This document shows positions 1 to 64,000 of a stretch of 64,000 nt of DNA, in pieces. The stretch lies in the sequence record OR449013. One strand, written 5' to 3'. The notes under the pieces were generated by a model, which was given only the letters and a program-made list of their open reading frames with translations, was not told where the DNA came from and made no database searches. The translations under genes were made by a program, and so were the position numbers. Every line of letters starts with the position of its first letter. Position 1 is the first letter of the stretch. This DNA is from Escherichia phage Mangalyan.

Positions 1-140
1 ATTCACCTTCATCTTCTAAATAATCCTCATTCATGGAACGAAAAACGAGCTTAACCTTAAACATAGCATTACCTGTAGACCTCGTAAGTTAAAATTGCAT
101 CACATCATATTGCAGATCTTATCAGGTAACACTATTTTTG

Positions 141-329
141 TCAACAGATTCCGGCCTTATCCTTCCTGTCTGCGTATTCTTTAATCGCAACCTCATCTGC
201 ATTAGTGACCAGGTCTTCAAAGTAACTCTCAAGCTCCTCGTCAATGTCAGGAGACCAGCTCTTTTTCCTGTCAGTGTGAATTGCAGACTTGTTGAACTTA
301 TTACAGTTCTTTGCTACCGGGTTGTTCAT
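141..329 (-). CDS. hypothetical small protein (62 aa)
   Basis: ORF with GAGGAG Shine-Dalgarno about 7 nt upstream of ATG; same orientation as leftward block; overlapping + strand ORF 138-332 starts at TTG without RBS. Confidence 0.4.
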   Translation of the reverse strand: MNNPVAKNCNKFNKSAIHTDRKKSWSPDIDEELESYFEDLVTNADEVAIKEYADRKDKAGIC

Positions 330-339
330 TAAGCGCTCC

Positions 340-918
340 TCAGCGTTCGTAGTAGATTTTATTTAACATTACCTCATCTTTTGCAGAAAGAATACCGAGA
401 TATGCATCACCGAATCTACCTGCAACAACCTCTGCATGATACATCACTTCGTTAATATCGTCAAGAGTGATAACTGGATGACCGTATCTCTCTGAGTATT
501 GTCTCAGAGTGCGATGTAGAGAGTCATCATCATAGGCAGACTTTTTAATATCACAAACACGACGAATAGCCTTGATGTCGAAAAACCCTGTACGATACCA
601 ACCAAGAAAAAGGTTTCGTGCAGTGTCAACATCCACATCAATACCATCAAGAACCTTATCTACAAGATAGCTGTCATCCTTTGGACCTGCTTCCTTAGTG
701 CGAATGTAGTTGCCATCTTTTCCAGGTGACAGCTCCTTCTCATCACCAACCTGCATGCCATCATTTGGCGGTGTTAACCACTTATCCGGATGCTTACGAT
801 CACGAGCGTTAGAATGATTACGCTGGAAACCGGGCTTCCACTTGAAAGTTTTCTCCATCTGTTCTTCATTCTGATAACGTTTTGCAATCTTTTCACGGTC
901 ATCTTTGCGTGAACCCAT
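340..918 (-). CDS. hypothetical protein (192 aa)
   Basis: long uninterrupted ORF co-oriented with neighbours; no motif I can name. Confidence 0.5.
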   Translation of the reverse strand: MGSRKDDREKIAKRYQNEEQMEKTFKWKPGFQRNHSNARDRKHPDKWLTPPNDGMQVGDEKELSPGKDGNYIRTKEAGPKDDSYLVDKVLDGIDVDVDTARNLFLGWYRTGFFDIKAIRRVCDIKKSAYDDDSLHRTLRQYSERYGHPVITLDDINEVMYHAEVVAGRFGDAYLGILSAKDEVMLNKIYYER

Positions 919-1423
919 AGCTGCCTCCTCTTCAAGTTATAGAAAAACTCACTGTATCGCTTTGTAACGAGCTTTTCTATCAAACTGGTGCGATTGCATT
1001 ACCTGGTATAGTTTATATAGCTGTGGAGCGATTTAGGGGCCTTCTTGTCAGTTTCCACACATAAACTTCATCCAAGCTCGCGCGGGAGACTCTCAACCGA
1101 CTCCTTACGGCGCTGGCAAGCTTTCGTCGGTGGTCCACATCAGTGCTCGGCCTTTGGCCTGCGCTATAGCTTCGCTCCCACACATGTTAACAGACCTGCA
1201 TGTGTGCACTTCTGTTATTGTGTGCACCAAGGAGGCCCGGCATCTCGCCCCTCGTAGGCGAGTGCCAATGAAGGGCCGACACTGCCCATAGTAAGTAATA
1301 AATTTAAAACATGGTACTTAGGATCTAGTATATTCTACATAAGTTAAGTATATGTACTTAGTACCATAAGTACTAGATCTTTTATTTTTTTATTATTTAG
1401 TTATTTTAGTTATATTCTTTATG

Positions 1424-1532
1424 TGTCCGTATCACGGACAGTTAGTGTCCGTATTACGGGCAGATGTGTCCGCGTGACGGACAGTAGTGTCCGTATCACG
1501 GACAGTTAATAGTATCCGTTCCATGGCGAACA
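1424..1532. repeat. array of 17-bp palindromes TGTCCGTATCACGGACA (4 good copies plus 1 degenerate), 21-22 bp centre to centre
   Basis: read directly: copies at 1424-1440, 1446-1462, 1467-1483, 1488-1504, degenerate 1513-1532; each is a 7-bp inverted repeat around a 3-bp spacer. Confidence 0.85.
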
Positions 1533-1579
1533 TAAAACATACGAATCCTTATAGTATAGATATTTAAGTTTTTACTGGT

Positions 1580-1930
1580 CTAACCAGTTGTTGACATCCG
1601 AATAACTTCTTCTGGTGGCAAAACTTTGGAAAATGTGCATCTTTTACCTCTCCCTTGTGTGGATGTTTCAACCACTCCTGCACATTCTAAAGTTTTAACG
1701 CACGCTGCTGCTTTTGTTTTCTTTATCCCAACATCTGCTGCAATTTTCCTTGTGCTTGGTGTGAAGCGTGAATTTCCTCCAAGCTTATACCAGTTGTGCA
1801 GGTAGCAGTATACGATCTTGTCATACAAGTCAAGAACAACAACCTCCCCAGTTGTGTCATTCAAAACTTTTGACATAGATAGTATTTCAAGGGGGACTTT
1901 AAGATATAGCAGCTTATCCCCATCTTTCAT
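1580..1930 (-). CDS. hypothetical protein, possible helix-turn-helix DNA-binding protein
   Basis: 116-aa ORF; segment RKIAADVGIKKTKAAACVKTLECAGVV looks like an HTH region; gene ends beside the palindrome array. Confidence 0.45.
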   Translation of the reverse strand: MKDGDKLLYLKVPLEILSMSKVLNDTTGEVVVLDLYDKIVYCYLHNWYKLGGNSRFTPSTRKIAADVGIKKTKAAACVKTLECAGVVETSTQGRGKRCTFSKVLPPEEVIRMSTTG

Positions 1931-1977
1931 ATCTCCTGATTCTCCTTGTGTGGCAATTTTCTTTAAAATAGCAGGGA

Positions 1978-2532
1978 TTACTCCCTACTGTCAATATCAA
2001 AACTCATTGCAATACGGTATGCCTCCTCTAATGGTAAGAGTCTCCCCCACACATCCCAACCGACATCAAGCTGCCTGCCAAACAACTGTTGTGTGGTTCC
2101 GTGAGCATGACCGAACAGTTGGACTGATCCGTGAGGCTTTCTGTTCCACTTTGCAAACTGGTAATGGCTCATACAGATCAAATTCTTGTTGTGGCGAAGC
2201 TCGTAATAATCTACAACCTCATGACCGAACTCTTTCATAATTCTGACAGTCGTCCTTGTGTCATGGTTGCCACGAACAAGAATAATATGTCCGTTCAACA
2301 TATTTAGAATATCTGGAAGTAAGTTGTTGATATTCTTATCATTAGTGCACGCAATATCTCCCAAGTGGAACACAGTGTCTGCAGGTGACACAACAGAGTT
2401 CCACTTGGCGATGATTCCCGCATTCATACTGTCAAGATTGTGATCATACTGAGATCTGTGTTTTTGACATGAATCAAACTCCATGACCCGCTGATGGAGA
2501 AAGTGTGTGTCGCTTGTTACAAAGTATTTCAT
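1978..2532 (-). CDS. calcineurin-like metallophosphoesterase (candidate polynucleotide 3'-phosphatase or Ser/Thr phosphatase)
   Basis: motifs SDTHF (D-x-H), HLGDIA (GD), RGNHD (GNHD), GHAHG; start placed at internal ATG 2530-2532 (MKYF) with GAGGA RBS, directly after the stop of the upstream kinase ORF. Confidence 0.85.
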   Translation of the reverse strand: MKYFVTSDTHFLHQRVMEFDSCQKHRSQYDHNLDSMNAGIIAKWNSVVSPADTVFHLGDIACTNDKNINNLLPDILNMLNGHIILVRGNHDTRTTVRIMKEFGHEVVDYYELRHNKNLICMSHYQFAKWNRKPHGSVQLFGHAHGTTQQLFGRQLDVGWDVWGRLLPLEEAYRIAMSFDIDSRE

Positions 2533-2539
2533 ACATTCC

Positions 2540-2950
2540 TCATTTAAGTTTAATGCAGTTTTTAAGCTGGCGTTCCATACGATCCACAACCTTGTCTGGA
2601 ACATCATGAATGCTTTTATTACCGTGGCGGTTTTCAACCACGATCACGGTATAACTATACCCATGACTGATTGCCATGTCAACATATTCCTGCACATGTT
2701 TTTCTTTTGTAAACGTATTACTTACCACGATACGGTCGTATCCCATACGCATCATATCTTCTACGTTATCTTTGCACCATTTTGCTGCGAGTGTTACTTT
2801 ACTTGCATCCCAGTTGTAATTGCCGTCATCGTCATACCAGAACATGTCGTTCTCAAAATGTGGATACAGACCCTCTAAAGATAGCGCATTTGCCAGTGTT
2901 GATTTGCCAGACCCTGGTAGACCACGCACGATATATAGCATTTTAGACAT
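2540..2950 (-). CDS. P-loop kinase, polynucleotide 5'-kinase-like
   Basis: Walker A GLPGSGKST near N-terminus; start placed at ATG 2948-2950 (MSKMLYIV) preceded by GGAGGG; immediately upstream of the phosphoesterase gene. Confidence 0.65.
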   Translation of the reverse strand: MSKMLYIVRGLPGSGKSTLANALSLEGLYPHFENDMFWYDDDGNYNWDASKVTLAAKWCKDNVEDMMRMGYDRIVVSNTFTKEKHVQEYVDMAISHGYSYTVIVVENRHGNKSIHDVPDKVVDRMERQLKNCIKLK

Positions 2951-3010
2951 AGTGACCCTCCGTTTTAATTTCAACGGTAGTATACCTGACTGTTTTGTTA
3001 ATTTCAAGTG

Positions 3011-3040
3011 TTGACACTAGGTTATTTGTGTGGCAGGATA
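3011..3040 (+). promoter_or_regulatory. candidate sigma70-like promoter in divergent control region
   Basis: TTGACA at 3011-3016; -10 element poor; sits between divergent kinase and RNA ligase genes. Confidence 0.3.
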
Positions 3041-3050
3041 GACTGACAAA

Positions 3051-3986
3051 ATGACAAATGAGGAACGTATAATGAAGTATTTTAATGCAGACGACCTAGT
3101 TGACAAAGGTCTTGTAACCAGTAGGTATTACCCAGATCTCGGGCTAAAGATCTATAAATATGCCAGAAAAGTATTCTACAACAATCTGTGGCATTTGTCT
3201 CCGCGTTTACTGGAGTGCCGAGGTATTGTTGTTGGCAATGAGGGGAATGTTGTGGCATGGCCTTTCACAAAAGTATTCAACTTAGGAGAAAACTCCACCA
3301 ACCTACCGGACAGTAAACTTGTTACTGCGGTAGAGAAAAAGAACGGATTCCTCGGTGTGGTATCATCTCATAAAGGTGACCTATTGTTCTCAACAACCGG
3401 GTCTCTTGATTCTCCATATTGTAACCTTGCAAAGGAAACCATCCAAGAGCAATGTGGTAATTTAGATCTTATCAAGAAGGTTATGGGCAATGAAAACATG
3501 ACATTCATGTTTGAAATTTGTCACCCTTCAGATCCGCATATTGTTCAAGAAGACCATGGCGCATATTTGATAGGTTGCAGATATAATGATTCTGGAATAA
3601 TGCTACCAGAAGCAGCTTTAGATGGGATTGCCAAATACCTTGGTGCAAAACGTCCTCACACTGTGCGTGAAATTCCGTTCAGCTATGCAAAAGAGTTAGC
3701 TGCAGAAACAAGAGGTGAAGGATATATGATTCGTAAGCCTTACTACCCTTATGATCTGCAGTTGAAGATCAAGTCTCCATACTATCTGGCACGAAAGGCC
3801 GTAATGAGGGGTAAAGCTTGGAAGATTTGGGATGATGATATCTTTAAACGTGTTGACGAAGAGTTTTACGGCATGGTAAACTTCATTCGTAACAACTACA
3901 CAGAGGATGTATGGAACTGCCTCCTGGAGCAGGAACGCCGTGAGATACTTGACTGCTATTTCCACAACGAGGACTATATGCAATGA
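3051..3986 (+). CDS. rnlA: RNA ligase, Rnl1 family (T4 gp63-like)
   Basis: nucleotidyltransferase motif I K-x-N-G (VEKKNGFLG, Lys about residue 96); blocks LECRGIV and KVFNLGEN match the N-terminal region of T4 RNA ligase 1 as I recall it. Confidence 0.8.
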   Translation: MTNEERIMKYFNADDLVDKGLVTSRYYPDLGLKIYKYARKVFYNNLWHLSPRLLECRGIVVGNEGNVVAWPFTKVFNLGENSTNLPDSKLVTAVEKKNGFLGVVSSHKGDLLFSTTGSLDSPYCNLAKETIQEQCGNLDLIKKVMGNENMTFMFEICHPSDPHIVQEDHGAYLIGCRYNDSGIMLPEAALDGIAKYLGAKRPHTVREIPFSYAKELAAETRGEGYMIRKPYYPYDLQLKIKSPYYLARKAVMRGKAWKIWDDDIFKRVDEEFYGMVNFIRNNYTEDVWNCLLEQERREILDCYFHNEDYMQ

Positions 3987-4333
3987 AGAAGTTGATTGTG
4001 TGGCTGGATGACTTGAGAGATCCGTCAAATTACGGGCTCCAAGACGCTGTTTGGCTAAAGAATTCCTCCGAGTTTATAGATTTTATTAACGATAATAGAA
4101 AGCTCTACAGACGCGTTTCTGAGTGGCACATGGACAACGACCTTGGAGAGTTGTTCGAAGGGTACGATTGCCTATCTATGTTGGAGGAAAAATTTGTATT
4201 TGGTAAGCCCCCTGTAGTTGACAACGTGAAGATTTTCGTGCATACTTCTAACCCATCAGCGGCTCGTAAATTCATGCTTGCAGCTGACTCGTTTAAAAAG
4301 TTTGGAATAGAGATTAAACAAAACATCTACTGA
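3983..4333 (+). CDS. hypothetical protein (116 aa)
   Basis: ORF overlapping stop of rnl by 4 nt (translational coupling); no motif recognised. Confidence 0.55.
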   Translation: MKKLIVWLDDLRDPSNYGLQDAVWLKNSSEFIDFINDNRKLYRRVSEWHMDNDLGELFEGYDCLSMLEEKFVFGKPPVVDNVKIFVHTSNPSAARKFMLAADSFKKFGIEIKQNIY

Positions 4334-4341
4334 GGACACTT

Positions 4342-5103
4342 ATGCGACGACTGATTATTATCTCCGGTGCTGGTTTGAGCGCTGAATCTGGTATTCCCAC
4401 TTTCCGATCTGGTAGCACTGCAATGTGGGAGAATTTCAGCATCGATGAGGTGTGCAACATCCACACCTTTGCCAAGAACTACTACAAGGTGCATGACTTT
4501 TACAATGCACGTCGTGTAGCTCTAGGCGGTGTTGAGCCTAACCTTGCACATCTTCGGATCGCTGAGTGGTATTCCCGCTGGTCTGGTCGTGTGATCAACC
4601 TTACCACCAATGTAGATGATTTGCTGGAGCGTGCTGGTGTAAAACATGAAGATATTTTACATGTTCACGGGTATTTGCCAGAAATAGTCTATGAGGACGA
4701 TGAAGGAAGTGACGTCATTAAGGACATTGGATACTCTGAGGTAGATGCAGGAAAGTATACCTGGGTTAAACCTAATGTGGTGTTCTTCGGAGAAGTAGCT
4801 CCGAAGTATACAGACATGTATGACCTGTTGACTTCTCTTACAAGCAATGATATGGTTATCCTTGTAGGGTGTTCCAACACAGTTATCAATTTTAACTGGG
4901 AGCTATTCCCTGCCTGCAATAAGGGCACCAAACTGCTGATCGTTAACAAATACGACTCACAGCATCTAGAGGAGAATGGCATTTCACGTAGTGATATTTA
5001 CCAGTACGAGGATCGCGGCATCCCGGTTTGGTTTAACGGGGCGGTTGACGCTTTCTCTGATAAAACATTCATTGAGACCGTAGAAAACTTTATGGAACTT
5101 TAA
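4342..5103 (+). CDS. Sir2-family protein (NAD-dependent deacylase / ADP-ribosyltransferase fold)
   Basis: canonical Sir2 NAD-binding motif GAGLSAESGIPTFR at residues 9-22, TTNVDDL, HVHGYL (catalytic His), VVFFGE; no zinc-ribbon cysteines. Confidence 0.8.
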   Translation: MRRLIIISGAGLSAESGIPTFRSGSTAMWENFSIDEVCNIHTFAKNYYKVHDFYNARRVALGGVEPNLAHLRIAEWYSRWSGRVINLTTNVDDLLERAGVKHEDILHVHGYLPEIVYEDDEGSDVIKDIGYSEVDAGKYTWVKPNVVFFGEVAPKYTDMYDLLTSLTSNDMVILVGCSNTVINFNWELFPACNKGTKLLIVNKYDSQHLEENGISRSDIYQYEDRGIPVWFNGAVDAFSDKTFIETVENFMEL

Positions 5104-5116
5104 AAGGAGACCTTTA

Positions 5117-5830
5117 ATGCTGAATACTAAACTGATCGACAACCTGGAAAAACTGTCTCAGCCTGAAAACTACCTTTGGTCTGCCAACTGGGTGGAAAAC
5201 TGGAACCGTGTGGCAGCTAAAGTGAAAAAATCATACACACCATTCGAATTACAGCTTAGCTTCATTGAGGAAGAGTTCAATGAGGTTTTGGAAGAGCTGG
5301 AGAAAGGTGATGGTGGAGATCACCTGCTAAAAGAGGCCTGCGATCTTCACGTTGTCACAAGTTATGCCGCTTATCTTGTTAATGATAATCACGAAAAGTG
5401 GTCAAACCTGTTTGATAATCCACGAGGTCTTAAGTTCAAGATCGGTGAGTTCTATGATACACTGATCGCTGCGAAAAACACATCCAAGCAAAGAGCGTCA
5501 GCTTACCGCTTAGCGGAGTTGTCAACAGCTTTGCTGTTCCAGCTTCGCGGCGATGTGTGTGGGATGATGCGGAAGGTTCTCAAATCTAATGACAGCAAGT
5601 TTGCACGGATCAACCATCTACGATATTCTCACGGTGCCAGTGCAGATATGTCTACTGAATTGCTCATAGAGTTAGAGATTGAAGATCTTGAGCGTCGTTT
5701 TGGTGGTCGCTACGAAGGTTTCGTTGCTAAAGAGGAGTTCTACAACGGTAATAAAGTTATTATATTCCTTGACAGTAAAGGTAAGATTATGAAGCCTTCG
5801 AGCTTCAAGGATGTAACAGAGTATATTTAA
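5117..5830 (+). CDS. MazG-like nucleotide pyrophosphohydrolase (tentative)
   Basis: acidic cluster EEEFNEVLEELEKGDGGDHLLKEACDLHVV resembles the all-alpha NTP-PPase E-x2-E ... E-x2-D metal-binding pattern; 237 aa. Confidence 0.45.
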   Translation: MLNTKLIDNLEKLSQPENYLWSANWVENWNRVAAKVKKSYTPFELQLSFIEEEFNEVLEELEKGDGGDHLLKEACDLHVVTSYAAYLVNDNHEKWSNLFDNPRGLKFKIGEFYDTLIAAKNTSKQRASAYRLAELSTALLFQLRGDVCGMMRKVLKSNDSKFARINHLRYSHGASADMSTELLIELEIEDLERRFGGRYEGFVAKEEFYNGNKVIIFLDSKGKIMKPSSFKDVTEYI

Positions 5831-5836
5831 CAACAT

Positions 5837-5860
5837 AGCCGGGATTACCCGGCTTTACTT
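5837..5860 (+). terminator. rho-independent terminator
   Basis: stem AGCCGGG / CCCGGCT with 4-nt loop followed by T-rich tract. Confidence 0.6.
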
Positions 5861-5892
5861 ATTATGGAAAGTATGCAGTGAGGTAGTTAGTT

Positions 5893-6201
5893 ATGTACAA
5901 GCATTCCAGAGATCTTGAAAAAGATGCTGTGTTTGGCGACCAGATGAAGGAGCTGATCAAACTTATAGGTAGAATGGAAGATAAGTTTGACACTAAAATC
6001 TACATCGATAGCAAGATCTTCAACCACAAAATATGGACAAATGTGTGTGTTGGGCTACATGGTGATAAAGATATTGTAAATTTGGTTGTAATAAAGTTCA
6101 TAGTGTGGCAGAATAGGACTATACGTTATTCCGATCCACACTTACTTGTTTATCCTATAAAAGACCTACTACAGAAGGAGGACTGCAATGCCGTTATTTA
6201 A
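5893..6201 (+). CDS. hypothetical protein (102 aa)
   Basis: ORF after terminator with GAGG-containing leader. Confidence 0.5.
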   Translation: MYKHSRDLEKDAVFGDQMKELIKLIGRMEDKFDTKIYIDSKIFNHKIWTNVCVGLHGDKDIVNLVVIKFIVWQNRTIRYSDPHLLVYPIKDLLQKEDCNAVI

Positions 6202-6457
6202 TCTTGCTAAACCTGTAGAAGCACACCAGTTTGATGGAAGCTCTTCATCAGTATCTGATCTGCAACGGTGGATTGATACAGGTGTGTTTACATCGTCACC
6301 TGTTCGGACCAGAGATATTCGTCGCATGTGTGAGCTTGTTGAGCCGTTTGGTAACCTTGTCCTGTACCAGGGAGATTGGCTAGTTGACTTTATGGGAGAC
6401 TGGTTGGTAATGAGTAAAGAAGAGATGTTTAAAATTTTTAAGGAAGAGGCCGAGTAA
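6188..6457 (+). CDS. hypothetical protein (89 aa)
   Basis: ORF with GAAGGAGG upstream; overlaps neighbours by a few nt. Confidence 0.5.
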   Translation: MPLFNLAKPVEAHQFDGSSSSVSDLQRWIDTGVFTSSPVRTRDIRRMCELVEPFGNLVLYQGDWLVDFMGDWLVMSKEEMFKIFKEEAE

Positions 6458-7740
6458 TGCATCAAATCAAAACAACACTGTACGCACTGAACAAAGATGG
6501 CAGCTACCAACAGTGGAAAGTATTCACTGATGGCGAAAAGGTTATCGTAGAGTTTGGCAAGCTTGACGGTAAATTGCAGTACAAAGAGACGGTATGCACA
6601 CCTAAGAACGTAGGTCGTGCCAATGAGACTACAGCTGAGCAACAGGCCGAGCTTGAGGCTATCAGCAAGTGGGAAAAACAAGTCCGTCTGGGGTATGTTG
6701 AAAACATGGAAGATTGCGAGCAGGGTGTTGATCTTTTACCCATGCTGGTGCATGACTACCTGAAGCGTGGCAAGGCACTTAAACTACCTTGCTGGATCTT
6801 GCGTAAGTTAGATGGCCTTCGTCTGCTTGTTGTTTTCCAAAATGGTGAGCCTAAATTTATTTCCCGTGGTAATAAGTCCTACCCTATTCAAGGAAAGCTT
6901 TTAGAGCAACTTCGTTCTTTCCATTCTACCACTGGGATTAAACAACTTGATGGGGAACTATACATTCATGGTCTTCCTTTGCAGAAAATAGTGTCTCTTG
7001 CTAAACGGTGGCGCACACAGGAAGAGATTCAGGCCGAGATCGATAAAGACTATGAGGCAGATAAAAAACGCCGTCATGCCGCAATTAAGTCCGGCTTATC
7101 AACATACAAAAACTTCAACAAGGTAGATATTCCTGTCGATGTTGAGCCTGTTCGTGATGATTTGCGTTACGGTGGGTACTGTAGCTACGATCTGGAGTAT
7201 CACATTTTTGATATTCCTAGCGACAAGGTGTGGTGGGATCCCGAAACAGAGTCTGGACGCTGCAAGGATCTTATGGATGCAGAGGATACCGTTACCACTC
7301 TGATGCTTGACCATATCAAGGTTGTTGACGCAGAGCTTGCGTACACAGTTGATCATTGCGAAGAATCTGTTGGTATATTCATGTCCGAAGGATATGAAGG
7401 TACCATTATGCGTAACTTCTGTGGTAAATATGAGTACGGTCAGAGAACATCTGAAGCATTGAAATGGAAAAAGTTCAACGACGCAGAGGTGAAAGTTATT
7501 GACGTTGAGAAAGATAAGAATGATGAAGGTGTTCTTATCTGTGTTGACAAGGAAGGTATTGTTGTTAAAATGAAGATGAAAGGTACGCACGAGGAGCGTA
7601 GCTATGACAGAATGCAGGAAATGATCGGCAAGTTTGTCACCTTCAAATATCAAGCAAGGACAGAAGACAACAACTACCAATTCCCTGTCGGTATCTGCGT
7701 CCGAAATGTTAACCCAGACACTTGGGAGGTGCTGGAATAA
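6457..7740 (+). CDS. ATP-dependent polynucleotide ligase (probably DNA ligase)
   Basis: motif I KxDG (LRKLDGLR), EGTIMR (motif IV-like), LKWKKF (motif V K-x-K); 427 aa. Confidence 0.7.
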   Translation: MHQIKTTLYALNKDGSYQQWKVFTDGEKVIVEFGKLDGKLQYKETVCTPKNVGRANETTAEQQAELEAISKWEKQVRLGYVENMEDCEQGVDLLPMLVHDYLKRGKALKLPCWILRKLDGLRLLVVFQNGEPKFISRGNKSYPIQGKLLEQLRSFHSTTGIKQLDGELYIHGLPLQKIVSLAKRWRTQEEIQAEIDKDYEADKKRRHAAIKSGLSTYKNFNKVDIPVDVEPVRDDLRYGGYCSYDLEYHIFDIPSDKVWWDPETESGRCKDLMDAEDTVTTLMLDHIKVVDAELAYTVDHCEESVGIFMSEGYEGTIMRNFCGKYEYGQRTSEALKWKKFNDAEVKVIDVEKDKNDEGVLICVDKEGIVVKMKMKGTHEERSYDRMQEMIGKFVTFKYQARTEDNNYQFPVGICVRNVNPDTWEVLE

Positions 7741-7882
7741 TTTAGGTATGTTTAGTAGCCAATTGAATAAGTGTTTTCAATTTGCACCTACATATGCCCT
7801 GATGTATGAACTGTGCAACCTAGCCACACCACACAGTGGTGCTGATCGGGGCTCGTTATGAGTGAACTGGAGAGTATGAAAA

Positions 7883-8353
7883 ATGAAACTTGATAAAAAT
7901 GTTCAACGAAAGGCTTTCTTGGATATGATCGCATATTCGGAAGGCACAGATAATGGTAGACAACCTACCAAGGATCGGGGATACGATGTCATAGTCGGAG
8001 GCAAGCTGTTCAGCGATTACAGCAAGCATCCCGGTGTTTACGTTAAGCTAAATGCTAAACTTACCTCCTCCGCTGCTGGGCGTTACCAGGTTTTGGAGAA
8101 GTTTGCTAAACACTACATGGAACAGTTAGGATTGCCAGATTTTGGCCCTGCCAGTCAGGACAAGATTGCGTTGCAACTGATCCGTGAGTGCAAGGCTCTC
8201 GCCGACATTGACGAAGGGCGTATCCACGAGGCTATCCATAAATGCCGTTCCCGCTGGGCTTCGTTGCCTGGTGCTGGATATGGTCAGCATGAACAGAAGA
8301 TTGAGAAGTTGATCGAGGTGTTTAAAAAGGCAGGCGGTGTTGTCCTTGATTGA
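7883..8353 (+). CDS. endolysin, lambda R-type lytic transglycosylase
   Basis: near-colinear with lambda R as recalled: QRKAFLDM, SEGTDNGRQ, GYDVIVGG, AGRYQ, WASLPGAGYGQ; catalytic Glu in SEGT. Confidence 0.9.
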   Translation: MKLDKNVQRKAFLDMIAYSEGTDNGRQPTKDRGYDVIVGGKLFSDYSKHPGVYVKLNAKLTSSAAGRYQVLEKFAKHYMEQLGLPDFGPASQDKIALQLIRECKALADIDEGRIHEAIHKCRSRWASLPGAGYGQHEQKIEKLIEVFKKAGGVVLD

Positions 8354-8416
8354 TCATTGACATAACCACACGGACGTGGTATTGTTACCTCATAAAATGT
8401 TTAGGAGGGTTTAACC

Positions 8417-8623
8417 ATGAAAGACTTTCTGTTGGCAATTTTGTTCATGGCAGCATGTCTGGCCTGTGGTGTCGTGTTTGCAGGTGAAACAGCGTATCTT
8501 GTCGATGTATATCGGGACAATGGTAAACGTATTTGCCTTTATGAGACAAGTCAAGGTGAGCTCTACGAGCTTGTGAAACAAGGCGAGGCTGGATCTTGTC
8601 CTCGCACCCATTTCTTTGAGTGA
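8417..8623 (+). CDS. small membrane-anchored or secreted protein (68 aa), possible lysis accessory
   Basis: N-terminal hydrophobic stretch FLLAILFMAACLACGVVFAG; directly downstream of endolysin. Confidence 0.45.
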   Translation: MKDFLLAILFMAACLACGVVFAGETAYLVDVYRDNGKRICLYETSQGELYELVKQGEAGSCPRTHFFE

Positions 8624-8632
8624 GGAGAATAC

Positions 8633-9097
8633 GTGGAAGACGGACGTTTAATGAAGTCTGAACGCAGGCTTATTGTGCAACTGATCCCAGAAACAGCTTG
8701 GTATAATAACCTCCGAAACGCTGTGAAGAAGAGTGAGTGGGATAAGATCCGCAAGAAGTGCTATAGAGAAGCCAACTACACCTGTGAGGTGTGCGGCGGT
8801 AAAGGCAGCAAACACCCAGTGGAGTGTCATGAACTTTACACTTTCGAAGAGGGAGTGATCCGGCTTGTCGGACTGATAGCGTTGTGCCCAGATTGTCACA
8901 CATCGGTGCATCCTGGGTTAGCAAATATCCGTGGAAAGTATGCTCAGGCAGTTAGTCAGTTAGCTAAGGTGAATAAGATCACCAAGGGTATGGCAGAGGC
9001 CTATTACCGAGACTGCTTTGCAGAGTGGCGTGAGCTTAGTAAAGTTCCAGAATGGAAGACTGACTTTTCGTGGATAGAGGGTTACCTTGATGGCTAA
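8633..9097 (+). CDS. HNH-type nuclease
   Basis: CEVCGG ... HPVECHE ... CPDCH zinc-finger / HNH pattern; GTG start 5 nt after GAGGAG. Confidence 0.6.
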   Translation: MEDGRLMKSERRLIVQLIPETAWYNNLRNAVKKSEWDKIRKKCYREANYTCEVCGGKGSKHPVECHELYTFEEGVIRLVGLIALCPDCHTSVHPGLANIRGKYAQAVSQLAKVNKITKGMAEAYYRDCFAEWRELSKVPEWKTDFSWIEGYLDG

Positions 9098-9380
9098 GAA
9101 ACCTGTAAAAGAGAAATTCGATAAGACAGCTTTTGTATTCGATACACCTCTGGACGATATCATCAGAGGTATGCAAGCCTTGTATCGGAAGGCTGAATCT
9201 GAGCAGTTGTCTGAATCAGAACTTTACTGGCTTGGTTGGTGGGAGTTAAACCTGCCTAAAGCTGAAAGTTCTTGTCTGAGAACTGTTAAAACGTGCGCCC
9301 AAGAAAACGCTGCACTTGGAATCTACCACAAAAGGAAAAGATCAACAAAAAGCTCTCCAAGAAAGACTAAAAAGTCTTGA
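9087..9380 (+). CDS. hypothetical protein (97 aa), basic C-terminus
   Basis: ORF overlapping upstream stop. Confidence 0.45.
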   Translation: MMAKKPVKEKFDKTAFVFDTPLDDIIRGMQALYRKAESEQLSESELYWLGWWELNLPKAESSCLRTVKTCAQENAALGIYHKRKRSTKSSPRKTKKS

Positions 9381-9406
9381 CAAAAGTGTTATTAATCTGA
9401 TATTAT
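9377..9406 (+). promoter_or_regulatory. sigma70-like promoter
   Basis: TTGACA 9377-9382, 17-18 bp spacer, ATATTA/TATTAT at 9400-9406. Confidence 0.6.
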
Positions 9407-9439
9407 CGGTCAGATATCTATAAACTAGGAGAACTAGAT

Positions 9440-9748
9440 ATGCTTAAAATTTTTATTATTGAAGATAAAGATATTGTCCAGTTGTATGCAAACGAGAATC
9501 ATAAAGGTATGATTCTGAAGAAGGCAAGCAACCTTCATGAAAACACAATTCAACCTGGCGATGTAATTAAGATCTGTGGTTATATGATACCAGACTCCTT
9601 GATGAAAATAACCCACCACTGGGGGTCTAATCCGTTCCTTTTTGAAAAGTATTGGGATGTTGAGTCACTTATTGCAGAGAGTGATGATGCATTCCATTAC
9701 AGCATCCAACCATCTTGCAGAATAACTAACAGGAGGGTCTTTGAGTAG
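9440..9748 (+). CDS. hypothetical protein (102 aa)
   Basis: ATG 9 nt after AGGAGAA. Confidence 0.5.
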   Translation: MLKIFIIEDKDIVQLYANENHKGMILKKASNLHENTIQPGDVIKICGYMIPDSLMKITHHWGSNPFLFEKYWDVESLIAESDDAFHYSIQPSCRITNRRVFE

Positions 9749-10880
9749 AGAATATCCACTTATTGAGTCCATAGATTGTCTGGCTGATCTTCTTGAACCT
9801 GACGCTATAGTTTATTATGACTTCGATCAGGTTGCATATCAAGCTGCAGCAAGTTGTGAAAAAAGGACAATTGAGGTAACACACAAAGCCTCCGGACGTA
9901 AGAAGATGTTTAAAACACGAACAGAGTTCTGGGGGCGGCAGAAGAACACCGTTGGTGGTTGGTTAAAAGCTGAGAATACCAACCGTGAAGCTGCATGTAA
10001 AAAGGCTGGCAAGGAGTTTATTCCGTGGACACGAGAAGATTTCGATGTCTTGGATATCCAAACCCCAGATCCTGTAGAGAACTGCTTGCACACAATTAAG
10101 TGTAAAGCTAATGCAGTCCTTAATTATCTCGGTATTCCGGAAGATCGGTGCGTTGGGGTGCTGGGAGGCACAGGTAACTTCAGACTAGATCTCCCAATGC
10201 CGGAAAGATATAAAGCCAACCGTAACAATACTCTTCGACCACTGCTGCTTGGAGATGCAAGGCAGTATCTCCAAAAGCAGTATAATGCTCAAGTGATCAA
10301 CGGTATCGAGGCTGACGACTGGTTAGCTATCCAGCAATTTGAAGGTTGGAACCACTACCAAAAAACAGGTAAGTTCAACAAGTTTATTATCTCTATTGAT
10401 AAGGACCAAAGAACACTACCGGGGCTTGTGTTCGATCCCATGCGAAATGATAAGGGAGATTTTGTAAGGGAAACCCCTATGCTGATCGATAACGGTATGG
10501 GTAACATCTTCATGAAGCCTAATGGAGAGGTTGGTGGTTACGGAATGCTGTTCTTCGGATACCAAATGCTGTGTGGTGACTCTGCTGACAACATCAAGCC
10601 GTATCAAGGACTTATCGGTAAGGGTAAGTTCGGGGATGCCTCAGCATTCTACCTACTGTCTCAGTGCAGCACTCCAAAGGAGATGTGGGCGGCTATTATT
10701 GATCAGTACAAGAAGTGGTTCCCGAAAGGTGTTGTTAAGTATACTGACTTCAATGGTATTGATCGTAGAATTTCCGTAGGTCAGTGGATGAGTATAATTT
10801 TTGACTGTTTGTATATGAAGCGAACATTCAATGATCGAACAAAACTTGTTAACGTTCTTAGAAATGTTGGAGCAATTTGA
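9741..10880 (+). CDS. 5'-3' exonuclease, T7 gp6-like (FEN/PIN fold)
   Basis: blocks ERYKANRNN, FIISIDKDQRTLP, GIEADDWLA, CGDSADNIKPYQGLIG parallel T7 gene 6 exonuclease and T5 FEN motifs as recalled. Confidence 0.75.
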   Translation: MSREYPLIESIDCLADLLEPDAIVYYDFDQVAYQAAASCEKRTIEVTHKASGRKKMFKTRTEFWGRQKNTVGGWLKAENTNREAACKKAGKEFIPWTREDFDVLDIQTPDPVENCLHTIKCKANAVLNYLGIPEDRCVGVLGGTGNFRLDLPMPERYKANRNNTLRPLLLGDARQYLQKQYNAQVINGIEADDWLAIQQFEGWNHYQKTGKFNKFIISIDKDQRTLPGLVFDPMRNDKGDFVRETPMLIDNGMGNIFMKPNGEVGGYGMLFFGYQMLCGDSADNIKPYQGLIGKGKFGDASAFYLLSQCSTPKEMWAAIIDQYKKWFPKGVVKYTDFNGIDRRISVGQWMSIIFDCLYMKRTFNDRTKLVNVLRNVGAI

Positions 10881-11212
10881 TGACTAAAAATTCTGTAGAT
10901 AATGCAATTATGGAAGCTGTTTTTGAGGATGATCATACAACAGGGACCATTAAAACAAAAAATACATTTATTGTTGCCACAGGTATGTGGCGGTTGTATG
11001 AAGATGACACTATTTCATACATCCTGTACACAGATGATTACGCAGATGACCGTGTATGGTCTGCTGTTTTAAAAGAGGATTGTGAGTTGATTGAGGGCGA
11101 GCGGTTATGCATGTTCACCAGTGTGGAAACAGATGTTAAGCTTTGCTCTCTCGTCTTGTTCAAAGATAAGGCTTATGCTCCTGATGAAGGAGAGGAGGAT
11201 GAGGAAGCATGA
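10877..11212 (+). CDS. hypothetical protein (111 aa), acidic C-terminus
   Basis: ORF overlapping upstream stop by 4 nt. Confidence 0.5.
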   Translation: MMTKNSVDNAIMEAVFEDDHTTGTIKTKNTFIVATGMWRLYEDDTISYILYTDDYADDRVWSAVLKEDCELIEGERLCMFTSVETDVKLCSLVLFKDKAYAPDEGEEDEEA

Positions 11213-11838
11213 GAGAGCGTCTATTATCCATAGACCAGTCGTTGACACACACAGCTTGCGTTGTATGGGACGATGGAAAGCCTGTTCATAAGGTTGTGTT
11301 ACGAACTCAAAGCTCATCTGCAAAAGAGAAGAAACCAGGGACGGTTTCTTTTGCAACAGCTGCTGAGCGTATTGACTGGATCTGCAAACAGGTCAGATAT
11401 TATATCCACACGCATCACGTTGACACCGTGGTTATGGAAGGGCTTTCCTTTGGATCACGCGGGGATGCCACACGTGAACTGGCTGGGTTGTTTTACGGTC
11501 TTGAAATTATGCTTTGGGATGCCTTAGCTGATTGTGAAAATGACGGCCTGTTTAAGGTCCACACAGTGACACCAACAACTGCCAAAAAGTTTGCTCGTAG
11601 TCATCTTCCTGAAGAACTTGCTTTTGAGGAGAAGAAAAAGCTTGACAAAAAGACAGGTAAAGAGCATACTGTGAAGAAACCTGTTACAATGGATAAAAAG
11701 TTGATGGTTAAGGCCTGCGAAGTATCTGAACCTGGGTTCCTAGACGGGATCAATTTGGTACAAGGTAAGGCCGATCTCGCAGATGCTTATTGGATAGGCA
11801 GGGCTCATCTGGAGGGATTATCGCAAAGCGTAAAATAA
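11209..11838 (+). CDS. RuvC-like Holliday junction resolvase (tentative)
   Basis: N-terminal LLSIDQSL (catalytic Asp position), VVMEGLSFG, ADAYWIG acidic residues in RuvC-like order. Confidence 0.55.
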   Translation: MRERLLSIDQSLTHTACVVWDDGKPVHKVVLRTQSSSAKEKKPGTVSFATAAERIDWICKQVRYYIHTHHVDTVVMEGLSFGSRGDATRELAGLFYGLEIMLWDALADCENDGLFKVHTVTPTTAKKFARSHLPEELAFEEKKKLDKKTGKEHTVKKPVTMDKKLMVKACEVSEPGFLDGINLVQGKADLADAYWIGRAHLEGLSQSVK

Positions 11839-12395
11839 GAAAGAAAGCTGTCAAAGCCCCAGTTCATAACGGGTGGTTAAAAGATTCTAAGGACATAGCC
11901 AACTTTCGAAAAGAATTGTCAGAGGAGCAGGATGGTCTTGATCCGATCTTGTGCGAGCCACTTCGTAAGCCTTGTTTAGATCATGATCATCTGACTGGTC
12001 GTTGCAGGGGTGTTTTGTCTCAATGCACTAATACCTTTGAGGGGTATGTGCTTAAATACTGGATGAAATACTGTAACGAGTATACAGATTGCAGTTTATC
12101 AGAGGCGTTGCGCCGGATGGCTGACTATTTGGAGAAAGACTACAGCGACTTCCCGCTCCACAAAAACTACAGAGATGATATGACAAAGTTCTTGAGGAGA
12201 TGCTCTAAAGCTACGATTATTGCACGAGCAGAATCAGATCTCAATCTTGTCATTAATCCAGAGTGCACCAAGCATGAGGCTATTGAGCTCTACATGCAGG
12301 AGTTTATAAAGAAAACTGAGGAGAGAGATTTCTATGGGGATGAAAAAGGTATTCAATCCTTGCGACTCAGTCCTGATCAGGATGAAATACCGTAA
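11790..12395 (+). CDS. endonuclease VII-like (T4 gp49 family) resolvase
   Basis: LCEPL ... CLDHDHLTGRCRGVLSQCTN matches the DHDH / Cys-cluster core of recombination endonuclease VII; start uncertain (overlaps upstream gene by 49 nt). Confidence 0.65.
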   Translation: MDRQGSSGGIIAKRKIRKKAVKAPVHNGWLKDSKDIANFRKELSEEQDGLDPILCEPLRKPCLDHDHLTGRCRGVLSQCTNTFEGYVLKYWMKYCNEYTDCSLSEALRRMADYLEKDYSDFPLHKNYRDDMTKFLRRCSKATIIARAESDLNLVINPECTKHEAIELYMQEFIKKTEERDFYGDEKGIQSLRLSPDQDEIP

Positions 12396-12555
12396 CTGGA
12401 AAGGTGTTGTTGCAGATCGCTGCGTTACTGAGCCTAATTTATGGTTTGGCTCTACAGAGTATCATAAAGAAGAGCAGTGGTTGATGCGTGCCTTCGATGT
12501 AGACAAGGGCGAATATCGTGACTTCGCTTTAAAAGACATTCTTCAGTTTTACTAA
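12334..12555 (+). CDS. hypothetical protein (73 aa)
   Basis: ORF with GAGGAGAGAG leader; overlaps 3' end of endo VII-like ORF. Confidence 0.4.
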   Translation: MGMKKVFNPCDSVLIRMKYRNWKGVVADRCVTEPNLWFGSTEYHKEEQWLMRAFDVDKGEYRDFALKDILQFY

Positions 12556-12567
12556 GGAATCTTAACG

Positions 12568-13551
12568 ATGATGACAAAGTTAACTCTTGAGCAAATTTTA
12601 ACACTAAAGCAACAAGGATACACTAATAGACAAATTGCTCGTGAATTTTTAGGCCGTGAGTCACGTGAGAGCTGGATCCGACTACAGCTTAAACGTGCAC
12701 AAGAGAATATGTCAGAGATTGTAGGAGAAGCAACGGAGCGCTTCCTTGAAGAGCACAAAGGTGCTAAAGTTTGGGTGTATGATACAGAGACATCCCCAAC
12801 AAACGGCTGGTTCTTTGGGCACTATAAGACCAACATTCAAACCTGTGGTATTGAAGTTATGCCCTATATGCTAACTTTCGCAGGTAAGTGGTTAGACAGC
12901 TCTAGTGTGGTTGACTGCGCTCTTCCAGATTACAAAATGTGGGATGAGGATATTCACAATGATCTCGAATTGATTCAGGATTTGTGGTATTATCTGGATA
13001 AATGCGATGTCGCAGTAGCCCACAATTCAGGTTTTGACTGCGGGTGGGCCAACCAACGATTTGCATTTCACGGGTTGCCTCCAACAAGCCCCTACAAAGA
13101 GGTTGACACCCTTAAAATGATCAAGAAGGCATTCCGTTTGAATGCAAACACTTTAGAGTATGCATGCAAATACTTCCAACTGGCCCGACAGAAACTGATT
13201 GACCACACATTTGAAATGTGGATCAAGTGTGTCCATGGCGATCTTGAGGCATTTAAACAGATGCGGGAGTATAATGTTGGTGATATCCTGTCTCTGGAAG
13301 GCTTGTATTTGCTGGCTCGCCCGTTTGCTAAGCAGCACCCAAACATGTCATTGTACTACCAGGACGAGGAGCCAAAGGTTCGTTGCCCACGCTGTGGTGG
13401 AGAACACCTTCACGAGGAAGAAGCTTTGGCGTATACTCAGCTGAGTGCATTTAAAACATACCGCTGCGAAGGTTGTGGATCTGTTGTTCGTGATCGTAAC
13501 AACATCCGTACCAGAGAAGAGATGAAAAACACCCTGATTCAGATAATCTAA
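12568..13551 (+). CDS. DEDD-type 3'-5' exonuclease with N-terminal HTH and C-terminal zinc ribbon
   Basis: Exo I VWVYDTETSP, Exo II HNSGFDCGW, Exo III YNVGDILSLEGLY; N-terminal LKQQGYTNRQIAREF; C-terminal CPRCGG ... CEGCG. Confidence 0.65.
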   Translation: MMTKLTLEQILTLKQQGYTNRQIAREFLGRESRESWIRLQLKRAQENMSEIVGEATERFLEEHKGAKVWVYDTETSPTNGWFFGHYKTNIQTCGIEVMPYMLTFAGKWLDSSSVVDCALPDYKMWDEDIHNDLELIQDLWYYLDKCDVAVAHNSGFDCGWANQRFAFHGLPPTSPYKEVDTLKMIKKAFRLNANTLEYACKYFQLARQKLIDHTFEMWIKCVHGDLEAFKQMREYNVGDILSLEGLYLLARPFAKQHPNMSLYYQDEEPKVRCPRCGGEHLHEEEALAYTQLSAFKTYRCEGCGSVVRDRNNIRTREEMKNTLIQII

Positions 13552-13557
13552 CAAGTA

Positions 13558-13587
13558 GAGGGAGGCTTGCGCCTCCCTTTTCCTTTT
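13558..13587 (+). terminator. rho-independent terminator
   Basis: stem GGGAGGC / GCCTCCC, loop TTGC, then TTTTCCTTTT. Confidence 0.55.
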
Positions 13588-13596
13588 GGAGGCACT

Positions 13597-14415
13597 TTGA
13601 GCAAGAAAGAGTCTAACGACAAGTATTACACAAACCCAGGGTATGCAGAATATCTTGTTGGTAAAGTAAAAGATAAGTATGGGAATTGTGCATACGTTGA
13701 GCCTTCTGCTGGAAGAGGTTCTTTTTCAAAACTATTTTCAGAGATACTGTCGTACGATTTAGTACCAGATCCTGAATTTGAAGGACCAACACCGTGCATT
13801 CAGGCAAACTTCTTGGAGATGCACCCCAAGGCAGATGTCTTCATAGGTAACCCACCATTTGGCAAGAATTCATCTTTAGCTTGCAAATTCTTTAACCATT
13901 GTGCATCATTGCTAGAGCTTGGCGGGGCTATAGCCTTCATCTTGCCACGGACATTTGAAAAAATATTTTTTTCAAACAAACTGGACATGTCTATGCACCT
14001 TGTCTACAGCGAAAGGTGCCCTAAGAACTCGTTTTTACTTAATGGCAAACCTTATGACGTGCCATGTGTTTTCCAAATTTGGGAGAAAAAGGCGTGCAAT
14101 AGGGATCCTGTAGAGATTGGAGAGAATAAGTTATTTTCTTTTAGCACACCGGATGACTACGACTTCTGTGTAAGACGTGTTGGGTATAACGCTGGAAAAG
14201 TATTGGGTGATGATGATCCAAAATCTGAAGAATCTACATATTTCATAAAATCTTTAGTTGACGGTGTTGACAGAGTGTTTGCTGAATGCTATTCTTCTTT
14301 TCAAGAAGAAGCAGGTAAGACTGCTGGAATGAAGAGTATAGGCAAGAAAGAACTACAATACATTTTGGAGACCCGGTATGATCAAAAGCATAGACTTGAC
14401 CAAAGAACTTGCTGA
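13597..14415 (+). CDS. N6-adenine DNA methyltransferase, gamma class (TaqI/Eco57I-like catalytic domain)
   Basis: KYYTNPGYAEYLV, motif I VEPSAGRGSF, motif IV FIGNPPFG; ORF-track start 13567 is a TTG inside the terminator hairpin, so TTG 13597 (4 nt after GGAGG) is preferred but uncertain. Confidence 0.75.
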   Translation: MSKKESNDKYYTNPGYAEYLVGKVKDKYGNCAYVEPSAGRGSFSKLFSEILSYDLVPDPEFEGPTPCIQANFLEMHPKADVFIGNPPFGKNSSLACKFFNHCASLLELGGAIAFILPRTFEKIFFSNKLDMSMHLVYSERCPKNSFLLNGKPYDVPCVFQIWEKKACNRDPVEIGENKLFSFSTPDDYDFCVRRVGYNAGKVLGDDDPKSEESTYFIKSLVDGVDRVFAECYSSFQEEAGKTAGMKSIGKKELQYILETRYDQKHRLDQRTC

Positions 14416-14836
14416 TGCAAAAGCTTTTGGTGAGACAGCGGTACAAAGAGGCCAGGCTATGGGACTGGCACTACCTTTCGTCTTAAAAGAGCACTTTACA
14501 GATTTTCAACTTATCAAGGGTGATAAGGGAATTCTTATCCTGGAGCATAAGTTGAGTAAGAAACGCTATAAAGTTGTTTTTAATTCTAAAGCTCCAACAA
14601 AACTGGGATTCAGAACTTACAATCTTAACCCATCCTACACTAAGGGTGTAGGAAGAGTAGAACAACAGCATTTCAGTGCTAGAGCTTCTTTAGCCCCCTT
14701 GATGCTAAATTTTTCAGGGGTGGCTTTAGGATACCTTGACAAGAAAAGAGTTCTTCATGTCCGTTTCACAGACTTTGTAACGCTTTTAGCTAACAATGAG
14801 GTAGATGAAAAGGGACGTGTAAAAACAAACTTCTAA
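14378..14836 (+). CDS. hypothetical protein (152 aa)
   Basis: ORF overlapping 3' end of methyltransferase gene. Confidence 0.45.
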   Translation: MIKSIDLTKELADAKAFGETAVQRGQAMGLALPFVLKEHFTDFQLIKGDKGILILEHKLSKKRYKVVFNSKAPTKLGFRTYNLNPSYTKGVGRVEQQHFSARASLAPLMLNFSGVALGYLDKKRVLHVRFTDFVTLLANNEVDEKGRVKTNF

Positions 14837-14863
14837 TAACGCATAGTATGATTGGAGACCGCA

Positions 14864-15055
14864 ATGACACTAAAGTTAACAGTTCCAGACAGCTTTTCAG
14901 AAAACTTTATCCCAGAAATGATGGATAAGATGCGATCATTGCTTGATCAGATTGAAGAGGCTGTTTGGGAAGACGATGCTGTAGTGGCTAACGAGCTGGT
15001 AGATAAGTGTAAAAGTATTATTGATGCAGTTGAAGAATACCACGGAGGTTTTTGA
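14864..15055 (+). CDS. hypothetical protein (63 aa), acidic
   Basis: ATG 14864 after GGAGACC; ORF-track TTG 14852 less likely. Confidence 0.45.
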   Translation: MTLKLTVPDSFSENFIPEMMDKMRSLLDQIEEAVWEDDAVVANELVDKCKSIIDAVEEYHGGF

Positions 15056-15669
15056 TGGATATTATTGTTCTTAACGCCCCACCTAGTAGTGGTAAGGATC
15101 ACATTGCAGATCTCTTGTTGGAAGCTATTCCTAACTCACACCATCGTGAGGTTAAGGAGATGCTCTTCAGCGTGGCAATTAAGGCAGCTGGTGTAACTCC
15201 TCAACTCTGGAATGCACTTTATGACCGCCACTACAAAGAAGAGCCTTGCCCTTTCTTAATGATAGACGGTAAGCATGTTTCTCCGCGAGAGTGGATGATC
15301 CATTGTAGTGAAAATCTGATTAAACCTATCTTTGGTGAAGATGCTTTCGGTAAGGCCGCAGTCACATCCTTGAAGAAAGATTTCCCTAAAGGTAAAGGGG
15401 TTGTTGTTTACTCCGATGGTGGATTCAAAGAGGAGCTGGCATGCCTTAGTGAGTACGCATACAGCACAGGTGGAGATCTGTTGTTGTTCCGTATTCACCG
15501 TGTCGGATATGACTGGGGAAATGATTCCAGAACCTATCTAAGTCTGGAAAAGAACGGAATAAAAGGGATTGAGTTCGATGTTGTAAACCCTGAAGGTGCA
15601 CCTTGGGAGTGTGCATCGGAGATTGTGTGCAAGTATATTGATGCTAAAGAGGCCCAAGAAGAATGTTAA
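15052..15669 (+). CDS. P-loop kinase, deoxynucleoside monophosphate kinase-like (tentative)
   Basis: N-terminal Walker A-like LNAPPSSGKD as in T4 gp1-type dNMP kinases; sits among nucleotide-metabolism genes. Confidence 0.45.
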   Translation: MMDIIVLNAPPSSGKDHIADLLLEAIPNSHHREVKEMLFSVAIKAAGVTPQLWNALYDRHYKEEPCPFLMIDGKHVSPREWMIHCSENLIKPIFGEDAFGKAAVTSLKKDFPKGKGVVVYSDGGFKEELACLSEYAYSTGGDLLLFRIHRVGYDWGNDSRTYLSLEKNGIKGIEFDVVNPEGAPWECASEIVCKYIDAKEAQEEC

Positions 15670-16256
15670 TCGGAATTGATGTAGATTTGACACTGGTAGA
15701 TTCAGGAACAGCATGGTGGGAGTGGTTGGAGCGTTTGTATGGTCCAGCCAGTAAGACAGTCGCTAAACCTTCTAATGGACTGATGTATTACGATCTGTCA
15801 AAGTATTGGCCTGATCGCCCCAAAGAAAACATCATAGGGCCTTTTGATTTCTGGAGTGACCCATTCCTCTACGACTTTCTTAAGCCTGAAGAGGGGGCTA
15901 TTGAGGTTATGAAAGATTTGGTGGCTCGTGGTCACAAGCTTGCATTTATCTCGGTATGCAAGAAAGGTCACCTTGCATCTAAATCAAGGTTCTTAAAGCG
16001 TTGGACCAGTGATTTTATGGATCTGGACGATCACACCCAGGGTCACGGCTTCTACGCCACACATTTCAAAGGAAATGTGGCTGTAGATGTTATAATTGAC
16101 GACAGGCATGAATACCTTAACCAATTCGCTTCACGACCTGAAGTTATTAAAATCCTAAAAGATACGCCTTATGAGCAATTCGAGGAGTTAAAGGTCAGTG
16201 TTGACTATACCGCCAATAGCTGGTATAAAATAGGAAAGTTTTTAGAAGGTATTTGA
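15663..16256 (+). CDS. HAD-superfamily hydrolase, probable nucleotidase
   Basis: motif I IGIDVDLTLVDS (DxDxT), late VIIDDR acidic motif. Confidence 0.6.
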   Translation: MLIGIDVDLTLVDSGTAWWEWLERLYGPASKTVAKPSNGLMYYDLSKYWPDRPKENIIGPFDFWSDPFLYDFLKPEEGAIEVMKDLVARGHKLAFISVCKKGHLASKSRFLKRWTSDFMDLDDHTQGHGFYATHFKGNVAVDVIIDDRHEYLNQFASRPEVIKILKDTPYEQFEELKVSVDYTANSWYKIGKFLEGI

Positions 16257-16257
16257 A

Positions 16258-16458
16258 ATGGGCAGATGTTCTAAAGGTGGCGATCCTGTAGTCAGATACG
16301 GTGACTGGCTGGAGGTATATGATCTGGGAGGTAAGCTAGTGTATGCCTCCAGGATCACCCAAGACATGTGCTCTGATATGTTTAACAGATACCTTGCATT
16401 TAAGGCCAACATAAACCCAGACGAAATTTCCAAAATTAAAACAAGGAGAGCTAAATAA
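16258..16458 (+). CDS. hypothetical protein (66 aa)
   Basis: ORF tightly packed between neighbours. Confidence 0.45.
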   Translation: MGRCSKGGDPVVRYGDWLEVYDLGGKLVYASRITQDMCSDMFNRYLAFKANINPDEISKIKTRRAK

Positions 16459-17441
16459 TGCTAAAACTGTGCACTGCAAAGATCATTGCTGACAGCATTT
16501 CCGAGAAAGGTAAGCGTATCACCACTTTTGAGCTAGAGTATCCTCGAATTATTCACTCAGAGCTTATGACGCACCGAGTGTTCAGCCGAAACGCCATGTC
16601 TTCCCGTGCAGTTCCTGTCGGCAAGATGCTGCAGCAGATTGTGGAGAATCCGGCAATGCCAGTTCGCTTCGGTGTAAATAAGCGAGGTATGGAAGATGGT
16701 GGAGAACACGATCAAAAGATCCGTGTAGAGTACACTGACATGGAGCTAACCCCTGAAGAGTTTTGGAAAGAAGCTGCAAAAAACGCCGCTTGGCATGCAG
16801 AGAAGTTCGCCCTTGCTGGTTACCATAAACAAGTATGTAACCGCTTAGTGGAGCCGTTTCAGCGCATGAAAACAGTTGTAACAAGCACAGAGTGGAATAA
16901 TTTTTTCCATCTCCGTTGCTGGCACGATGCGGATCCTACGATTCAGATGTTGGCTAATTGTATGTGGGAAGCTCTTGTGAATAGCACTCCTGAAATCCTT
17001 AAACCATGGCAATGGCACACTCCATATGTAGAGCACGTTTATTTGGACGGAGAGTTTAACTACGCTGTACGTGACACAGAAGGAAAGCTCTGCATTCTCG
17101 ATACTAAAGAAGCTCTGTCTATCAGTGCTAGTTGCTGTGCACAAGTATCTTATCGAAATATTGACAGCACGTTTGAAAAGGCAGACAGTGTGGCTAAAAA
17201 ATTGATTGGTGGGGATCGTATCCATGCAAGCCCTTACGAGCACCAGGCAACACCTATGGATCACGATAACGCAATGGAACGTTTAAACTACTACCTGTCT
17301 TCATGTGAAATCACACAAGACAGCTGTGTTTGGCAGGAAGGTGTAACCCATCAAGACCGTGATGGTAAATTCTGGTCTGCCAACTTTTGTGGGTGGGTTC
17401 AGCACAGACAACTGCTTAATAACCACTTCGTGAAAGGTTAA
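16458..17441 (+). CDS. thyX: flavin-dependent thymidylate synthase ThyX
   Basis: ThyX signature R-H-R-x7-S in ELMTHRVFSRNAMSSRAVP; 327 aa. Confidence 0.85.
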   Translation: MLKLCTAKIIADSISEKGKRITTFELEYPRIIHSELMTHRVFSRNAMSSRAVPVGKMLQQIVENPAMPVRFGVNKRGMEDGGEHDQKIRVEYTDMELTPEEFWKEAAKNAAWHAEKFALAGYHKQVCNRLVEPFQRMKTVVTSTEWNNFFHLRCWHDADPTIQMLANCMWEALVNSTPEILKPWQWHTPYVEHVYLDGEFNYAVRDTEGKLCILDTKEALSISASCCAQVSYRNIDSTFEKADSVAKKLIGGDRIHASPYEHQATPMDHDNAMERLNYYLSSCEITQDSCVWQEGVTHQDRDGKFWSANFCGWVQHRQLLNNHFVKG

Positions 17442-17470
17442 TCCTATCACAGCGATAGGTAACTTTTGTG

Positions 17471-17499
17471 TTGACTAATAGTATCAGATAATCTATAAT
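17471..17499 (+). promoter_or_regulatory. strong sigma70-like promoter
   Basis: TTGACT 17471-17476, 17-bp spacer, TATAAT 17494-17499. Confidence 0.7.
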
Positions 17500-17527
17500 A
17501 ATGGCTCACTTTGTTGGTGAGCCAGAA

Positions 17528-18001
17528 ATGGAGACAGATATGAGTAATGTTATGATTCCTAAAAAGACATTTATTTCAGTTACTTTAGATTTCCTAGCTA
17601 CCGTCCCTGGGTTTAACGTTCGCACACGAAACGGTCTCCGAGCTGCACTCTTTGCCGTAGGGTTTGATTTAAAAAGTATTGATGTTCTTCGTGGAAAAAA
17701 CGTTCGATGCAAAAATAAGCCAACACATTATCGAAAGGCAGATGTATTTGCTGGTGTTATGCGTGCAGACTTTAGATACCCGCAAATGTATAACGGTGTA
17801 GATATTTTAGATGTGGATAAAGCACCTGGTGAGGCAATGCTTGTTCAAGATCTCCCGTATGATATCCCAGTAGAGGATCGTGTTAATGTAAGAAAGTATA
17901 CAAAACAATCTGAAAAGGCTGAAGATATTCATATTGTTGATGAACCTTTCAATTTTGAAGATCTGCATCGCCTGGAAAAATTATTCGGTATTGAAAGCTA
18001 A
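17528..18001 (+). CDS. hypothetical protein (about 157 aa)
   Basis: ATG 17528 six nt after GGTGAG; ORF-track ATG 17501 lies next to the -10 hexamer, upstream of the likely transcription start. Confidence 0.5.
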   Translation: METDMSNVMIPKKTFISVTLDFLATVPGFNVRTRNGLRAALFAVGFDLKSIDVLRGKNVRCKNKPTHYRKADVFAGVMRADFRYPQMYNGVDILDVDKAPGEAMLVQDLPYDIPVEDRVNVRKYTKQSEKAEDIHIVDEPFNFEDLHRLEKLFGIES

Positions 18002-18011
18002 GGTGGTGAAG

Positions 18012-18242
18012 ATGAGCCATAACTCCAAGTGGAAGGATCTTGGTTTTGCAAGTCGGGCAGAGTATGTTGGTTGGCTTTGGTTCAACGGCCTGACAAACGA
18101 TATTAAAATGTATGATGATGTTTATTATGACGAGTATACAGGTAAAATTATAAATATCTCTGTAGAAGAGGATACCTTTATCCAGCAAGATACTGATACC
18201 TGCCTTGATAAATACGTTAATGAAGTGGAGGAAGCAAATTGA
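18012..18242 (+). CDS. hypothetical protein (76 aa)
   Basis: ATG 18012 after AGGTGGTGAAG; ORF-track start 17934 would overlap upstream gene. Confidence 0.45.
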   Translation: MSHNSKWKDLGFASRAEYVGWLWFNGLTNDIKMYDDVYYDEYTGKIINISVEEDTFIQQDTDTCLDKYVNEVEEAN

Positions 18243-20554
18243 TCACCAAGGTAATTAAAAGCAACGGATGTGAGGTAGCATTCGATCCAGAACGTTTAAA
18301 TAAGGCAGCTATTTTCGGTGACGACGGTAACGGCAATTGGTCACATATTGCACTGGATGCATACAAACGACTGTATGATGGATGTACAACCAAAGAAGTT
18401 AACCAAGCTATCATAGACTCCTGTGTTAGCCGTAAAGACGAAGCACATTCCCGTATGGCTGGTCGTGTTCTTATTGGTCAGATTTATAAAGAGGCTTTTG
18501 GAGGGTTTACAAAGATCCCTTCCTTACCATCATTTTACAATACCATGGTTGAGAAAGGGTATTGGGAGGATATGGGCTATAGCTTTACCGAGCTAAACAC
18601 TTTAGACGCTGTTATTGACCACAGTAAAGATCTCGGTTATGGCTATGCAGTCCTTAAACAGTTTCGCGACAAATACGGGATCAAGGATACTCTTAAAGAC
18701 ACCTTGTTTGAATCTCCCCAGATGATGTTTATGGGGATAGCAATGGCTGTCATGAAGAATATGCCGAAAGAACGTCGTATCAACGATGTTGTAAAATTAT
18801 ACACTTATCTGTCCGACTTAAAGATCAATGCCCCGACACCGTACTTAAACGGGCTGCGCACAGGTAAGACAGGGTATGCATCTTGTTGTGTAATAAAAGC
18901 TGACGATACAGCAAAATCTATTGGTGTGGCACGTGAAGTTGCGTACACAATGACGGTTAACCAAGCAGGTATCGGCTACTATTTATCATCAAGATCTGCA
19001 GGCGATGGTGTTCGTGGTAACACTATTAAACACATGGGTAAGATTCCATATTATCGAGGTATTGATGCTGGGGTTAAGGAGAACAGACAACAATCACGTG
19101 GCGGTTCTGCAACAGTATCATTTCTTGCACTAGACCCGCAGATTGATGAGCTAATCCGTTTGAGAAACCCTATGACTGTTGCTTCAAAAAGAATCAACAC
19201 CATGGACTACTCCATCGGTATTAATAGGTCGTTTATCAACCGTGTGGCTAAGAATTTGGATTGGATGCTTGTTTCTTATAAGCACGCGCCTCAACTGCAT
19301 GAGGGTATCTTCACCATGTCTATGGAGGAGTTTGATGCAGAGGTTGATCGTATTGCTAAAGATGACAGTATTCCTAAAACATGGATCCGGGCCAGAGATC
19401 TTGCTGTTGAACTGATCACGCAGCGTACTGAGGTGGGAAGGCTGTATGTATACTGGACAGATGAGATGAATAGACATACACCTTTTAAAGATGTGATCTA
19501 TTCAAGTAACCTGTGTGCAGAAATAGCCCTCCCGACAAAAGGCTATTCAGATATGCGTAATATCTTCAAGTACGATGCTGATGATGGAGAGGTTGCATTG
19601 TGCTTCCTGTCATCTCTTGTAGCTGGGAGGGTTACTCCAGAGGAGTATGAGGATGTTGCATACTATACGGTGCTTATGATTGACAATGTTATGGAAATCA
19701 TGACATATCCGTATGAAAATATGGAAAGCACAGTTAAAAAACGCAGATCCATCGGGGTTGGCCTTACCAATGTTGCACATTTTATTGCCAGCCACAAGGT
19801 TACTTACGGATCTCCTGAAAGTAAACAGCTCGTTCACGATCTTGCAGAACTTCACAGCTACAGCTTGCATAAGGCAAGTTTACGGTTGGCAAAAGAGCGT
19901 GGTGTCTGCGAGTGGATGCATAAAACAAAATATCCAGAAGGTTGGTTACCAATCGACACCTATAACAAAGAGGTCGATAGCGTGGTGAAAGATCCTTCTC
20001 TTAAACAGGATTGGGAAGGGTTACGTAAAGAAATCATTGAAAATGGTGGGCTACGTAATAGCGTTCTTGAAGCATATATGCCTAATGAAAGCTCTTCGCT
20101 GGCAACAAACACCACTAACGGGGTCTATCCTGTCCGTGAGCACATTATCTTTAAAAAGTCGCCACAAGGGCAGGTGCTGTTTATCGTTCCTGACTATGAT
20201 GAGTTGAAAGAGTATTACACTTCGGCTTGGGACGTTGATACTAACGACATGATCGATATGTATGCTGTGATTCAAAAATTCACAGGTCAGGCAATCAGCG
20301 CGGATTTGTACATAGACTACACCAAGTTGAAAGATGGTAAAATTTCAATGAAGGAGCAGCTAGGGTACCTTATCCGTGCCACTAAATTCGGAATGAAGAC
20401 ATGGTATTATTTAAACTCTAGGGTTGGTGCTGGCGACTCCTTGGCAGAGGAACTTCATGCCAAGAAACAGGCTGAAGATGAAACCAGAAAGAACTATCCT
20501 TTGAATGCAGATAGTTCAGTTGAAGATCAGTATTGCGAAAGTTGTGCACTATAA
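18239..20554 (+). CDS. nrdA: ribonucleotide reductase class I large subunit NrdA
   Basis: N-terminal ATP-cone (VIKSNGCEVAFDPERL), active-site NLCAEIALPT, C-terminal CESCAL cysteine pair; 771 aa. Confidence 0.9.
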   Translation: MITKVIKSNGCEVAFDPERLNKAAIFGDDGNGNWSHIALDAYKRLYDGCTTKEVNQAIIDSCVSRKDEAHSRMAGRVLIGQIYKEAFGGFTKIPSLPSFYNTMVEKGYWEDMGYSFTELNTLDAVIDHSKDLGYGYAVLKQFRDKYGIKDTLKDTLFESPQMMFMGIAMAVMKNMPKERRINDVVKLYTYLSDLKINAPTPYLNGLRTGKTGYASCCVIKADDTAKSIGVAREVAYTMTVNQAGIGYYLSSRSAGDGVRGNTIKHMGKIPYYRGIDAGVKENRQQSRGGSATVSFLALDPQIDELIRLRNPMTVASKRINTMDYSIGINRSFINRVAKNLDWMLVSYKHAPQLHEGIFTMSMEEFDAEVDRIAKDDSIPKTWIRARDLAVELITQRTEVGRLYVYWTDEMNRHTPFKDVIYSSNLCAEIALPTKGYSDMRNIFKYDADDGEVALCFLSSLVAGRVTPEEYEDVAYYTVLMIDNVMEIMTYPYENMESTVKKRRSIGVGLTNVAHFIASHKVTYGSPESKQLVHDLAELHSYSLHKASLRLAKERGVCEWMHKTKYPEGWLPIDTYNKEVDSVVKDPSLKQDWEGLRKEIIENGGLRNSVLEAYMPNESSSLATNTTNGVYPVREHIIFKKSPQGQVLFIVPDYDELKEYYTSAWDVDTNDMIDMYAVIQKFTGQAISADLYIDYTKLKDGKISMKEQLGYLIRATKFGMKTWYYLNSRVGAGDSLAEELHAKKQAEDETRKNYPLNADSSVEDQYCESCAL

Positions 20555-20560
20555 TTTTAA

Positions 20561-20582
20561 AGGGGCTTCGGCCCCATTTTAG
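20561..20582 (+). terminator. rho-independent terminator / attenuator between nrdA and nrdB
   Basis: GGGGC TTCG GCCCC hairpin followed by ATTTT. Confidence 0.6.
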
Positions 20583-20593
20583 AGGTTAGAATA

Positions 20594-21682
20594 ATGGCTG
20601 TATTTAATGCTGAGAACACCGCTCATAAAACTGGTGACTATCCGCTGTTTCTAGGACAGCAAATGGGTATGTACGACTCTATCAACAAAAAATATCCACA
20701 ACTGTTTGAACTATACAAAAAACAAAAAGAACAAGACTGGGCAGAGGATGAAGTGGATTTGTCGCAATCTATTTCAGATTTTGTAACATGCTCAAAGTCA
20801 ACTTATGACGTGATGGTGCAGACCTTGATGTGGCAATGGGAGGCTGATAGCGTTGCGGCAAGATCTATCATTTGTCTGTTTTCACCATTTATCACCAATA
20901 GTGAGCTTTTCACTCTATTGATGAAACAGTCAGAGATTGAAGTTCTTCACGCACTAACTTACTCAGAGATTGTTAGACAATGCCTCCCCAATGCCCGTGA
21001 GATTATAGAAGAGATTCAGGAAAACCAAAACGTTCTGAGCAGATCCGGCGTTATTGTCAAATACATGCAAGAGCTTGAGGTTATTGGTGCAAAATACCGA
21101 CTGGATCCTTCTAGTGTTGAAGAAGATGTTGTGCGGAAATGCATTCTTAGAGCGCTTTTTGCACTTTTAGCTCTGGAAAGTATTGAGTTTATTGCAAGTT
21201 TTGCATGCACTTTCGCAGTAGCTGAGCAGGGTATCTTTGTTCAGGTGGCGCAGCTTGTTCAAAAAATCATGCTTGACGAAATGCTACATTCGAAAGGTGA
21301 TTTTGCCATCATTGATATCCTGCTTAATGATCCCGCATGGGAGAAAAGCTTCCTTGAGATAAAAGGGGAGTTAAAAGAGATTCTTGATGAAGTACGAACC
21401 AAAGAGTACGGTTGGAGTGACTATATTTTCAGCGAAGGAAGAGCGATTATAGGTCTTAACTCACCGTTGCTTAAAGAATGGGTTGACTATAACTGCTCAC
21501 CGATTTATGATTACTACGACATCGACAAAGACTTTGTGCCGCCAACAAAGGACCCTCTACCGTTTATGCAGGTGTGGATGAAACCTTCATTGCAACAGAC
21601 GGCGAACCAAGAAATGTCGAACACTGACTACCGCGTCAACACAACTGTTAACGACGCTGAAGAAGAAATTTGGGAGTTTTAA
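20594..21682 (+). CDS. nrdB: ribonucleotide reductase class I small subunit NrdB
   Basis: SFACTFAVAE block as in E. coli NrdB (SFACSFAFAE), acidic C-terminal tail; follows nrdA. Confidence 0.85.
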   Translation: MAVFNAENTAHKTGDYPLFLGQQMGMYDSINKKYPQLFELYKKQKEQDWAEDEVDLSQSISDFVTCSKSTYDVMVQTLMWQWEADSVAARSIICLFSPFITNSELFTLLMKQSEIEVLHALTYSEIVRQCLPNAREIIEEIQENQNVLSRSGVIVKYMQELEVIGAKYRLDPSSVEEDVVRKCILRALFALLALESIEFIASFACTFAVAEQGIFVQVAQLVQKIMLDEMLHSKGDFAIIDILLNDPAWEKSFLEIKGELKEILDEVRTKEYGWSDYIFSEGRAIIGLNSPLLKEWVDYNCSPIYDYYDIDKDFVPPTKDPLPFMQVWMKPSLQQTANQEMSNTDYRVNTTVNDAEEEIWEF

Positions 21683-21685
21683 TAC

Positions 21686-21964
21686 ATGAGCTGTGAAAAA
21701 TCTTTTTTCTTTATTATTTACGGTAAAGATAACTGCCCACATTGTGTAAGAGCAAAAGAATTTGCAGTCAGTAAGGGTCTGCCTTTTGTATATAAGACAC
21801 TTGGCGAGGGTTACACAAAAGAAGAGCTTATTGAGAAGTGCAGTCCAATCGTACCCAGAACGTTGCCGCAGATCTTCTTAGAAAGTAATCTTGAAAGTGT
21901 CCATATAGGCGGTGCCGACGATTTCATCTCTTTTGTTAAGAATGGTTTTGGAGAGAAAAAGTGA
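21686..21964 (+). CDS. glutaredoxin-like redoxin (RNR electron donor)
   Basis: CPHC active-site motif near N-terminus; 92 aa; between nrdB and nrdD. Confidence 0.75.
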   Translation: MSCEKSFFFIIYGKDNCPHCVRAKEFAVSKGLPFVYKTLGEGYTKEELIEKCSPIVPRTLPQIFLESNLESVHIGGADDFISFVKNGFGEKK

Positions 21965-22821
21965 AAGTTGTAAAACGGGACGGTAGAGAAGAGGTCTATA
22001 ACGGAATTAAGGTGATCAAGGCGGCAGAGTCCGCCTTACTTGAGTCTGGACATACTGAAGAAGAAGCTTACCGGATCGCCTGCGCGGTTAATGAAGTTGT
22101 TGCTAACACTCTACCAACCGACCAGTGCACGATCTCTGTAAAAAATATCCATATCCTTGTTGAAGACGCTCTTATGGATATGGGTTTAAAATGTGCAGCC
22201 AGAGAATACATCCAGTATAGGCAGACAAGAGATAATAATAGAGAGGCAGGTGGAAAACTGCTTGCAGATATTAGTGGCTTCTTGGATCGCACTTGTGATG
22301 AATTTACAAAAGAAAACGCAAATAAGCCTACCAATCATGTACACACTCATCGTGACCTGCTTGCAGGCATCCTTAGCAAACACCTTGCATCAACACAGAT
22401 CCTGCCAGACCGTGTCTCAGAAGAGCACAATAGAGGCTTCATCCATGTGCATGATCTTGACTACTTGATCAGTCCGTTAACAAACTGTTGTTTGGTAAAT
22501 TATCCAGATATGTTGGAAAACGGATTCAACATTGGTAACGCCCATGTCAGTAAGCCGAAGTCAATAGGGGTTGCAACAACAATCCTTAGCCAAATCTCTA
22601 GTGCAGTAGCTAGTGCTCAATATGGTGGTCAGACTATGAGCCATATTGATCATTATCTGGCACAGTATGCTGAAGCGACCTATGAGAAGAACCTTAAATT
22701 TTGCCAGGAACATTGGTTGCCAGATGCTGAGACTGTTGCAATGCAAATGACAGATAAAGACGTATTTGACAGCATGCAGACTTTGCTCTATCAAATCAAT
22801 ACGTTAACTTCTGTCAACGGT
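21961..22821 (+). CDS. nrdD: anaerobic ribonucleotide reductase NrdD, exon 1
   Basis: GTG start overlapping upstream stop; ATP-cone MKVVKRDGREEVYN; reading frame hits TAA at 22822 exactly where a P1 helix and intron core begin. Confidence 0.8.
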
Positions 22822-23618
22822 TAACAAACTGGCCGTTGTAAAACTCTCCTAACCTCATAAGAGGGGTCGGTAAATCCGGCTAACGGGGAACGCTAAGGCG
22901 AAAGCTATGCCAATCCCGTGACTAGTTCTTACAGGAGTTGGAACGGTTGTAACGACTAACGAAAGGCAGAGATGCTTGACAAACATTTCTGAACCAAGTA
23001 GTGTAGGGGTTAGTTGAAATACTAACTTCGAAATGGAGAGGCTCTATGAAAAAGATCATTCTTAATGGTGAAGAATCAAACTATGTGATTGATGAGGTTG
23101 GAAACGTATACGGAAAACGTGGAATGCTACACCCAATATTGTGGGGAGGTTATGGAAAAGGTAAAAAGCATGTTAAACGCCGTTATATGTACTCTTTCAA
23201 CCACAAAGGTAAAAAGATTCGAATCCAAACCTCAAGGATTGTTGCCTTGTATTGTTTGCCGGATGTCCCAGAAGACCCTGAAAACTGGGAAGTGAATCAT
23301 AAAGATGGCAATACATTGAATGATCATCCGTCTAACCTAGAGTGGGTTTTGCCGGAAGATAATAAGAGACATGCTTTCCGAACAGGACTTTGTCCAGGTA
23401 AGTGCTATAGGAAAGTGCAGGCATACAAAGGGAAAACCTTGGTGGGTGAATATCCTTCACTCTATGCCTGTGCAAAAGCCTTAAATTTGAACGTAGGTAA
23501 CGTTCATAGGGCTATCGAAGGAAATGCCGAAGGTAAGCATCTCACAATAAAGGGTTATTATCTTATTGAAGTAGAGTAAGAGATAGTCTGGCCCTGTGGA
23601 AACACAGGGAGGAGACAG
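22822..23618 (+). mobile_element. group I intron (IA-like) interrupting nrdD, carrying an HNH homing endonuclease ORF
   Basis: P1: exon CAACGGU (22815-22821) pairs perfectly with intron GCCGUUG (22832-22838), U-G at splice site; core-like AACGGGGAAC and CAATCCCGTG; omega G at 23618 restores frame ...SVNG|QTPFITLSLGLDTS. Confidence 0.8.
23046..23579 (+). CDS. HNH homing endonuclease (intron-encoded)
   Basis: HNH_3-like EVNHKDGNTLNDHPSNLEWVLPEDNKRHA; strong RBS GGAGAGG before ATG; located inside the intron. Confidence 0.75.
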   Translation: MKKIILNGEESNYVIDEVGNVYGKRGMLHPILWGGYGKGKKHVKRRYMYSFNHKGKKIRIQTSRIVALYCLPDVPEDPENWEVNHKDGNTLNDHPSNLEWVLPEDNKRHAFRTGLCPGKCYRKVQAYKGKTLVGEYPSLYACAKALNLNVGNVHRAIEGNAEGKHLTIKGYYLIEVE

Positions 23619-24881
23619 CAGACTCCATTCATCACATTGAGTTTAGGACTGGATACCTCGGTCTTTGGTAGAATGATTACCAAAAACTACTTGAAAGTCC
23701 ACAAAATGGGTCTTGGTGAAGAACGTATTACACCTGTATTCCCTAAAGTGCTGTTCTTCCTGGAAGAGGGTGTTAACATGAACCCTGGGGATCCTAACTA
23801 TGATTTGAAACGATTAGCTCTGGAATGCTGTGCAGAACGTATCTACCCTGACTTCGTATCTGTACCACTAAATAGAAAAGTGACAGGCTCGACAGATGGC
23901 AAAGTAACGAGCATGGGTTGCCGGAGTTTTCTTAGCAAATATAATGACTTGGAAACAGGTGAGGAAAAATACCTTGGCAGATTCAACTTGGGTGTTGTTA
24001 GCCTTAACCTGCCAATGATTGCGGCAAAAGCTAAGACGGAAGGTGTTGATTTCTTTGCAGTTCTTGACGAATACTTGGATCTTGCATACGAGGCTCACCT
24101 TGTAAGGGTTAACCGTCTAAAAGGAACAAAGGCAGGGCAGAACCCCATCATGTGGTGTGAAGGCGCTCTTGCTCGCCTGGATCCTGAAGAAAGTATTGAT
24201 AAACTCTTCTATGACGGGTACGCTTCCATCAGCATTGGGTATATTGGTGTGTATGAAACCTGTCAGATTTTGGGCAGAGAGGGTGACAAGGCTTTAGCTC
24301 TTGGAATCCTTCAGCACATGAGAGATGCTTGTGAGCGATACAAGAAGGAAAGTAGACTAGCGTTTAGCTTGTACGGCACCCCTTCTGAGAGTCTATGCTA
24401 TAAAGCTGCAACCTGTCTGGATCGTGAATATCCTGAAGTGTTGAAGCACGAGCATGAATATCTCACCAACAGTTTCCATCAGCCAGTATGGATCAATAGC
24501 TCTCCTTTTGATAAGTGGGCGTATGAGGAAGGTTTTGCTATGATCTCCTCTGGTGGCAACATCGGATATGTAGAGACACCGAATCTGAAAAACAACTTAG
24601 ATGCTTTAGAGGCTCTTGTTGACTTCGGGTATAAACACATTATGTATTTTGGTATTAACCAACCTGTGGATAAATGTCTCAAGTGTGGTTTCTCTGGGGA
24701 GTTCAGTGCAACAGCTAAAGGCTTTGTATGCCCAGAGTGTGGAAACCATGAAGAGGGAACGATCAGTGTGATCAGACGTGTGTCTGGATACCTTTCCAGT
24801 CCTAACTCCCGTCCTTATAATAAAGGTAAGCAAGCGGAAGTTATCGAGCGAGTTAAGCACTATGGAAGTTGTAGTTGCTGA
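23619..24881 (+). CDS. nrdD: anaerobic ribonucleotide reductase NrdD, exon 2
   Basis: glycyl-radical motif RRVSGYL near C-terminus, zinc ribbon CLKCG ... CPECG; frame open from 23580; 5' boundary set by inferred 3' splice site. Confidence 0.8.
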   Translation, partial: QTPFITLSLGLDTSVFGRMITKNYLKVHKMGLGEERITPVFPKVLFFLEEGVNMNPGDPNYDLKRLALECCAERIYPDFVSVPLNRKVTGSTDGKVTSMGCRSFLSKYNDLETGEEKYLGRFNLGVVSLNLPMIAAKAKTEGVDFFAVLDEYLDLAYEAHLVRVNRLKGTKAGQNPIMWCEGALARLDPEESIDKLFYDGYASISIGYIGVYETCQILGREGDKALALGILQHMRDACERYKKESRLAFSLYGTPSESLCYKAATCLDREYPEVLKHEHEYLTNSFHQPVWINSSPFDKWAYEEGFAMISSGGNIGYVETPNLKNNLDALEALVDFGYKHIMYFGINQPVDKCLKCGFSGEFSATAKGFVCPECGNHEEGTISVIRRVSGYLSSPNSRPYNKGKQAEVIERVKHYGSCSC

Positions 24882-24945
24882 TACTTGACAAAAGCCACAA
24901 GGATGTGGCACCATACAGATGTTTAGGGAAGTTAGGAAACAAGAG

Positions 24946-26079
24946 ATGGCTAAATTATCGACAGAAGAGTTTATAGAGAAGGCGAAAATCATTCACGGTT
25001 ATAAATACAATTACAAGAAAACAGTGTACGTGGATTGCTATGCGAAGGTTTGCATTACCTGTCAAATCCATGGAGATTTTATGCAAGCACCTTGTCAACA
25101 CTTGCAAGGTCGTGGTTGTCCTTTTTGTGCAAAACTTTCTCGTGCTACAAAGTGTAATAAAGGTCTTAAATTTGTAGAAAGAGCCAAAGAAATCCATGGA
25201 GATAACTATGACTACTCTCTCGTATACTACAAGACTTGCAAAGATAAAGTAGAAATAATCTGCAATACTTGTGGAAATCACTTTACACAGACACCTGACA
25301 ATCATATAAATTTGAAAAGAGGTTGTCCAGTTTGCAAGGGGTCAAGAATCTCACAAAGCAAAACCAAACCTCATGAAAAGTGGGTTGAGGACATAGAGAA
25401 GAAAAATACTTATATTGAAATATTAGAAGAGATCACCACTGGGTGGAATAAAGTATTATGTCGTTGCAAAGTTTGCAACCACGAATGGTCAGCTACGCCT
25501 GTTATCCTTAAGCGTGGTCACGGCTGCCCCGGATGTGGCGGATCTATGAAAAAGACCACTGAAGAGTTTATCCAGGACGCTGTGGCTATCCACGGGAACA
25601 AGTATGATTACTCTAAAGTGAGGTATGTGAATTCACACATCAAGGTTACAATTGTTTGCACAGATCATGGAGATTTCTGTCAATCCCCTACCCAGCATTT
25701 AGGAGGGGGAGGGTGTCCTAAATGCACCAAAAGAGGATTTTTATCCCACGATTGTGGTAAACTTTACATTATGGTTGATGATCCGGAAGTGCCTACATTT
25801 ATGAAAATAGGTGTCAGTCATAATGAAAGTAAGCGAAGAGACCAGATACTTAAAAGTGCACAAAGATCTGGAGCTGGTATCTGCGATCTGTACATAGTGA
25901 AAACGTTGGAAGGATCAACTGAAAACATGCTGGCTGTAGAAAAATCTATGCACAAAGCCTTCAGTAAATATAAAATAAACTTCCCTGTAAAATTTGATGG
26001 TAGCACCGAATTCTTCTACTACAGGCCTGAGGTGTTCAGCACAGTGGAAGCAGCGTACAAAGAGATCTGCGGTAAATGA
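24946..26079 (+). CDS. GIY-YIG-like (T5orf172-type) domain protein with four N-terminal zinc-ribbon repeats; putative free-standing homing endonuclease
   Basis: four repeats of H-G-x-x-Y-x-Y ... I-x-C ... HG-x-F ... GCP-x-C; C-terminal LYIMVDDPEVPTFMKIGVS ... RR ... E resembles GIY-(10)-YIG spacing. Confidence 0.6.
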   Translation: MAKLSTEEFIEKAKIIHGYKYNYKKTVYVDCYAKVCITCQIHGDFMQAPCQHLQGRGCPFCAKLSRATKCNKGLKFVERAKEIHGDNYDYSLVYYKTCKDKVEIICNTCGNHFTQTPDNHINLKRGCPVCKGSRISQSKTKPHEKWVEDIEKKNTYIEILEEITTGWNKVLCRCKVCNHEWSATPVILKRGHGCPGCGGSMKKTTEEFIQDAVAIHGNKYDYSKVRYVNSHIKVTIVCTDHGDFCQSPTQHLGGGGCPKCTKRGFLSHDCGKLYIMVDDPEVPTFMKIGVSHNESKRRDQILKSAQRSGAGICDLYIVKTLEGSTENMLAVEKSMHKAFSKYKINFPVKFDGSTEFFYYRPEVFSTVEAAYKEICGK

Positions 26080-26131
26080 TCGTAGAAAGATACACATATC
26101 TTAAACATGCTATAAACTAAGGAGGTACAGT

Positions 26132-26248
26132 ATGTCTACAGGCATTTATAAAATTTGCAAGTGTGGTTGTCGTTGCAATCTTCGTTGGTGCAAGGCACTG
26201 GACGATTTTATTTGGCATTGTCCTGAATGCGATGCAGAGTACTTATAA
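26132..26248 (+). CDS. small Cys-rich protein (38 aa), zinc-ribbon-like
   Basis: below ORF-track cutoff; ATG 8 nt after TAAGGAGGT; MSTGIYKICKCGCRCNLRWCKALDDFIWHCPECDAEYL. Confidence 0.55.
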   Translation: MSTGIYKICKCGCRCNLRWCKALDDFIWHCPECDAEYL

Positions 26249-26263
26249 GCATAAGGGGTCGAA

Positions 26264-26368
26264 ATGCGGAAATCTATCAAGAAAATCAAGATAAAATTGT
26301 TAGCACTGAAGCGTAAGTATAAAAAGTTATACGGCTTCATCAAATGGACTTTTATAAGTTTATCTTGA
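26264..26368 (+). CDS. small basic protein (34 aa)
   Basis: below ORF-track cutoff; ATG after AAGGGG; Lys-rich. Confidence 0.35.
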   Translation: MRKSIKKIKIKLLALKRKYKKLYGFIKWTFISLS

Positions 26369-26399
26369 ATAGAAGCACACCACAGAAGAGAGGTTCCTT

Positions 26400-26636
26400 A
26401 TGGTAGGTGTCTGTGTAAAAGCTAACAGATGGTTTACATTCGGCAAGGATTACGAAATTATCTTTCATTCGGACAGAGCCACAACAGTAGAAAGCGATGA
26501 TGGGTGCTACTGGTTCGTTAGTTACCAGGGTGATGGGTATTATAGATCTACTGATTCCAGAGGGGAAGAAGCTGTTTTCTTAGATAGAGCTTATTGTGGG
26601 CCTGAATATCCCTACCTCAAAGAGGGTAAGGAATGA
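26400..26636 (+). CDS. hypothetical protein (78 aa)
   Basis: ATG after AGAGAGG; overlaps nrdG start by 4 nt. Confidence 0.5.
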   Translation: MVGVCVKANRWFTFGKDYEIIFHSDRATTVESDDGCYWFVSYQGDGYYRSTDSRGEEAVFLDRAYCGPEYPYLKEGKE

Positions 26637-27106
26637 ATGTTGTTAATATTATAGAGTGTAGCATGGTTGACGGCCCAGGCATTAGGACAACGGTGTTCTG
26701 TTCTGGTTGTCCACATCACTGCGTTGGTTGCCAAAACAAAAGTGTTTGGTCACCCGCTAAAGGGGAACCGTTAACAAATGACACAATTGAGAGTATACTT
26801 CACTCTATAGAGCCGAAACATATTACTGGCGTTACATTATGCGGTGGCGAACCTTTAGCGCCTTACAATATCGATGGTATGTACTCGATCATTCTCGCTA
26901 TCCGTGAACGCTTCGGCAACACAAAAACTATCTGGGTGTACACAGGGTATTTGTTTGAAGAAGTCCCAGGTTATATTAAAGATAGTGTCGATTACATTAT
27001 GGATGGTAAGTACGAAAAAGATAACCCCACCAAAAAACCATTCAGAGGTAGTGATAACCAAAGAATGTTTAAAAAAGTATCAGGCGGTTGGGTTCAGGTA
27101 GACTAG
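26633..27106 (+). CDS. nrdG: anaerobic ribonucleotide reductase activating protein NrdG (radical SAM)
   Basis: Cys cluster FCSGCPHHCVGCQN (C-x3-C-x2-C) near N-terminus, GGEP motif; 157 aa. Confidence 0.85.
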   Translation: MNVVNIIECSMVDGPGIRTTVFCSGCPHHCVGCQNKSVWSPAKGEPLTNDTIESILHSIEPKHITGVTLCGGEPLAPYNIDGMYSIILAIRERFGNTKTIWVYTGYLFEEVPGYIKDSVDYIMDGKYEKDNPTKKPFRGSDNQRMFKKVSGGWVQVD

Positions 27107-27109
27107 CTG

Positions 27110-27139
27110 TTGACAAAGCTTTGTTTAGATAGGTATAAT
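27110..27139 (+). promoter_or_regulatory. sigma70-like promoter
   Basis: TTGACA 27110-27115, 18-bp spacer, TATAAT 27134-27139. Confidence 0.65.
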
Positions 27140-27170
27140 TATCGTAAAATGAAAGCAGAGGAGGTGCCAA

Positions 27171-27284
27171 ATGGCTAAAAAAGCCTTGAAGAAGGCGTAC
27201 AAAAAAGAAATTGCGCTTGAGCTCAAGAAAAAACACAAGCGTGAAAAGAAACATCATGAGGATGAAGAGGAGCTGCAACAGTGA
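27171..27284 (+). CDS. small basic protein (37 aa)
   Basis: below ORF-track cutoff; ATG 7 nt after GAGGAGG; Lys-rich then acidic tail. Confidence 0.5.
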   Translation: MAKKALKKAYKKEIALELKKKHKREKKHHEDEEELQQ

Positions 27285-27631
27285 CACAAGAACGTATCGA
27301 TTTGGCTAATAAGTTTGTAGATCTCATTTTGCCACGGTTAGTTACTCAACATGCAGACGCTATTTCTACTAATCTTGATGGCTTACGCCTAATGCTGAAT
27401 CGCACAGATGACCCTCGCATTCGGGCTGATTTAGAAGCCTCTGCCAACAAACTGGAAAAGTTCTTGCAAGTAGATACGCAAGAAGCCTTACACAAGATTA
27501 TGGTGGAAGGTTTCTCTAAAGAATTTACCATTAAAGAGCTTAAGGAGCTGATCCACCAAGAAGAGATGAATATCCGAGTTCAGGCTGTTGCAAGCAGCAT
27601 GGAAGCGGCTATTGAAAAACTGTTGCAGTAA
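27281..27631 (+). CDS. hypothetical protein (116 aa)
   Basis: GTG start overlapping upstream stop. Confidence 0.45.
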   Translation: MTQERIDLANKFVDLILPRLVTQHADAISTNLDGLRLMLNRTDDPRIRADLEASANKLEKFLQVDTQEALHKIMVEGFSKEFTIKELKELIHQEEMNIRVQAVASSMEAAIEKLLQ

Positions 27632-27669
27632 AAGTACTTGGCACATCTCAATCTGAAAGGAGTCCCAAC

Positions 27670-28458
27670 ATGGGTCGAGCTAAAGAAACAAAACGCATGC
27701 GTGATGAAGCTAGAGAGGCTCGCAAATCTGATCGCCTGCGCAAGGCTGCTGAGAAATTTGCTGACGAAAGAGAGCACACCGCTCCAGCTCTCCGACCAAT
27801 GAATAAGAAGCAGCAAAAGTATCTTGATTATCTAGGGTCACGTAAGATTATCATTGTAAACGGTGTGTTTGGATCCGGTAAGACATTCATGGCATCTGCA
27901 TATGCAGGTGATCTTCTGCGTAAGAACGAGATTGATAAGATCATTGTTGCACGTCCTTACGTTCAGACAGGAAAGACTTCAGGATTTAAACCTGGAAATG
28001 CAATGCAGAAACTGTGGCCCTATCTTCGAAGCATGATGGACACGATTTGTCGTCGTGTTGGCAAAGGTGCTTTTGCCGCAATGCTGGGAGACGGTCAGAA
28101 CAGTCGTATCGAGATTTGTGAAGTTGAAAGCATTCGTGGTCGTAGTTTCGATGAGCGATGCTTTGTCCTGATTGACGAGGCACAGCAAACTAACCCTGAA
28201 GAAATGTTGTCAATTATCACAAGGATCTCTGATCAGGCCACCCTTGTAATCATGGGCGATAATAGCCAACGTGACATCCCTGGTAAATCTGGACTTGCAT
28301 GGGTGACGGATTTCTTTACTCGTCATCCAGATCCTGAGGTTGGAATGATCAGCTTTGATAGTCCAGACGATGTCGTTCGTTCCGGATTGGGTCGTCAGAT
28401 TGCACTCAATCTTATTGAGGATCGTGCAAATCATATTTGGACCCCTGTTTCCGAGTAA
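27670..28458 (+). CDS. phoH: PhoH-like ATPase
   Basis: Walker A GVFGSGKT, Walker B-like VLIDEAQ, PhoH-type GDNSQRD; 262 aa. Confidence 0.85.
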   Translation: MGRAKETKRMRDEAREARKSDRLRKAAEKFADEREHTAPALRPMNKKQQKYLDYLGSRKIIIVNGVFGSGKTFMASAYAGDLLRKNEIDKIIVARPYVQTGKTSGFKPGNAMQKLWPYLRSMMDTICRRVGKGAFAAMLGDGQNSRIEICEVESIRGRSFDERCFVLIDEAQQTNPEEMLSIITRISDQATLVIMGDNSQRDIPGKSGLAWVTDFFTRHPDPEVGMISFDSPDDVVRSGLGRQIALNLIEDRANHIWTPVSE

Positions 28459-28502
28459 CACAGAAGGGTGGTTATTCCACCCTTAGATATCTAAAACAGT
28501 TG

Positions 28503-28531
28503 TTGACAAACAGGTAAGCTTTAGATATTAT
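28503..28531 (+). promoter_or_regulatory. sigma70-like promoter
   Basis: TTGACA 28503-28508, 17-bp spacer, TATTAT 28526-28531; preceded by hairpin GGGTGG-TTATTCC-ACCC at 28467-28483. Confidence 0.65.
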
Positions 28532-28556
28532 TATCGGACAAGGAGAAGGAGATAGT

Positions 28557-28868
28557 ATGGCTACAGTACAAGAGAAACTGAATAAAATATACTGCCTGTT
28601 TGTCTATAACGGCGAGACAATTCTGGCATATAAAGGATCCAAGAATGTATGGATCAAGGACAGTGGTGGTAATATAATCAACTTAGCGTTGCTACGTGAG
28701 CGCCGACACAGATTCTTTATCGAGTCTCGGATTATTGAAAGCAGCACCTGCTACAGAACAGGCGATAAAGTAATTGTTGACAATGATACGTGGTATGTGG
28801 TAGACTGGCAATCACTGAGCTGTGATGCTTCTGACAATCGTAAGTACTCTATAGTGATTGCTAAATAA
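28557..28868 (+). CDS. hypothetical protein (103 aa)
   Basis: ATG after AAGGAGAAGGAG. Confidence 0.55.
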   Translation: MATVQEKLNKIYCLFVYNGETILAYKGSKNVWIKDSGGNIINLALLRERRHRFFIESRIIESSTCYRTGDKVIVDNDTWYVVDWQSLSCDASDNRKYSIVIAK

Positions 28869-28928
28869 AGGTAAATGTGAATCAGGTTTAAATAAATAGC
28901 TTTCAACTTCCAATATTAAGGATCTCTC

Positions 28929-29978
28929 ATGAATTTAACACCTCGCAGCACCATGGTACACGGCATGAAAGAAAAACAGAACGGTTTCGAACCTATGAGT
29001 AATAAAATGTTTGGTATGCCGGGGGGTATTATGGAAACATATAGCTACCCAACACCTGTTGTTGACCACGTTCTTTATATCGACGATTTGGAAGACTTAC
29101 AAGATCATATGTCTCGTCTGCAGACGATCCGTATGGCTCAGCCGGAAGAAAGCATTCGGGTGATCATCAATAGCCCAGGGGGCTGCGTGCACATTGCAAT
29201 GGCTTATTTGCAGGCATTCCGCGAGTCTCAGGCAAGCGTTGTTGCACACGCTGAAGGGATGTGCTGCTCGGCAGGAACAATCTTATGGCTGGGCTGCAAA
29301 GAACGAACTGTGGCTCCGGACACAGAATTTATGTTCCACTACTATCAAGGTGGCACCTATGGTAACGGTGTGAACATGAATACCCAGATCAACTACTGGA
29401 AGAAACGTTTTGAACGCCTGATCGAAAAATACTACGGTGGGGTGTTAACAGAAGATGAGATCGCATCCATCACAGCTGGCGGTGAAGTGTGGTTAGATGG
29501 AGAAGAACTGGCATCTAGAACTGGTGCTATCATTCTGGACGATGAAAACATTCAGCGCATTCAGAATGGACAGAAACCGAAAAAGCTTTTGGCAAAAAGT
29601 GATGAAGAAGGTGTGCTAGGCGAAGCAGGCCTGCCAGAGATTCACCAATGCACATCTCTGGACGAGCTGGTTCATGCTGTTGAGTCTGCAAAAGCAAATG
29701 GTATGAAAGATGATGTTCACACTGTGTTCCTGAATCTGCAGATGGAAAGTGGCGAGACCGTCCGGATCGCCCTGGGTGAAATTACTTCAGAAGATCTGCA
29801 GCGATTCTCTGTCGTCGAACTTCAGGATATTCTGTCTCAATTGAAGACTACTCTGAACGGCGGTGAAGAGGTTAAGGTGAAAGACAAGACCCGCAAGCGT
29901 CTGATGGACAATATCATTAAAACAGCAAAAGAGCTCAATGAAAAAATCCTGGGTGCAGGAATTGTCGAAGAAGCTTAA
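28929..29978 (+). CDS. ClpP-like serine peptidase (S14 fold) with C-terminal extension
   Basis: IRVIINSPGG, GMCCSAGT (Ser in G-x-S-x-G-like context), FMFHYYQ (His) in ClpP order; 349 aa. Confidence 0.65.
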   Translation: MNLTPRSTMVHGMKEKQNGFEPMSNKMFGMPGGIMETYSYPTPVVDHVLYIDDLEDLQDHMSRLQTIRMAQPEESIRVIINSPGGCVHIAMAYLQAFRESQASVVAHAEGMCCSAGTILWLGCKERTVAPDTEFMFHYYQGGTYGNGVNMNTQINYWKKRFERLIEKYYGGVLTEDEIASITAGGEVWLDGEELASRTGAIILDDENIQRIQNGQKPKKLLAKSDEEGVLGEAGLPEIHQCTSLDELVHAVESAKANGMKDDVHTVFLNLQMESGETVRIALGEITSEDLQRFSVVELQDILSQLKTTLNGGEEVKVKDKTRKRLMDNIIKTAKELNEKILGAGIVEEA

Positions 29979-29991
29979 ACATTAATTCTAA

Positions 29992-30014
29992 AGCCCTCTT
30001 CGGAGGGCTTTTAT
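29992..30014 (+). terminator. rho-independent terminator
   Basis: AGCCCTC TTCG GAGGGCT followed by TTTTA. Confidence 0.65.
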
Positions 30015-30029
30015 GATCTGGAGATTTGC

Positions 30030-30563
30030 ATGACTTGTGCTAGAAAACCTGATGAACAACGTAACGCCTACGATGAGTATGTGACACCGGAGTGGTGTGC
30101 AGAAGGGCTGTATGACCTTATTCCGTTCCCAGAAGACTGGACCTACTTAGAGCCTTGCAGGAATAGTGCCTCAGGTGTGTTCTACTCCCGTATGCCGTTA
30201 GGATCTGCATGGGGAGAAATACAAGAAGGTGTTGACTATCTGAATACAGAATACAACCATGTTGACTGTATTATCACCAACCCACCATACAGCCTGGCTC
30301 GTGAGTTTGTAGACAAGGCGTTGAAAGATGCTGACGTAGTTATTATGCTTTTGCGTCTTAATTTTCTGGAAAGCAAAGCCAGATTTGAATGGTGGCTTGA
30401 TAATGCACCTACTACTGTGATCACAATATCTAAGCGTCCATCATTTCAATCAAACGGCAGAACTGACGGGCAAGCATATGCATATTTTGTGTGGGATAAG
30501 AAAAACCGTTTAGACTTGCCGCCGTTTATGTGGTTGGCACCCCCAGAGGTAGACCTGAAATGA
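30030..30563 (+). CDS. short gamma-class methyltransferase catalytic domain (NPPY motif)
   Basis: YVTPEW, LEPCRNSASG (motif I-like), IITNPPYS (motif IV); only 177 aa, no obvious target-recognition domain. Confidence 0.6.
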   Translation: MTCARKPDEQRNAYDEYVTPEWCAEGLYDLIPFPEDWTYLEPCRNSASGVFYSRMPLGSAWGEIQEGVDYLNTEYNHVDCIITNPPYSLAREFVDKALKDADVVIMLLRLNFLESKARFEWWLDNAPTTVITISKRPSFQSNGRTDGQAYAYFVWDKKNRLDLPPFMWLAPPEVDLK

Positions 30564-30844
30564 AAATGAGTGCTAAGGACAAATTACACCAGCTAGCGCT
30601 AAAACGCCCTGTAACGCTCCCTGACGAGCTTAACTCCATTTATGATGCGATTGTAGGGGAGATACAAAATAAAGCGTTAGCAGGCTTTCTGGGGTGCGGA
30701 TTTTCGATAAATCTACCCTCGCATCTCTCAGATTACTTCCCGCACATTGTTGGAGATTTAAGGGCAGGAGGTCTGCAGGTAGATGTTGTTGGCATCTCCC
30801 CAGAGAAAAATAATACGGTTGCCTACTTGACAGTAACCTGGTAG
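30560..30844 (+). CDS. hypothetical protein (about 94 aa)
   Basis: ATG 30560 overlaps stop of methyltransferase ORF (ATGA), GAGG upstream. Confidence 0.45.
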   Translation: MKMSAKDKLHQLALKRPVTLPDELNSIYDAIVGEIQNKALAGFLGCGFSINLPSHLSDYFPHIVGDLRAGGLQVDVVGISPEKNNTVAYLTVTW

Positions 30845-30880
30845 TTGTGTATTGTTGTTTTCAACAAGAGGGGGTCATTT

Positions 30881-31120
30881 ATGTACAAGTCATTTTCAAT
30901 CTACTCAAGACAGGCGAAACACTACACAGAGATCCTGATCACTCAGAAAAAATCTGTGGAAGGTGAGTGGGAATATCACCATAAAATGTTGCGTCCAGAC
31001 TGGGTTTTTGATAGACTTATTGCTATGATCCCTCTCGGAGAAGTATACCCTCTGACAGCCCATCGCGATGCTTGGGATTTAATTGATTACATAGATTCAT
31101 TTAAGGAGCCTAGATTATGA
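30881..31120 (+). CDS. hypothetical protein (79 aa)
   Basis: ATG after AGAGGGGG. Confidence 0.5.
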   Translation: MYKSFSIYSRQAKHYTEILITQKKSVEGEWEYHHKMLRPDWVFDRLIAMIPLGEVYPLTAHRDAWDLIDYIDSFKEPRL

Positions 31121-31515
31121 AGATTGAGATTACTAAAGAAGGTAAGAAAGTGTCCGGCAACTATGCAACAGTAATTCGGGATTTAATGTTTGAAGCCACC
31201 AAGATCGGTACATCTAAAGTTGGTCAAACTGTTAGTGTGAAAAGTAATATCTCCACAGGAGAGAAGGTATTCATTGTGGTCAAAGGGCAGGATCCCGTGG
31301 AAGGAACAGTGGGCCGAGGTGGCTACCTGTGCATTTCTGAAGAGCCGCGTATGTTAGTGGCTGACGCTACTATGGGTGGGAAACGTGTGTGCGAGGCGGA
31401 TGAGGTAATGATTATCCAACCTGTTGATCCAGATGACCCAGCAACTTGGGTGGTAGGAAATGAAATCTTCTCTTTAGAAGAGTTATCCTTCCCAGCACCG
31501 CGCTCTGTTCAGTAA
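31117..31515 (+). CDS. small acidic protein (132 aa), MKIEI-type family
   Basis: starts MKIEIT; AAGGAG RBS; overlaps upstream stop. Confidence 0.55.
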   Translation: MKIEITKEGKKVSGNYATVIRDLMFEATKIGTSKVGQTVSVKSNISTGEKVFIVVKGQDPVEGTVGRGGYLCISEEPRMLVADATMGGKRVCEADEVMIIQPVDPDDPATWVVGNEIFSLEELSFPAPRSVQ

Positions 31516-31554
31516 TAATTTATCTTACCAGGGACGGTAGAAGCAGGAGGTAGC

Positions 31555-31788
31555 ATGAAAGTTAAATTTCTTACAGATTTAGGGTACCCTTCCTTGGTTG
31601 ACTGCGTTGGTAAAATTGTGGAAGCAAAACGGCTATCTGCAAACGAGAATGTTGTCCTGGTTAAGGGAAAGGATTTACTAGCTGCAGGTGCAGAGTCTGG
31701 CAGGATCTCTCCTGACTATACATATTACCTATCTTTAAGTAATCTGCCAGAACGAGGCGGCAAAGGCCTTGAAGTTGTGGAGGAGTGA
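31555..31788 (+). CDS. small protein, paralogue family A (77 aa)
   Basis: MKVKFL ... VLVKGKDLLAAGAESG shared with 35212, 35429, 37304. Confidence 0.6.
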   Translation: MKVKFLTDLGYPSLVDCVGKIVEAKRLSANENVVLVKGKDLLAAGAESGRISPDYTYYLSLSNLPERGGKGLEVVEE

Positions 31789-31793
31789 CAGGT

Positions 31794-32318
31794 ATGCTTC
31801 TTATTAACTGGGAAGACCTCTATGGGGACAAAGACCCTGTTGCGTTTGTTGATCGTAGATGGAGATATACTGAAGAACAACTGGCTGCAAAAAATTTAAC
31901 TGCGAAACGCAGAAAGATTATCCAGTGCAAGTACAAATACGCACAGTTTGCTGCAAAAGTGTCTCCACAAATCGAGAGCTTTGTACTTAAATTGTATGAC
32001 GAGTATCTCAAATTCAAATTGGATTTTGTGCAGGTATACCGTGCACAGGTACGCCCAGATACCAGCATTTGCAGATGGAAGGTTGTTTGTGACGGTAAAG
32101 CTTTGCCGATCAGCTTGACAATTGAGCAGCGTTGGGGGTATCATGAGTGTGGTCTGTATGAGACTTGGGATGTCATTGTAGATCCTGCTAAGTACCTGAA
32201 CACAGAGGAGCTGGAATATATCAATAAGGTTATTCTAGATATGTTTTTCAACTACACCCGTGAAAACTCTGAGAAAGAACGAGATAATTTTCTTGACACC
32301 ATCAGCAACCATCTGTAG
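31794..32318 (+). CDS. hypothetical protein (174 aa)
   Basis: ATG 31794 nine nt after GGAGGA. Confidence 0.5.
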   Translation: MLLINWEDLYGDKDPVAFVDRRWRYTEEQLAAKNLTAKRRKIIQCKYKYAQFAAKVSPQIESFVLKLYDEYLKFKLDFVQVYRAQVRPDTSICRWKVVCDGKALPISLTIEQRWGYHECGLYETWDVIVDPAKYLNTEELEYINKVILDMFFNYTRENSEKERDNFLDTISNHL

Positions 32319-32348
32319 TATATAATTTAACCTACAAAGAGAGGACTA

Positions 32349-32585
32349 ATGAGTATAGATGTTGCGCTAATAGGTTACCTGGTAATAGCCGTTATAACGG
32401 CAGTATTCTTGACAGGTGTATGCATCGTGTCCACACGAAGGGTGAAGTTTGATGATTTTATCACTATCATCACTGCTGCACCTTTTTGGCCTGTTGTTAT
32501 CTTCATCGTGATAATGTGCCTGGTGGATTACTACAAGAATACCCGTAAGGAGAAAAAGGAGAGTAGGGATGGAGACTGCACCTAA
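32349..32585 (+). CDS. small membrane protein (78 aa, two hydrophobic segments)
   Basis: hydrophobic IGYLVIAVITAVFLTGVCIV and FWPVVIFIVIMCLV. Confidence 0.5.
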   Translation: MSIDVALIGYLVIAVITAVFLTGVCIVSTRRVKFDDFITIITAAPFWPVVIFIVIMCLVDYYKNTRKEKKESRDGDCT

Positions 32586-32804
32586 AACTGTTTATACTGT
32601 TCTTAAAGAGATTGCGTTCTACGCAGATCTTAGCCAGGCACCTTTATGGGAAAAGAGCATGTATTTAAAATGGTGCATTAATTTAGGGAGATCTTCCAGT
32701 GTTTCAAGCCATGTTTATTGAAATGCTATCTGGGGTATTGTTACTGGTAACCATCTTAGGTGGTGCAGTTCTGATGTATAACTATCTTGAAAAAGGAGAC
32801 AGCA

Positions 32805-32990
32805 ATGGTAAAAAATAAATCTTTAGAGCAGGCTGAAAACCTTCTCCACGAGCTGGTAAAGGAGTGGAAAGTTGAATACTCAGATTTTAATGCAAGAGAG
32901 GGGGAAGATTATTGGCCTACGGAGCGCTCAGAGGGAGAGTGGTATCAAGATTTCATAGAATGGTTATATCAGACGTGTGATGAGGGGTGA
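32805..32990 (+). CDS. hypothetical protein (61 aa)
   Basis: ATG 32805 after AAAGGAGAC. Confidence 0.45.
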   Translation: MVKNKSLEQAENLLHELVKEWKVEYSDFNAREGEDYWPTERSEGEWYQDFIEWLYQTCDEG

Positions 32991-32992
32991 CG

Positions 32993-33448
32993 ATGTTTGT
33001 TAAATATGTAAAAACGTGCCTCAACAACCTTGGTAGAGAGCATTGGTACACCTTGCTTGAAAAAGGAGAAATTTTAACAAAATCTGGAAAGATAACTTTG
33101 ATACCCTTGGATGATAAAGACCCGTCACTACTTGTCATAGATGATTACGTTACAGGTGTGTCGTACGAGGTCTCTGTGGAGAGGTTAATACGCAGATCTG
33201 GAGGGCCTTATGACCGAAGAGAGTATGTTTTCGATTCTGTTACAGAGAAGGAGGATCCGTCTCTAATGTTTAGGATGGTAATCAGGGATATGAAATCATC
33301 TATAAATAGGATCGTAAAGGACATTAAAGAGCCTTTTAGGGTAAAAGTTAAGAAGTTTTTTGATTCTAAGATTAACATACTCGCCGTTGTACTAGGCGTA
33401 ATTCAACTTCTGTTAATTTTGCACTATCTTGAACTGTTGTTCAAGTAG
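32993..33448 (+). CDS. hypothetical protein with C-terminal membrane anchor
   Basis: ATG after GAGGGG; C-terminal ILAVVLGVIQLLLILHYL. Confidence 0.45.
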   Translation: MFVKYVKTCLNNLGREHWYTLLEKGEILTKSGKITLIPLDDKDPSLLVIDDYVTGVSYEVSVERLIRRSGGPYDRREYVFDSVTEKEDPSLMFRMVIRDMKSSINRIVKDIKEPFRVKVKKFFDSKINILAVVLGVIQLLLILHYLELLFK

Positions 33449-33508
33449 TGTGCAACAAGGCACAAAGGAGGTGCCATGATTAAATAAACTAAGAAAGAGG
33501 TAGAGAGA

Positions 33509-33856
33509 ATGCCAAAGATTAAGTCGGTATTAATGTGGGCAGCTGTTGTAGCTTTTGTAGGATACTGGACTTGGGAAACTGAATTAAAAGATATCGGATA
33601 TACCAGTCTTGAGAGCAAGGCATGCATTGGCATAACCGATGCATTCAGGCAAAATGCTATGGATCACGAATGTGTTGATGCAGATATAGATGAGAAACTG
33701 TCTAAGGACAAGGATTTTTACCATGGTCATGCCTTGCTTGATAGTGGTGACACTGTGGAATTCTGGTCGTGGTTCCGTGAAGATGGAACAATAAAGACAG
33801 CAGTAAAGATTTCCAACAAAGAGTTAATGCTGTTGCAGCAGAAGGAGGTGCAATGA
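33509..33856 (+). CDS. hypothetical protein with N-terminal signal/anchor (115 aa)
   Basis: AGAAAGAGG RBS; N-terminal VLMWAAVVAFVGYW. Confidence 0.5.
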   Translation: MPKIKSVLMWAAVVAFVGYWTWETELKDIGYTSLESKACIGITDAFRQNAMDHECVDADIDEKLSKDKDFYHGHALLDSGDTVEFWSWFREDGTIKTAVKISNKELMLLQQKEVQ

Positions 33857-34140
33857 TTTGGATATCCTACACTGATGGCACCATGCTGTATACCGCAGGT
33901 ACTAGGTATGAAGTTCAGGAGGACGATAAAAAATTTATCGTAAAAACATTTGACAAGGACGACAACCTTTTGCTAGAGTTAACTTACAAAGTTGGAGAGG
34001 TATCCAATATCCAGCTGGATTGCGGTCATAAAGATAATCCACTCAAAAAACCTGGGATAGGCAAGGCTTCAGAAGAACGTTTGTCTCGTGTTGCAGAAAG
34101 CGTTTCTCCCCAAAAATCTAAGAAGAGGATTAGAAAATGA
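33853..34140 (+). CDS. hypothetical protein (95 aa)
   Basis: AAGGAGG RBS, overlaps upstream stop. Confidence 0.5.
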   Translation: MIWISYTDGTMLYTAGTRYEVQEDDKKFIVKTFDKDDNLLLELTYKVGEVSNIQLDCGHKDNPLKKPGIGKASEERLSRVAESVSPQKSKKRIRK

Positions 34141-34337
34141 GTGACAAAATTCTTAAATTTAATACCTACTATGAGAATGATTTGAACGATCTGTATTATA
34201 TAGTGCGTAGCGAAAACCCAAATGTAGTACTGTTTTGTCGAGAACCTTTCAAAAAAGAGGAGATTGAATCTACCATGAATGTGGATCAGATTTCACACCT
34301 GCTGCTCCTTGGATCATTAAAAGAGGCTGTATTCTAA
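34137..34337 (+). CDS. hypothetical protein (66 aa)
   Basis: overlaps upstream stop by 4 nt. Confidence 0.45.
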   Translation: MSDKILKFNTYYENDLNDLYYIVRSENPNVVLFCREPFKKEEIESTMNVDQISHLLLLGSLKEAVF

Positions 34338-34356
34338 ACCAGGGTGGAGGGTTTTT

Positions 34357-34542
34357 ATGAAGCACTACTGTCTGTCTGGTAGAATGGGTGCAGATTGTGA
34401 TTGGGTTTTCTTGAAACTTGTCAGTATTCGAGAGTTCATTCCAGAGGAAGAGCAAGAAAGCGAGCTGATGTCATGGATCAACCATTACGGTAACACTTTT
34501 AGGCATGTTAAGGTGGAAGAGTTGCCAAGCGAGGCTGATTGA
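34357..34542 (+). CDS. hypothetical protein (61 aa)
   Basis: ATG after GGGTGGAGGG. Confidence 0.45.
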   Translation: MKHYCLSGRMGADCDWVFLKLVSIREFIPEEEQESELMSWINHYGNTFRHVKVEELPSEAD

Positions 34543-34544
34543 CT

Positions 34545-34634
34545 ATGATTGCATCAATATTAACGTTTATGGGTGGCGTGGCATTCGGATTCATTGTTTG
34601 CCTGTTTATAGTGATTATGTCTATGCGAGGCTGA
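34545..34634 (+). CDS. hydrophobic mini-protein (29 aa, single TM)
   Basis: below ORF-track cutoff; MIASILTFMGGVAFGFIVCLFIVIMSMRG; packed between neighbours. Confidence 0.35.
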   Translation: MIASILTFMGGVAFGFIVCLFIVIMSMRG

Positions 34635-34637
34635 ATT

Positions 34638-34931
34638 ATGAAACTTTTTGAGTGGTTTAAAAAGTTTAAATATAAAGCTGTAGCCATCGTGCCGTGGTCC
34701 ATTCAGTGGGTGGACGATGAGGGATTACCAATTCCAGGTGATAAAGACACGGGATACTGGATCATGCTTGAGAACGGGTTCGGTAAACGGAAATATTCCT
34801 GCACGGATACCTCAGGAGCATCTTTTAGGAGAATTCCTGGGTATAAATGTATGATTGTGTGGAAGATGTCTGGTGTACCTCCGGCTAATGCACAATATCT
34901 TACTACCAATCCAACCACAGAAGAGGACTAG
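34638..34931 (+). CDS. hypothetical protein (97 aa)
   Basis: ORF in packed array. Confidence 0.45.
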   Translation: MKLFEWFKKFKYKAVAIVPWSIQWVDDEGLPIPGDKDTGYWIMLENGFGKRKYSCTDTSGASFRRIPGYKCMIVWKMSGVPPANAQYLTTNPTTEED

Positions 34932-34933
34932 TA

Positions 34934-35215
34934 ATGAAAAAGATTTGCGATACAGATGTGGAGTTCAAGGTGTGTAGTAAGGAGACCTATTGGGAAGTGA
35001 GACAAAAGGTATATTTGTTTGGACTTATCCCATATTGGTCTAAATTCTACTGGGGAGCAGATGAATTAGGGAGATATGCCACCAAAGCTATGGCGCTTAT
35101 AGGTATAGCTGAATATATTGCTGCTAGGGACAGGGCTGGAAAAACCTGCTACTACACTGCTGACGAGATTCGTAACAGTGTTTACGTCCCCCAACCACCT
35201 GAAGGAGACCGTTGA
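34934..35215 (+). CDS. hypothetical protein (93 aa)
   Basis: ATG after AGAGGA. Confidence 0.5.
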   Translation: MKKICDTDVEFKVCSKETYWEVRQKVYLFGLIPYWSKFYWGADELGRYATKAMALIGIAEYIAARDRAGKTCYYTADEIRNSVYVPQPPEGDR

Positions 35216-35439
35216 TGAAAGTTAAAGTTTTAGATTCAAGCTTCTATATTGGTCAGGAGCCTTTAGTGGGTAAAGTGTTTACCGCTGTCCCTAACGAAGA
35301 TTACCCTGACCTTTTAAAAATAAAGGGTGCAGATCTTATTGCCGCTGGTGCATCTCAGGACTGCTTTGACAGCCAGTGGACCTACAACTTTGCCCTAGGT
35401 GAGGATGTGGAGATAATGGAGGACGATCATGAAGGTTAA
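35212..35439 (+). CDS. small protein, paralogue family A (75 aa)
   Basis: MMKVKVLDSSFYIGQEPLVGKV ... LKIKGADLIAAGASQD. Confidence 0.6.
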   Translation: MMKVKVLDSSFYIGQEPLVGKVFTAVPNEDYPDLLKIKGADLIAAGASQDCFDSQWTYNFALGEDVEIMEDDHEG

Positions 35440-35683
35440 AATTCTTGATTCTAACGTCTACTTGGGGCAATCCTTTCTTAAAGGGAAGGTTGTACCTGCG
35501 GTATACTTCGAAGGGTTGCCGTGGGATGATCCTGTGCGGCAACATCACAGTTATGTAGGCCACAACGTGGTGTTTATCTTAGGATCAGACCTGATCACCG
35601 CTGGTGCACCTGAATATTATTTCGGGGAAGAGTCCTATTATGCCTTTGGGGTAGGTTCAGATGCAGATATTGTAGAGCTGTGA
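35429..35683 (+). CDS. small protein, paralogue family A (84 aa)
   Basis: MKVKILDSNVYLGQSFLKGKV ... ILGSDLITAGAPEY. Confidence 0.6.
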   Translation: MKVKILDSNVYLGQSFLKGKVVPAVYFEGLPWDDPVRQHHSYVGHNVVFILGSDLITAGAPEYYFGEESYYAFGVGSDADIVEL

Positions 35684-35695
35684 TGGGTAACCGTT

Positions 35696-36094
35696 GTGAA
35701 AAATAAACTGTTCAAAGTTACAATGAAAATTCGCGGAGCTTGGAGCGTAAAGCAAGGGCGTATTCCGGAATTTGAGAAAGACTTCTACGTAGTCTCCACC
35801 TCGGAGGAGGCTGCATGCTGGCAGGCTGGCTATGCCTATGCAAGAACCTGGTACGAAGGATACCAGACTGGGGGCTATGACGGAGAAATTGTCAGCAAGG
35901 GTGTAGAAGAAATTAATGTGTTGACAAGTGAAAAAGTTTTTGTTATAGTGCATCCAGATTCCAGAGTGAAGCATTACTGGAATGCCAGAACAAAAACTTG
36001 GACACCGTTTGCAGACTCTGCTACACCACTTTTAAACCAAAAAGCTCTTGACTCTGCCCCGAGCTATGGGGTTGTTGAAGAAAAGCTAAACTGA
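35696..36094 (+). CDS. small protein, paralogue family B (132 aa)
   Basis: VHPDSRVKHYWNARTKTWTPFADSATPLL parallels RHPHSNIAYYWDVLNNEWTPDLQKATVLTPFL in 37904-38299. Confidence 0.6.
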   Translation: MKNKLFKVTMKIRGAWSVKQGRIPEFEKDFYVVSTSEEAACWQAGYAYARTWYEGYQTGGYDGEIVSKGVEEINVLTSEKVFVIVHPDSRVKHYWNARTKTWTPFADSATPLLNQKALDSAPSYGVVEEKLN

Positions 36095-36111
36095 AACAGT
36101 GAGGTGTCACT

Positions 36112-36402
36112 ATGATGGATTTAATTCTAAATATTGATAACGCAGAAGAGGTTAAAGACGATGGTGTAACAAGCATGGACCAACCATGCCCTGCCAAGAT
36201 TGACTCAAAATGGACATATAAGTTTGACGGAGAGATCTCTGCAAATGATGAAAAGGTTGTAGATGCTGCAGCCATTTTGAACGCTCTAGGGTACGACCCT
36301 GTAAATTCTTTGATCAAGGATCCTGTTGAGTTTGCAGAGTATGTTCGAAAAATGGCAGATCTTGCTGTAGATATTTTAAATACTATCGACAACAATCTGT
36401 AA
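36112..36402 (+). CDS. hypothetical acidic protein (96 aa)
   Basis: ATG after GAGGTG. Confidence 0.5.
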   Translation: MMDLILNIDNAEEVKDDGVTSMDQPCPAKIDSKWTYKFDGEISANDEKVVDAAAILNALGYDPVNSLIKDPVEFAEYVRKMADLAVDILNTIDNNL

Positions 36403-36408
36403 AAACTG

Positions 36409-36437
36409 TTGACACAACGCTTCAGCTATAGTATTAT
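36409..36437 (+). promoter_or_regulatory. sigma70-like promoter upstream of hpf homologue
   Basis: TTGACA 36409-36414, 17-bp spacer, TATTAT 36432-36437. Confidence 0.65.
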
Positions 36438-36484
36438 TGTTTTCAAAGAGAGAGTTATTCCCTCTTCTTTAAAAGGAACACGTT

Positions 36485-36802
36485 ATGCAAATTGAGATCA
36501 CTGGCAACGTAGAAATCACCGAAGGTATGGTGTCTTTCATTTCCCACAAAATGTCAAAACTGGAGCGTCTACATCCTTCTGTAAATCATGCACGTGTAAG
36601 TGTAAAAGTTGAAAATGATCACCAGGAAGTTATGGCGTTCATTTTTGACACTTCTGGAAAAGAAGTTATTGCCAAAGCTAAAGGCAGTGATGCTTACGAG
36701 GCAACTGACCGTATGGTAGATGTTGCAGCACGTCAGCTGGCTAAATGCGGTGGAAAGAAAGGTAAAGGGAAAGGAAAAGTAAAGATTGACTTTGGAGAAT
36801 GA
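36485..36802 (+). CDS. hpf: ribosome hibernation promoting factor / RaiA-family protein (HPF homologue)
   Basis: MQIEITGNVEITEGM ... KLERL ... VSVKVE ... GSDAYEATDRMVDVAARQLAK parallels E. coli HPF (MQLNITGNNVEITEAL ... KLARQLTK) over its whole length; Lys/Gly-rich tail. Confidence 0.8.
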   Translation: MQIEITGNVEITEGMVSFISHKMSKLERLHPSVNHARVSVKVENDHQEVMAFIFDTSGKEVIAKAKGSDAYEATDRMVDVAARQLAKCGGKKGKGKGKVKIDFGE

Positions 36803-36939
36803 GGTGCTACAATGGGCGTGATTAAGAAATTAGTCCCAAGTGTATAGATTGCATGCTTTGAAATTATGTTTGCAATCGCAGTTGTAGTTAATGTGTTAGG
36901 TTACGGCTATTAATATCAAATAATTGAGGAGACCTCTAA

Positions 36940-37209
36940 ATGAAAATTAAATTATTCAAAACCGAGCTGGCAGACAAAAACTGTGGACTGGTTGAAGGCA
37001 TGATCGTTGAAGCACAACCAGTGGACTACATGAAGGTAGTTCGTGATGCCTTGGGTGAAGGTTTTGATCTGATGGAACCAGCTCTGCGAGAAGATGTTAT
37101 TGAGATGGCTAAAAAGCACACACCTGAAGGTTTGGTGGTGTTTGTTGCACCTGGTAACGGAGAAGAGTTGATTGTAACCCCTGATGTGTATGAGATTGTA
37201 GAAGAGTAA
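36940..37209 (+). CDS. small acidic protein (89 aa), MKIK-type family
   Basis: GAGGAGAC RBS; starts MKIKLF, ends YEIVEE. Confidence 0.55.
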   Translation: MKIKLFKTELADKNCGLVEGMIVEAQPVDYMKVVRDALGEGFDLMEPALREDVIEMAKKHTPEGLVVFVAPGNGEELIVTPDVYEIVEE

Positions 37210-37303
37210 TCCTGCTCGGATCAGCATACTCCTTCAATAAAAAGAAAAGTTTGTAATTATTTGTGGGAAAGGAGTCCCCATCTCTTGCCAGAGGTGATAC
37301 TAT

Positions 37304-37567
37304 ATGATTATTTATTTTAAAACTTCAGGTGGATACCCTGATTCTCAAAGCTTGATCGGAAAAACGTGCACAGCATACTCACCTCTTGATGAGGAGGTAA
37401 GCGATATCATACGAGATATGTATCGGATTGACCCCCAAGAAGCTTTTGATCAAAACCTTGTATTTGTCAAGGGCTCAGACATGAAGTCTTTGGGAGCATT
37501 TCCTGAAGCAGATGATGATGCCGTTTATTCGTTTATGGCCCCTTTTGAAGCTATGGTTGTTGGGTGA
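37304..37567 (+). CDS. small protein, paralogue family A (87 aa)
   Basis: LIGKTCTAYSP ... VFVKGSDMKSLGAFPE. Confidence 0.55.
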   Translation: MIIYFKTSGGYPDSQSLIGKTCTAYSPLDEEVSDIIRDMYRIDPQEAFDQNLVFVKGSDMKSLGAFPEADDDAVYSFMAPFEAMVVG

Positions 37568-37571
37568 GAAT

Positions 37572-37904
37572 ATGAAAGTACGATTTATTGGTGAAACAAT
37601 TCCTGTGCATCTCCGGTCGCCTGAAGATTCTGCAGATCTTGCATCTCAGAAGGCGAGAGGTTATGATAAGAAAGTAATCTCAACCGATGTAGAACTTGAG
37701 GCTACTAGTTTACCTGACCCTGCTGCATTCTTTAATCATTATGGATACTATTTCAGCAATCTGATGAATATCGGTGAGCTTGTGTTTATTAGTGGTGGAG
37801 AAATTGTCAGCAAGCTTGGCGGCGATCCGGATGTCTTTCATGAAACCTGTCCTTTTGCATTTGTGGTGGGTTCAGATGTGGAAGTTATTGAGGAGGTGCG
37901 GTAA
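37572..37904 (+). CDS. small acidic protein (110 aa), family A-related
   Basis: ATG 37572 after GGGTGAG; MKVRFIGETIP ... FISGGEIVSKLGGDP ... VEVIEEVR. Confidence 0.5.
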   Translation: MKVRFIGETIPVHLRSPEDSADLASQKARGYDKKVISTDVELEATSLPDPAAFFNHYGYYFSNLMNIGELVFISGGEIVSKLGGDPDVFHETCPFAFVVGSDVEVIEEVR

Positions 37905-38299
37905 TGGTAAGCCTATACCGTGTTGAGTATAGCTCAGATACTGTGTACAACGTAAGAAGCAAAGATCGCAGCGACAGAGTGCAAGAAATGTATGTTCTTG
38001 CCGACAGTCAGTTATCTGCAGCGTTCAAGGCAGGGGCTCTTGCATCTCGTTGGAAATTTGAAGGCGGATCTTTCTATGAAGAAACCCTTGAAGATTCTGT
38101 TGTTATTTCTTCTGTAGAGGTTTCAGATGACTACGAAGGGAAAAAGTTCGTAATGCGGCACCCACACAGCAACATTGCGTACTACTGGGATGTTCTGAAC
38201 AACGAGTGGACCCCAGATCTTCAGAAGGCTACTGTGCTAACACCGTTTTTGGCAGATAAGTTCCCACCAGAAGGTAATTTATCCGCACTGTTTCAGTAA
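37904..38299 (+). CDS. small protein, paralogue family B (131 aa)
   Basis: see 35696-36094. Confidence 0.6.
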   Translation: MVSLYRVEYSSDTVYNVRSKDRSDRVQEMYVLADSQLSAAFKAGALASRWKFEGGSFYEETLEDSVVISSVEVSDDYEGKKFVMRHPHSNIAYYWDVLNNEWTPDLQKATVLTPFLADKFPPEGNLSALFQ

Positions 38300-38317
38300 T
38301 TTTCTTGCACACAGGTG

Positions 38318-38346
38318 TTGACAACACCAACCCTGTGTGAAATAAT
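38318..38346 (+). promoter_or_regulatory. sigma70-like promoter
   Basis: TTGACA 38318-38323, 17-bp spacer, AATAAT with upstream TGTGTG. Confidence 0.5.
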
Positions 38347-38375
38347 ACCTTCATCTTAACAAGACAGGAGACTGA

Positions 38376-38636
38376 TTGATGAAGATTAAACTGAAAAACC
38401 TTGAAATGGCAGAGATTCAGGATGGTGTTGATTTCCGCTCTAAAGATGGTGACATCTTAGAGGTAAATCTTCCAACCTACAAGCTGATTAAAGGTTTTGG
38501 CAACGTTCCGGAAGAGGATATTCCAGAAATTCTTATGATGTTGATTCTTGACGGAACTGTGTTTGTAGGTGAAGGTGAGAACGCTATTGCAATCCCAAGC
38601 CATTTTTATGAAGTAGTTGACGAAGAGGTGCTGTAA
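38376..38636 (+). CDS. small acidic protein (86 aa), MKIK-type family
   Basis: AGGAGAC RBS; MMKIKLKNL ... FYEVVDEEVL. Confidence 0.55.
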   Translation: MMKIKLKNLEMAEIQDGVDFRSKDGDILEVNLPTYKLIKGFGNVPEEDIPEILMMLILDGTVFVGEGENAIAIPSHFYEVVDEEVL

Positions 38637-38987
38637 ATGAAAGTAGAAATTACCGGTTTTGATGTGAATGCGGTTCCGGAAGATATTTTATCTAAATTGC
38701 CGGAAGGTTTTGGTAACGGTGTTGTGGTGGACGCTGTTCCTCCTACCAAAGACATTCTGCTGCAGTATGGTGTAGCAGAGGAAGATGTTGATAAAGTTCT
38801 TACAATGATGGCAATCGATCGTGTTGTCGTTGTTAAAGGTCTCGATAATTTTGAGAGTGATCCTCTGATTATTCGTGGAGATGACTACAAAATCATCGAT
38901 AATGAAGGCCAAGAGTTCTATGAGCCTTGTGCAGAAGATATTCTTAACTTATTACTGGAAGCAGGCACCGAAGAGGAGGACGAATAA
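38637..38987 (+). CDS. small acidic protein (116 aa), MKVEI-type
   Basis: ATG one nt after upstream stop; ends EEEDE. Confidence 0.55.
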   Translation: MKVEITGFDVNAVPEDILSKLPEGFGNGVVVDAVPPTKDILLQYGVAEEDVDKVLTMMAIDRVVVVKGLDNFESDPLIIRGDDYKIIDNEGQEFYEPCAEDILNLLLEAGTEEEDE

Positions 38988-39316
38988 TGAAGATTGACCC
39001 GTTACTGAAGGCTCGTGCAGAAAAAGCGTACACCATTAAGCTGACCAACCTAGTTCCTACTTGTCATCCAGATGTAGGTTGGCCCGAAGGTTTGGTGGAA
39101 GGAACTGTAACAGCTGCATACCTTCCTAACATCAAATACCTCATGGAGATCTTAGAGATGGATGAGGAAACTGCAGAACAGTTCCAGTTGGATATGAAAC
39201 AGAGTGGGACTCTGGTTATTCACGGGTGGTATAATACTAAAGATGCAGAAGACCCTCTGGTAACTTCTAATCTGGCATATGAAATCTTAGGGCCTTTGAA
39301 CCTGGAGGAAGACTAA
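38987..39316 (+). CDS. small acidic protein (109 aa)
   Basis: overlapping stop/start ATAATGA; GAGGAGGA upstream. Confidence 0.55.
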   Translation: MKIDPLLKARAEKAYTIKLTNLVPTCHPDVGWPEGLVEGTVTAAYLPNIKYLMEILEMDEETAEQFQLDMKQSGTLVIHGWYNTKDAEDPLVTSNLAYEILGPLNLEED

Positions 39317-39603
39317 TGAAAGATCTGGTTAAGATTAAGATTAAAGATACCAATGGGGAGCTCAGCCATTTTGGAATTAATGATGGTGACGAGCTGATCG
39401 CACACCTGCCTACCAAGGAGGTTGTAAGCAAAGCAGTTGCCGGAGAAGAAGCTGCAATGCAGGCTGCAGGTGTGGATGAAAACTATGTAGCTATGTGCAT
39501 GTGCCGAGATCAGGTTGTTCTGTATAAAGCGTATAGACCAAACGGAGCCACGGAGTGGCTTGTATTCCGACCCGAAGGATATGAAATCTTAGAGGCACTA
39601 TGA
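39316..39603 (+). CDS. small acidic protein (95 aa)
   Basis: overlapping stop/start; GGAGGAAG upstream; ends YEILEAL. Confidence 0.55.
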   Translation: MKDLVKIKIKDTNGELSHFGINDGDELIAHLPTKEVVSKAVAGEEAAMQAAGVDENYVAMCMCRDQVVLYKAYRPNGATEWLVFRPEGYEILEAL

Positions 39604-39692
39604 TAAATCTTGCCAAGGTTGCAACGGCACTGTTAATTATTTGCTGGTCAGTAACCTTAACACTGTGTCTTGTATTTCAGTGAGGTGCTTGT

Positions 39693-39956
39693 ATGAACAT
39701 CCTGATGTGGGTTGTAGCAGTGGCGTTTGTTGCATGTTTTTGCTGCTGGGTTGCGGTGAGGATTTCTGTAGCTACCCTTCGGAAGTTGGGGTTCTCAGAG
39801 TGGGATATTAATATCCTTTCTTTTCGCAATGAAACAATCTCAGCCGCCCTGCTCTGTAAGAAATTCAAGTGGGAACCTTGCGAGGTCATGAACTATCTAA
39901 GAACGGGAGATATCCCTGAAAGATTTAAAAAAGTTCTTGACGACAAGGATAAATGA
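39693..39956 (+). CDS. small membrane protein (87 aa)
   Basis: AGTGAGGTG RBS; N-terminal ILMWVVAVAFVACFCCWVAV. Confidence 0.5.
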   Translation: MNILMWVVAVAFVACFCCWVAVRISVATLRKLGFSEWDINILSFRNETISAALLCKKFKWEPCEVMNYLRTGDIPERFKKVLDDKDK

Positions 39957-39984
39957 TAGTATAGTGACTAACAAGAGGTGAGGA

Positions 39985-40125
39985 ATGACTGATTTTACTG
40001 AAGCTTTAATGATGGCCTTGTCTGTTTTAGCGCTATCGGTGTGTTTTGGGGCGTTATTCACATCTCTGGTTAAAGTTTTACATACAGTATTATTACCCAA
40101 GGAGCGCAGTAATGACGAAGATTGA
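39985..40125 (+). CDS. hydrophobic mini-protein (46 aa)
   Basis: below cutoff; ATG after AGAGGTGAGGA; ALMMALSVLALSVCFGALF. Confidence 0.4.
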   Translation: MTDFTEALMMALSVLALSVCFGALFTSLVKVLHTVLLPKERSNDED

Positions 40126-40363
40126 CTTAAATGCTGGAGACCATGTTGTTGTCAAATGCATCGGAGATTATCTTGGATTCACAATCGGCAATACTTACGA
40201 GGCGGTAGTGGCGAAGGTTTACCATGATAAAGTCCTCAGTCTTGTATTTGACTGCGATGATGATGGGGATGACCGATACGTCTGTGAGGTGCTGGCACGA
40301 GACGATAGTGAAGACCAGAAATTCCTGGTTATTGAACTGAACGGTATTTTTGTAGAACGTTAA
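40112..40363 (+). CDS. hypothetical protein (83 aa)
   Basis: ATG 40112 after CAAGGAGCG; ORF-track start 40046 less likely. Confidence 0.5.
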   Translation: MTKIDLNAGDHVVVKCIGDYLGFTIGNTYEAVVAKVYHDKVLSLVFDCDDDGDDRYVCEVLARDDSEDQKFLVIELNGIFVER

Positions 40364-40391
40364 TTTAAAACAACATAAGGAGACTCTTACT

Positions 40392-40697
40392 ATGGCTAAA
40401 TCTAAAGTTGAACTGTTCACCTCTCTTCCTTCTGACACTGCAGAGCGTGATCGCCTTCGCAAAACAATCGAAGAACTGGTAGAACTCCAACTTCAGATTA
40501 AAGATCTGAAAGATGCCATTAAGGATATCATTCTCGTTGAGAAGCAGGATCACCTGTATTCTCCTAAATTCATCAAATCTCTGGTGGCTACCGAGTTCGA
40601 TATTCGCTATGAGGCTGAAAAACGTCGAGCTAAAATCGAAGAAGAGGTTGAGCACATGTCCGAGGCAGACATTCTGTTCAAACGCTCTGTAGAATAA
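40392..40697 (+). CDS. hypothetical coiled-coil protein (101 aa)
   Basis: ATG after AAGGAGAC; heptad-like charged sequence. Confidence 0.55.
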   Translation: MAKSKVELFTSLPSDTAERDRLRKTIEELVELQLQIKDLKDAIKDIILVEKQDHLYSPKFIKSLVATEFDIRYEAEKRRAKIEEEVEHMSEADILFKRSVE

Positions 40698-40704
40698 TGA
40701 CAAA

Positions 40705-40730
40705 AAGAGGGGCTTGGGCCCCTCTTTTTA
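40705..40730 (+). terminator. rho-independent terminator
   Basis: GAGGGGC TTGG GCCCCTC followed by TTTTT. Confidence 0.75.
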
Positions 40731-40752
40731 CTATCTATGAAGGAGATTTGAG

Positions 40753-41085
40753 ATGGGTATACCGATCACTGTAAAAGAATTGAATGAACGTGATGCAGGT
40801 GGTCTATGGCCTGCACGAAAAATACGCTGCATCCGTATGAAAGAGAACCTTGAGCATCTTGAGCAACAGAAACGGATTGAGGTTGGTGATATTTTCGAAG
40901 TATTTTATTCTGATCGCCGTAACTGGGAAACCATTCAACCTTCCGGTTTTGTTCTTGCTAAGCTTGACACTGGAGAAGTGATTGTTCCTGGGTTGGATAT
41001 TGTCTTCGAAATTATCCAGGAGTGGGATCCGGACAAGATTAGATACGAAGAGCTATTCGGTGAAGGTATTATCAAACCTGTGTGA
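40753..41085 (+). CDS. hypothetical protein (110 aa)
   Basis: ATG after GAAGGAGA. Confidence 0.55.
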   Translation: MGIPITVKELNERDAGGLWPARKIRCIRMKENLEHLEQQKRIEVGDIFEVFYSDRRNWETIQPSGFVLAKLDTGEVIVPGLDIVFEIIQEWDPDKIRYEELFGEGIIKPV

Positions 41086-41393
41086 GGTGGATTATGTCTA
41101 CAAAGGCGGCTAAATACTCCTACATGCCATCAACCTCTGCAGAGGTAGACTTTAGTTTCGATGTGTTTCCACTGTTTGAGGTGGTTCTGGCATACCCAAC
41201 AATACTATCTACTCCTGAATCACTTGTGCCTGTTAAGTTGCAGAACGCTATGCATTCCATGCACTACAACAACAAATGTAGGCACAGATGGTGTCAGGAC
41301 GAGGAAAAAGATTTGGATAGTTTGAGAGATTTTGACAGTCACCTTTTGACACCTTTCAGCTACTCCAACCTTGATAAGCCTTCGTGGGTATAG
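41082..41393 (+). CDS. hypothetical protein (103 aa)
   Basis: ATG after GAGGTGGA, overlaps upstream stop. Confidence 0.5.
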   Translation: MRWIMSTKAAKYSYMPSTSAEVDFSFDVFPLFEVVLAYPTILSTPESLVPVKLQNAMHSMHYNNKCRHRWCQDEEKDLDSLRDFDSHLLTPFSYSNLDKPSWV

Positions 41394-41417
41394 CAAAATA
41401 TCAAATTTAAGACACCT

Positions 41418-41446
41418 AGGACGCTCTGTGGCGTCCTTTTCTTTAT
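41418..41446 (+). terminator. rho-independent terminator
   Basis: AGGACGC TCTGTG GCGTCCT followed by TTTTCTTT. Confidence 0.7.
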
Positions 41447-41616
41447 CTGGTGCACGATTGCATACCTTGGGCAGTTAATCTCATTACAGAGCGTTTAAGA
41501 GCTCCCTACAAACAACTCCATATTTCGAGCGTAGCGAGAACGCACGTCCGTTTTGACCCAAATCACCATACGCTCGGATTTTAACCAAACCCTCGCGGCG
41601 TTTCTGTTGACACATT

Positions 41617-41645
41617 ACCGATCCAGTGATAGTATCCACACATAG
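41617..41645 (+). promoter_or_regulatory. sigma70-like promoter
   Basis: TTGACA 41617-41622, 17-bp spacer, TAGTAT 41640-41645. Confidence 0.55.
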
Positions 41646-41667
41646 TTTGTAGAATATGGAGTACACA

Positions 41668-41757
41668 ATGAGAACATTGTCCGAAGTTTTAGTGGTGATC
41701 CTGATGATCATTACGTCCATAGCGGCTGTTGCCGGAATACTCACGGGTGGAACATGA
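41668..41757 (+). CDS. hydrophobic mini-protein (29 aa)
   Basis: below cutoff; ATG 8 nt after GGAG; MRTLSEVLVVILMIITSIAAVAGILTGGT. Confidence 0.35.
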   Translation: MRTLSEVLVVILMIITSIAAVAGILTGGT

Positions 41758-41966
41758 TAAACACACATGCATCTGAAGAGACATCCAAAGGAGTGACTAT
41801 ATGTCCCTTGGCTGAGCCAGTGAAAGAGGAAAACTTAGATTCTGAAGATTCTCCATCTTCGCTCCAGGTAGATCCTGAGGCTGATGACCTAACGTGGGAA
41901 GACATCGTAGACATCTGGTTCTCCATTATGCCTGAGCACGAAGAGTTCAGAGGTGGTAGACTATGA
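41754..41966 (+). CDS. hypothetical acidic protein (70 aa)
   Basis: ORF only; weak RBS. Confidence 0.3.
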   Translation: MINTHASEETSKGVTICPLAEPVKEENLDSEDSPSSLQVDPEADDLTWEDIVDIWFSIMPEHEEFRGGRL

Positions 41967-42087
41967 AGCACCGAGCCCACACAGGTTCCTCATGCTAAAG
42001 CATGGCCTGAAGAGGCAAACGTGTATAATTCCTGTGCATTAGAACGTATAAAACCCTGTTCACACTTTCATTCCCAGAGGAGATTTT

Positions 42088-42303
42088 ATGAAGATAGAGA
42101 TATTTGGTGGAGCTGACAACACTCGTGGCCTGATTTACCTTGAATTCGATGAATCATACCTGCCAGAGGTGTTAAATATGGACTCTGTTGCTGAGGCTTT
42201 GGGAGTAAGTCCTAAAGATCTCCACTCTGGTGCTGAGATTGATGGTTGGGAGGAGACCATGAACATCGATTTCAGTGAAGTAGGGGATGAACCACTGGAC
42301 TGA
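42088..42303 (+). CDS. small acidic protein (71 aa), MKIEI-type
   Basis: ATG after CAGAGGAG; last rightward gene. Confidence 0.55.
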   Translation: MKIEIFGGADNTRGLIYLEFDESYLPEVLNMDSVAEALGVSPKDLHSGAEIDGWEETMNIDFSEVGDEPLD

Positions 42304-42430
42304 CACACAATTAGTTGCCCGGCTAAAGTGCTGGGAGCACCCATAACACATCTTTCAACTAAATTTTCTACCACCACAATCACTTACCTCCCACACATGA
42401 CTGTTTGCTTGTTTAGTGAGCAGTCATGCC

Positions 42431-42458
42431 TTGACATTCTTGCCTATCCTGATAAAAT
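42431..42458 (+). promoter_or_regulatory. candidate sigma70-like promoter at entry to ORF-free zone
   Basis: TTGACA 42431-42436, 16-bp spacer, TAAAAT 42453-42458; no ORF downstream. Confidence 0.4.
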
Positions 42459-42654
42459 TAAGTTCTTCTCTTTTCTTTTACCGAGTAATTCGGGTTTTCT
42501 GTTCTCTTCGGTTTGAAGGGGTATGGAGATACACCTGAGTGAACAGGGTGAACAACCGAACCATTGGCTATGGCATTAGCATGGCGAAGCGGACGGGTGA
42601 CGAAAGAGGGGCCGGAGGACACCAGTCACTGCCATATGATATATGGGTGATAAC

Positions 42655-43193
42655 CTGAAGAGTCTGAATAAGTGTTTAAGTACCAGTCAGAGGAAAAGGT
42701 GAATGGTAGCCGAAGGGGGAGGGGGGTTACCTGCTTCTGTAAACATGCATCTGAAATACTACTTTAGATAACCTGAACCTGCCTTTCTGACAAATATTCC
42801 CTATTAAACTTGAATTATTTATAGAAAATACCACAACACCACTTAAGTCTTTGATTTTACACACAAATCTTACAGATATTAAACCTCTCTATTTAACATA
42901 CCTGTAACATATACTATACTCCACCTGTCTGATCAATTTCCCCAACTACATCCCCATATTTTCCCTGTCTGTACTACCCCTGCCCCGCCGGGAGTCCCGT
43001 CATATCTGGCTTTCCAGCAAATATCACACCCACAAATATCATCACCTGAAGAGGGTTTCATCCCATAATACATGCCTTACCTGAAGAGCGCTTCATACAC
43101 CACATAAATTTTTTAATTGACCCCCTCCCCGCCGCCGGAGAGGTTGGCTTTTCCCACACAGACCTGGAGAGTCAGCCAGAAATATCTGAAGAG
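42655..43193. repeat. four dispersed copies of about 15-bp motif CCTGAAGAG(G/C)G(T/C)TTCA
   Basis: CTGAAGAG at about 42655, 43046, 43081, 43186. Confidence 0.7.
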
Positions 43194-43750
43194 GGTCTAG
43201 TTCTGCCCTGTCATAAGCGGTAGCGACTGGAGTGCTGCTAGGCGGACGAAATGGGAATACTTCTCATTCTTATAACAATTCTCAAATATCGAGGCAGTGA
43301 GGCAAATTAATAGGTGAGGCCGTTCACACAGTGGCACAACATTTGCAACCTATCTTGTGGGATTGAATGAGAATACCTATCATTGTGAGAACTGTTATCA
43401 TTACGGGCAATTTAACATAATACCCATTATGCGCACCACTGGCGATACATACAGGGATTGATAACATGGGTTACTGTTTACGCACATAACAATTATATTT
43501 CTTACTATTTGTGTGGGATATAGTTAGCAGCCGATAGATTAGATATTAACCTGCAGACTTCTGACCGTCCAGACGTCTAAACGCCCACACACCAAGGATT
43601 ATACATACACTCCTGAATGTAAACAGGGCCGCAAAAATGCTACCATACAAGCTTGTAAATTTTTCATGCAGCACTTGACAAAGAGGAGAAAAACTTGTCT
43701 GACATAATGTGACCTAACTGACACAACATGACACTTTTACACACCTATTA

Positions 43751-43820
43751 GTTTACACACTGGATTGTTTACATTCCTGATTGTTCACATGCTAACCATT
43801 TACATGATTGACTGTTTACA
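43751..43820. repeat. iteron-like array: five copies of GTTTACA (variants GTTCACA, ATTTACA) at 15-16 bp spacing
   Basis: copies starting about 43751, 43767, 43783, 43798, 43814. Confidence 0.75.
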
Positions 43821-43833
43821 CACCGATAATCAG

Positions 43834-44083
43834 CCATGCCATTCGTTTGCATGACAATAATTATACATGACAATAATCGCACTGATCATAATTAGCATGA
43901 CATAATATAAAAGCAGGGCAACTATTAGCAGATCTATAGTTGCCTTGCTTGTTATGTCATGATTAACTAAATACAAGGCAACTATGATCTGATTAATAGT
44001 TTGCAGACAAACTATCACGGGGGTGATGGTTACTGCTTTTATATTATGTCGCGACTCCGTCGCGCCATGCCATTCGTTTGCAT
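43834..44083. repeat. direct 19-bp repeat CCATGCCATTCGTTTGCAT (two copies) flanking inverted repeats GGCAACTAT / ATAGTTGCC
   Basis: 19-mer at 43834-43852 and 44065-44083; palindrome arms at 43917-43925 / 43936-43944; second related palindrome about 43977-44005. Confidence 0.7.
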
Positions 44084-44697
44084 AGTTGCCTTATTGTTAC
44101 AGATAAAATAATTGTATTGTTAATTATTTCTTATCTTTCTATTAGTCATCTAATGATTTCAGTTAATATAGTAACGTACAGTAAACATTAGACGACTAAA
44201 GATTTCTATGCTTATGGTAACCTAACGTGACAATTCCAGACTGTTTACGAAAAATGTTGACACCTGGGCCGATTTATGTTATGCAGTTTACACGAATAAT
44301 TATTTTATGCAGGTATTGACTATTCCGTTATTCTATGGTTGGAATAAATGCTTAGCAGGCTATAGAATGGCGAGCGTACGTAAATTCTGAGATCTGGCGG
44401 CTATAGTTATACTCGATTTTTCACGTAGAAAACGCTTTTGTAGTTATGTAAGTGTATGACTTATAAAGTTGACAAGCTATTGAATATATGCATCAGGTTA
44501 AATTTTGTGCAAATGCTGCATTACGTGCAATTTTGGAAGGAAAAACGTGTAAAAATGGCCCTGCTACCACACAATGAAAAATTATGCAATAGTTATTTTA
44601 TATGTATGTTTGTACAGTGTGTGGGATTGATGGCTCGTCAATTATTCCACTTGCCAGGTAGGGCCGTTTATGGTAGGGGGAAGAGCAGACAAAAAGA

Positions 44698-44715
44698 AAG
44701 GGGCCTAAGCCCCTT
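44698..44715 (-). terminator. rho-independent terminator for leftward transcripts
   Basis: AAGGGGC CTAA GCCCCTT; on minus strand followed by UCUUUUUGUC. Confidence 0.65.
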
Positions 44716-44733
44716 GATAATTCAGTTAAAAAA

Positions 44734-45153
44734 TTATAATGATTCGTATATTTCAAAAATCCGATTTGCCAGGTCGTTACGGTAGCGGAATTTTTCCTCG
44801 CGTTTGATCATAAGATCTTTATAGCCGTACTCTTTAAGCACTTCATTAACTTTATGGCGGCATACTTTCATATTATCCTGCGCGTCACCAATAAATCTGT
44901 TGCTATGGTGCATGGCTTTAATTTCTTCTTCCAGGACCAGGGCAACTATGCGGACCGGATCAAGCTGATAGGCGGTAACATCCATGCGGCATTGTAGACG
45001 GCTTTTAACGTCTGCCACCGGATATACTGCAACCTCTTCCCCGTCAACATTGACAATAATTAGTTTACCATCGATTTCGAATCCTTTCGCCGCCGGACCG
45101 TGACAAAAAGCGTTATCAAAGCTATATGCCGGATTATTAGATTTAATGTTCAT
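44734..45153 (-). CDS. hypothetical protein (139 aa)
   Basis: ORF followed by terminator. Confidence 0.55.
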   Translation of the reverse strand: MNIKSNNPAYSFDNAFCHGPAAKGFEIDGKLIIVNVDGEEVAVYPVADVKSRLQCRMDVTAYQLDPVRIVALVLEEEIKAMHHSNRFIGDAQDNMKVCRHKVNEVLKEYGYKDLMIKREEKFRYRNDLANRIFEIYESL

Positions 45154-45296
45154 GGTGTTTTTACCTCTTAGTTAATTTTCTTACAACTCCCCTTCAAAAA
45201 AGAATATAGCAAAACTGCCGATCCCTGTCAACCAGGGATAGCATAATTTTTATGTGATCAAGGGGCTTTATTACCCCCTGACCGTAACTTGTTGTA

Positions 45297-45632
45297 TTAT
45301 TTGTTGCTCATCCAGTTTTCCCAAGCTGCCTGATAATCTGCCTCACTGCGGCGGATCTCTTCTTGTTCTTCAAGCCGGATCTCTTCTTCCAGGTACCCCA
45401 GGATATCGGATTTTTTGGTCTGGCGTAGCATCCAGTCATCTTTTTTGCGAGTAAAGATCTTATAAGCTTTCTCGCAAACCTCTTTTTTGCTACCTTTTTG
45501 GACTTCAAGAATTCTGTAGGCCATGTACTGAACTAATTTAAGCTGATCCAGACGTTTCATGATGTTTTCCTCTTTATGCGGTTCGTTTTGATTAGTTGAT
45601 AATACAGCAGTTCGCAGATCAGTCTTTAGCAA
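45297..45632 (-). CDS. hypothetical protein (111 aa)
   Basis: ORF in leftward block. Confidence 0.5.
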   Translation of the reverse strand: MLKTDLRTAVLSTNQNEPHKEENIMKRLDQLKLVQYMAYRILEVQKGSKKEVCEKAYKIFTRKKDDWMLRQTKKSDILGYLEEEIRLEEQEEIRRSEADYQAAWENWMSNK

Positions 45633-45638
45633 TTCATG

Positions 45639-45857
45639 CTATTTACTCACAACGGTGTCGAAAACAAATTTTTCTTTGTTGTCTAAACTCACGTATCCGA
45701 TTCGACCACGCAAGCCGCAAGTAGTGCCGTACTCGTAACCATTAAGGCCTTTAACCTTCCAATCCGTACCCATTAAAACCGCATTATATTCCTGACCAAC
45801 TACAAAAGCGCCCCCAGTCGATTCAATGCAAACAACTTTAATTTTACGGGTTGTCAT
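45639..45857 (-). CDS. hypothetical protein (72 aa)
   Basis: ATG preceded by AAAGAGAGAAAG and upstream GC hairpin. Confidence 0.5.
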   Translation of the reverse strand: MTTRKIKVVCIESTGGAFVVGQEYNAVLMGTDWKVKGLNGYEYGTTCGLRGRIGYVSLDNKEKFVFDTVVSK

Positions 45858-45917
45858 TTTCTTTCTCTCTTTGTGTGGTTCTGATTAGTGGGCCTTTTGG
45901 CCCGTGTCATTATCTTA

Positions 45918-46190
45918 TTACTTACGGCGGCAGAATTCAAGCGTTTTTAATTGATAATCTTCCTCAGCCTGGAGTACAACCGCCTCGATCATTTCGTTGG
46001 CATTGTTGAAGCCATACCCTTTAGCGAACTCATCCGCACCACCTTCGTGATCATGTTCTGCGTTCATCGCTTCCACGAAATGGAATTCAAGATTATTGAG
46101 ATAAGGGCTTGATGTTCCGTCCTCTTTTTCGATGAGATCCCAAATAGCATTAAAACGTGATTCGACTTCTTGATTAATCCAGCTTGACAT
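45918..46190 (-). CDS. hypothetical acidic protein (90 aa)
   Basis: ATG preceded by AGAAGAGAGGAAA and GC hairpin. Confidence 0.5.
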   Translation of the reverse strand: MSSWINQEVESRFNAIWDLIEKEDGTSSPYLNNLEFHFVEAMNAEHDHEGGADEFAKGYGFNNANEMIEAVVLQAEEDYQLKTLEFCRRK

Positions 46191-46401
46191 AATGTTTTCC
46201 TCTCTTCTGGTTGTTGTGTGGGCACTTTTGCCCCTTCAAGATAAATGTTACCCCACCACCTGGCAGATGTCAACGGTTTTTATAGTTCTTATATGACAGG
46301 CAGGCCCGGTGATTGTCTCCACCCGTCGCCAGGTGCCTGCCGTGAAACAAGTATAACAAAAAACAGGACCATTGCAAGCCCTGTTTTGTAGTTTATAAGG
46401 A

Positions 46402-46593
46402 TTATATTTTTTCGCCTATGTAGTCCGGTCGGTTTTTCTCTGTCATGCGCTTGAGCAATTCTTGCATGTTGCTTATGGCTTGCAGTGTATCCCCTTCCAG
46501 GCTTGAATCGACATAATCAGGATCGTCTATGACCTTTCTATGATTATGATAACGCAGTACCGCCAATACCTTTCTAACTTGTTCGATATTCAT
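46402..46593 (-). CDS. hypothetical protein (63 aa)
   Basis: ORF only. Confidence 0.4.
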   Translation of the reverse strand: MNIEQVRKVLAVLRYHNHRKVIDDPDYVDSSLEGDTLQAISNMQELLKRMTEKNRPDYIGEKI

Positions 46594-46607
46594 TTTTTAT
46601 CGCTCTT

Positions 46608-46741
46608 TAAAACAAGGTGCCAACCGTTTCCAATAGATCACTGACCATCAGGACAATACTGATCAGCACATATCTAACCATAAGGGGAAAGAGCGCCAGC
46701 GATCCCGCCACGATCCCCATGGTAATAATTATCTTTCTCAT
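46608..46741 (-). CDS. hydrophobic mini-protein (44 aa)
   Basis: below cutoff; start overlaps stop of upstream gene; MRKIIITMGIVAGSLALFPLMV. Confidence 0.3.
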
Positions 46742-46743
46742 GG

Positions 46744-47028
46744 TTAACGGTTCACGTAAGTTTTCCCGTTTACGGTTATCGGCAGATCCTCCAGGTCTGG
46801 ATCTTCTTTAAGGTCGCGAGCAAGCTCACCGCACCGGATACCCTCGAATCCGTAGTACTCTGTTGTGCCGTCCTTAAAAGTTTTTGCGGCAAGGCATAAC
46901 CGATAAGTAACACCGATTTGATTGACTGCATGAATATCTGTTAGATTAACCTCTTTTGCCAGCTCTTTGGCCATTGCAGGCGCATTAAGTCCAACAACCA
47001 GGGCAACCACTGCGATCATCTTTTTCAT
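46744..47028 (-). CDS. secreted or periplasmic protein (94 aa)
   Basis: N-terminal signal-peptide-like MKKMIAVVALVVGLNAPAMA. Confidence 0.55.
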   Translation of the reverse strand: MKKMIAVVALVVGLNAPAMAKELAKEVNLTDIHAVNQIGVTYRLCLAAKTFKDGTTEYYGFEGIRCGELARDLKEDPDLEDLPITVNGKTYVNR

Positions 47029-47117
47029 TGTGTCTATCCTCTTTCTGCTGCGTTTAAGGCGGTCACCGCCGCCTGTTTATGCTTTGTTAGTTAATGGGGC
47101 GCACGGTATAGATTAAA

Positions 47118-47342
47118 CTATGCTGTACGCTCAACTATAACAACGGCTTGAGGGATCTCACCTTCCACCACTATCAAGGCTTTTTTCTGCGTAATGGATA
47201 TCTTTACCCGTTGCAGCGTGGCGGTGAAGTCTTTCATTTCGTCACGTGGTGTTTTAGTGCAATGCCAGATCTCAGGTTTGCCGATCTGCAAGCCGCGTAA
47301 AAATTCCGTTTTGCCTGTTTTGTTAGTTATCATTTGATTCAC
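47118..47342 (-). CDS. hypothetical protein (74 aa)
   Basis: ORF in leftward block. Confidence 0.45.
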   Translation of the reverse strand: MNQMITNKTGKTEFLRGLQIGKPEIWHCTKTPRDEMKDFTATLQRVKISITQKKALIVVEGEIPQAVVIVERTA

Positions 47343-47347
47343 CTCAA

Positions 47348-47452
47348 CCGATACCGTGGGAAGATAGGATCATGTTAGCCATAGTTGCAACCAATCCAAC
47401 CAATAATGCCAGGCCAACTACTACAACCGTGAAAATTTTTTCTAACATGATT
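47348..47452 (-). CDS. hydrophobic mini-protein (about 34 aa)
   Basis: below cutoff; MLEKIFTVVVVGLALLVGLVATMANMIL; preceded by GC hairpin and GAGGG. Confidence 0.3.
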
Positions 47453-47525
47453 CTACCCTCAGTAATGGCGGGAAGTATTCCCGCGCTATGTAGTACACTT
47501 TACCAGATTGTTGACTGTTGTCAAA

Positions 47526-47750
47526 CTAATTTTTACAAGGGATCAGTAAACTTCTTGCTACTGCTTCACGTAGTCCTTGACTTTTTATCAGATCTATTGT
47601 TGCAGGATGGCAAGTAAAAGCCTTTGACCATTTTTGATCCCCTGGTTTACGGGCAAAAATGTAAACTTCCCCGTCGATTTCATCCCAACGAGTATTGCTT
47701 GTTAGTTTTTTAAGCGCCATGATGATTTCTCTTTTAGTTGTGAGCGGCAC
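47526..47750 (-). CDS. hypothetical protein (about 64-74 aa)
   Basis: ORF; alternative internal start MALKKL. Confidence 0.4.
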   Translation of the reverse strand: MPLTTKREIIMALKKLTSNTRWDEIDGEVYIFARKPGDQKWSKAFTCHPATIDLIKSQGLREAVARSLLIPCKN

Positions 47751-47808
47751 TATTGCCGCCCTATATGATAAACTATACCAGAATAAAAAACAGTGTCAAG
47801 CTATTTTA

Positions 47809-48048
47809 TCACATTCCAACCATCGCGGCACGGATCGCCGTAGTGCTGTACTTGAAGCCGTCCGGGGTCTTATCTTGTCCGGTTAGCTCCAGAAAAAGCA
47901 TCATATCCCGCGCCGCATCATTACGATTAGCATTAGCGTTAATAAAGCCTTGGGCCAACCGGTACAATGACTCATCGTTATTAATCCAAAGGCTTACATT
48001 CCAATGAGTTTTGTTTTTGTAACCGTTATAACCTTTATTGCTTTTCAT
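47809..48048 (-). CDS. hypothetical protein (79 aa)
   Basis: ATG preceded by AAAGAAGAGG. Confidence 0.5.
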   Translation of the reverse strand: MKSNKGYNGYKNKTHWNVSLWINNDESLYRLAQGFINANANRNDAARDMMLFLELTGQDKTPDGFKYSTTAIRAAMVGM

Positions 48049-48394
48049 GGTGTTTACCTCTTCTTTGTTCCGGGTGGAGGATCATTCTACCACCTTATGT
48101 ATTATGCTTTGTTAGATGGTTGTTTGTTGCCAAACTATTTTAACGATAATCATCATATGCTTTATTTACCTGGCGAATATAACATTCAAAAGCCAGATCA
48201 ATAGATTTATATTCACGGATATACTCACCATAGGAAACCACATACATTTCTATAGCTTCCTCATATGCGAGGAGAATAGAATCTAAGCCTACGATCTCAG
48301 TTTTTGCAATAATAGCCATGATTTTTATCCTCTTTGTGGTTGGTGGGGCTTGTTGCCCCCTTTGATTTATATACTACAGTTTTATATGGTCATG

Positions 48395-48628
48395 TCAACA
48401 CTTTTCAAAAAATTTTTCTGCCGTGATATTCTTCCCGGTAGGGTTCGCTACTTTCAAAATTTTATCATGCACTGGACGCCCAAAAGAATAAGATCCGTAT
48501 ACAGTAAACCAATAATCTCCGTCAGGCTGTACTATTACCGCCGCATATGGTACGCCTTTTTCGTTTTTGCTGACAAAATAGATCACATTACCATTAATAG
48601 CCTCAGCGCGTTTAATTTGTTCCATCAT
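48395..48628 (-). CDS. hypothetical protein (77 aa)
   Basis: ATG preceded by AAAGAGAGG and GC hairpin. Confidence 0.5.
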   Translation of the reverse strand: MMEQIKRAEAINGNVIYFVSKNEKGVPYAAVIVQPDGDYWFTVYGSYSFGRPVHDKILKVANPTGKNITAEKFFEKC

Positions 48629-48695
48629 GATGATTTGCCTCTCTTTATTTTTTTTATGATTTTATGCTGTAGGGGCCTTTTCGGCCCCGCCAGGT

Positions 48696-48980
48696 TTATT
48701 TATTGATAGCGTGCAGCGGGAAAGCTACGCCAGGTTGATAGATAACCTTTACAACCTCATCAGGACAAAAGAAATTGCAGAACTCACCGCAATAGGCCTC
48801 ATCCTCTTTTAATTCTTCATCAACATACTCAAAAAAGTAGTCGATGCTTGGATAATCCTGGCCGGGATTATAGTCGACCATCGTTAATAATAACTCTTGA
48901 TCATTCCGTAAGATATGCATACCCGCTTTTAAGTATTTTGCTTCCATTTCTACTGCATCGCCAGCGGTAACAATAGCCAT
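48696..48980 (-). CDS. hypothetical protein (94 aa)
   Basis: ATG preceded by ATAGGAG and GC hairpin. Confidence 0.5.
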   Translation of the reverse strand: MAIVTAGDAVEMEAKYLKAGMHILRNDQELLLTMVDYNPGQDYPSIDYFFEYVDEELKEDEAYCGEFCNFFCPDEVVKVIYQPGVAFPLHAINK

Positions 48981-49203
48981 GGTTTTAACTCCTATCTATC
49001 CGGTTAATGATTTGGGGCCGCCCCCTGATGCGTCCTATTATCCATATTGTGGGGCTTGATGCAAGTACTTCTTTAAAAATTTTTTAAGCGCCTTGGGGCC
49101 GCTGTAACGCTAAAATAATAAAGACCATGCAACCGCATAGCCTTAATGTGATTATATCGCTGCAGGCCCTGCTAGGGGCCTTATTTTGCATCATTTACCG
49201 GAA

Positions 49204-49512
49204 CTATACAGAGAAAACATCGTTCACAATAGCGATCACAATGCCGCCCACCTTGTCACGGTCAACAATGCACAAATCACCATAGATCATGTGGTAGTCT
49301 GGATGATCTTTCACAGAATAGTCAATAAGCGTTTTCTTGTCGTCCAGCTTCGTAACTTCCATTCTCATAACGATATGAGAATCATCAAAGGCATTATTCC
49401 GAAAAATCATAGCCTGGCCGCCAGGGCACCCGGTGATCTCCACTTCCACACCATCTACGATCTGACCATCAAAGAAATAAAGATTATTAGCCTGGATAAA
49501 CATGCCTATCAC
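49204..49512 (-). CDS. hypothetical protein (102 aa)
   Basis: ATG preceded by AAGGAG. Confidence 0.5.
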   Translation of the reverse strand: MIGMFIQANNLYFFDGQIVDGVEVEITGCPGGQAMIFRNNAFDDSHIVMRMEVTKLDDKKTLIDYSVKDHPDYHMIYGDLCIVDRDKVGGIVIAIVNDVFSV

Positions 49513-49549
49513 TCCTTGTTAACTGCGTGGTATTTTAACAGGGTTTAAA

Positions 49550-49598
49550 TTTACTTTATTGATGGCCTTGGAGTCAAGGCCATCTAAAAATAAATTTT
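49550..49598 (-). promoter_or_regulatory. conserved about 46-bp element (copy 1 of 3): hairpin GATGGCC-N10-GGCCATC with TTGACT in loop, leftward promoter-like
   Basis: near-identical copies at 53291-53337 and 53912-53957; on minus strand reads TTGACT, 18-bp spacer, TAAATT. Confidence 0.5.
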
Positions 49599-49797
49599 AC
49601 AGGCCTACAATCTCTTTAATTCGTTTTACTGCTGCCTCAGCGCCTTGAGGGTAAAAATTATGGTAACCAATCACGCGAGTGATACTAATCGCCGTTTGAT
49701 GATCTTCATAATCACCTTTAAAGATTTCTTGACCGTCAATCAGCACGGCAATTTTTTCTTCTTTTTTGAAGTTAATAACGCGGATATTGTTGCTCAT
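49597..49797 (-). CDS. hypothetical protein (66 aa)
   Basis: ATG preceded by GAAAGGAGAAAC and 5' GC hairpin 49829-49843. Confidence 0.5.
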   Translation of the reverse strand: MSNNIRVINFKKEEKIAVLIDGQEIFKGDYEDHQTAISITRVIGYHNFYPQGAEAAVKRIKEIVGL

Positions 49798-49851
49798 TTT
49801 GTTTCTCCTTTCTGGTTTTTGTGGTGGTGGGGATTAGCTCCCCGTTGATTG

Positions 49852-49881
49852 TTATTATCCACATTCCGGACCGGATTGCAA
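49852..49881 (-). promoter_or_regulatory. leftward sigma70-like promoter followed by 5'-proximal GC hairpin
   Basis: minus-strand TTGCAA (49876-49881), 17-bp spacer, ATAATA (about 49853-49858); hairpin GGGGA-TTAGC-TCCCC at 49829-49843. Confidence 0.45.
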
Positions 49882-49928
49882 CACCCCGGAAGAATTTTTT
49901 TTTTTTTAAAGATAGGCCCCCATGATCG

Positions 49929-50048
49929 GGGGCCGTTCTTAGTTACTTACAGCGATAAAGTACATCCCTACGCCTAGCAATATTTCAAGGGCGATAATCT
50001 CAAGCCATACCATAACGCGGCGCACCTTATCGGTGCGGGGCTTATCCT
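49929..50048 (-). CDS. hydrophobic mini-protein (39 aa)
   Basis: below cutoff; GGGGGAG RBS; MTPKDKPRTDKVRRVMVWLEIIALEILLGVGMYFIAVSN. Confidence 0.35.
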
Positions 50049-50224
50049 TGGGTGTCATCGTCTCCCCCTTCCCTTCTGGTAGTAGTGACGTGGTTTACAA
50101 TGGCCCCCAGGAGTATTATCACCACGCACATTACAAGAAAAATTATCTCTGTCGTTGTTCGATCCATTGTTATAAAATTCCTTAAGATCAGGCCTGAAAA
50201 TAAAGCTTTCATTATTGAATCCAT
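50042..50224 (-). CDS. small membrane protein (up to 60 aa)
   Basis: ORF with hydrophobic core IIFLVMCVVIILLGAIV; start uncertain. Confidence 0.3.
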   Translation of the reverse strand: MDSIMKALFSGLILRNFITMDRTTTEIIFLVMCVVIILLGAIVNHVTTTRREGGDDDTQG

Positions 50225-50277
50225 CCCGCCAGGCGGCTGGCCTCAAATCTTCACTAAATGGATTAATTAACGTGGTA

Positions 50278-50682
50278 TTATTTAAACGGCTGGCCCACAT
50301 ATTTTCTATTCCTCTCAAATAAGCGATCCGCCTCAGTTAAACAAATCTCATGGGCGTGATCTCTGGTTTTAGCTTCATCGAAAACCTGTTGTGCAAGGCT
50401 GCAACGTAGGGAGACTGGAAGATCACTATAATAGGCGTTGACAAACGTTTGAGCGTCGTACAGGTCGGAAAATACTTTACCCTTTCTATTATTCCCCTTG
50501 TCAACAATTGCAAGGATAACCAATACAATAGTTGCAACCACCCCCAGGAAAATAGATATAATAAACCATAAAAAGGCGGATCTTCCCATCTTGCCAGCGA
50601 TCCAGGCGTTAAACAAGGCAACCAATACAGCCAAAATAATAAATTCCATTCTATGTACCTCTTTTACAGTTCTGATTAACAA
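50278..50682 (-). CDS. membrane protein (134 aa, two TM segments)
   Basis: FIILAVLVALFNAWIAG and FLWFIISIFLGVVATIVLVILAIV. Confidence 0.55.
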   Translation of the reverse strand: MLIRTVKEVHRMEFIILAVLVALFNAWIAGKMGRSAFLWFIISIFLGVVATIVLVILAIVDKGNNRKGKVFSDLYDAQTFVNAYYSDLPVSLRCSLAQQVFDEAKTRDHAHEICLTEADRLFERNRKYVGQPFK

Positions 50683-50713
50683 TAAGGCGGCAAATATGCC
50701 GCCTGTTACCTGA

Positions 50714-51094
50714 TTAAAAATTATCGCCGTAAATCTTTCCGCTTTCTACCCATACCACCACGCGAGGCATACTATCCCACACGTCTTGTTTTAGATTGAG
50801 CGCGTGCAATTCTTCGGTGGTGCTCATACCGGGCACGGGCTGATTGTATACTGCAAAACGACCGCCTGCATAATCATAGGCCAGGGTTAAATCACACTGG
50901 ATCATCTTTTTGATCATGGCATTAAGCATGGCGTTAGCCGCATATTGGTCACGTTTTAAAGGCAACTCTTTGATTAGTTTGCGATAGTTTTCGATATGGT
51001 CGCACACTGTTTCACGCGGAAGATCTTTCATATCCTCGCGAAAGGTAACCAGGTTAAACATAACGGTGTCAATAGCCTTGGTAGTGTTTTTCAT
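50714..51094 (-). CDS. hypothetical protein (126 aa)
   Basis: ATG preceded by AAAGAGGATAAAATC, 5' hairpin 51119-51139 and promoter. Confidence 0.55.
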   Translation of the reverse strand: MKNTTKAIDTVMFNLVTFREDMKDLPRETVCDHIENYRKLIKELPLKRDQYAANAMLNAMIKKMIQCDLTLAYDYAGGRFAVYNQPVPGMSTTEELHALNLKQDVWDSMPRVVVWVESGKIYGDNF

Positions 51095-51148
51095 GATTTT
51101 ATCCTCTTTGTTTTGTGTGGGGGCAAACGTCTTGCCCCCTTGAGTTTT

Positions 51149-51176
51149 AATATAGCAGGTTTTTAGGTTATTGCAA
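51149..51176 (-). promoter_or_regulatory. leftward sigma70-like promoter followed by 5'-proximal GC hairpin
   Basis: minus-strand TTGCAA (51171-51176), 16-bp spacer, TATATT (51149-51154); hairpin GGGGGC-N9-GCCCCC at 51119-51139. Confidence 0.5.
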
Positions 51177-51184
51177 CACTTTAT

Positions 51185-51808
51185 TTATGAAAAAGTCATC
51201 TCGCCATATTCATCCACATCAAACCGCCAATCATTGGCCTCGATAAGGCCGATCAGGTTTTCGGTAGTGAATTGTTCAAGATAGGCCCCCTCCAGGTCTA
51301 CGTAAACCTTGCGGGATAGCTCCCGTACCGTCTCGGTGATCAGCTCTTCCAGGTCTTCCACTTTGTTTTCTTGTTTGGCGGTCAGATCTAGCCAGGTGGT
51401 ATCAATGTATCCGCTTACAGTGTTTTCATGGCTGTAATGGCTGTACTTGTCGCGTTCAACACTGGCCGATAACTCGCCATCGTGCATTGTGCCGAACAAG
51501 TGACGAATTGATCGGAACTTGGTCAGGGCCTTGACTTTACGCAAGAATTTTTCTAAGTCTACATTTTCAGCACTAATCGATGCGCCATCGCCTTGACACC
51601 AAAAGCCGGACCAATGTACTTCGGTATCTTCAAGGCCGTACTCTGGAAAAACTTGTTCTTTATAGTATTCAATTACATTTTCTGCAAAAAAGTTATCCCC
51701 GCTGTGTTCTTCTCTTTCGCGTACCATTTCAATGGCTTTTTCTTTTTGTTCGTCGGTCAGCACGTCGAAAGATAAATTGTAACCTGTGGTAATGTTAACG
51801 GTGGTCAT
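51185..51808 (-). CDS. hypothetical protein (207 aa)
   Basis: ATG preceded by AACAGGAGAAAA; contains HWSGFWCQGDGASI block that I cannot assign. Confidence 0.55.
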   Translation of the reverse strand: MTTVNITTGYNLSFDVLTDEQKEKAIEMVREREEHSGDNFFAENVIEYYKEQVFPEYGLEDTEVHWSGFWCQGDGASISAENVDLEKFLRKVKALTKFRSIRHLFGTMHDGELSASVERDKYSHYSHENTVSGYIDTTWLDLTAKQENKVEDLEELITETVRELSRKVYVDLEGAYLEQFTTENLIGLIEANDWRFDVDEYGEMTFS

Positions 51809-51865
51809 GATATTTTCTCCTGTTTTCTTTGTTAGTGGCGGGAAGTTTTCCCGCCTATGTTTTTA

Positions 51866-51893
51866 ATTATACTTATCAAGATTTACTTGTCAA
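51866..51893 (-). promoter_or_regulatory. leftward sigma70-like promoter
   Basis: minus-strand TTGACA (51888-51893), 16-bp spacer, TATAAT (51866-51871). Confidence 0.6.
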
Positions 51894-52143
51894 CACTATT
51901 TTTTAAATTATTGTGGCGCAAAATGTTTAAAATCTCCTCAACGTCATCAACACGGCGGCAATTTTTAAACGCTACCAATTGCCCCAAGATTTTAATTACT
52001 GGGCGGCCTTGCCAGTGACCTTGAAGAAAGCGCGCTTTAACTTTATCGGTGGAACTATCACGCCACCAAATAGCCTTGTTGTTGCAGTAGTAAAAATTAT
52101 TCAGGATAACATCAACCTTATCAAAATTTTTTAATTTACGCAT
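51883..52143 (-). CDS. hypothetical protein (86 aa)
   Basis: ATG preceded by AAAGGAGTAAACGCC. Confidence 0.5.
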   Translation of the reverse strand: MRKLKNFDKVDVILNNFYYCNNKAIWWRDSSTDKVKARFLQGHWQGRPVIKILGQLVAFKNCRRVDDVEEILNILRHNNLKNSVDK

Positions 52144-52175
52144 GGCGTTTACTCCTTTCTCTCTTTGATGTGGTT

Positions 52176-52203
52176 AGTATAGCTAACCTGTTTAAGATGT
52201 CAA
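52176..52203 (-). promoter_or_regulatory. leftward sigma70-like promoter
   Basis: minus-strand TTGACA (52198-52203), 16-bp spacer, TATACT (52176-52181). Confidence 0.55.
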
Positions 52204-52386
52204 GCTTTAAATAAAATCACTGTCAATAATATTTTTAACGCCATAAAACGGTCCTGGGCGATGTTTTCAGGTTAAAGGGGGCGATTTTGCATAGGTGGGG
52301 GCCTTTTTGGCGCTTACAGGGCCAACCAGGGGCGCTATTCGTAGGATAGAAACAAAAAGCCCCGCACAATGGCGGGGCGTTGGTTG

Positions 52387-52584
52387 TTATTTGTCTTTAT
52401 GGCGGTACCGTTCCGCCTGTCGTTCACGTTCCAAAAGTAGGCTGGGCAATTTACGATCATAATGATTGCGCCAGATCTTCCCAAACCTTTTTGGCTTATT
52501 CAGTTTATTGTTACGCTGGCGGCGTTCCGGCAGCTCTTCGGAATCATGAGGGCGCTTTACAATTTTCTCGAAATTAATTTTCAT
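52387..52584 (-). CDS. hypothetical basic protein (65 aa)
   Basis: ORF overlapping upstream stop. Confidence 0.45.
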   Translation of the reverse strand: MKINFEKIVKRPHDSEELPERRQRNNKLNKPKRFGKIWRNHYDRKLPSLLLERERQAERYRHKDK

Positions 52585-52991
52585 ATATTCCCCCCCTTGC
52601 TAACTTCAATATTGGCCTGAATGGCCCGGATACGGCGCTTTATAACTTCCTGATCTGTGTGATCGTATCCCCAAAAGTCCACAATTTTTGCGCCCCCCGC
52701 CTCCAGGCGGTATAGTGTTTCCTGCATTTTGTAAGCCGGGATCGGTCGCGGTGTTACTTGGTCACCTTCTTTATTTTTATACTTTATAATATAATCTTCG
52801 TTATCGTTAAATGTCCAAAATGGATATTCTGCAAGGGCGGTACTTCCTCTTTCCTTTTTATCCTGGATCTTGTTTACAATTAAAGCCGTAGCAATAGCGC
52901 CAATAATAAAACTAGCCCCGCTAATCATGTACTTTCTCCTTTCATTGTATTGATAAACTATCTTTATAGATGGCCCTGCAACCAGGACCAC
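52581..52991 (-). CDS. hypothetical protein with N-terminal TM anchor (136 aa)
   Basis: ISGASFIIGAIATALIV hydrophobic segment. Confidence 0.5.
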   Translation of the reverse strand: MVLVAGPSIKIVYQYNERRKYMISGASFIIGAIATALIVNKIQDKKERGSTALAEYPFWTFNDNEDYIIKYKNKEGDQVTPRPIPAYKMQETLYRLEAGGAKIVDFWGYDHTDQEVIKRRIRAIQANIEVSKGGNI

Positions 52992-53002
52992 CGAAAAAAT
53001 AA

Positions 53003-53248
53003 CTATTTCACAATGCCTACAAAACAGATTCCGCCTTCACCTATATAGGCAATATCGGTAATTTTATAATTTGTCAAGATCCGCGTGTTCAGCTCATTAA
53101 TAAAATCGGTCATCGCGTTGGTGTAGTTGTCTTCCGTATCTAAGGCATAATCCCAGGTGTAAACCTTTTTACGTCCGAAGCCTTTTACCATGATACGGGC
53201 GCTTTTGGTGTTGGTAGGGGCATAATATTTGGTGATTAGTGCTGCCAT
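53003..53248 (-). CDS. hypothetical protein (81 aa)
   Basis: ATG preceded by ATAGGAG. Confidence 0.5.
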   Translation of the reverse strand: MAALITKYYAPTNTKSARIMVKGFGRKKVYTWDYALDTEDNYTNAMTDFINELNTRILTNYKITDIAYIGEGGICFVGIVK

Positions 53249-53290
53249 GGTTTTAACTCCTATGCATTAGTTCAGTGTTAACAGTATAAA

Positions 53291-53337
53291 GTTTACTTTA
53301 TTGATGGCCCTGGTGTCAAGGCCATCTAAAAATAAAT
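53291..53337 (-). promoter_or_regulatory. conserved about 46-bp element (copy 2 of 3)
   Basis: TTTACTTTATTGATGGCCCTGGTGTCAAGGCCATCTAAAAATAAA; minus strand TTGACA, 18-bp spacer, TAAACT. Confidence 0.5.
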
Positions 53338-53679
53338 TTACTCGTTTTCTTCCAGTTCTGCAAGCTCTTCTTTCACTTCTTCCAGCTCTGTCTGCAATTC
53401 TTGGTACTCTTCATCGTCCTCAATATCCAGGCTGTCGATGTAGTCGCTAAATCCGCAGCGGTAAGCGATAGGATCTAACTCCTTGAGGATACGCGACGGA
53501 AGAAAAGAAATGTTTCCGATCATAATTTCGCCATAGATCTCGTCTAGCCATTCATCATAGTTTTCGTCGTACTTGTCCTCGTCGATTTCAAAGTTATCGA
53601 TCTTGTTCTCAAGGTCTGCGATCTGTTTTTTCAGCGCGGCGATCTGAATAGCTTTTTCTGCGGCGGTCATAGTAGTCAT
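53338..53679 (-). CDS. hypothetical acidic coiled-coil protein (113 aa)
   Basis: ATG preceded by AAAGGAGAAAACACC. Confidence 0.5.
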   Translation of the reverse strand: MTTMTAAEKAIQIAALKKQIADLENKIDNFEIDEDKYDENYDEWLDEIYGEIMIGNISFLPSRILKELDPIAYRCGFSDYIDSLDIEDDEEYQELQTELEEVKEELAELEENE

Positions 53680-53729
53680 GGTGTTTTCTCCTTTTTGTGT
53701 TTTGGGAAGTTTTCCCGTTTACGTGTTTA

Positions 53730-53757
53730 AGTATACCGATTTGGGTTAGCTTGTCAA
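53730..53757 (-). promoter_or_regulatory. leftward sigma70-like promoter
   Basis: minus-strand TTGACA (53752-53757), 16-bp spacer, TATACT (53730-53735). Confidence 0.55.
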
Positions 53758-53911
53758 TTAAAAATTTAAGAAAAATTTTGCAAAACTGTTGGCGCTACCC
53801 ATCAACATTTGCGCCAGGATGTACCCAATGATGCAAACGATGATGGTTACCTTTGTGTGCTGGCGTGTAGTGCTCATCTTTAAGCCTCCTTTTCCGCTCA
53901 ACTGTGGTTAG

Positions 53912-53957
53912 TTTACTTTATTGATGGCCCTGGAGTCAAGGCCATCTAAAAATAAAC
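53912..53957 (-). promoter_or_regulatory. conserved about 46-bp element (copy 3 of 3)
   Basis: TTTACTTTATTGATGGCCCTGGAGTCAAGGCCATCTAAAAATAAA. Confidence 0.5.
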
Positions 53958-54353
53958 TCAATAAGTTTTTAGTACTTTCCCGTCCAATCTGTCAAGCTGG
54001 ATCTCGATAGCTGCAGAAAACCTATTGTAAACCACATCGCCCAGGGAGTCCAGCCAATCTATGACGTTATATACCTGCTCTTTATTCTTGCAAGTCCGGA
54101 TCCGTTTCATTACGTAAGACGGATCAATATTAGCGCTCTCGTTGTTGTGGTCCTGCGCCTGGCCTGCTGCGCTAATTATAGATTTTACAACCACCTGAAA
54201 GGGCTTTAAGGTGCCTTTTGCGTTCATCTCACGCGCTTTTGCGGCGCGGTTGTTATATGTTACACAACGGCGGCAAATGTTGACCAAATGCATATCAATA
54301 ATTTTTTCATCGTTTGCCAGTTCGTTCATGATGCGGCGTACGTTCTTATTCAT
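53958..54353 (-). CDS. hypothetical protein (131 aa)
   Basis: ATG preceded by AAAGGAAAAAGATC and GC hairpin. Confidence 0.5.
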   Translation of the reverse strand: MNKNVRRIMNELANDEKIIDMHLVNICRRCVTYNNRAAKAREMNAKGTLKPFQVVVKSIISAAGQAQDHNNESANIDPSYVMKRIRTCKNKEQVYNVIDWLDSLGDVVYNRFSAAIEIQLDRLDGKVLKTY

Positions 54354-54435
54354 GATCTTTTTCCTTTGTGCTGGCGGGAAACATTCCCGCCTTTTGTGTC
54401 TAGTTTACTTAAATTTTGCAGCGTGTCAATGATTT

Positions 54436-54834
54436 TTATTCGTGGGCGCATGTTACAATGTGTTTTTTATAGCCCAGGTGGTCAGCAAGTGCCGACAAAA
54501 ACTCTTCTTCGTAGATCCAGCCGTCGGCAGTGATCCCCATAGCATTTAATGCGCTCTCAAGTGCTGCGTTAGCTTTATCGTAACCGTGACCGCTCGCCTT
54601 GCCGCCAGTATAACCGTACTTATTGTTCTTGTTGTCGTGAATCCAAAACACGCAGTAGTGAGTGTTCCCGCTGGCGGCGGCATAATACCGGATCTCAGCT
54701 ACTTCGTGCAAATTATTGTCATCGTCCAGGCCCACCAGATTATAAGCCTTGTAAAATCCACGATCACGGCGGCAGTTCTTGACATCAGAAAAAGAAAAGT
54801 CCGCATTATCAAAATTAAAGGTAGTGGTTTTCAT
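54436..54834 (-). CDS. hypothetical protein (132 aa)
   Basis: ATG preceded by AAGAGGATAAAATC. Confidence 0.5.
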   Translation of the reverse strand: MKTTTFNFDNADFSFSDVKNCRRDRGFYKAYNLVGLDDDNNLHEVAEIRYYAAASGNTHYCVFWIHDNKNNKYGYTGGKASGHGYDKANAALESALNAMGITADGWIYEEEFLSALADHLGYKKHIVTCAHE

Positions 54835-54898
54835 GATTTTATCCTCTTAGTGTCTTTTGTGCTTTTAGTGTATTTGGTGTCTGACTATATGTCAATAC

Positions 54899-55096
54899 TT
54901 ATTTTTTATTAAACCAGTGGTTGATCTGGCCTTTTGTCAGGGCGCAACGATTAAGCTGTTGCCGGGTATAGCTCTGACCGCGACGGAATTTATAAAGGCC
55001 TTGCCCGTTGTTGATGGTTACGTCCACCTGGCAAACCATTTGATCGGTGACGGCCTGGCGAGTGTTGCGACGTACTTTAATTCCGTAGGCGTTCAT
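54899..55096 (-). CDS. hypothetical basic protein (65 aa)
   Basis: ATG preceded by AGAGAGGATAAAAAATC. Confidence 0.45.
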   Translation of the reverse strand: MNAYGIKVRRNTRQAVTDQMVCQVDVTINNGQGLYKFRRGQSYTRQQLNRCALTKGQINHWFNKK

Positions 55097-55465
55097 GATT
55101 TTTTATCCTCTCTGTTAATTAGTGTGGTGTTGTTCACCTTGCGAGGATAAGAATAACAGAACTATCCGAGCTGTCAACCATTAGTTAGAATTATTTTTTG
55201 GGCAGAATTCTCCAGCCGCCGCCCCTGCCAGGTTAACCATCATTTTTTCGTACTCTTCTTTATGTTCCAACGCTCCCGCCATAGCCTTTTCAACCAGGGC
55301 GATAACTTCAGCGGCATTGATCGCTACATTTTCCAGGGGATTATATTACTTTTCATTTTTGTACCTCTTCTGTAGCTGCTTACTTTATAGCGTGGACCTG
55401 CCAGGCTGGCCCCGCCAGGTTGCAACGGTTAGCGCATCAGGTTAGAATTTTTTTTTTGAAAAGTG

Positions 55466-55494
55466 TTGACAGCGGCCCCGCCAGGTGGCACAAT
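55466..55494 (+). promoter_or_regulatory. candidate rightward promoter driving tandem structured units
   Basis: TTGACA 55466-55471, 17-bp spacer, CACAAT; GC-rich spacer GGCCCCGCCAGGTGG. Confidence 0.4.
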
Positions 55495-55510
55495 ATACCT
55501 ATCGAAAGGA

Positions 55511-55735
55511 CGGCAGGCACCGGTGACGGGGGAGACAACCACCGGGGATGGGCGCTGCATAAAATGAGAACGGTTATCATTATCATTTAAAAATTTATGC
55601 AAAAAGTCCTTGCTTTCTTTGTCCTGTGTGATACTATAATAACAAGCCGGGGCAACAGGGGCCGGGAGACAATCACCGGGGGTGCCCGTTATTCTGCAAA
55701 CGAGAATGATTATCATTCAAAATTCTAAATGAGAA
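55511..55735 (+). ncRNA. two tandem about 85-nt related units (candidate small structured RNAs or regulatory elements)
   Basis: unit A about 55511-55600 and unit B about 55649-55735 share GGGAGACAAYCACCGGGG and GAGAAYGRTTATCATT; second unit preceded by TATAAT 55635-55640; no ORF with RBS. Confidence 0.3.
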
Positions 55736-55899
55736 CTCCTCGCATTTAATAAATTTAATTAGCATGCTAATTACCCTCCGTAACAATTTCCTATAAAACA
55801 GTATCCCATAAAATATTCCCATATAGAAATTTTAAAAATCCATTTCTGAAAACGAAAAATCGATTTCGTCCCCAAAAATTTCAGGTCGAGATCCGGAAC

Positions 55900-56025
55900 G
55901 ATTTCCAGAAAATCCGATTTAGAAAACGAAAAACAGATCGAGTACTGAGAAATTTATCGAGAAAAATTTTCAGAAAATCCAAGCCATGAAATGAAAAGTA
56001 GATCGAGTACTGGAAAAATTGTACC
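55900..56025. repeat. tandem about 65-bp AT-rich direct repeat (two units) within a larger repeat-rich spacer
   Basis: AGATCGAGTACTG at about 55935 and 56000; CAGAAAATCC at about 55908 and 55971; GAAAACGAAAAA at about 55849 and 55922. Confidence 0.7.
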
Positions 56026-56319
56026 GCAACCCACTGATAGTGATGGGTTTTCCGTCATAAATCACTAAGAGTGAGTGGAGAAAGGTATGGTGGAGAGGTG
56101 TGTATGTGTGGGAAATATGGAACGGTGATCTCGAGTATGGTGCAAACGGCTAGATAGATTGGCACAATTTTCCGCGCTTGTGTTGAAAAAATCCATTTTA
56201 GTTTTCGATCCATTTTCTGATTTTCTAAGAATTTTAAAATATCTATGTGTTCAAAATATCAGGAGAAAATACATTTTAGAAATTCCCCTGATTTCTGGCA
56301 ACTTGGCAATTTAAAAATA

Positions 56320-56652
56320 TCAGGTGCCCAGTTTGTTCTTTCCTTTATATAAACGCAAGGGTATAGTTTTTGTAACAGTCCACCTTCCCACACCTTCCCA
56401 GTTCCAGTTGTAGGCATGGTACCCGGTTACGCATGCACTGCTAGAGTGGTCATAGGCATAAGAGAACGCTATACGCACCAAATGGAACCAGTCTTTCCAC
56501 GGTTGTGGTCCGTAAGCTTTTCTCCAACACCGACACAAACTAAATGTCTCAAGAATAGGCAGGATAACAAATCCATACACCGCCACCAGAATAGCCAGCG
56601 CAATGATTGTCAGGAATACATACCCTGCAGTTGAAACGATGATCTCTGTCAT
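56320..56652 (-). CDS. membrane protein (110 aa)
   Basis: N-terminal YVFLTIIALAILVAVYGFVILPIL. Confidence 0.5.
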   Translation of the reverse strand: MTEIIVSTAGYVFLTIIALAILVAVYGFVILPILETFSLCRCWRKAYGPQPWKDWFHLVRIAFSYAYDHSSSACVTGYHAYNWNWEGVGRWTVTKTIPLRLYKGKNKLGT

Positions 56653-56852
56653 TTGTCGTCCCCTTTCTTACGGATATAGATGTGAGAGCCTGCCTGTATA
56701 TAAATTTCTCGACCATCTTCTGCAAAGATATGAAATACACGATCACCTTCATACTCGATACGTGATATCTTCATAATGGTCTTTCCACCTGGGATGCGGA
56801 TCTCGTCCCCCACAGCGATGTTCCATGCAGATTTAAGCTTAAACATCTGCAC
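56649..56852 (-). CDS. hypothetical protein (67 aa)
   Basis: ORF overlapping neighbours by 4 nt. Confidence 0.5.
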   Translation of the reverse strand: MQMFKLKSAWNIAVGDEIRIPGGKTIMKISRIEYEGDRVFHIFAEDGREIYIQAGSHIYIRKKGDDK

Positions 56853-57084
56853 CCTCCTTTGGGAACTTAAACTCTGGCATAGCCATATACGCTACAACAG
56901 GGTTGTGATCAAAGTAGAACTGACCGTTAATTATCCCGGTTTTACTCACATAGTTACCAGATCCTGCAAGAACAACCTCGCAAGCTCCGAAATCTACATT
57001 GCCATCCTCATCAGCCATGGCTACGATATACTTTCCAAGAGGCATGTTTTTAACGCCATCTACAAATGTCCACTCTGTGTTCAT
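56839..57084 (-). CDS. hypothetical protein (81 aa)
   Basis: ORF in packed array. Confidence 0.5.
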   Translation of the reverse strand: MNTEWTFVDGVKNMPLGKYIVAMADEDGNVDFGACEVVLAGSGNYVSKTGIINGQFYFDHNPVVAYMAMPEFKFPKEGADV

Positions 57085-57093
57085 ACTTTACCC

Positions 57094-57426
57094 TTAAGGT
57101 AGCCAGTAAACAATCTCGCCTTTCAGCTTCATGTCGTTTCCAACATAAATTTCCCAGCCATCCATCTTAGCAACTGTAGGCCCAAAGTCATCCGCACCCC
57201 TTACCTCTTTCCAGGTCCCGTAGTCAGGTTGCCAGATATAGAATCCACCCTCTTTATCCCATGCTCCGTACACTACGTTTAACAGGTTTCCCATTGCAAC
57301 AATGGTGGGCCGTGGGAATAATACATCTACAGATGCGCCACAATTTCTGGTATCTTTTAAGTTGCAATCCCAAAAGATGTCTGCCAGTGTGGCGGCGATA
57401 GCTTTACGTCTTTCCAATGTTACCAT
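57094..57426 (-). CDS. hypothetical protein (110 aa)
   Basis: ORF in packed array. Confidence 0.5.
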   Translation of the reverse strand: MVTLERRKAIAATLADIFWDCNLKDTRNCGASVDVLFPRPTIVAMGNLLNVVYGAWDKEGGFYIWQPDYGTWKEVRGADDFGPTVAKMDGWEIYVGNDMKLKGEIVYWLP

Positions 57427-57433
57427 ATCATAC

Positions 57434-57625
57434 TCACTTGTTGTTAATAAGTTCTAAAACTTTCTGTCTTACTTTGTCAAGGTCTGTGGATTCAAAAACT
57501 GTACGGTATCCCCAACTTTGCCCATAGGAGTGACTGCAATCCCCGTAGCACCATTGCTCAATTTGATAGTATTCAAGGAACGGGTGCTGTCTAACTATGA
57601 TACCATCTCGGTTAAAAATTACCAT
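57434..57625 (-). CDS. hypothetical protein (63 aa)
   Basis: ORF in packed array. Confidence 0.45.
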   Translation of the reverse strand: MVIFNRDGIIVRQHPFLEYYQIEQWCYGDCSHSYGQSWGYRTVFESTDLDKVRQKVLELINNK

Positions 57626-57688
57626 AATACATCGCTCTCTGTTAGTTTATGCGTATATTATACACTGCAGTTTTCAGATGTCAACCTC

Positions 57689-57940
57689 TTACAGATTGCT
57701 CCAGTACAATCGGCATTTACATTTTGGGCAATGAGGTTCTTTTATATAATAACCATCAGTCTTTGGAACACTTTTTGGTGCAGTTTTAAGATTGTACCTG
57801 GTAAAACATCGGAAGCAGGTTACCTCTCCCACCTGTTGATCGTTGATCCACTCACCAGAGTAAAGTTCTTTCTTGTTTCTCATAATTCTCTCCCAAATCA
57901 TCTGCAATCTTATACCAAAATCTCCAGCCAGAAAGCACAC
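57689..57940 (-). CDS. hypothetical zinc-ribbon protein (83 aa)
   Basis: CFRCF ... CPKCKC cysteine pairs; start uncertain. Confidence 0.4.
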   Translation of the reverse strand: MCFLAGDFGIRLQMIWERIMRNKKELYSGEWINDQQVGEVTCFRCFTRYNLKTAPKSVPKTDGYYIKEPHCPKCKCRLYWSNL

Positions 57941-58115
57941 GGGAACACTTTGAGGATTGAATCTTTACTTGGCTCGGAAGTTCTTTTTCCGTATGATAGG
58001 TAGAAATACCCTCCTGCAGATTCGAATATAGCTCCTTCGGTTGTATCTACCACAGCAAGAATTAAGATTTTAGTCTCCACAGTGCTCTCCTCTCTTAGTT
58101 GTTGTGGAAACTATA

Positions 58116-58631
58116 TCACCTCAGAAGATGGTCGTCAACACTTTTGTACTCTACTACAACCACATCAATATCTGTGGTTGCAAGATTAATTACATCTTCT
58201 ACATGTTCCCACTTTAGACCTCCAATACCGCATCCGATTTTAGGAATGTAGAACGGCAATGACATACCTTTGAATACCTCGTTGACTCGCTCAAAACCTT
58301 TCATGATTGAGAAGTATTCAGCATTGGGCCCTGGGTAGAACTGGGTATACAGGTTGATTCCATATACGACCCTGGCCTTGGCAAAATGCTCCCAACAAGA
58401 AAACATACCCAGCTTGTCTAGATTACCATAAGCAGTCTCTTTGTCGGCTGCCAGTGCTTGAGGGAACTCACGGGCAATATCTTTCGCTATACCTGCACCC
58501 ATTGTGTGAAAGCAGTTACAACCGTGGATCATGTGGCCTGACCCTTTCTTGAAAATGGAGATTAGATCTCCCTTTACAGTATCAATAATCACGGTATTCC
58601 AGCTCCTCTTCTGCAATTTCCAAAAACTCAT
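58116..58631 (-). CDS. macro-domain protein (ADP-ribose binding / processing)
   Basis: GDLISIF ... IHGCNCFHTMGAGIAKDI and IPKIGCGIGGLKWEHV match macro-domain N-x6-GxG-I-A and G-x-G-G loops; start placed at internal ATG 58631 to limit overlap. Confidence 0.65.
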   Translation of the reverse strand: MSFWKLQKRSWNTVIIDTVKGDLISIFKKGSGHMIHGCNCFHTMGAGIAKDIAREFPQALAADKETAYGNLDKLGMFSCWEHFAKARVVYGINLYTQFYPGPNAEYFSIMKGFERVNEVFKGMSLPFYIPKIGCGIGGLKWEHVEDVINLATTDIDVVVVEYKSVDDHLLR

Positions 58632-59007
58632 CCCAACCCTGTGGCATATTTGAGTTGCCGAAGTGGCTTTCGTAGTAGAGATTTTTACCACTTGGAAGGT
58701 AGAAATCTGTTACCTCATAGAATCCACAATCGTCGCACTCACCTTCTTCAAACTTGGCCTCAACCTTAATACCGAGGAAGGTGAAAAGTTTATGGATATC
58801 TTCAGTTTCGAACTCCCAGTGAATGTTGTTTTCCGCATCGGTGTAGAACTGGATCAGCAGACCATTGTCCAGTTTACCAAAATACTCTGTGAAGTAACTT
58901 CCTTCCCAGAAATCTTTATGACAAATAATATCCATGCGTTTGCCCATAATAATGGTGTGAGCGTTTTGGGCATCGTCACGAATCAGTTTTGGCATTTCAT
59001 AGGTCAT
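58582..59007 (-). CDS. hypothetical acidic protein (141 aa)
   Basis: ORF; ATG preceded by GGAGAAC. Confidence 0.5.
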   Translation of the reverse strand: MTYEMPKLIRDDAQNAHTIIMGKRMDIICHKDFWEGSYFTEYFGKLDNGLLIQFYTDAENNIHWEFETEDIHKLFTFLGIKVEAKFEEGECDDCGFYEVTDFYLPSGKNLYYESHFGNSNMPQGWDEFLEIAEEELEYRDY

Positions 59008-59075
59008 CTTAGTTCTCCGGGTTCAACAGGTGGTGGCGCTATAGGAAGATCATAAAACATGGCTATCACATCCTC

Positions 59076-59273
59076 TTACACAGGAATTGCTTCAAATAGA
59101 CCGTTATCTATACCGTCCTTCAGATAGAGATTATATTCTATGTCGGTATCTGTATAAAGGGCAGCATCCAGCATTCTATCTGTGAGTCCATCCATCGGGT
59201 GGAGAAACCACCACCCACGCCAGTCAAAGTAACAGCCTGGTGCATCTTCTCTTACACGGATTCGATAAATCAT
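59076..59273 (-). CDS. hypothetical protein (65 aa)
   Basis: ATG preceded by AGGAGG. Confidence 0.5.
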   Translation of the reverse strand: MIYRIRVREDAPGCYFDWRGWWFLHPMDGLTDRMLDAALYTDTDIEYNLYLKDGIDNGLFEAIPV

Positions 59274-59368
59274 GGGCAGTGGCCTCCTGTTAGTTATACA
59301 TCCCAGTTTTCTTCGTTCATCACGTCCTCCCGTCTATGAAGTTATAATTGCACACCTTTCAACCTGTG

Positions 59369-59785
59369 TCAACAGAAAACTTCAACAAACTCTTCCACAG
59401 TTTTAATGTCGTGGGAAAAAGGTTTACGGCTATAACGGGCAATAGCACTATCAACCACCGCTCGGTACTCAAGATCTTCAGAGTATTTCATGAAGCATTG
59501 CAGTGTTTCTGGACAGATAGCTAGATAGCTCCACCACCCTTCATCAGATTGATAGTCAAAGCCCATGCTCTCCAACCATGAAGCATATACGCCTGCACCT
59601 TCCAGCCAGTGAGTATTTTCATCCAGAAACTTGTTAACAGACATGTGAGCTTCTAAGCACTTGTCCAGCTCTTTTCCGTTAACCAGCCACGCACTAACTG
59701 TGGCGCATCCAAGGTCTACAGATTGAGTTGACAGGTTGTATTGGTCATAGTTCTCAGGTTTAACAATGATATCTTCTAATGTCAT
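59369..59785 (-). CDS. hypothetical protein (138 aa)
   Basis: ATG preceded by AAGGAGATC. Confidence 0.5.
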   Translation of the reverse strand: MTLEDIIVKPENYDQYNLSTQSVDLGCATVSAWLVNGKELDKCLEAHMSVNKFLDENTHWLEGAGVYASWLESMGFDYQSDEGWWSYLAICPETLQCFMKYSEDLEYRAVVDSAIARYSRKPFSHDIKTVEEFVEVFC

Positions 59786-59847
59786 TTTTCAGATCTCCTT
59801 ATACAAAAATGCCCCACCCTTTCGGGCAGGGCTATGTTAGTTAGGTG

Positions 59848-60471
59848 CTAAAAGTATTCATAGAGGTATCCATCGGGGGCTGGAATTTTTTCATGAATGT
59901 AGTAATCAACACATATTCCGGTTTCTCTTCTACAAGAATTGTGGGATACCCATTCTTTAAGAACGTTTCCATTCATGTCCAGCCTTCTTACATTTTTACA
60001 CCGTCTACCGCTGGTGCTTCTATGCAACAGAATATCCTCCGTCTGCTTGTCTTTATTTTCTCCCCAGGTCGTTAAACGGATATTATCAAAAGAGTACCCT
60101 TTGAAATCATCTATCCTGTCACAAGAAGGCTTTTTCCTTTTGTCGTATCCGCTGGCTACCCACTGATCATACAACTCTTTGTAACCGTTCAGGTATAGCC
60201 ACTCCTTAAACTCTTTTTTGGTGTAAGTCGGAGGAGGGTGGCCTCTTTGCTTGCTGTTGCACTTTTGAGCCTTGTACAGCACGCGTATTACACCTTTTTC
60301 TGAAGAGTCGTGGGAAAACCTGTCAGCCTCCCTGCTGGCCTTCTTGCAACACTCTTTGCACTTATTAAGATGACCGTCAGACATCTTTGGGTGTTTGTAG
60401 AACTCGGAGAGGTTTTTCACCTCTCCGCACTTGATGCACCTCTTACAATGCGTGGATTCTGCTTTTTCCAT
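59848..60471 (-). CDS. HNH-type homing endonuclease-like protein (free-standing)
   Basis: N-terminal zinc ribbon CKRCIKCG ... CKEC and [28 protein letters not shown]-like core; start placed at MEKAE (ATG 60471); overlaps 3' end of upstream gene. Confidence 0.55.
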
Positions 60472-61714
60472 ATTGCAAACCCACCGGAGCGAAAGGTATG
60501 TCATCACAGAAGTCATACTGTGCTGGATTCTGATCCATCGGGTCATCTTCCTCGTCATTTACAGGAGGAGCGTCTACAGTGTTTTGCTGTGGAGCTGCTT
60601 CCTGTTTGGCAGCTTGAGGTTCTTGATGGTCAGTGGACCCAGCACCGTTCTTGATCCAATCGTACAACGGCTCAGCCAGATTAGTCAAGACATCTTTTGC
60701 TTCTGCAGTAATTGCCGCTGCAAAATCATCAACTTTCGTTTTCTTGTCAATACGGCGACAAGCGTTCAACACCGCATTGCCGACACTGGCACCTACTTCA
60801 TCTTCAGTTCGGTTGGTGGCTTGAGCATACTCTTTCTTAAGCTCGATGGTGACTACGTGCAGTGTTTTAGCCACGCCTAGTGGGTCGTCTACCTTAAACC
60901 CACGATCCAGGATGATCTGCAACGCATTGATGCTATGCCCCGTCTCCACACCAATAGGGTCGTAAGAGGATTTACGCTTGCCACCAGGGCCTTGAGTGCC
61001 GTTCTCTGCCTTAGGTGGGTAGGCTTTGAAACCACTGATAATGTTTCCGGTGTCTTTGTCCACAATGGCTGCAACACGACCGCCTACCACCAGGTCTTTA
61101 AGCTGCTCATCAGTTACAACCATAGCACCTTCGCCAATCTTGTGGTCATTTACAGTAACCACGTTGCCAACAATCTGAGTCACATCACCATAGATGCGTA
61201 AAACGTCCTGATTGGCATTCTGCTGAGGTTTCTGCTTCTGGCCTTGTGATTGTGCACCTTGTTGCTGTTTTTGCTGCTGAGTCGCTGCTGGAGCCTCTCC
61301 TGCGCCCAGCTTAACCATCTTAGCCAGTGAGCCTTTGTAGTAGGTCTTACCGTTATGCTCGTTTGCCTTCAAAGGGATATTTACGATCCATCCTGGCGTT
61401 ACGGTTTCCCACTTGTCATCAATCTTAACAGAGACAGAGTCTTGATGACCCGGTTTAAGCAGTTTATCACCCATGCTGATCCAGACTTCTTCACCACCTT
61501 GAAGCAGGTTATCAGAGGAATCCAGTTCAGAAATCAGTAAAGAGATGGTGTGGCTGGACTCAATTTTCTTACCTTGCCACACAGTGGTTTTAATACCTGT
61601 TGTAGGATCAGCACCTTTGATAGGCTTGATGCTGACGCGTTTAATCATGCCGTGAGCCAGTAAAACAGTTTCACGCGGATTCATCGGGTTAGCGAATTGT
61701 TGAATAACGCTCAT
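60443..61714 (-). CDS. hypothetical protein with Gln-rich linker and SSB-like acidic motif DFCDDIPF (possible ssDNA-binding protein)
   Basis: 423 aa; low-complexity [22 protein letters not shown]; DDIPF (the conserved SSB C-terminal tip) lies 15 codons before the stop. Confidence 0.5.
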
Positions 61715-62079
61715 TATTTGTCTCCTTGTTCTTCGTTAGTGTTTGCCGTGTGTGCAAACCCTGCTTGAATTAATTTGTCCTGAACTTGAGCCAACAGGCC
61801 CATTGCAAAACTTGTGGTCCCAGAGAGGGCCATCAGCATATCTCGTTGTTGAGCTACCCAACCTAAGGCATAGTCCAAACGACGATATTTTTCTTCTTCA
61901 CGCAGAGCCTGAAATAATTGTTCAGCCTCCGGTTGTTGTGTGAGCTCCTGAAGTCTTCCCATGAAAGAAGAAAGCACTAGCAAAAGAGACACTTGATCTT
62001 TACTTAACCCTAAGAAAAATTCTTGAGGTTGTTCTTGCTCGTTCATCGCAACCGACGCTTGATCGTTCATTTGTTCCAT
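61714..62079 (-). CDS. hypothetical protein (121 aa)
   Basis: ATG preceded by ATCGGAGATTCC; overlaps downstream start. Confidence 0.5.
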   Translation of the reverse strand: MEQMNDQASVAMNEQEQPQEFFLGLSKDQVSLLLVLSSFMGRLQELTQQPEAEQLFQALREEEKYRRLDYALGWVAQQRDMLMALSGTTSFAMGLLAQVQDKLIQAGFAHTANTNEEQGDK

Positions 62080-62162
62080 TATGGAATCTCCGATTTTATT
62101 TGAACAACATAGAAGGAGACACTATTTTAGCATCCCCTTCTGTAAATTACAATAGGTATTTG

Positions 62163-62408
62163 TTAGCCAATCACTTCGAAAGTTCCCCAATTCCCGTCCA
62201 GCAGGCAGGTGATCGGATCCCCATCGTCGTCAAAGATTTCAAAGTTTTCAGCATCCAGGATGTGGCCCTCGAACACAATACTTTCGTCGCCACCACCAGA
62301 AATAACAGCGTATTCCTTACCTTGAGTCAAGTTTTGACACCCTTTGCCACCAAAACCTACTTCAACACAACGTACTTTCTGTCCTGCGCGAGCAACTACT
62401 TCAGTCAT
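62163..62408 (-). CDS. hypothetical protein (81 aa)
   Basis: ATG preceded by TCAGGAGACC. Confidence 0.5.
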   Translation of the reverse strand: MTEVVARAGQKVRCVEVGFGGKGCQNLTQGKEYAVISGGGDESIVFEGHILDAENFEIFDDDGDPITCLLDGNWGTFEVIG

Positions 62409-62425
62409 CTTAAGGTCTCCTGATA

Positions 62426-62746
62426 TTAATCGTCAAGTTCAAAATAGATTTTAACAGCTTCATCAAAGATTGGAATCCCGATGTTGTTAATAAGCTGCCA
62501 AACTACCATATCTTTACCTGGGTCGGGGAGAATGTCAACCTTTCTCCATGCGCTGTATATCCAGTTCGGACCACCTTCTGCACTAACTGGCAGATTTTCA
62601 CCAGCCTCCTGCAGATACTTATACAGCAAAAGATATTCTGGATACTCTAGAACACTGTCCTCTGTAGTATATAGCAGTTCACGGTATACTTTTAAGAACC
62701 CTGCGGGGGTGATGTTTTCAGTCTTCATTTGCTGCTTCTCCTGCAT
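62426..62746 (-). CDS. hypothetical protein (106 aa)
   Basis: ATG preceded by AGGAGAAGCAGC. Confidence 0.5.
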   Translation of the reverse strand: MQEKQQMKTENITPAGFLKVYRELLYTTEDSVLEYPEYLLLYKYLQEAGENLPVSAEGGPNWIYSAWRKVDILPDPGKDMVVWQLINNIGIPIFDEAVKIYFELDD

Positions 62747-63110
62747 TCATCAGATCTGCCATAGCGTCACCCACGAAGAGAACAACCACATCGTTGACAG
62801 CGTCAGCATCATCTTTGTTGACGTTGCTGAATTTAGGACACACAGCAATGATCATATAGACACCGTTACCAACTTGAACTGTCCGTGTGGTGCACATCAT
62901 GGCGGTATTTGTGCCTTCTTTGAAGGCGAAGCCTTGAAGACGCTCCTCTAAAGTGTTACCGGTAGATTTCAGAAGCGCCAGCTCGTCCAAGGCATAGATG
63001 ATATCTCCGGAAGTTAGTGTTGCCTTGCCATCAGACACCATAATCACTCCATCAGCACCATCAAACTTAGAGGCTTCAAAGATATCGATATCCCAAATAT
63101 TTTTCATCAC
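62718..63110 (-). CDS. hypothetical protein (130 aa)
   Basis: ATG preceded by GAGGAAGCG. Confidence 0.5.
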   Translation of the reverse strand: MMKNIWDIDIFEASKFDGADGVIMVSDGKATLTSGDIIYALDELALLKSTGNTLEERLQGFAFKEGTNTAMMCTTRTVQVGNGVYMIIAVCPKFSNVNKDDADAVNDVVVLFVGDAMADLMNAGEAANED

Positions 63111-63439
63111 GCTTCCTCATCATCTAAGTAATCATCAAGAGAGGTGAAGATTTCACCGAAGTATTCTAAGATTTCTAGCTCACGTGTGGTGCAGCAAACA
63201 TAATCGCCTTGGTCGTCCTTAATAGTGGCCTCTTTACCCAGAATATCTACTTCAAGTTCATCGTTCAACAGGACGGCCCCTGTGTAAACTTTGTCAGCTG
63301 TGCAGTCCCGAAAAGCAGAGTCCTTCTCCAGATAGTCTGGCTTAACCTTGGCTTTAATTCGTTGATATTGTTTGGTCATTGCTGTGGTCCCCTTTCGTTT
63401 TGATAGGGCCATTATAGTAGGCCCTATGACTGTTGTCAA
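63107..63439 (-). CDS. small protein, tandem paralogue family C (110 aa)
   Basis: KPDYLEKDSAFRDCT ... DDQGDYVCCT parallels KPECVENDRAFKDCT ... DDEGDSVWCT of 63443-63697. Confidence 0.55.
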   Translation of the reverse strand: MTTVIGPTIMALSKRKGTTAMTKQYQRIKAKVKPDYLEKDSAFRDCTADKVYTGAVLLNDELEVDILGKEATIKDDQGDYVCCTTRELEILEYFGEIFTSLDDYLDDEEA

Positions 63440-63442
63440 GCA

Positions 63443-63697
63443 TTAATGTTCAGGTTTTACAAAAACTACTTCATTAACAGTGCACCAGACAGAGTCTCCT
63501 TCATCATCTTTAAAGGTAAGGCACTGTGCTGAGTTTTCCAACTCATCAAGCTCTTCCTGTGATAGAGGAGCTCCTTCTTCCAGAAGGGCTTTTACCAAAG
63601 GGTTCTCACAAAACTCTGCTTCATAAATTGCACCGATTGTGCAATCTTTAAAAGCTCGGTCATTTTCAACGCATTCTGGCTTCAGAGTAATTTTCAT
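63443..63697 (-). CDS. small protein, tandem paralogue family C (84 aa)
   Basis: see 63107-63439; ATG preceded by AAGGAGACCGC. Confidence 0.55.
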   Translation of the reverse strand: MKITLKPECVENDRAFKDCTIGAIYEAEFCENPLVKALLEEGAPLSQEELDELENSAQCLTFKDDEGDSVWCTVNEVVFVKPEH

Positions 63698-63797
63698 CTT
63701 AGCGGTCTCCTTAAGTGTTAAACAATCAACGCTCTGTTTGTGTGAAGCATCTTATATCTAATCTTACTTCCTGTCAACGACTATTTTCGATCATCCA

Positions 63798-64000
63798 CTA
63801 AGGATCAAGATAAGTTTGTTGACTTTTTGCCCACTGACAAACTTCATTGTACATCTGAACCTCGTTGTCCGTCAATTCACGAATAGGTTCATCTATACCC
63901 TCATTTTTATGGTAATCCCATTCTGCGTCTATCTCCCACAGCCATGACTTGTTGTCACCACGCTTACGCACACAGAAATCACCAGGGCGGCCTGCCAGTG
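63798..64000 (-). CDS. hypothetical protein, 3' portion only (gene start lies beyond window edge)
   Basis: frame open from window edge to TAA at about 63798; not in ORF track because its start is outside the window. Confidence 0.35.
   Translation of the reverse strand, partial: LAGRPGDFCVRKRGDNKSWLWEIDAEWDYHKNEGIDEPIRELTDNEVQMYNEVCQWAKSQQTYLDP

Follow-up and report, generated by a model that had tools for sequence, protein, structure and literature searches.

The DNA that we analysed is a stretch of 64,000 nucleotides (hereafter the window) from Escherichia phage Mangalyan (sequence record OR449013) and is, judged by its sequence, a segment of a Vequintavirus genome, that is, of an rV5-like coliphage. 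A BLAST search with positions 42300–44450 returned 121 phage records at 90–99% identity, nearly all of them Escherichia phages of the genus Vequintavirus; the vequintaviruses matched are rV5-like myoviruses of about 137 kb. The window and its annotated relatives share one gene layout, in which small plus-strand genes stop at about 42303 and small minus-strand genes start at about 44734, and the roughly 2.1–2.4 kb between these points carries no consistently annotated gene in the annotated relatives. In rV5 the same block has been drawn as 'non-coding' since 2013, as in the genome paper (PMC3606486). A description of what this gene-free block contains was not found in the searchable literature. 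The first-pass annotation, which was made from the sequence of this DNA alone, had stated that the region lacks an open reading frame (ORF), and our analysis agrees: the longest ORFs reach at most 46 amino acids, and relatives differ by single-base indels inside them. A hidden protein gene was rejected on these grounds and because an 18-codon ORF at 42523 loses its ATG in several phages. A scan for tRNA and tmRNA genes found none.

Beyond the genus, few traces of this DNA were found. Positions 42400–43240 had no BLAST match in 5,426 E. coli genomes, and a search for distant DNA homologues among 50,697 phage records recovered the genus Vequintavirus alone. IMG/VR yielded two vequintavirus contigs only, the 15 other contigs with the 17-mer being single matches at about the chance expectation. 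Scanning metagenomes with a 20-mer of the invariant block described below returned five vequintavirus contigs and two isolated matches in high-GC bacterial contigs (L052, 5217–5237, and L054, 3454–3476). The latter are exact matches of 21–23 nt to GGGTGACGAAAGAGGGGCCGG with no similar flanks and no repeat array; their interpretation as CRISPR spacers or homologues was dropped, and we judged them to be chance or GC-rich repeat matches. Nineteen UNVERIFIED records deposited as 'Campylobacter phage' (MG0656xx, for example L013 and L024) are vequintaviruses that are 90–97% identical to this coliphage region, and they are probably mislabelled or contaminant assemblies. Elsewhere in the window (23637–26079), an ORF matches only the C-terminal part of the anaerobic ribonucleotide reductase NrdD (profile positions 300–715) and is directly followed by an HNH/homing-endonuclease ORF; this nrdD gene may be split or intron-interrupted. 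The annotation of the large terminase gene of rV5 similarly joins three pieces that surround an HNH endonuclease.

Several public phage records start or stop within the gene-free region. Record PP464953 (phage ECP2309) has an exact 459-bp repeat at both ends, which maps to window positions 43241–43699. The first base of MT884008 is the equivalent of 43241 (GGCGGACGAAATGGG...) and its last base is the one before, and for EdH4 and YN3 the calculated end position is 43699. The left boundary of this 459-bp direct terminal repeat lies between GCTGC(C/T)A and GGCGGACGAAATGGG, and the right boundary between ...GAGAAAAACTTGTC and TGACA. Published terminal repeats of vequintaviruses measure 458 and 459 bp (PMC6563267; PMC7471380). 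Three of the motif copies described below lie 196, 161 and 56 bp before the left boundary at 43241, all in one orientation (plus). On the virion chromosome the motif region therefore forms the final stretch of unique sequence, with the right repeat copy immediately behind it; in concatemers it comes immediately ahead of the left cut site. On the far side of the repeat, positions 43700–43830 form a hypervariable, iteron-like array that is free of the motif and is built from TGACA(C/T) and TGTTTACA(C) at 16-bp spacing, the regular 16-bp array of TGTTTACA(C) spanning 43736–43830. The right flank (43700–44100) also contains an 18-nt perfect inverted repeat (43899–43916 and 44033–44050) and a 20-nt exact direct repeat (at 43833 and 44064).

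Four copies of a 15-bp motif had been reported in this region. We found the full pattern, the 16-mer CCTGAAGAG(G/C)G(T/C)TTCA, only at 43045–43060 and 43080–43095 (plus strand), even when two mismatches were allowed; the remaining two sites, 42654 (CCTGAAGAGtctgaat) and 43185 (TCTGAAGAGggtcta), hold the core alone, the former as CCTGAAGAG at 42654–42662 inside the invariant block. The core common to all sites is the 9-nt sequence (C/T)CTGAAGAG. Two upstream copies of this core had been missed: TCTGAAGAG at 41772–41780, inside the ORF at 41754–41966, and CCTGAAGAG at 42006 (42006–42014, ATGGCCTGAAGAGGC), which is identical to the terminus-proximal copy of phage UPEC06. Every copy of the cluster, from 41772 to 43185, is on the plus strand, and the spacings of the sites first reported are irregular (35, 105 and 391 bp). 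Over the whole window, we counted 12 occurrences of CTGAAGAG against 2.2 expected. Of these 12, four sit within plus-strand genes, where the frame CCT/ACT-GAA-GAG reads Glu-Glu; they probably reflect an unrelated coding effect. Any 9-mer with at least four copies within 41900–44500 arose in 3 of 2000 dinucleotide-preserving shuffles, and the clustering is therefore real rather than a product of chance. YCTRAAGAG does not occur within 43241–44600, that is, in the terminal repeat and right flank.

The second full copy (CCTGAAGAGCGCTTCA, 43080–43095) begins 35 bp after the first and contains the dyad TGAAG-N4-CTTCA, and dyad symmetry is present in both full copies. We therefore considered whether these two copies might be operators, overlapping a weak promoter (TTGCCT-16-CATAAT in most relatives) and bound by a phage transcription regulator. 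A 9/12 promoter match does overlap the first full copy in most relatives, and the copy at 42006 is followed after 9 nt by a TATAAT and after about 80 nt by the ORF at 42088–42303. Yet the part common to all copies is the asymmetric CCTGAAGAG and not the dyad, promoter matches of this quality occur here at background frequency (14 found against 9.4 expected), the –35 element of the window phage matches at only two of six positions, and no gene lies downstream before the genome end. We regard an operator role as very improbable.

The two GC-rich boxes noted in the first-pass annotation at about 42971 and 43123 proved to be genuine and lie at 42976–42993 and 43120–43142. Box 1 and box 2 are identical at 13 of 15 positions in the window, which makes them copies of one element; in most relatives box 2 reads CCCCCTGCCCCGCCGG, closer still to box 1. 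Together with the motif, the boxes make up two plus-strand repeat units of about 90 bp each that share one architecture: GC box, TGGCTTT(T)CC, AAATATC and then CTGAAGAGGGT. Unit A (42972–43066) consists of the GC box CCCCTGCCCCGCCGGGAG (42976–42993), TGGCTTTCC, AAATATC, CCCACAAATATCA and the motif ACCTGAAGAGGGTTTCAT (43044–43061). Unit B (43116–43206) consists of the GC box CCCCCTCCCCGCCGCCGGAGAGG (43120–43142), TGGCTTTTCC, CCAGAAATATC and a degenerate motif, TCTGAAGAGGGTC (43185–43197). Box and motif are spaced by 70 bp in one of the units and by 66 bp in its counterpart, and the overall identity of units A and B is only about 51%. Many relatives have an insertion of 14–50 nt directly before GC box 2. 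The motif sites had also been assigned to a pyrimidine-rich tract. This description holds for 42750–43130, a plus-strand tract that is rich in C and poor in G (19–39% C and 5–15% G in 80-nt windows); it fails for 42500–42730, around the first motif site, which is instead rich in G and purines.

Upstream of these units, the promoter proposed at 42431–42458 is the best match in our scan, a sigma-70-type promoter (TTGACA-16-TAAAAT with an upstream TG, 11 of 12 matches) on the plus strand that reads toward the terminal repeat and whose hexamers are invariant in 18 phages. Behind it lies an almost invariant plus-strand block of about 265 nt (42459–42728), with a pyrimidine leader, a hairpin and T-run at 42481–42503 and a body rich in G and purines. 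The G-run GGGGGAGGGGGG (42715–42727, plus strand) is the inverse complement of the GC boxes and varies in length between phages. Promoter and block together (42398–42728) are almost invariant in 18–24 vequintaviruses, above the neighbouring genes. An earlier suggestion that the motif region might be transcribed as a non-coding RNA fits this block better, and the block holds only the first, partial motif copy; it is a separate feature and a good candidate for an undescribed structured phage RNA. The predicted fold of 42464–42745 has a z-score of –1.96 on the plus strand against –0.35 on the minus strand, and an RNAalifold model pairs the pyrimidine leader with the terminal GGGGGAGGGGGG run. Among 17 distinct sequences, which vary little, 8 of 12 substitution columns are unpaired in this model, three of the four paired ones keep pairing, and no two-sided change is seen. 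Rfam gave no family at gathering score in the whole window and chance-level matches only (E ≥3.4) for 42300–43800 when E-values up to 10 were admitted. A hammerhead ribozyme was considered for CUGAAGAG (compare the core CUGANGA) and rejected, as no GAAA or stem arrangement follows it and Rfam has no match.

We scored conservation across a set of 18 phages. Flanking genes score 0.93–0.97, and the promoter with the following roughly 265 nt (42398–42720) scores about 1.0, with a sharp drop at the G-run (42728). The C-rich tract scores 0.90–0.98, and within it the segment with the two full motif copies (42993–43117) reaches 0.97–1.0, above the flanking genes. The copies at 43045 and 43080 are almost invariant in the 18 vequintaviruses; the copy at 43185 is not kept as CTGAAGAG in most phages, which have CTGAA(C/T)AGG there. 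The conserved segment is bounded by indel hot spots, which we located at 43118–43123 before GC box 2, at 43198–43222 between unit B and the cut site, and right after the repeat. The second of these, a hypervariable spot between the repeat units and the terminus, carries palindromic inserts of up to about 50 nt in some relatives. One such palindromic insert before the cut site is GGGAGGCCCGAAGGGTCTAGCT...AGCTAGAGTCCTTG. Through ...CTTGTC and the TGACA that follows it the sequence is kept, and it then collapses into the variable iteron-like array. Positions 42729–42795 form a two-allele module, one version of which is shared by the window, A147 and LL12, and the other, about 20 nt longer, by the other 15 phages; this pattern suggests recombinational exchange right after the invariant block. 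The sequence of A116 looks chimeric upstream of window position 43121.

Through a neighbouring 139-aa gene we reached other phage groups. A7_1, LTH01 and UPEC06 are unclassified Vequintavirinae that form a second genus, and they show no BLAST similarity to the motif tract of the window, the sole match being a short piece inside the terminal repeat. From a shared word we predicted that the left end in these phages would fall between ...GCTGCCA and GGCACGG, and an exact 462-bp repeat of UPEC06 begins at that very base. The UPEC06 repeat ends in ...GTTTTGTC (...TTTTGTC at the cut), so that both junction contexts parallel those of the window. The cut-site contexts, GCTGCCA before a cut followed by GGC and TTGTC before the other cut, are thus common to the 459-bp repeat of Vequintavirus and the 462-bp repeat of UPEC06. 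All three phages have YCTRAAGAG 103–128 bp before the cut, and further copies lie at 434–610 bp. On the forward strand there are three copies per 9.4 kb against about 0.14 expected, and on the reverse strand there are none. A CC(C/T)YCCCGCC box stands 86 bp upstream of the proximal YCTRAAGAG (measured in UPEC06), with CCCAAATATATCT between box and motif, and a GGGGGAGGG(A/G)GAGGGGG run lies just inside the terminal repeat of the second genus. In Phapecoctavirus, the junction region has no comparable motif, despite a neighbouring gene at 89% identity.

The second genus has no promoter match of comparable strength upstream of the unit. No sigma-70 match above 10/12 reads into the motif tract in A7_1, and none reads into it in UPEC06; an apparent intrinsic terminator, GCACCC-loop-GGGTGC-TTTTT, precedes the unit in this genus (seen by eye; our scan tool did not list it). 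The unit therefore goes with the terminus and not with the Vequintavirus promoter, and the lack of a strong sigma-70 match that reads into the tract argues for a role at the level of DNA. These comparisons also bear on the possibility that the repeats have no specific function, being leftovers of local duplications in a recombination-prone end that look conserved only since the genus is young. The region is indeed full of indels and module swaps, units A and B have diverged to about half identity, and the third motif copy decays in most phages. Against this, the motif segment is conserved above the neighbouring genes, and a genus whose surrounding DNA BLAST can no longer align retains the same unit, identically ordered and spaced, at its terminal repeat. 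Pure drift is contradicted by this cross-genus conservation, and we give the absence of a specific function only a slim chance.

A different account places the function in RNA. The tract would then be the untranslated 3' part of the transcript that starts at 42431; its C-rich portion would act as a rut region that ends this transcript, and read-through from the genes upstream, before the terminal repeat. The RNA would be shaped or processed by the motif hairpins and by base pairing of the G-run with the GC boxes. The promoter is strong and invariant, all motif copies are oriented with transcription, GC box 2 has its exact complement in the G-run at 42715, and both full copies can form 5-bp hairpins, with a G-C pair in one and a G-U pair in the other. 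A C-rich, G-poor composition is known for rut sites. The tract combines such a composition (19–39% C and 5–15% G over about 380 nt) with an untranslated length of at least 80 nt and a promoter upstream, and the sole terminator-like site on the plus strand, intrinsic terminators included, is the weak 5-bp hairpin and T-run at 42481. The authors of the rV5 genome expected terminators between genes 163 and 164 and reported bidirectional ones only between genes 26 and 27 (PMC3606486). Yet a rut region needs a composition and not conserved words, whereas 42993–43117 is 97–100% conserved; the hairpins are short and weak; no Rfam family matches; and in the genus of A7_1 and UPEC06 the unit follows an apparent intrinsic terminator with no strong promoter match upstream. 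We consider the RNA-level account unlikely. A Rho-dependent stop in the C-rich tract may nevertheless exist in addition to, and compatibly with, a role of the repeats as DNA sites. Our search for literature on vequintavirus transcriptomes found nothing.

The region might instead contain an origin, with transcription from 42431 through the G-rich block forming a stable R-loop that ends at GGGGGAGGGGGG and primes DNA synthesis, and with the repeats serving as loading sites for an initiator or primase-helicase. A promoter without a gene behind it, followed by about 230 nt with a G-rich non-template strand, would suit this scheme, as would the exact stop of conservation at the G-run. The sequence of this run is similar to that of CSB II in mitochondria, where, as at ColE1, hybrids formed by G-rich transcripts persist. 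In T7, phiOL and phiOR are end-proximal promoters. The cumulative GC skew peaks here, and the replisome of rV5 is of the T7 type, its primase-helicase being like gp4 and its polymerase a PolA enzyme (PMC3606486). The turn of the skew coincides, however, with the switch in gene orientation, and the same is true of rV5 (PMC3606486). No DnaA box with up to one mismatch was found in the region, and a single match to the IHF consensus lies on the minus strand near 42856. The irregular motif spacings are not those of iterons, for which the 16-bp TGTTTACA array on the other side of the terminal repeat is the better candidate, and in UPEC06 the G-run sits inside the terminal repeat and not behind a promoter. 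An origin at the motif tract is improbable in our estimation; the hypervariable right flank (43700–44100) may be a replication origin. ORF 79 of rV5 is annotated as a GntR-like 'replication initiation protein'.

In a related model the host polymerase would transcribe 42398–42728 into a structured RNA that acts at the genome end together with the repeats. This RNA would either be an R-loop or primer, starting the DNA synthesis by which the terminal repeat is duplicated, or have a part in packaging. As partners, in DNA or RNA, it would have the YCTRAAGAG sites and those C-boxes that are complementary to the G-run. We think this model quite doubtful. The origin or R-loop and operator roles have less support than a role of the repeats as DNA sites.

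The reading that we prefer, tentatively and at just short of an even chance, is that both the motif copies and the GC boxes act in cis, as DNA sites that serve terminase or the processing of the concatemer junction. Binding sites had been one of two options in the first-pass annotation, and we favour that option, as putative DNA sites, given the adjacency to the terminal repeat and the recurrence in a second genus: motifs and boxes directly precede 43241, and the same composite element is equally placed in a genus that has no promoter match of comparable strength upstream. In a phage of this type, with fixed ends and a short direct terminal repeat, the elements would belong to the concatemer-junction region. 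The order along the concatemer would be the last genes, the promoter at 42431, the invariant block, the C-rich tract with its two composite units (GC box, AAATATC and YCTRAAGAG), the cut site at 43240/43241, the 459-bp repeat and the cut site at 43699/43700. The small terminase subunit, or an accessory junction-binding protein, would recognise the oriented repeats and thereby direct the nuclease of terminase to the boundary close by, which would be the starting point of packaging and of repeat duplication. From what we observed, namely the sequences, their conservation and their position relative to mapped ends, we infer both protein binding and any packaging role. Against a packaging signal, the third motif copy, nearest to the cut, is the least conserved, Phapecoctavirus has no such motif, and in Vequintavirus the sites lie downstream of a strong promoter, which leaves some room for a role in RNA.

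For these DNA sites we propose the role that is assigned in T7 and T3 to pacB, where binding occurs, and pacC, where cutting occurs, both of which adjoin the terminal repeat. In T7, the Pac sequence comprises PacB, bound by the small terminase gp18, and PacC, cut by the large terminase gp19 (PMC9860248). Sequences that confer specificity are found no further than 5% from the genome ends, and a pause of the polymerase at the junction serves to recruit terminase (PMC3276506). A literature search for the exact position of T7/T3 pacB found nothing. T7 and T3, which carry short repeats (SRL/SRR), resemble the present phage in having fixed ends and a short direct terminal repeat. T7 also has a gene-poor right end, where a promoter reads toward the repeat (phiOR, 549 bp upstream of the right repeat with only the tiny gene 19.5 between; 42431 here), and, over the final ~200 bp ahead of the repeat, short repeats in a set orientation. 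We counted 11 copies of CCTAAAG in nucleotides 1–340 of T7, and before its right repeat (39778) we found CATAAAGAG, CCTAAAGAT and CACCTAAAGAGGGTCT, with copies 78, 107 and 144 bp before the repeat. The T7 word (A)CCTAAAG(A) resembles (A)CCTGAAGAG(G) here, and CACCTAAAGAGGGTCT, 78 bp before the T7 repeat, is identical to window positions 43043–43058 at 14 of 16 bases; when two regions of about 1 kb are compared, a match this good is not in itself rare (roughly 0.15 by chance). To our knowledge, the function of the T7 short repeats themselves has not been established.

The two systems also differ. The T7 repeats fill the terminal repeat and right flank as well, whereas the motif is absent from both here, the right flank having the TGACA and TGTTTACA types instead. 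The promoter is of the host sigma-70 type here and of the phage-polymerase type in T7, the terminal repeat measures 459 bp against 160 bp, and in the T7 end sequences that we read we noticed neither GC boxes nor an AAATATC element. A tblastn comparison of T7 gp19 with the large-terminase locus of rV5 gave a best E-value of 3.3, that is, no detectable similarity. The organisation matches that of the T7 concatemer junction, homology is not supported by sequence, and the resemblance of the motifs may be convergent or coincidental. Several short oriented sites within about 200 bp of cleavage are also a feature of the R sites of lambda cosB, the pacL/pacR boxes of SPP1 and the pac site of P22; those phages make cohesive ends or headful cuts, whereas the ends here are exact direct terminal repeats. 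For the invariant block 42459–42728 alone, the pRNA of phi29 offers a parallel, since the block is a strongly promoted RNA candidate without a protein product that lies at the extreme end and would be transcribed toward it. It differs from pRNA in lacking an Rfam match and in phage group, genome-end chemistry and terminase system, and it is linked to packaging by position alone.

The terminal repeats and the 'non-coding' block of these phages have been published already; in the searchable literature we found no account of the repeat units, of the way in which they are linked to the cut site in two genera, of the shared cut-site contexts or of the invariant promoter block. Vequintaviruses are common coliphages of gut and sewage, and they are widely isolated with a view to therapy and to the biocontrol of E. 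coli O157. For them, a conserved composite element before a mapped end in two genera makes a specific candidate packaging signal available. Transducing particles or contained phages, of the sort built with T7 Pac, depend on a signal of this kind, as do the correct orientation and closure of genome assemblies and work on the formation of exact terminal repeats in phages outside the T7 group. The invariant promoter-driven block offers a separate lead toward a new phage RNA and, if the RNA that it may encode did act at the genome end, would point to an RNA-dependent step in end formation, undescribed for a myovirus.

Follow-up and report, generated by a model that had tools for sequence, protein, structure and literature searches.

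Genomic setting and the genome end

The repeats described here lie in a gap of about 2.5 kb free of genes (about 42300-44730 of the window, as delimited from annotated relatives; by the window we mean the whole analysed stretch of 64,000 nucleotides of Escherichia phage Mangalyan). The gap is flanked by plus-strand genes on the left and by minus-strand genes on the right, therefore transcription converges on it, and the cumulative GC skew has its maximum, not its minimum, at the gap and the array. The genes adjoining the array encode small hypothetical proteins for which no Pfam match was found. The segment 43300-44500 is matched by 119 phage records at 80-99% identity, all of which are rV5-like myoviruses of the genus Vequintavirus, with MaxBurger (98.2%) and nomo (97.8%) as the best matches.

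In fact, this gap contains the end of the virion DNA. The record of Gotham (MT682716) has a 459-bp repeat_region annotated at both of its ends, and these two copies are identical and align to 43241-43699. In LL12, a direct terminal repeat (DTR) of 459 bp, non-permuted, has been reported by PhageTerm at 104966-105424 (PMC6658697), and these coordinates correspond base-for-base to the same interval of the window. At the left boundary the window reads ...GTGCTGCTA|GGCGGACGAAATGGG..., and LL12 reads ...GTGCTGCCA| followed by the identical GGCGGACGAAATGGG, with a difference of one base outside the boundary; the right boundary is the same in both, namely ...GAGGAGAAAAACTTGTC|TGACA.... Moreover, several independent records (EdH4, HdK5, ECP2309, YN3, bov10K2 and bov22_2) either start at the same boundary base or have a DTR copy at each end. 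The DTR is found in 119 records at 90-99% identity and in 127 matching places, so that a few records contain two copies; no nucleotide match to it was found outside Vequintavirus, and a scan of IMG/VR with a DTR-end pattern gave two extra loci only. One Vequintavirus has been interpreted by PhageTerm as headful-packaged, in conflict with the DTR model (PMC13211470); we give this reading little weight, since neither termini nor repeat coordinates are stated there.

With the DTR mapped in this way, the unique DNA at the left genome end opens, at its very first base, with the first of the two repeat arrays, R1, and the second array, R2, follows 33 bp further in. The features of the gap are collected in Table 1.

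Table 1. Features in and around the terminal gap, in positions of the window (R1 and R2, the two repeat arrays; DTR, direct terminal repeat)
Feature	Position	Strand	Description
Dispersed repeats left of the DTR	42650..43201	+	(A/C)CTGAAGAG, starting at 42650, 43044, 43079 and 43184; CCTGGAGAG near 43162
Hypervariable stretch outside the left DTR boundary	43200..43240		GACCTACAGGAG-type repeat indels in relatives
DTR	43241..43699		459 bp, at both ends of the virion DNA; Gotham repeat_region and published PhageTerm DTR of LL12
Isolated R2 copy inside the DTR	43473..43483	+	ACTGTTTACGC
Isolated inverted R2 copy inside the DTR	43612..43628	-	CCTGTTTACATTCAG on the minus strand; 75 bp from the right end of the DTR
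R1 array	43700..43734	+	TGACATA at 43700, TGACCTA at 43710, TGACACA at 43719, TGACAC at 43729; period 9-10 bp
R2 array	43732..43821	+	six units of 15-16 bp; core ACTGTTYACRY, variable spacer of 4-5 nt
Two perfect 20-nt direct repeats	43833-43852, 44064-44083		GCCATGCCATTCGTTTGCAT; a 211-bp insert lies between them; the first one closes the variable array zone as its conserved right anchor
Back-to-back terminator-like hairpins	43899..44050		within an 18-nt perfect inverted repeat, right of the array
AT-rich block	44091..44170		82% AT; second most AT-rich 80-mer of the window; right of the array and left of the R2 copy at 44240
Two further R2 copies	44240..44293	+	ACTGTTTACGA at 44240, CAGTTTACACG at 44283; TTGACA hexamer between them at 44258

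Anatomy and statistics of the two arrays

The original prediction described five GTTTACA-type copies at a regular spacing, and these were confirmed, GTTTACA being exact at 43751, 43767 and 43814, with GTTCACA at 43783 and ATTTACA at 43798. A sixth unit, TTTTACA at 43735, had been missed. The TTYACA hexamers of the six units thus start at 43736, 43752, 43768, 43784, 43799 and 43815, and the start-to-start spacing over the units (43735-43820) is 16, 16, 16, 15 and 16 bp. The two outlying copies that had been noted exist as well, as ACTGTTTACG at 44240-44249 and GTTTACA at 44286.

The count of GTTTACA in the whole window is near chance (18, with 10.3 +/- 3.3 expected). A chain of at least five copies of any 7-mer at a constant period, allowing at most one mismatch and a fixed period of 9-30 bp, appeared in 1 of 60 and in 0 of 500 dinucleotide-preserving shuffles of the window (1/560 together); a looser test without periodicity, which asked for at least five copies within 90 bp, was passed by about 20% of the shuffles and is alone not significant. 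The clustering of R2 together with its periodicity is thus beyond chance, and the abundance of the motif in the window is as such unremarkable. In the 136-kb genome of MaxBurger, 6 of the 28 GTTTACA copies fall inside the 2.5-kb terminal gap, where 0.51 would be expected; with this local enrichment of about 12-fold, the objection foreseen with the original prediction, that the motif might be no more frequent here than in the genome as a whole, does not hold. Moreover, the sole major R2 cluster of that genome (6 hits per 250 bp) and its sole R1 cluster are both in the terminal gap, and of three minor R2 clusters with 3 hits each, two are outside it. Tandem Repeats Finder reported nothing at the array, because the R2 units are only about 75% alike.

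To describe the unit, 53 R2 units from nine genomes were aligned. Positions 0-5 of the core were preset by the regular expression used in the search, and therefore only the flanking positions count as evidence. Among these, the A at position -4 is present in 47 of the 53 units (1.33 bits), and C/T, T and G at -3 to -1 as well as C/T at +6 reach 0.5-0.8 bits; the spacer positions have 0.02-0.3 bits. Of the 44 spacings measured in these genomes, 31 have a length of 15 or 16 bp, and the rest are mostly double steps or spurious short hits.

Besides the array, the single R2 copies at 43473 (+), 43618 (-) and 44240 (+) keep their core in all six of the genomes aligned. For example at 43473 six divergent genomes all have the TTTACGC core unchanged, and variation is limited to the fringe (T/A at the third core base, C/T just past the core); at 44240, GTTTACGAAAA is kept in 6/6 aligned genomes with varying fringe bases, and the copy at 44283 is less conserved.

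As for R1, inspection of 12 genomes showed it in each case to open the unique DNA at the corresponding base, with an invariant first TGACA, and its units (TGACAYA) follow a period of 9-11 bp across the relatives.

Two observations concern the right boundary of the DTR itself. The boundary 43699|43700 adjoins the centre of a 9-bp palindrome, TGTC-T-GACA (43696-43704), and it lies 24-25 bp downstream of CTTGACAA plus a purine-rich motif; the same motif is found at the same distance from the boundary in Klebsiella phage KPP-1.

Variation across species and related genera

The gap was aligned over six divergent genomes, namely the window, Murica, rV5_ev147, FV3, A142 and EmilHeitz. The identity to the window is 0.88-1.00 over most of the gap, and it dips just outside the DTR boundaries, to 0.64 at 43200-43249 on the left, and to 0.52-0.68 at 43700-43849 and 0.32 at 43850-43899 on the right; other dips, which are not at a DTR boundary, are 0.80 at 42700-42749 and 0.61 at 42750-42799. 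Database-wide, 43600-44100 finds 48 records down to 60-80% identity. The flanks of the DTR are thereby the most variable noncoding DNA of the genus.

What changes in the variable zone is the copy number, with the motif and the period kept. R2 has a single copy in bov10K2 and EmilHeitz, two in LL12, six in the window, nomo, Alma and Gotham, 8-9 in Murica and A142, and about 10 in rV5_ev147 and one IMG/VR contig; R1 has from 1 to about 8 copies across the relatives. Nomo, Gotham, LL12 and Murica belong to one species, Vequintavirus murica, despite their differing R2 copy number. The zone has invariant ends, which are the first TGACA on the left and the (GATAA)GCCATGCCATTCGTTTGCAT anchor on the right. 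The second copy of GCCATGCCATTCGTTTGCAT closes the 211-bp segment, and in FV3 only one GCCATGCCATTCGTTTGCAT copy is present and the segment between the repeats is absent; either the segment has been lost there by deletion from one repeat to the other, or it entered elsewhere as a small insertion that duplicated its target. Inside the segment, the T-run belongs to the minus strand for the hairpin at 43911-43950 and to the plus strand for the one at 44010-44031; the annotations of Alma and Murica mark the hairpin as a terminator.

On the other side of the DTR, the left-side CCTGAAGAG repeats are dispersed at irregular spacing (35, 105 and 391 bp) and are accompanied by 40 hypervariable bp. In MaxBurger, 4 of the 16 genome-wide copies of CTGAAGAG are in the gap. 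The (A/C)CTGAAGAG repeats may be regarded, in a loose sense, as the counterpart of the right-side arrays.

Outside the genus, Klebsiella phage KPP-1 (genus Mydovirus, same subfamily) has a 514-bp DTR with T7-type packaging according to PhageTerm (PMC9862379). The boundaries of its DTR are recognisably homologous (...GTGCTA|GACGGAC... and ...CTTGACAAGGAGAGAGAATTGTGTT|...) and the DTR shares internal motifs such as AATGAGAATAATTAT, and no R1/R2 array was found after the DTR of KPP-1. In the Phapecoctavirus Mt1B1_P17, which has a 328-bp DTR preceded by CATGGCA repeats, there is no clean array, and only loose, low-complexity, T-rich repeats with a 15-bp period follow the DTR. By this comparison the arrays are probably a genus-specific accessory whose multi-copy state is dispensable. 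In particular, a multi-copy array is dispensable for the formation of the DTR, since only one R2 copy is present in bov10K2 and EmilHeitz and only two in LL12, in which the DTR has been measured.

Such a variation raises the question of whether the array as a whole does anything. It might be a largely neutral minisatellite, in which one functional R2 site beside the GCCATGCC anchor, the one kept by every genome, has grown into more copies and shrunk again through slippage or unequal recombination, the chromosome end being prone to recombination, and in which the extra copies have no array-level function. The range of R2 from 1 to about 10 copies, even within Vequintavirus murica, agrees with this, as do the confinement of the variability to the DTR flanks and the sister genus without any array. 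However, in the 53 units the core is far better conserved than the spacer, and neutral duplicates would be expected to decay evenly; moreover, the period of 15-16 bp is kept across lineages, and a different adjacent array, R1, behaves alike. We regard a largely neutral amplification of one functional site as the strongest rival to the function proposed below, and rather unlikely.

Transcription, coding and structural signals

In a scan of 3 kb for sigma-70 promoters, 11 sites were found with 9.6 expected, none of them at the array, and a check by hand gave no -10 element 16-18 bp after any of the TTGACA- or TTTACA-like hexamers. An E-value scan of 42000-45200 against Rfam gave no match, and 43690-43835 folded as single-stranded DNA has no structure (z = +0.52). 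A coding array was considered and rejected: only ORFs of 37-41 aa overlap it, and the unit indels, being a mixture of 15 and 16 bp, are not multiples of 3.

The units have also a likeness to regulatory sites, and they could be bound by a transcription or host factor, as operators of a phage regulator, as half-sites of the OmpR/PhoB family or as -35-like decoys of RNA polymerase. TGTTTA is the PhoP half-site, and we take GTTTACA to resemble the OmpR half-site and TGTCA, read on the minus strand of R1, to resemble that of PhoB. The cores of R2 and R1 are indeed similar to the -35 hexamers TTTACA and TTGACA and to winged-helix half-sites, and the copy at 44240 is just upstream of a perfect TTGACA. 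But the missing -10 element at the right distance from any unit speaks against promoter or decoy sites, no gene follows on either strand before the terminators, and the R2 motif does not occur at other intergenic regions. The period is also a poor fit, as 16 bp does not agree with the 10-11-bp spacing of tandem dimers in the OmpR/PhoB family. We consider sites for such factors very improbable. Host PhoP, OmpR and PhoB boxes were rejected by spacing: response-regulator half-sites repeat at 10-11 bp and R2 repeats at 15-16 bp; R1 has a period of 9-11 bp, but its match to the half-sites is loose and its register drifts.

Comparison with phage T7 and with cos and pac sites

The closest parallel in layout is found at the left end of phage T7. 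In the T7 record, a terminal repeat of 160 bp is followed by 13 heptamers of the CCTAAAG type at 12-13 bp, beginning at nt 175, and looser CCTAAAG/CCTAAGG copies precede the right-hand repeat. Dunn and Studier in 1983 reportedly named this array SRL, of the pair SRL/SRR. A short direct terminal repeat, non-permuted, is common to the two genomes (459 bp here), and both have, in unique DNA and 0-15 bp from the repeat boundary, an array of cores of about 7 nt, with 13 units in T7 and 4 + 6 units here; the six R2 units share with the T7 type at least five copies of such a core at a spacing below 20 bp. In both, looser repeats are found across the repeat, here only dispersed and at irregular spacing, and an AT-rich or promoter region just inside the array. 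However, the motifs are unrelated (CCTAAAG in T7, TGACA and TGTTYAC here), and the likeness is an analogy of layout, not a homology. Moreover, unlike T7, the present phage has motifs of two classes, each with its own period (10 and 16 bp), and is a 137-kb myovirus without an RNA polymerase of its own, and its copy number is hypervariable within the genus. The order of the parts is the same in the two phages: the DTR and arrays are followed here by terminators and the AT-rich block, and in T7 the phiOL promoter, at nt 405, comes just past the array. To our knowledge the function of SRL and SRR has never been established and has been unexplained since 1983, and a limited literature search on it yielded nothing usable. 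With their function undefined, the likeness is therefore one of form only and conveys no mechanism.

A second comparison is with the recognition sites of terminases. For the R-elements of lambda cosB, the hexamers of P1 pac, and pacL/pacR of SPP1, binding by the small terminase has been demonstrated, and these sites are essential and stable. The present arrays are similar in being short repeated motifs that lie on one side of, or flank, a terminase cut and would so orient the site, the binding being putative here. They differ in that the array is dispensable in its copy number and is absent in a related genus whose DTR boundaries are homologous.

Is the array a replication origin?

The regular repeats had been described as iteron-like and taken as a sign of an origin or of initiator binding sites. 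The description stands, for the array has an 11-nt core, a variable spacer and a period of 15-16 bp that is fixed genus-wide, and such a combination would fit repeated protein-binding sites in general; the inference of an origin or an initiator finds no support in the context.

As an origin, R2 would provide the iterons for a phage or host initiator, with 44091-44170 as the unwinding element. With iteron origins such as lambda ori, those bound by plasmid RepA and P4 ori/crr, the array shares direct repeats with a conserved core and, some 270 bp away, an AT-rich block, and the type I iteron of P4 ori/crr, TGTTCACC, shares TGTTCAC with some of the R2 units. The regular period with its conserved core, and the conserved R2 copies at 44240 and 44283 beside the second most AT-rich 80-mer of the window, could be read in the same direction, and so could the T7 parallel: phiOL, annotated at nt 405, is also just inside SRL, and we take it to be a secondary origin.

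Against this, typical iterons are 17-22 bp and phased at about two helical turns, and the unit and period here are shorter, at 15-16 bp. The array abuts the right boundary of the DTR, and thus the site is a genome terminus on which transcription converges and at which the cumulative skew peaks. DnaA boxes (TTWTNCACA) are not enriched, with 12 in the window, 8.6 expected and one relaxed match in the array, nor are IHF sites, of which the consensus nearest to the array is at 42844. The AT-rich block is about 270 bp from the array, with two terminators between them, and close relatives have between 1 and about 10 R2 copies, with only 1-2 in some viable ones. Moreover, no cognate initiator gene is known. 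For rV5, a T7-gp4-like primase-helicase and a PolA-type polymerase have been described and no initiator-type protein has been reported, and the skew changes are reported to follow the orientation of transcription (PMC3606486); as replication proteins, the annotated genome and the rV5 paper list only the gp4-like primase-helicase, PolA and a PIF1 helicase. Taken together, an origin at the array is quite unlikely. Annotators should note that this 'iteron' array marks the genome terminus and is unlikely to be an origin. Chi sites were also looked for, and none are present in the window.

Elsewhere in the window there is a set of repeats which looks more like classic operators or iterons than R2 does, and which may be a better candidate for an origin or for a late switch. 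At 1336-1505, four tandem copies of an 18-bp palindrome, TGTCCGTATCACGGACA, occur with a 22-bp period, immediately preceded by the window's most AT-rich 80-mer (1336, 82% AT). They are just downstream of a gene for a 116-aa helix-turn-helix protein (1580-1930, minus strand), which has weak Pfam matches to HTH_36 and DUF6945 and which the MaxBurger record calls a 'putative transcriptional regulator'. In 118 Vequintavirus records this region shows a conservation of at least 80%, and its counterpart in rV5 is at about 65.0 kb, roughly 1.4 kb from the reported skew change at 66.7 kb (PMC3606486).

A possible role at the genome end

Considering the position, the conservation and the variation of the arrays together, we tentatively propose that they are a subterminal, copy-number-variable protein-binding array, analogous in layout to SRL, that may serve as an accessory in end processing or packaging. 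The setting would be the linear, non-permuted, terminally repeated genome of the Vequintaviruses, in which R1 (TGACAYA, period 9-11 bp) precedes R2 and the two together make up the first 120 unique bp inside the left end. R2 would then be a tandem amplification, with a period of 15-16 bp, of an 11-bp protein-recognition core, ACTGTTYACRY. A DNA-binding protein of the phage would load on the array and on the single R2 sites scattered within the DTR and near it; with 16 bp, or some 1.5 helical turns, from one site to the next, neighbours would be on opposite faces of the helix. We infer the binding itself, the identity of the binder and the link to packaging or end processing from these patterns. 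Candidates for the binder are a recognition subunit that resembles a small terminase, or a factor that binds DNA ends; the annotation of MaxBurger lists no small terminase. Once loaded, such a protein would show which side of the concatemer junction is the 'inside', either to direct the cut at 43699/43700 or to guide the handling of that end.

Within this proposal, the comparison of genomes argues that the array is an accessory and not the primary cleavage signal, because the boundaries are conserved into a genus without the array and because viable relatives have 1-2 R2 copies. The primary determinants of cleavage are probably the conserved boundary and the sequences internal to the DTR.

It is tempting to go one step further and to regard subterminal repeat arrays as a general, unnamed class of cis elements in phages with short direct terminal repeats, of which T7 SRL and the R1/R2 of Vequintavirus would be two independent examples. 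In such a class, fast-evolving tandem sites at the first unique bases would load a phage protein that orients the terminase cut, ends packaging or caps the entering end. We consider this generalization unlikely as it stands.

The Vequintaviruses (rV5, LL12, the BASEL Bas phages) are common coliphages of broad host range that are used in therapy cocktails and as models. The placement at the DTR boundary gives a concrete candidate cis element of 120 bp, for which natural variants of 1 to 10 copies exist for comparison, and also a second, experimentally tractable case of the layout of the T7 end.

Further observations in the gap and the DTR

Inside the DTR, TGAGAAYNNTTATCATT occurs twice in tandem with an 18-bp spacing (43368-43402), and in nomo and Alma its annotation is no more than 'repeat_region'. 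The same element recurs within the otherwise unalignable DTRs of the Phapecoctavirus Mt1B1_P17 and the Mydovirus KPP-1, and so does ACAATTCYCAAATATC, located near the start of the DTR. Both are candidates for conserved recognition elements of terminase or packaging.

Further to the left in the gap, about 300 bp of noncoding DNA (42400-42700) are 99-100% identical in six genomes whose flanking genes differ more. The stretch opens with a near-consensus sigma-70 promoter at 42431-42458 (TTGACA-16-TAAAAT with an upstream TG) and contains a small hairpin with a T-run at 42481-42493. Folding of 42464-42760 as RNA is not significant (z = -1.33), and this interval has no match in Rfam. The stretch may represent an unannotated small RNA or another cis element.

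Finally, among the database matches to this E. coli Vequintavirus region there are 18 GenBank records titled 'Campylobacter phage' (MG0656xx, UNVERIFIED and unannotated), with 76-99% identity to it. These records are probably mislabelled or contaminant assemblies of coliphages.

Follow-up and report, generated by a model that had tools for sequence, protein, structure and literature searches.

Two identical direct repeats that bracket a group of palindromes in a gene-free part of a phage genome raise the question of whether such an arrangement marks a packaging or recombination site, delimits a small non-coding mobile unit, as a preliminary description had variously proposed, or has another role. 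In this work, we analyzed the locus in a 64-kb stretch of the genome of an rV5-like Vequintavirus of E. coli, the whole of which is hereafter called the window. The repeats enclose a single-copy compound quasi-palindrome of 152 bp (43899-44050), hereafter the element, which is most likely part of the non-coding DNA controlling the genome end. Our preferred and still tentative reading of its function, which we infer from the sequence, is that of a protein-recognized, hairpin-forming DNA accessory of concatemer-junction or end processing.

Position beside the terminal repeat

The terminal repeat (DTR) of the window can be placed by homology to phages with published ends. In the EdH4 and Gotham records the first 459 bp are the same as the last 459 bp and both map to 43241-43699 of the window; a repeat_region is annotated at 1-459 of the Gotham record, and the published length of the terminal repeat is 458 bp for EdH4 and HdK5 and 459 bp for Gotham. 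On this homology we infer a DTR of 459 bp for the window, whose physical left end would be at 43241 and whose inner DTR boundary would be at 43699/43700. Across relatives, the DTR is 92-97% identical to the FV3 repeat and, per 20-bp bin, 94-100% of 13 aligned genomes match the window. The left 20-mer direct repeat stands 134 bp past the edge of this packaging-generated repeat, which bears out the suspected association with genome termini, and the compound palindrome begins about 200 bp past the same boundary (Table 1).

Table 1 Features of the region between the terminal repeat and the last half-site (window coordinates)
Feature	Position	Strand	Remarks
DTR-homologous region	43241..43699	.	Homology to EdH4, Gotham, FV3 and other relatives
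(T)GACAY array, 9-11 bp spacing	43700..43745	+	4-5 copies in the window, 3-7 in relatives
TGTTTAC-type repeats, six, 15-16 bp spacing	43733..43825	+	2-8 copies in relatives
Left 20-mer GCCATGCCATTCGTTTGCAT	43833..43852	+	0-1 mismatches in all relatives examined
Variable leader	43850..43906	+	CATGACAATAAT twice (43850, 43866), CATGACATAAT (43896)
Left outer arm GACATAATATAAAAGCAG	43899..43916	+	Invariant in 18/18 haplotypes
Palindrome 1, arms AAGCAGGGCAACTAT / ATAGTTGCCTTGCTT	43911..43950	.	10-nt spacer containing GATC
Apex/linker	43951..43973	.	Most variable part of the core
Palindrome 2, CAAGGCAACTAT + ATAGTTTGC	43974..44004	.	10-nt spacer with GATC, T44000 bulged
Side hairpin AACTATCAC-GGGG-GTGATGGTT, then ACTGCTTTTATATT	44010..44031	+	Terminator-like; overlooked earlier
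Right outer arm CTGCTTTTATATTATGTC	44033..44050	+	Complementary to left arm; invariant
Mini-palindrome GCGAC-TCC-GTCGC	44051..44063	.	Between right arm and right 20-mer
Right 20-mer GCCATGCCATTCGTTTGCAT	44064..44083	+	FV3 retains one hybrid copy here
Extra GGCAACTAT half-site (ATAGTTGCCTT on plus strand)	44082..44092	-	Overlaps right 20-mer end

Two short-repeat arrays lie to the right of the DTR, and CCTGAAGAG repeats lie to its left. The (T)GACAY array begins 2 bp past the DTR boundary in every relative examined, its sequence and copy number varying from phage to phage, and the TGTTTAC-type repeats occupy the most variable part of the region. The element sits in a conserved non-coding left-end region, inboard of the DTR and of both arrays. 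The TGTTTACAC repeats were considered as DnaA boxes, given their resemblance to TTWTNCACA, and rejected: the single consensus box of the region (43735) is unpaired and missing in 6 of 10 relatives, and the density over the whole window is 0.19 per kb. A sigma-70 promoter at the DTR edge was likewise discarded, as its TTGACA (43675) and CATAAT (43703) are too far apart (22 bp) and the -10-like CATAAT is not conserved among relatives.

Around the element, about 2.4 kb are without genes, a region labeled merely "non-coding" in the rV5 genome paper, and we found no description of the compound palindrome in the literature. The flanking gene arrays are convergent, both being transcribed toward the gene-free region, and the element lies 0.7 kb and 1.7 kb past their last genes; a 62-codon minus-strand open reading frame inside the palindrome (43830-44018) was regarded as spurious. 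Searches of the neighboring proteins against Pfam and PHROGs returned no recognizable domain or function. One of them (139 aa) is common to Phapecoctavirus, where a gene-free stretch of about 1.2-1.5 kb adjoins it too, with zero sequence similarity to the window region; of the two phages read, one has this stretch near the end of its record. A second conserved protein (101 aa) has another gene context in Mydovirus KpS8. These comparisons therefore provided no alignable homologous region outside the genus.

Architecture, folding and conservation of the element

The direct repeats are indeed two identical copies, but their length is 20 nt and not the 19 bp first given; they are 231 bp apart from start to start, and no further copy was found in the 64-kb window with up to 4 mismatches allowed. 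The repeated CATGACAATAAT was also recovered, in a leader that carries AACAAGTTAAYAAT-type repeats in other phages, with or without a 48-nt GC-hairpin insertion. The region is in general a hot spot of small insertions.

The element is composed of an 18-bp closing stem, two GGCAACTAT dyads, which can pair locally or across the center, and a 9-bp side hairpin. Its outer inverted repeat, perfect over 18/18 positions and previously overlooked, encloses both palindromes; the 18-mer arm has no additional copy in the window, and its left copy opens with GACATAAT, a motif also present at the DTR boundary. The first palindrome, GGCAACTAT-N10-ATAGTTGCC, was confirmed at 43917-43944 with core half-sites at 43917-43925 and 43936-43944, and its arms extend to 15 nt (43911-43925 and 43936-43950) with one G.T pair. 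These arms are invariant and the spacer varies, with C>A at 43929 in 10 of the 18 haplotypes and T43935 deleted in 3. The second, related palindrome is present as well but is imperfect, since GGCAACTAT at 43977-43985 faces ATAGTTTGC at 43996-44004 with T44000 bulged, a base that is replaced by A in several haplotypes; its left arm is, in addition, fully complementary to 43936-43947. In the rV5 group (10 records), a 33-nt insertion at the apex folds into an extra apical stem-loop. Outside the closing stem, the mini-palindrome is invariant in the aligned relatives except for a 1-nt insertion after it in Alma, and an extra half-site, ATAGTTGCC at 44082-44090, had escaped the preliminary description; it lies beyond the deletable unit (see below) and is invariant in all relatives including FV3. 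In total, the two strands of the window contain GGCAACTAT 6 times, 4 of them within 175 bp, where a rough estimate gives about 0.5 for the whole window. The arrangement of the repeats is not due to chance. Regulation by Dam through GATC, as in P1 pac, was considered for the conserved GATC sites of the spacers and set aside, as such sites are frequent throughout the genome (5.75 per kb, observed/expected 1.1).

Folding calculations for positions 43895-44055 (161 nt, holding the 152-nt element) gave -73.5 kcal/mol against -31.7 +/- 3.5 for shuffled sequences (z = -11.9), the z-scores ranging from -8.2 with DNA parameters to -11.9 with RNA parameters, so that a potential to form a cruciform or hairpin is strongly supported by prediction. 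In 16 of 17 haplotypes the fold of the plus strand is better than that of the minus strand, and each of the four non-Watson-Crick positions in the stems, of which the window has three and a metagenomic contig one, is G.T on the plus strand. Both the G.T pairs and the strand bias could reflect a single-stranded nucleic acid, which may equally be RNA. The bulged T43935 is deleted in three phages and a fourth inserts an A opposite to it, either change perfecting the long hairpin; indels of this kind match quasi-palindrome correction and, like the fold z-scores, point indirectly to the formation of a hairpin in the DNA. The spacer differs by 1 nt in some phages (from 10 to 9 or from 10 to 11), a difference that a rigid dimeric binding site would tolerate poorly and that therefore counts against such a site.

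When the repeats were sought in relatives, they were present in 117 of 119 Vequintavirus records, with the core in one place per record and at least 95% identical in 107 of them, whereas the right flank beside it is less conserved (mostly 90-95% identical). Searches of viral and bacterial sequences, metagenome contigs, E. coli genomes and plasmids yielded no element outside the genus. Variable sites concentrate in spacers, bulges and apex: 4 of 88 symmetric positions vary, versus 18 of 64 others (Fisher p = 9e-5; 18 haplotypes). No pair of compensatory double changes was seen in the 18 haplotypes, in which the stems are nearly invariant, and for this reason a covariation test of RNA structure is uninformative. 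One-sided changes that exchange G.U and G-C are limited to three; T43945C in EPFV3 and T44013C in EI-SP-GF, the latter turning a U.G of the side hairpin into C-G, convert a wobble to a Watson-Crick pair, and the third does the reverse. These data show a constraint on sequence beyond that on structure alone. The half-site at 44082 is not needed by the hairpin, and sequence-specific recognition would explain its retention.

Loss in FV3 and possible roles of the element

FV3 alone lacks the element, through a precise deletion between the 20-mers that leaves a single hybrid copy, and keeps the terminal repeat region and the short-repeat arrays. The relatives nearest to FV3 at this locus, EPFV3 (97% identical) and YP-6 (96%), carry the element; FV3 is therefore nested among element-carrying phages and represents a loss and not an ancestral empty insertion site. 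Flanked by the 20-mers, the long palindrome makes a unit prone to such precise deletion, and the proposed link to recombination holds in the sense that one natural rearrangement has its junction exactly at the 20-mers. As regards the packaging site, the location beside the DTR boundary speaks for it, but an essential signal is doubtful because FV3 retains the repeat region without the element, unless its record contains a cloning or assembly artefact. The element is thus probably dispensable despite its strong conservation. Long palindromes between direct repeats are deletion-prone, and retention in nearly all genomes in spite of this implies selection.

If the element were a non-coding mobile unit of the MITE type, bounded by terminal inverted repeats and with the 20-mers as its target-site duplication, this would account for the perfect direct repeats around a unit that contains 18-bp inverted repeats, and for the clean "empty site" with one 20-mer in FV3. 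However, there is one copy per genome in a single genus, and none in 5,426 E. coli genomes, the sole match in a plasmid record being a mislabeled phage genome. In viral and bacterial collections the palindrome pattern is matched, by estimate, about as often as expected by chance, and the matching sequences are unrelated. The inverted arms lie 46 bp and 13 bp away from the 20-mers instead of abutting them, the empty site is secondary, as the filled sites of EPFV3 and YP-6 indicate, and 20 bp exceeds the target duplications of known transposons, to our knowledge. Mobility, which we hold to be very improbable, is essentially excluded, and the 20-mers are conserved sequence blocks and not target-site duplications.

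The dispensability in FV3 would also be expected if the element had no function of its own and were a neutral or selfish quasi-palindrome, linked to the essential terminal region, whose arms are equalized by templated intramolecular correction. The hairpin-perfecting indels look mutational rather than selected and the region accumulates small insertions, which would fit. Against it, the core surpasses its flanks in conservation between genomes, symmetric positions avoid variation (p ~1e-4), arm-to-arm correction cannot account for identity over 117 genomes, and only a single loss was seen where a palindrome flanked by 20-bp repeats is generally expected to be lost frequently. We consider this explanation quite improbable.

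A part in replication is also unlikely. The element might belong to an origin, whose short repeats bind an initiator, or serve near the genome end as a strand-specific signal for single-strand initiation (priming), whose plus-strand three-hairpin fold recruits primase or a primosome. Direct-repeat arrays and palindromes in gene-free DNA of lower G+C (0.38-0.40) fit this, as do the dispensability, a property of accessory priming sites, and the fold itself, which is compound, spans about 140 nt, contains three hairpins, favors one strand and resembles G4-type priming signals. Nevertheless, cumulative GC skew peaks at the element and has its window minimum, the usual signature of an origin, near 3000; DnaA boxes show neither enrichment nor conservation, the adjacent genes include none that looks like an initiator, and the repeats number from 2 to 8 among close relatives.

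The main rival, which we regard as possible although doubtful, is a role at the RNA level. The element would act as a compound bidirectional intrinsic terminator, stopping convergent read-through transcription before or after the concatemer junction, or it would encode a small, structured RNA about 130 nt long, read from the plus strand (~43913 to ~44045) and ended by the side hairpin and a U-rich tail, with its start directed by an invariant extended -10-like TGACATAAT (43898-43906). Both flanking gene arrays read toward the region, where the rV5 paper expected bidirectional terminators and found none. The structure is flanked by an A-tract, ATATAAAAG, and a T-tract, CTTTTATAT; the plus-strand match at 44010-44031 is terminator-like and followed by ACTGCTTTTATATT, and the annotations of the Alma and Murica records place a minus-strand terminator at palindrome 1. 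On that strand the palindrome is followed by TTTTATATTAT, and the U-tracts of both strands are interrupted and lie partly inside the outer stem. Furthermore, the putative transcripts of either strand fold at z ~-8, the wobbles are all G.U on the plus strand with two one-sided changes toward Watson-Crick pairs against one in the opposite direction, and changes in loop length and the apical insertion are tolerated. Loss in FV3 would suit an accessory RNA or a terminator, several relatives have an extra GC-hairpin with a T-run just upstream, and a strong sigma-70-like promoter (42431-42458) is directed into the gene-free region.

Several observations argue against this role. Rfam 15 gave no match with E up to 1 on either strand of 42000-45500. 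The stems are invariant in sequence and free of compensatory double substitutions, an invariance that a plain terminator does not need, and the gene arrays possess terminator-like sites of their own, at 44698-44715 (minus) and 42481-42493 (plus). Besides, the putative promoter lacks a conserved -35 region, and the half-site at 44082 and the shared GACATAAT motif are left unexplained. A literature search for transcriptomes of rV5-like phages found none.

We therefore return to DNA-level processing of the genome end, as tentatively preferred above. The invariant GGCAACTAT half-sites and the GACATAAT arms would be recognized by a phage protein, candidates being the small subunit of terminase or some other end-binding protein. 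In addition, the symmetric sequence could extrude into a hairpin or cruciform, with a preference for the plus strand. The phased GACAY array begins at the cut site, and the element might act with it in positioning or processing the concatemer junction, be it through terminase assembly or through a duplication of the terminal repeat with the help of a hairpin, of the kind proposed for T7. Its role would be accessory and not essential. On the other hand, the succession of A-tract, hairpin and T-tract, together with two independent terminator annotations, makes an RNA-level role fit equally. It is tempting to speculate on more specific versions, in which the 459-bp repeat is duplicated at every concatemer junction with the plus-strand hairpin as primer or guide and with the aid of a protein that reads GGCAACTAT and GACATAAT, or in which the element encodes the small RNA of about 130 nt; that either is correct seems rather unlikely. 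The second of these is our alternative novel reading, a phage small RNA from the first DNA beside the genome end.

According to a 2026 review, the cutting and duplication of ends in phages with short exact terminal repeats are still poorly understood. If the hairpin-duplication version were true, the element would be a junction-processing module acting in cis, the first to be defined in a large myovirus with a short DTR; if it were merely a terminator, the finding would be an ordinary one. Phages of the rV5 type are common and serve in phage typing and in therapy work, and our results provide a testable map of candidate cis-acting sites, comprising the arrays that lead back to the boundary and a compact element that is strongly conserved and naturally deletable. 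Annotators should be aware that the "non-coding box" of rV5-like genomes is structured and, as we suggest, that the FV3 record possibly carries a palindrome deletion.

Comparison with known systems

Several known systems share some of these features. MITEs and other transposons likewise have inverted repeats within a unit bracketed by direct repeats, and one "empty" allele exists here as well; unlike them, the element is single copy and confined to one genus, its arms are not terminal, its direct repeat measures 20 bp and the empty allele is derived. With bidirectional terminators it shares a stem-loop between an A-tract and a T-tract, convergent transcription units on either side, and terminators predicted on the minus strand by the record annotators and on the plus strand by the present scan. 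In contrast, the element is far larger and more complex than usual (152 nt, three helices), its stems are conserved in sequence, and the last genes carry terminator-like sites of their own.

In lambda cosB and in the pac sites of SPP1 and P1, repeated binding sites for the small terminase lie beside the cut. Short repeated sites at the cleavage position (the GACAY array of the window is 2 bp off) and a dyad or inverted arrangement are common to these and to our locus, whereas in the window the sites are putative, the GGCAACTAT dyads lie 218-390 bp away from the boundary, and the element is deletable. At the inner edge of the left terminal repeat of T5, which is about 10 kb long, lies Repeat Region 3 of the injection-stop (iss) region, which has been tied to two-step injection (Davison, bioRxiv 10.1101/866236). 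The paired DnaA boxes of T5 are missing in the window and there is zero sequence similarity, but both phages have conserved untranslated nested repeats and palindromes at the boundary of a terminal repeat, and both regions are better conserved than many nearby genes.

In T7, short repeat arrays flank the 160-bp terminal repeat. In the account of the T7-group junction summarized in PMC4281155 (Chung & Hinkle 1990; Molineux 2006), a junction-proximal palindrome or "hairpin" intermediate is proposed for the duplication of the terminal repeat. The phage of the window differs in being a myovirus of about 137 kb with host-type promoters and zero sequence similarity to this group, and its palindrome is on the left-end side, measures 152 bp, is compound, consists of repeated GGCAACTAT dyads and is seemingly dispensable. 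Even so, a short exact DTR, short-repeat arrays at its boundary and a hairpin-capable palindrome a few hundred bp away are found in both.

Anatomy of the repeats and position beside the terminal repeat

All the repeats listed in the preliminary description exist in the window, and the two direct copies stand, with a length of 20 rather than 19 bp (GCCATGCCATTCGTTTGCAT); no further copy of this 20-mer occurs in the 64-kb window with up to 4 mismatches allowed. A perfect 18-nt inverted repeat had been overlooked and, because it encloses both of the palindromes described, these are the arms of one compound quasi-palindrome of 152 bp (hereafter, the element). Counting both strands, the 64 kb contain 6 copies of the motif GGCAACTAT, where a rough estimate predicts ~0.5, and four of them lie in or next to the element; local pairing of the motif's dyads gives two hairpins and pairing across the centre gives one of ~55 bp.

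The records of the relatives EdH4, HdK5, Gotham and YN3 have their first base 59 bp before window position 43300. In EdH4 and Gotham the first 459 bp equal the last 459 bp and map to window 43241-43699, positions 1-459 of the Gotham record are annotated as a repeat region, and the published values are a terminal redundancy of 458 bp (EdH4, HdK5) and terminal repeats of 459 bp with a fixed packaging start (Gotham). Since these ends map there, we place the direct terminal repeat (DTR) of the window's phage at that segment, by homology to relatives and not from its own reads. The repeats and palindromes thus start 134 bp inside a DTR inner boundary placed by homology, which bears out the suggested link to genome termini. 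The layout from DTR to palindrome is common to all relatives examined, with varying sequences and copy numbers.

Features in and around the gene-free region
Feature	Window position	Remarks
101-aa protein	40392-40697 (+)	100% identity in most Vequintavirus records
Sigma-70-like promoter	within 42431-42493	TTGACA-16-TAAAAT, preceded by TG; near-consensus
Terminator-like hairpin	42481-42493	weak; downstream of promoter
ACCTGAAGAG / CCTGAAGAG repeats	42650, 43041, 43076, 43184	span 42650-43201; other DTR side (right genome end)
DTR (by homology)	43241-43699	459 bp
(T)GACAY repeats	43700-43825 (with next row)	3-7 copies, 9-11 bp spacing (~one helical turn), directly after DTR boundary
TGTTTAC repeats		2-8 copies, 15-16 bp spacing, after GACAY array
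Left 20-mer	43833-43852	after TGTTTAC array; then variable leader of 16-bp repeats
Element	43899-44050	last in layout; arms open with GACATAAT, as at DTR boundary
Outer arms	43899-43916, 44033-44050	perfect 18-nt inverted repeat
Palindromes 1 and 2	43911-43950, 43974-44004
GGCAACTAT copies	43917, 43936, 43977, 44082	four of six
Side hairpin	44010-44031	9 bp
Right 20-mer	44064-44083
Fold, plus strand, RNA parameters	43895-44055	-73.5 kcal/mol (shuffles -31.7 +/- 3.5), z = -11.9
Fold, minus strand, RNA parameters	43895-44055	-65.7 kcal/mol, z = -11.6
Fold, plus strand, DNA parameters	43830-44100	-57.1 kcal/mol, z = -8.2
Imperfect inverted repeats	44142-44199, 44567-44624	22-nt arms, 82% / 73% complementary, 14-nt loops; conserved non-coding DNA right of element
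139-aa protein	44734-45153 (-)	adjoins non-coding region

The GACAY and TGTTTAC arrays begin exactly at the DTR inner boundary and are the sole hypervariable part of the non-coding region, differing in sequence and copy number even between otherwise close phages. On its left side the DTR is preceded by 2-4 copies of CCTGAAGAG; relatives have 2-4 ACCTGAAGAG / CCTGAAGAG copies <=270 bp from the DTR start, and at the right end these may correspond to the GACAY array.

According to the annotation of well-annotated relatives, the gene-free stretch measures ~2.4 kb, from the end of the last plus-strand gene (42303) to the minus-strand genes (from 44734). The rV5 genome paper draws it merely as a grey 'non-coding' box, in which bidirectional terminators were expected and none found. 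The tabulated promoter, after the last plus-strand gene, is directed into this stretch and the DTR, and the 280 nt downstream of it fold just a little more stably than shuffles (z = -2.2). The 139-aa protein shows 89% identity to a protein of Phapecoctavirus (phAPEC8-like, another subfamily; L018 and L019), which likewise adjoins a gene-free stretch, of ~1.2-1.5 kb. In Mt1B1_P17 (L018) this stretch is situated near the end of the record; it contains repeats of its own and has no DNA similarity to the window's non-coding region.

Conservation and variation among relatives

Window region 43300-44700 is matched by 119 phage records at 80-99% identity, headed by Escherichia phage MaxBurger (98.4%), and every record whose taxonomy was read belongs to Vequintavirus (rV5-like myoviruses, ~137 kb). 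Of these records, 117 contain the core (43897-44063), in one copy per genome and at >=95% identity in 107 of the carriers; the adjoining right flank is found in all 119, mostly at 90-95%. Alignment of 13 genomes gave a DTR conserved at 94-100%, a variable zone at 43700-43900 and a near-invariant core. The element is real, non-random and conserved.

Variation was scored over 18 distinct haplotypes, among which the 18-bp arms and the half-sites show zero changes; the 13-nt mini-palindrome GCGACTCCGTCGC just outside the element is likewise unchanged in a longer alignment of 22 relatives. The 22 variable positions are depleted at symmetric sites (4/88 vs 18/64 elsewhere; Fisher p = 9e-5 under a local-hairpin model and 7e-5 under a long-hairpin model). 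Constraint acts on the sequence, and a neutral palindrome, to which this pattern is contrary, is quite unlikely. Compensatory double changes number zero across the 18 haplotypes, so that covariation speaks neither for nor against RNA.

Among individual changes, C>A at 43929 (10/18 haplotypes) lies in the palindrome 1 spacer and breaks one long-hairpin pair, and the bulged T44000 is replaced by A in several haplotypes. LL12, YP-6 and TP14 have lost the bulged T43935, and one metagenomic relative has gained an A that matches it on the other arm, each change perfecting the long hairpin; T43945C in EPFV3 and T44013C in EI-SP-GF turn G.U pairs into G-C. In the rV5 group a GC-rich 33-nt insert, TTAACATCCTCGAGACGAAGGCTATGCCTGAGT, sits exactly at the apex and folds as an additional apical stem-loop (10 records; e.g. 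L011:1693-1877, L013:1703-1886, L025:803-987); a relative of it lies directly after the left 20-mer in YP-6 (L021), and the window has none. Several relatives (L007, L010, L011, L013, L171) have, just upstream of the palindrome and after the left 20-mer, a 48-nt insertion of two GC hairpins and a T-run (GGTGACCTTTGGTCACC CCTTCGGG TGTTTC) that looks like an additional plus-strand terminator.

Deletion between the 20-mers and search for copies elsewhere

Both 20-mers are present in all relatives examined but FV3, which has a single one, with the left flank joined straight to AGTTGCC. As its closest relatives at the locus, EPFV3-03/2025 (right-flank identity 97%) and YP-6 (96%), carry the full element, FV3 lost the unit through precise deletion between the direct repeats, in keeping with the recombination proposed in the preliminary description. 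A long palindrome between direct repeats is expected to be lost in this way; the deletion could also have arisen in cloning or sequencing, and in both cases FV3 does not represent an ancestral empty site. At position 7 of the 20-mer, most phages have C in both copies, YP-6 and L172 have A in both, and 12A, JEP1 and EPFV3 have A in the left copy and C in the right, a pattern suggesting that the two copies occasionally exchange sequence.

Among 5,426 E. coli genomes, none matches the element. When IMG/VR, the GTDB genomes and JGI metagenomes were scanned for its pattern, it was found in Vequintavirus contigs only, the remaining matches being unrelated sequence at about the number estimated for chance. 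With no copy elsewhere and an empty site in FV3 that is a derived deletion, we rejected the small mobile unit first envisaged, and a MITE-like origin is very improbable. The one 'plasmid' match, E. coli CP057073.1, is as long (137,565 bp) as rV5-like phage genomes are and was taken as a mislabelled phage; 18 matching 'Campylobacter phage' records (MG0656xx series; both opened ones flagged UNVERIFIED, with Vequintavirus taxonomy) look mislabelled too.

Possible roles and comparison with T7 and T5

Location, anatomy, conservation and deletion are matters of observation, from which function can be proposed only conditionally. We tentatively favor a DNA-level role, in which the element would be read sequence-specifically and, being hairpin-capable, would act as an accessory module of junction or end processing, because (i) it adjoins the DTR and shares the GACATAAT motif with the DTR boundary, (ii) its sequence is invariant beyond mere conservation of pairing, and (iii) an extra invariant half-site lies outside the hairpin, at 44082. 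The 101-aa protein, named transcriptional regulator or dsDNA-binding protein in some records, has homologues in further Vequintavirinae genera and, as its sole Pfam hint, a sub-threshold GapR-like match (E = 0.04), and might be considered a candidate trans-acting factor.

The main rival, possible yet rather doubtful, is an RNA-level role, either as a compound bidirectional terminator between convergent gene arrays or as a plus-strand RNA of ~130 nt starting at the invariant extended -10-like TGACATAAT and ending at the side hairpin and a U-rich tail. The flanking A-tract and T-tract, terminator predictions at the element, its tolerance of altered loop lengths, its dispensability in FV3 and the wobble bias on the plus strand all speak for it. 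Where the stems depart from Watson-Crick pairing, the plus strand has G.T in every case, and of the two strands it gives the better fold in 16/17 haplotypes; this hints, weakly, that it is the plus strand that folds as a single strand. An origin or priming site seems improbable, given the GC-skew maximum at the element's position and the lack of DnaA boxes and of an initiator gene.

No description of the element was found in the literature searched. It belongs to a familiar kind, cis-acting non-coding phage DNA beside terminal repeats, and its interest is moderate to low unless a junction-processing or small-RNA role is demonstrated. In phage T7, arrays of short repeats adjoin the terminal repeat, a layout similar to that around the window's DTR. 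For T7, a hairpin intermediate has been proposed in terminal-repeat duplication (summarised in PMC4281155). The injection-stop region of T5, whose hallmark DnaA boxes are absent from the window's region, likewise holds conserved nested repeats and palindromes at the terminal-repeat boundary (Davison, bioRxiv 10.1101/866236).
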